In this document: positions 1 to 599 of the stretch, piece by piece
How the letters are laid out: every line of letters begins with the position of its first letter
Position numbering within the stretch: the first letter of the stretch is position 1
Source: Escherichia coli
GTDB lineage: Bacteria > Pseudomonadota > Gammaproteobacteria > Enterobacterales > Enterobacteriaceae
Strand: one strand, 5' to 3'
Assembly: GCF_003334255.1 (NCBI RefSeq)
Contig: NZ_QOWU01000212.1
DNA: 599 nucleotides
Program-made: the position numbers and the translations under genes
The notes under the pieces: model-generated
What the model saw: the letters and a program-made list of their open reading frames with translations, nothing else
Told to the model about the DNA's origin: nothing
Database searches by the model: none

Positions 1-76
1 AGTTATCGTGAGAGTAATTCATCGGCACGTTAAATCATATCAGGCGTAATACCACAACCCTTAAGTTAGCGCTTAT

Positions 77-89
77 GGGGCAAATCCCC
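77..89. repeat. Short hairpin GGGG-CAAAT-CCCC at the start of a pyrimidine-rich (+ strand) tract.
   Basis: GGGG (77-80), loop CAAAT (81-85), CCCC (86-89). The downstream sequence is CT-rich rather than T-rich, so it is not a canonical terminator on the + strand. Confidence 0.2.
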
Positions 90-160
90 CTCTCTCCGCC
101 ACTTTATCAATGACTTATCTCCCGACTTCCCGCCTTGCTTTTCCTAAACAGAACAATCGT

Positions 161-170
161 AGAATATTCT
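161..170. repeat. Perfect 10-bp palindrome AGAATATTCT; possible protein-binding site, or chance.
   Basis: Positions 161-170 equal their own reverse complement. The symmetry does not extend into the flanks. About 0.6 such palindromes are expected by chance in 600 bp. Confidence 0.2.
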
Positions 171-231
171 TGAAGGGTTAGATCGTCACTGTTTTCTGTT
201 CGATACTGTGACATTCAGCACTTGATTCGCT

Positions 232-435
232 ATGGATCTGACAGGAAGGTTTCGAGCGAAAATCTGCAGTTATTCAGTCGTTTTCTTATCGGTCACCATT
301 ATTCTTTTAGACATTGATCCTACAAAGCTGCCGCAAAGTTGGTGGTGGGAACTGAAGTTGCGTAGAGAAGGGGTCAATACCCGGAGGCAAACATGGGCTG
401 GCAAAAGTGTAGCGGTATTAGGCGCAGCTATTTAG
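232..435 (+). CDS. Questionable hypothetical small protein (67 aa); more likely a chance ORF than a gene.
   Basis: ATG at 232 to TAG at 433-435, taken from the ORF track. No Shine-Dalgarno sequence upstream (cagcacttgattcgctATG). Contains rare AGG, AGA, CGA and GGA codons. An ORF of this length is expected by chance in about 600 bp of roughly 45-48% GC DNA. The product has a hydrophobic stretch (SVVFLSVTIILLDI) and a WWW motif; I recognise no family. Confidence 0.12.
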   Translation: MDLTGRFRAKICSYSVVFLSVTIILLDIDPTKLPQSWWWELKLRREGVNTRRQTWAGKSVAVLGAAI

Positions 436-451
436 CCTAGTTATGTTTTAT
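417..451 (+). terminator. Weak candidate intrinsic terminator: a 7-bp stem with an 11-nt loop, then an interrupted T-rich run.
   Basis: attaggc (417-423) pairs with gcctagt (435-441), including one G-U pair; the loop is gcagctattta. It is followed by ttatgttttat (441-451). The stem is short and AT-containing and the U-tract is interrupted, so this is marginal. It overlaps the stop codon of the 232-435 ORF. Confidence 0.18.
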
Positions 452-464
452 GAAAACTTGATAT

Positions 465-494
465 CATATAAGTGTCTTACTTATTGGCTGTAAA
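465..494 (-). promoter_or_regulatory. Candidate sigma70-like promoter on the minus strand within the AT-rich tract; it would drive transcription leftward, antisense to the 3' end of the 232-435 ORF.
   Basis: On the minus strand: -35 TTTACA (complement of 489-494), an 18-bp spacer, then -10 TATATG (complement of 465-470). The -35 is a 5/6 match and the -10 a 4/6 match lacking the conserved final T. No comparably good forward-strand pair was found; TTGATA at 458-463 has no acceptable -10 at 16-18 bp. Confidence 0.15.
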
Positions 495-522
495 TAAGGT
501 TTTCTAAGGAATTGTTTCTTTA

Positions 523-599
523 GGTGATGCTGCCAACTTACTGATTTAGTGTATGATGGTGTTTTTGAGGTGCTCCAGTGGCTTCTGTTTCTATCAGCT
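523..599. other. Flank of a p15A-type (ColE1-family) plasmid replicon. In pACYC184 this stretch sits between the cat-side junction and the bom-like and ori sequences, so RNA II and the leading-strand fork would enter from the right on the minus strand.
   Basis: The stretch ggtgatgctgccaacttactgatttagtgtatgatggtgtttttgaggtgctccagtggcttctgtttctatcagct matches, from memory, the p15A backbone of pACYC184-family vectors, where it continues gtccctcctgttcagctactgacgggg toward the origin. This is recalled, not searched. Window sequence left of about 523 does not match the pACYC184 cat/Tn9 side. Confidence 0.6.

Follow-up and report, generated by a model that had tools for sequence, protein, structure and literature searches.

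We analysed a 599-nt stretch of Escherichia coli DNA (hereafter the window, meaning the whole stretch) in which the heptamer GTTTTCT recurs. The recurrence is very probably a matter of chance, that is, a T-rich word that repeats itself in a non-coding mosaic of AT-rich DNA, with no cooperating set among the copies. The finding is an ordinary one. The first-pass annotation had offered two explanations, a series of sites bound by a plasmid-encoded factor or by one of the host on the one hand and base composition on the other. The compositional alternative is supported by shuffled sequences, by the origins of the segments that carry the copies and by the polymorphism of the third copy. The binding-site proposal is not supported: the DNA is chromosomal, its segments have separate origins and the third copy appears to be absent from about 90% of the records that carry its segment. 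Counting the near-copies, the "set" is spread over three DNA segments that differ in their history, which makes a single functional array unlikely. Directly observed were the chance statistics, the segment map and the polymorphism of the third copy; the lack of a function for any of the copies is our inference. The biological weight of the result is small, and its value is that a lead has been closed.

Copies of the heptamer and their expected number

An exact word search of the whole window found three copies of GTTTTCT, at positions 191–197, 280–286 and 499–505, all on the plus strand, and no copy on the minus strand. The shorter word GTTTCT was found on the plus strand at 514–519 and 587–592. 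The coordinates given in the first-pass annotation for both words were thus correct. Copy 1 lies in a displaced serU 3' flank, 87 nt past the 3' end of the tRNA remnant, and copy 2 lies in the same segment, 89 bp after copy 1. Copy 3 is located in a segment unrelated to the serU flank, upstream of an AraC-family regulator gene, where it belongs to a polymorphic minority allele. The near-copy at 514–519 is in that segment too, right before the junction with IS1, and the one at 587–592 consists of codons 4–5 (GTT TCT, Val-Ser) of the IS1 gene insA. The start-to-start spacings of the three exact copies are irregular, 89 and 219 bp.

Two of the copies had been described as having similar contexts, but the likeness stops at 7 nt. 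By eye, about four of the eight bases immediately 3' of copies 1 and 2 agree, and the context of copy 3 shares nothing with them. When the window was searched for extended repeats with a 6-nt seed, no repeat family reaching past GTTTTCT was found. The search yielded only weak two-copy families of 17–20 nt with 70–76% identity, and the heptamers are in none of them.

The multiplicity had also been said to exceed a naive expectation. This is true of the chosen word alone: 0.18 copies of GTTTTCT are expected per window and three are seen, a number reached in 0 of 200 and in 1 of 5000 dinucleotide shuffles. As GTTTTCT was picked after looking at the sequence, the fair null is the occurrence of any 7-mer at three or more copies, and dinucleotide shuffling of the whole window gave such a word in 21% of cases; the figure was 11% for shuffles of positions 81–523 and 21–39% for sequences generated by an order-2 Markov model. 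Among 375 windows of 599 nt from real E. coli DNA, 120 (32%) held a 7-mer with at least three non-overlapping copies, a value to be taken as an estimate since these windows were drawn from the analysed E. coli loci and overlap, some of the loci being homologous. With one mismatch allowed, there were 5 GTTTTCT sites against 2.8 expected, a number matched in 33 of 200 shuffles. The comparison with a shuffled background, which the first-pass annotation had named as a check, therefore gave equal multiplicity. The multiplicity is unremarkable because the word was chosen post hoc and the any-7-mer null reaches it often: what looks like P < 0.001 for the chosen word becomes a 1-in-3 to 1-in-5 event once that choice is counted, and after this correction no excess of the word over a composition-matched null was seen. 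Some observations do speak against chance. For the chosen word taken by itself, three copies greatly exceed the number expected; they also share one strand, and copies 1 and 2 were invariant in every E. coli copy examined, against a background identity of at least 97%.

Segments of the window and their genomic context

The origin of each part of the window was mapped by BLAST searches of PLSDB and of the complete E. coli genomes, by inspection of annotated neighbourhoods and by local alignments. Judged by these matches, the window is a chromosomal E. coli intergenic mosaic lying between insertion sequences, and plasmid or p15A DNA is excluded. Positions 1–77 are the terminal part of IS421, an IS4-family element with IS186-like ends, whose terminal inverted repeat occupies approximately 55–77; the boundary at 77 is uncertain by 1–3 nt because it abuts a G-run. 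It is followed on the plus strand by the 3' end of a truncated copy of the tRNA-Ser(CGA) gene serU (78–104, by match to K-12 serU) and by a displaced copy of the sequence natively found downstream of serU (105–379), which is about 97–98% identical to the serU–yodB spacer of K-12. Positions 380–437, also on the plus strand, are what is left of the right end of ISEc33, an IS630-family element, including its terminal inverted repeat GCGCAGCTATTTAG. Then come the upstream region of a gene for a YdeO/GadX-like AraC-family regulator (438–522, plus strand) and the left end of IS1 (523–599, plus strand), which begins with the inverted repeat GGTGATGCTGCC and contains the GTG start codon of insA at 578.

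The IS1 end is identical to an annotated element. Window 523–599 corresponds at 100% identity to positions 4190–4266 of a relative (L002), where they are the start of an annotated IS1A; the CDS of that IS1A starts at 4245, equivalent to window position 578, and the translations agree, insA reading VASVSIS. The terminal inverted repeat and the insA start thus follow each other as in the annotated IS1, from which the window differs only in holding no more than the first 77 nt of the element. One near-copy of the heptamer had been placed inside a "p15A flank", a description that has to be replaced by the IS1 left end. pACYC-type p15A vectors carry this IS1 end as a remnant of Tn9, and this probably explains how the p15A label arose.

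The IS421 end was recognised in a similar way. Window 55–79 is the reverse complement of positions 2738–2762 of a further record (L001), a stretch at the opposite end of an annotated element that contains the IS421 transposase gene. Each end of this element in L001 is flanked by a copy of approximately GGGGCAAATCC (2725–2765 and 4070–4095), so that paired terminal inverted repeats and a target duplication are both present. The IS421 end in the window abuts the GGGG-CAAAT-CCCCC of the tRNA T-arm, just as in insertions of IS186/IS421 into G-run/C-run targets. IS186-type elements prefer targets of this kind, and the position of IS421 in the G-run/C-run of the pseudo-tRNA T-arm (window 55–95) fits that preference. 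We also noticed that the IS421 carriers (the window, L001 and L002) have a TT-to-GG variant in the T-loop, by which the G-run is lengthened. Of ISEc33 only a remnant is present; 59 of 63 aligned nucleotides of its right end match, terminal repeat included, and a transposase gene with both ends, as expected of a complete element, was not found in the window.

The map accounts for other oddities of the window as well, such as its longest open reading frame (232–435, plus strand, 67 amino acids). We considered this frame as a small gene and rejected it, since it is chimeric: it starts in the serU flank, runs across the 379/380 junction and continues into the ISEc33 remnant, with its stop codon in the ISEc33 terminal repeat. 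On this evidence the frame is best described as an accidental chimera.

No record among the complete E. coli RefSeq genomes and PLSDB contained the whole window with both insertion sequences, the best matches covering 87% of it. The locus is at the far end of a lambdoid prophage of about 40 kb that is integrated at thrW. In chromosomes it is bordered by the prophage gene pinE together with a GIY-YIG gene and, at the opposite end, by the AraC-family gene and paoD. The same order of prophage tail-fibre gene, pinE, GIY-YIG gene, serU fragment and AraC-family gene as in chromosomes is also found in a 64-kb record annotated as a non-mobilizable "plasmid unnamed3" (L003, NZ_CP146678.1), which may be a prophage in episomal or excised form or else result from an artefact of assembly.

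This context bears directly on the proposal that a plasmid replicon uses the heptamers as binding sites, iteron-like or otherwise. Like plasmid iterons, they are several direct copies of a short word, on one strand, in AT-rich non-coding DNA. Iterons, however, are at least three direct repeats with a unit of about 17–22 bp, regularly spaced in phase with the helix, located beside a replication initiator gene or origin and kept within a replicon family. In the window the shared unit ends at 7 nt, the spacings are 89 and 219 bp, and the surroundings are chromosomal, between the prophage GIY-YIG gene and the AraC-family gene, with no rep gene or origin nearby. The copies are not conserved as a group either, as copy 3 is off the majority allele and the conservation of copies 1 and 2 does not exceed that of the DNA around them. 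What speaks for a replicon is the word count only, the resemblance to p15A stemming from the IS1 end. The genomic context, as read from the sequence matches, refutes this explanation, to which we assign practically no chance of being correct.

Under the preferred explanation, chance recurrence, the spacer was assembled piecemeal: a displaced serU 3' fragment, still attached to some 278 bp of native flank, was joined to a scrap of ISEc33 and to the region upstream of the AraC-family gene, and the whole is interrupted by IS421 on one side and by IS1 on the other. Copies 1 and 2 came in with the serU flank, and copy 3 arose within the AraC-upstream segment through a small local difference in a minority of strains.

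The displaced serU flank

Copies 1 and 2 are both present in the native serU flank of K-12. The same 275 bp are found there directly 3' of serU, in the serU–yodB spacer, which is plain chromosome with no integrated element. At an identity of about 96–99%, the flank (window 105–379) was detected in 5406 of 5426 E. coli genomes. The window keeps only the last 24–27 nt or so of serU (78–104). L003, a relative without the insertion sequences, retains a longer part that matches 66 nt of K-12 serU and extends from the anticodon stem to CCA. In L003 3800–4200, ARAGORN recognised no intact tRNA, and thus no serU cloverleaf.

If copies 1 and 2 alone were functional at the native serU locus and copy 3 were a coincidence, a host DNA-binding protein could bind there, or they could be U-rich signals in the 3' trailer of the tRNA or arm-type sites of elements that integrate at serU. 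The segment does adjoin a fragment of a tRNA attachment site, and both copies are identical in the native K-12 flank and in 12 of 12 compared copies of it. This alignment comprised six displaced and six native flanks, with the IS1-disrupted flank of L002 left out, and it contained 24 variable columns in 299 nt. None of these falls in the 14 heptamer columns, yet only 1.1 would be expected there by chance (P ~ 0.3), and we therefore see no sign in the alignment of a special constraint on the two copies. Two copies of a 7-mer in 275 bp are in themselves unremarkable. The K-12 flank is plain chromosome and therefore not an attP arm. A trailer signal receives no support from the RNA searches: neither T-run is preceded by a terminator-like hairpin, a promoter/terminator scan found no terminator-like site in the window, and no significant fold was detected in four sub-regions around the heptamers (z-scores against shuffles of +2.1, +0.1, −0.4 and −1.3). 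A search of Rfam gave no match for the whole window at E-values up to 1.

Nor is the flank conserved outside Escherichia. We compared 600 bp downstream of the serU 3' end with window 105–379, taking one genome per species and at least 120 loci, and among these no alignable flank was found in Citrobacter, Salmonella arizonae, Enterobacter, Kluyvera or other genera, even in those Enterobacterales whose tRNA 3' end is identical. The only flank match among the listed cross-species loci was in one contig of E. coli-like DNA binned as a Bacteroides MAG. On the whole, a function of copies 1 and 2 at the serU locus is very unlikely.

The contig just mentioned (L018, CAUHML010000302.1, 2.9 kb) comes from a MAG named "uncultured Bacteroides sp." and carries the serU 3' end followed by the E. 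coli-specific flank at 1036–1341 with 97.5% identity. Almost certainly, the contig is E. coli DNA assigned to the wrong bin.

A bolder version of the same idea takes the heptamers at 191 and 280 as putative recognition sites, for instance of a host nucleoid protein or of serU-island recombinases, the displaced serU fragment then serving as a secondary docking site at the junction of the thrW prophage. It keeps some probability because identity across the flank is 96% or more among E. coli strains and no alignment is possible outside the genus, but we regard it as highly improbable. Chance recurrence remains the explanation that we prefer for both copies.

The displaced segment also deserves a description of its own. 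In L003 (3956–4299; window 78–379) a duplication of 344 bp next to the GIY-YIG gene consists of the 3' 66 nt of serU and 278 bp of its native flank. As in displaced tRNA 3' fragments of the attR type, a 3' part of the tRNA gene, here the 66 nt, is duplicated away from the intact gene and lies beside prophage genes. In contrast to such fragments, 278 bp of native serU flank were carried along, the prophage is integrated at thrW and not at serU, and a scrap of ISEc33 follows, which marks the break at 379/380. Compared at the sequence level, the duplication looks like the relic attR of an element formerly integrated at serU that was moved by a rearrangement; it would be a rearrangement relic rather than a working attachment site because of the flank carried along, the location at thrW and the ISEc33 scrap.

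The native serU locus itself is unusual in E. coli strain 127 (L128). RefSeq annotates a 137-nt "tRNA-OTHER" there (261–397) instead of a 90-nt tRNA-Ser, and upstream of the locus a hypothetical gene replaces mtfA. This suggests an element or a rearrangement at serU in that strain.

The segment upstream of the AraC-family gene

The segment with copy 3 has a much narrower distribution and was found in 644 genomes only. The site has two alleles, GGTTTTCT in the window and GTTTTTCCT in most relatives. In a longer context, the allele with copy 3 (AAGGTTTTCTAAGG) is shared by the window, L001, L002 and L005, and the allele without the exact heptamer (AAGTTTTTCCTAAGG) is present in L003, L131 (O157:H7), L132, L133, L134 and L135. 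With a 61-nt query over the site, 64 records matched at an identity of at least 99% and 578 fell between 95 and 99%; among the matches listed, the latter class sits at 96.7%, as expected of the second allele. Counted in this way, about 90% of the carriers of the segment appear to be without copy 3. Conservation of the copies in related sequences, a further check named in the first-pass annotation, therefore fails at copy 3, where the majority allele does not contain the exact heptamer.

The gene downstream of this segment encodes an AraC-family regulator of 247 amino acids (4604–5347 in L003, 2079–2822 in L131), and in relatives without IS1 its start codon is about 160 bp beyond window position 523. 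The protein gave a YdeO/GadX-like NCBIfam match of 148 bits, which is below the cut-off of 348. Copy 3 together with GTTTCT at 514 might be taken as an operator or promoter element of this gene, as in relatives without IS1 the sites lie about 170–185 bp upstream of the start codon and binding to AT-rich DNA has been reported for AraC-type regulators of this subfamily (PMC10877973). The exact heptamer is, however, missing from the great majority of the records with the segment. In the window, moreover, IS1 separates the site from the gene and cuts the gene off from most of its upstream region, and the single promoter-like site detected in the scan is inside IS1 and not at the heptamer. We consider a regulatory role of this kind very unlikely, and copy 3 is better explained, like the other two, by chance.

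The regulator may be PatE (Z0321, encoded in OI-8 of O157:H7), a prophage-encoded activator of acid resistance in O157:H7 (PMC10877973); the cluster names for the protein (WP_000246059.1) say "AraC family" only.

Finally, we observed IS1 at three sites of this AT-rich intergenic region in different strains. Besides the insertion at window position 523, L002 carries IS1 at 4190–4957, with window positions 257–266 duplicated, and L135 carries it at about 600, corresponding to window position ~479/480. Because the three positions differ from strain to strain, the region is, as far as these insertions indicate, a local hotspot of IS1.

Follow-up and report, generated by a model that had tools for sequence, protein, structure and literature searches.

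Two overlapping reading frames at a serU-flank and IS630 junction in Escherichia coli very probably represent no gene

The interval 232-440 of a 599-nucleotide stretch of Escherichia coli DNA, called the window throughout, raises the question of whether either of two overlapping open reading frames (ORFs), or the region as a whole, represents a gene. The larger ORF, of 67 codons, is the longest in any of the six frames, and nested within its 3' part, in another frame, is a 15-codon ORF preceded by a GGAGG motif. The initial annotation found neither ORF convincing and proposed, should the region be expressed, a non-coding RNA or a very small protein, in what it assumed to be a plasmid setting.

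Searches of annotated plasmids and of complete E. coli genomes resolved the window into segments of separate derivation (Table 1), and on these alignments it reads as a mosaic in which a captured tRNA flank is combined with three insertion sequence (IS) ends. The portion at 81-379 is approximately 97% identical to the serU locus, homology to the native locus ends exactly at 379, and the segment at 102-379 is matched in 5405 of 5426 complete E. coli genomes. From 380 to 438 the window is 98.3% identical over 59 nt to the right end of multi-copy IS630 elements of Shigella sonnei pINV. Read in the transposase frame, 380-412 gives the last 10 codons, PGGKHGLAKV, and the stop, the same as the annotated S. 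sonnei transposase fragment, and the terminal inverted repeat of the element at about 416-433 is followed by TA at 433-434 and then by G. With homology to the element beginning at 380 and serU flank lying upstream, this segment is classed as an IS630 remnant and not as an IS copy. ISEc33, to which 380-438 is 93% identical, was the first assignment for this segment, and was dropped when a wider search returned the S. sonnei IS630. A flanking TA is expected of the IS630 family, which duplicates this dinucleotide (PMC2170065), and a preference for CTAG is attributed to Tenzen and Ohtsubo (1991, as cited in PMC2170065).

Table 1. Coordinates of the window segments and reading frames, and of related copies used for comparison.
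Feature	Position	Strand	Basis
IS421 end (IS4 family)	1-76	-	identical to annotated IS421 copies
tRNA-Ser(CGA) gene 3' end, serU type (T-arm and acceptor 3' strand)	77-101	+	alignment to K-12 serU 3' end
serU downstream DNA copy (serU-yodB spacer), non-coding, ends at TA 378-379	102-379	+	97.3% identity to K-12 L007 3022-3299
IS630 right-end remnant, 55 bp	380-434	+	98.3% over 59 nt to S. sonnei pINV elements
AT-rich upstream region of AraC-family regulator gene	435-522	+	contiguous with that CDS in L003, L001 and L019
IS1 left end	523-599	+	100% identity to annotated IS1B terminus, K-12 L006 24931-24855
67-codon ORF, very probably without biological standing	232-435	+	spans serU flank copy and IS630 remnant
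15-codon ORF, very probably without biological standing	393-440	+	start and GGAGG are IS630 transposase codons; stop beyond IS end
Second copy of tRNA-Ser fragment and serU flank	window 77-379; L003 4959-5299; L019 2274-2319 and 3537-3836
T-loop positions compared	L003 5000; L004 4000; K-12 L007 about 2995

The junction at 379/380, which divides the serU flank from the IS630 remnant, was considered as a mosaic junction specific to the window, a reading that was rejected because about 508 complete E. coli genomes carry 81-523 as one unbroken stretch (the best 30 listed are all 100% identical); on this evidence the junction is older. The break comes directly after TA, the IS630 target dinucleotide. 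The DNA past the IS630 end does not resume the serU flank, and simple insertion with internal deletion therefore does not explain the junction. Captured serU downstream DNA would have been joined to the last 55 bp of an IS630, presumably through a deletion or illegitimate recombination that removed most of the element.

The 67-codon frame, whose coordinates and length stand as they were initially annotated, runs from ATG 232 to TAG at 433-435 (MDLTG...LGAAI). Its codons 1-49 lie in the serU flank copy and its codons 50-67 in the IS630 remnant, out of the transposase frame, with a stop that overlaps the TA at the IS end; codons 50-67 and the stop thus derive from unrelated DNA across the 379/380 junction, and the 67-aa ORF is therefore a chimera. 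The frame would stay open across the junction by chance and be closed by the TAG that the IS630 end happens to provide. Its length is uninformative: when the window was shuffled 2000 times with dinucleotides preserved (mean 50 aa, sd 19), 17% of the shuffles held an ATG ORF of 67 aa or more. Could ATG 232 nonetheless open a real small membrane-associated peptide, of 50 aa at the native locus and 67 aa here, that is young, confined to Escherichia and fast-evolving? Among the features of the ORF itself, a hydrophobic stretch speaks for this reading. As the initial annotation had it, a ribosome-binding site is lacking, with no Shine-Dalgarno-like motif in the 25 nt upstream of ATG 232 (TGTGACATTCAGCACTTGATTCGCT), and rare codons are used: all but one of the six Arg codons belong to the set AGG, AGA, CGA and CGG, which E. 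coli uses rarely. No promoter-like site was found upstream of ATG 232 on the + strand. The hydrophobic segment pointed out in the same annotation is present as YSVVFLSVTIILL, with charged residues on both sides, but at about 13-14 residues it falls below the length of a typical membrane helix, which counts against a membrane peptide.

Comparison with relatives bears more directly on the peptide. In most E. coli serU loci that were inspected no stop interrupts the first 49-50 codons, which older GenBank records list as a 'hypothetical protein'; residues 13-36 are invariant among 15 aligned sequences, an invariance that only mirrors 97% DNA identity. The extent of the frame is not kept. From the same ATG, the native locus of K-12 gives 50 aa and L011 only 29 aa, the latter through a 15-bp deletion and a CAA-to-TAA (Gln-to-stop) change, and in L016 an IS66-family element abuts at about 364 and supplies a different tail. 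An IS1 lies inside the ORF after window base 266 in 21 complete genomes, including WCHEC020031, AMA1167 and YD786, with bases 257-266 repeated on either side of it (L004 4181-4200), which marks the frame as dispensable. This IS1 differs from the one at 523, and the short region has thus been struck by IS1 at least twice independently.

Among eight sequences there are 19 polymorphic sites in 232-378, of which 15 are non-synonymous, one is nonsense and only three are synonymous, counts whose power is limited by the number of sequences and by a DNA divergence of approximately 3%; L012 was left out of them, since its fragmented neighbouring genes suggest sequencing errors. Random mutation would be expected to yield 78% non-synonymous changes in this interval, and the polymorphisms are spread over the three codon positions as 7/5/7, with similar distributions in the other two frames. 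The ORF part is also the more variable one, at 19 of 147 sites against 4 of 130 in the preceding non-ORF flank (Fisher p = 0.004). By these measures the substitution pattern is unconstrained and the 232-378 frame would be under no purifying selection.

Nor do databases supply a family. A search of 5.8 billion protein clusters returned 14 matches, every one a call of 40-67 aa on the same Escherichia DNA. These calls begin at either of two starts and end in at least five unrelated C-termini, and the contigs inspected behind them are the mtfA-serU-yodB/zinT locus. Pfam and NCBIfam gave no match, and the best PHROG match had E = 0.075. In none of the 70 RefSeq records listed does an annotated CDS lie beneath the match, and the MG1655 annotation, although it covers validated micro-proteins and goes down to the 14-aa YmgK, leaves the serU-yodB spacer empty; the prokaryotic pipeline PGAP likewise leaves the frame uncalled. 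A literature search on serU and yodB found nothing about the spacer. Among the outcomes that the initial annotation named as telling against a coding region are a lack of homologues with a conserved reading frame and frameshifts or stops in related plasmids. The comparisons bear this out: calls are confined to the same Escherichia DNA, and related sequences have stops, deletions and IS insertions within the frame. A length beyond chance, a frame extent that is kept, a synonymous excess or third-position bias, an initiation signal at ATG 232 and wider homologues are the marks by which a small-protein gene was to be recognised, and the 67-aa ORF shows none of them. A young membrane-associated peptide at this site is, in our judgement, very unlikely, and the doubt that the initial annotation cast on both ORFs is fully upheld by chance length, broken frames and the lack of conserved-frame homologues.

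A second possibility is that the region acts as RNA, for example as a small RNA of the serU downstream spacer that is either independent or derived from the 3' trailer. At the native locus the segment follows serU immediately and in the same orientation, which makes read-through transcripts plausible, and 102-231 is unusually conserved in E. coli; but it is 232-379, the part under study, that is the more variable. Rfam 15 returned nothing for either strand, even with E allowed up to 1. Folding was predicted for each strand of 232-440 and for 102-379, and in every case the structure was less stable than in shuffled controls (z +0.96, +1.46 and +1.32), and a terminator scan found no terminator-like site. 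In addition, neither the window nor its prophage-borne relatives retain the tRNA promoter or the 5' portion of the tRNA. A functional RNA here is highly improbable, and the fallback to a non-coding RNA in the initial annotation finds no backing in the Rfam search or in the positive fold z-scores.

The near invariance of the 130 bp that follow serU is an observation in its own right, as the next 147 bp carry not only the greater number of variable sites but also a 15-bp deletion. Constraint from tRNA 3' processing or termination, a role as integrase attB flank, or recombination history could each account for it.

The 15-codon ORF owes its appeal to its start. The GGAGG at 383-387, the ATG at 393 that follows after 5 nt and the stop at 438-440 are all present as first annotated, and the product is MGWQKCSGIRRSYLA, a 15-aa peptide too short for homology searches. 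A GGAGG-N4-9-ATG arrangement is expected by chance 0.07 times per window; the one seen here is present because it was inherited from the IS630 transposase coding sequence, in whose frame GGAGG is part of GGA-GGC (Gly-Gly) and the ATG falls within caT-GGg (His-Gly). In ISEc33 (L002) and in the S. sonnei IS630 (L020) the frame equivalent to that of 393 meets no stop within the element and continues into the following DNA, and the length of 15 codons is accordingly set by flanking DNA, which places a stop just past the IS630 end. The idea of a very small protein, the other fallback of the initial annotation, fares poorly once this ORF is seen to sit in an IS630 end remnant with its stop supplied from outside. 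On paper GGAGG-N5-ATG is a strong initiation signal, and occasional translation of the 15 codons may occur if the region is transcribed.

On plasmid pCE1537-B (L002 3014-3700), RefSeq lists a 228-aa 'hypothetical protein' that starts at the ISEc33 ATG equivalent to window 393 and continues into a truncated downstream gene. The call is probably an annotation artefact. It does illustrate that the right end of an IS630-family element offers an outward-facing Shine-Dalgarno motif and an ATG in an open frame.

The least probable of the alternatives, that this motif is a functional outward-facing start giving a 15-aa peptide here and fusions elsewhere, can point to conservation of the motif in IS630 and ISEc33, to a frame that meets no stop before the IS end in any of the three copies compared and to the pCE1537-B call, but a pipeline start call is no evidence, and the motif falls on the transposase codons for Pro-Gly-Gly-Lys-His-Gly. 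Between 380 and 412 the window differs from ISEc33 at three places, two of them synonymous for the transposase, which is enough to explain the conservation, and the peptide differs between copies (MGWQ... vs MVRQ...). The GGAGG and ATG would be conserved by way of transposase codons and not as the start of a peptide.

It is thus very probable that 232-440 contains no gene, and that both ORFs arose by accident where a captured tRNA-gene flank meets an IS630 scar. With the segments identified, the junction located, the frame broken in relatives, substitutions unconstrained and homologues absent, we infer that 232-440 is not translated. A slim chance may be granted to a broader proposition, in which the conserved outward Shine-Dalgarno motif and ATG at the IS630/ISEc33 right end, once inserted upstream of a gene and with read-through from the transposase gene, could create translational fusions or re-start truncated genes. 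A separate and weaker possibility is a young micro-protein, restricted to Escherichia, from the 50 codons open downstream of serU. Even if the outward start were real, the 15-codon ORF would be an idle example of it.

The setting of the window also differs from the one first supposed. Matches to 81-523 are overwhelmingly chromosomal (6719 chromosomal places versus 79 on plasmids) and come from E. coli, which argues against the plasmid context assumed in the initial annotation. In three chromosomes inspected, this stretch is flanked on one side by a GIY-YIG gene at a prophage end (with pinE and tail-fibre genes) and on the other by the AraC-family gene, and paoD is nearby in two of the three. 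The AraC-family CDS begins about 160 bp beyond the homologue of 435-522 in L003, L001 and L019; in the window the IS1 separates it from 435-522. The chromosome of E. coli G1/2 matches window 1-523 at 99.8% identity with a single gap, and its PGAP annotation places no gene between IS421 and the AraC-family gene. The IS1 junction at 523 was found in no record of the collections searched, and IS1 at this position is the only part special to the window.

The tRNA fragment and the serU flank travel together. About 508 E. coli genomes have, away from serU and adjoining a prophage end (pinE, GIY-YIG gene), a second copy of a 3' fragment of tRNA-Ser(CGA) with 278 bp of serU flank, and this second copy is found as well on three 'plasmid' records with phage tail genes. 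The e14 and CP4-6 regions of K-12 were searched for the 81-379 segment, which is absent there; the K-12 copy is the one at serU. The window retains the 3' 25 nt of tRNA-Ser, compared with about 65 nt, from the anticodon stem onward, in L003, a relative that lacks IS421; that the L003 fragment begins in the anticodon stem resembles an att core, and the second copy looks like host DNA taken up by imprecise excision of an element integrated at serU. ARAGORN found no complete tRNA gene in the window, and thus no complete cloverleaf of a tRNA-Ser gene. The T-loop of the fragment varies: L003 has GGGGTTCAAATCCCC, native serU has GGGGGTTCAAATCCCC and L004 has GGGGGGCAAATCCCC, to which L019 adds one G; given these differences between copies, the prophage-borne tRNA copy would appear to be decaying, as is expected of a non-functional fragment.

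The outer segments of the window are IS ends, and both the IS421 end and the IS1 end are identical to annotated copies up to the terminus. The IS421 transposase start codon lies at window 22-20 and reads leftwards out of the window (the annotated CDS start matches window 22), and the terminal inverted repeat, closing with AACCCTTAAGTTAGCGCTTAT, finishes at 76. Both ends of IS421 are seen at the same site in G1/2, bordered on either side by a 13-bp target duplication, GGGGGCAAATCCC, and window 77-88 represents one copy of this duplication with one G fewer than in G1/2. The insertion point is in the T-arm of the tRNA fragment (window 71-88; L019 2305-2325 and 3531-3549), and other IS421 copies are bordered by similar sequence of the GGG...CCC type, which suggests that IS421 has a target preference for which the tRNA T-arm would be a natural target. 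Target preferences of this kind have been reported for some IS4-family elements.

On the right, window 523 coincides with an annotated IS1B element boundary in K-12, and the IS1 left end carries the terminal inverted repeat GGTGATGCTGCCAACTTACTGAT; the window stops inside this IS1. The single sigma-70-like promoter match in the window (530-557, + strand, CTGCCA-16-TATGAT) falls within the left end of IS1 and is directed into the element, where the IS1 insA promoter lies. The 3' end of the window was also considered as a p15A/pACYC origin and rejected as such, since alignment to annotated IS1 copies shows the shared sequence to be an IS1 end present in pACYC184.

For annotation, the consequence is that the window should not add a candidate small protein or non-coding RNA to any list, and its importance extends little beyond housekeeping. 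It does provide a clean example of how junctions between IS remnants and captured DNA yield plausible ORFs, and even a ribosome-binding site that consists of transposase glycine codons. The context is corrected as well, to mainly chromosomal, prophage-adjacent E. coli DNA in place of a plasmid gene.

Three known systems are instructive for comparison. With the native serU locus, window 77-379 shares the tRNA 3' end and the next 278 bp at 97% identity, but it is a second copy located elsewhere, which the inspected chromosomes have next to a prophage end close to paoD, and it lacks the 5' part of the tRNA, and so is not a tRNA gene; in the window it is additionally cut by IS421. With the S. sonnei IS630, a member of the IS630/Tc1/mariner family, the remnant has in common the same last ten transposase codons and the same inverted repeat, closing with GCGCAGCTATT, followed by TA and then G. 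It differs in that only about 55 bp are left, with neither the left end nor the transposase body, and the remnant therefore cannot transpose, and in that its left breakpoint at 379/380 falls inside the element and not at an IS end. The closest parallel to the 67-aa ORF is found among the spurious 'hypothetical protein' ORFs that arise across mobile-element junctions. Nothing sets it apart from these, and it shares with them its short length, its lack of a ribosome-binding site and of a family, its variable end and the differing treatment it receives from gene callers.
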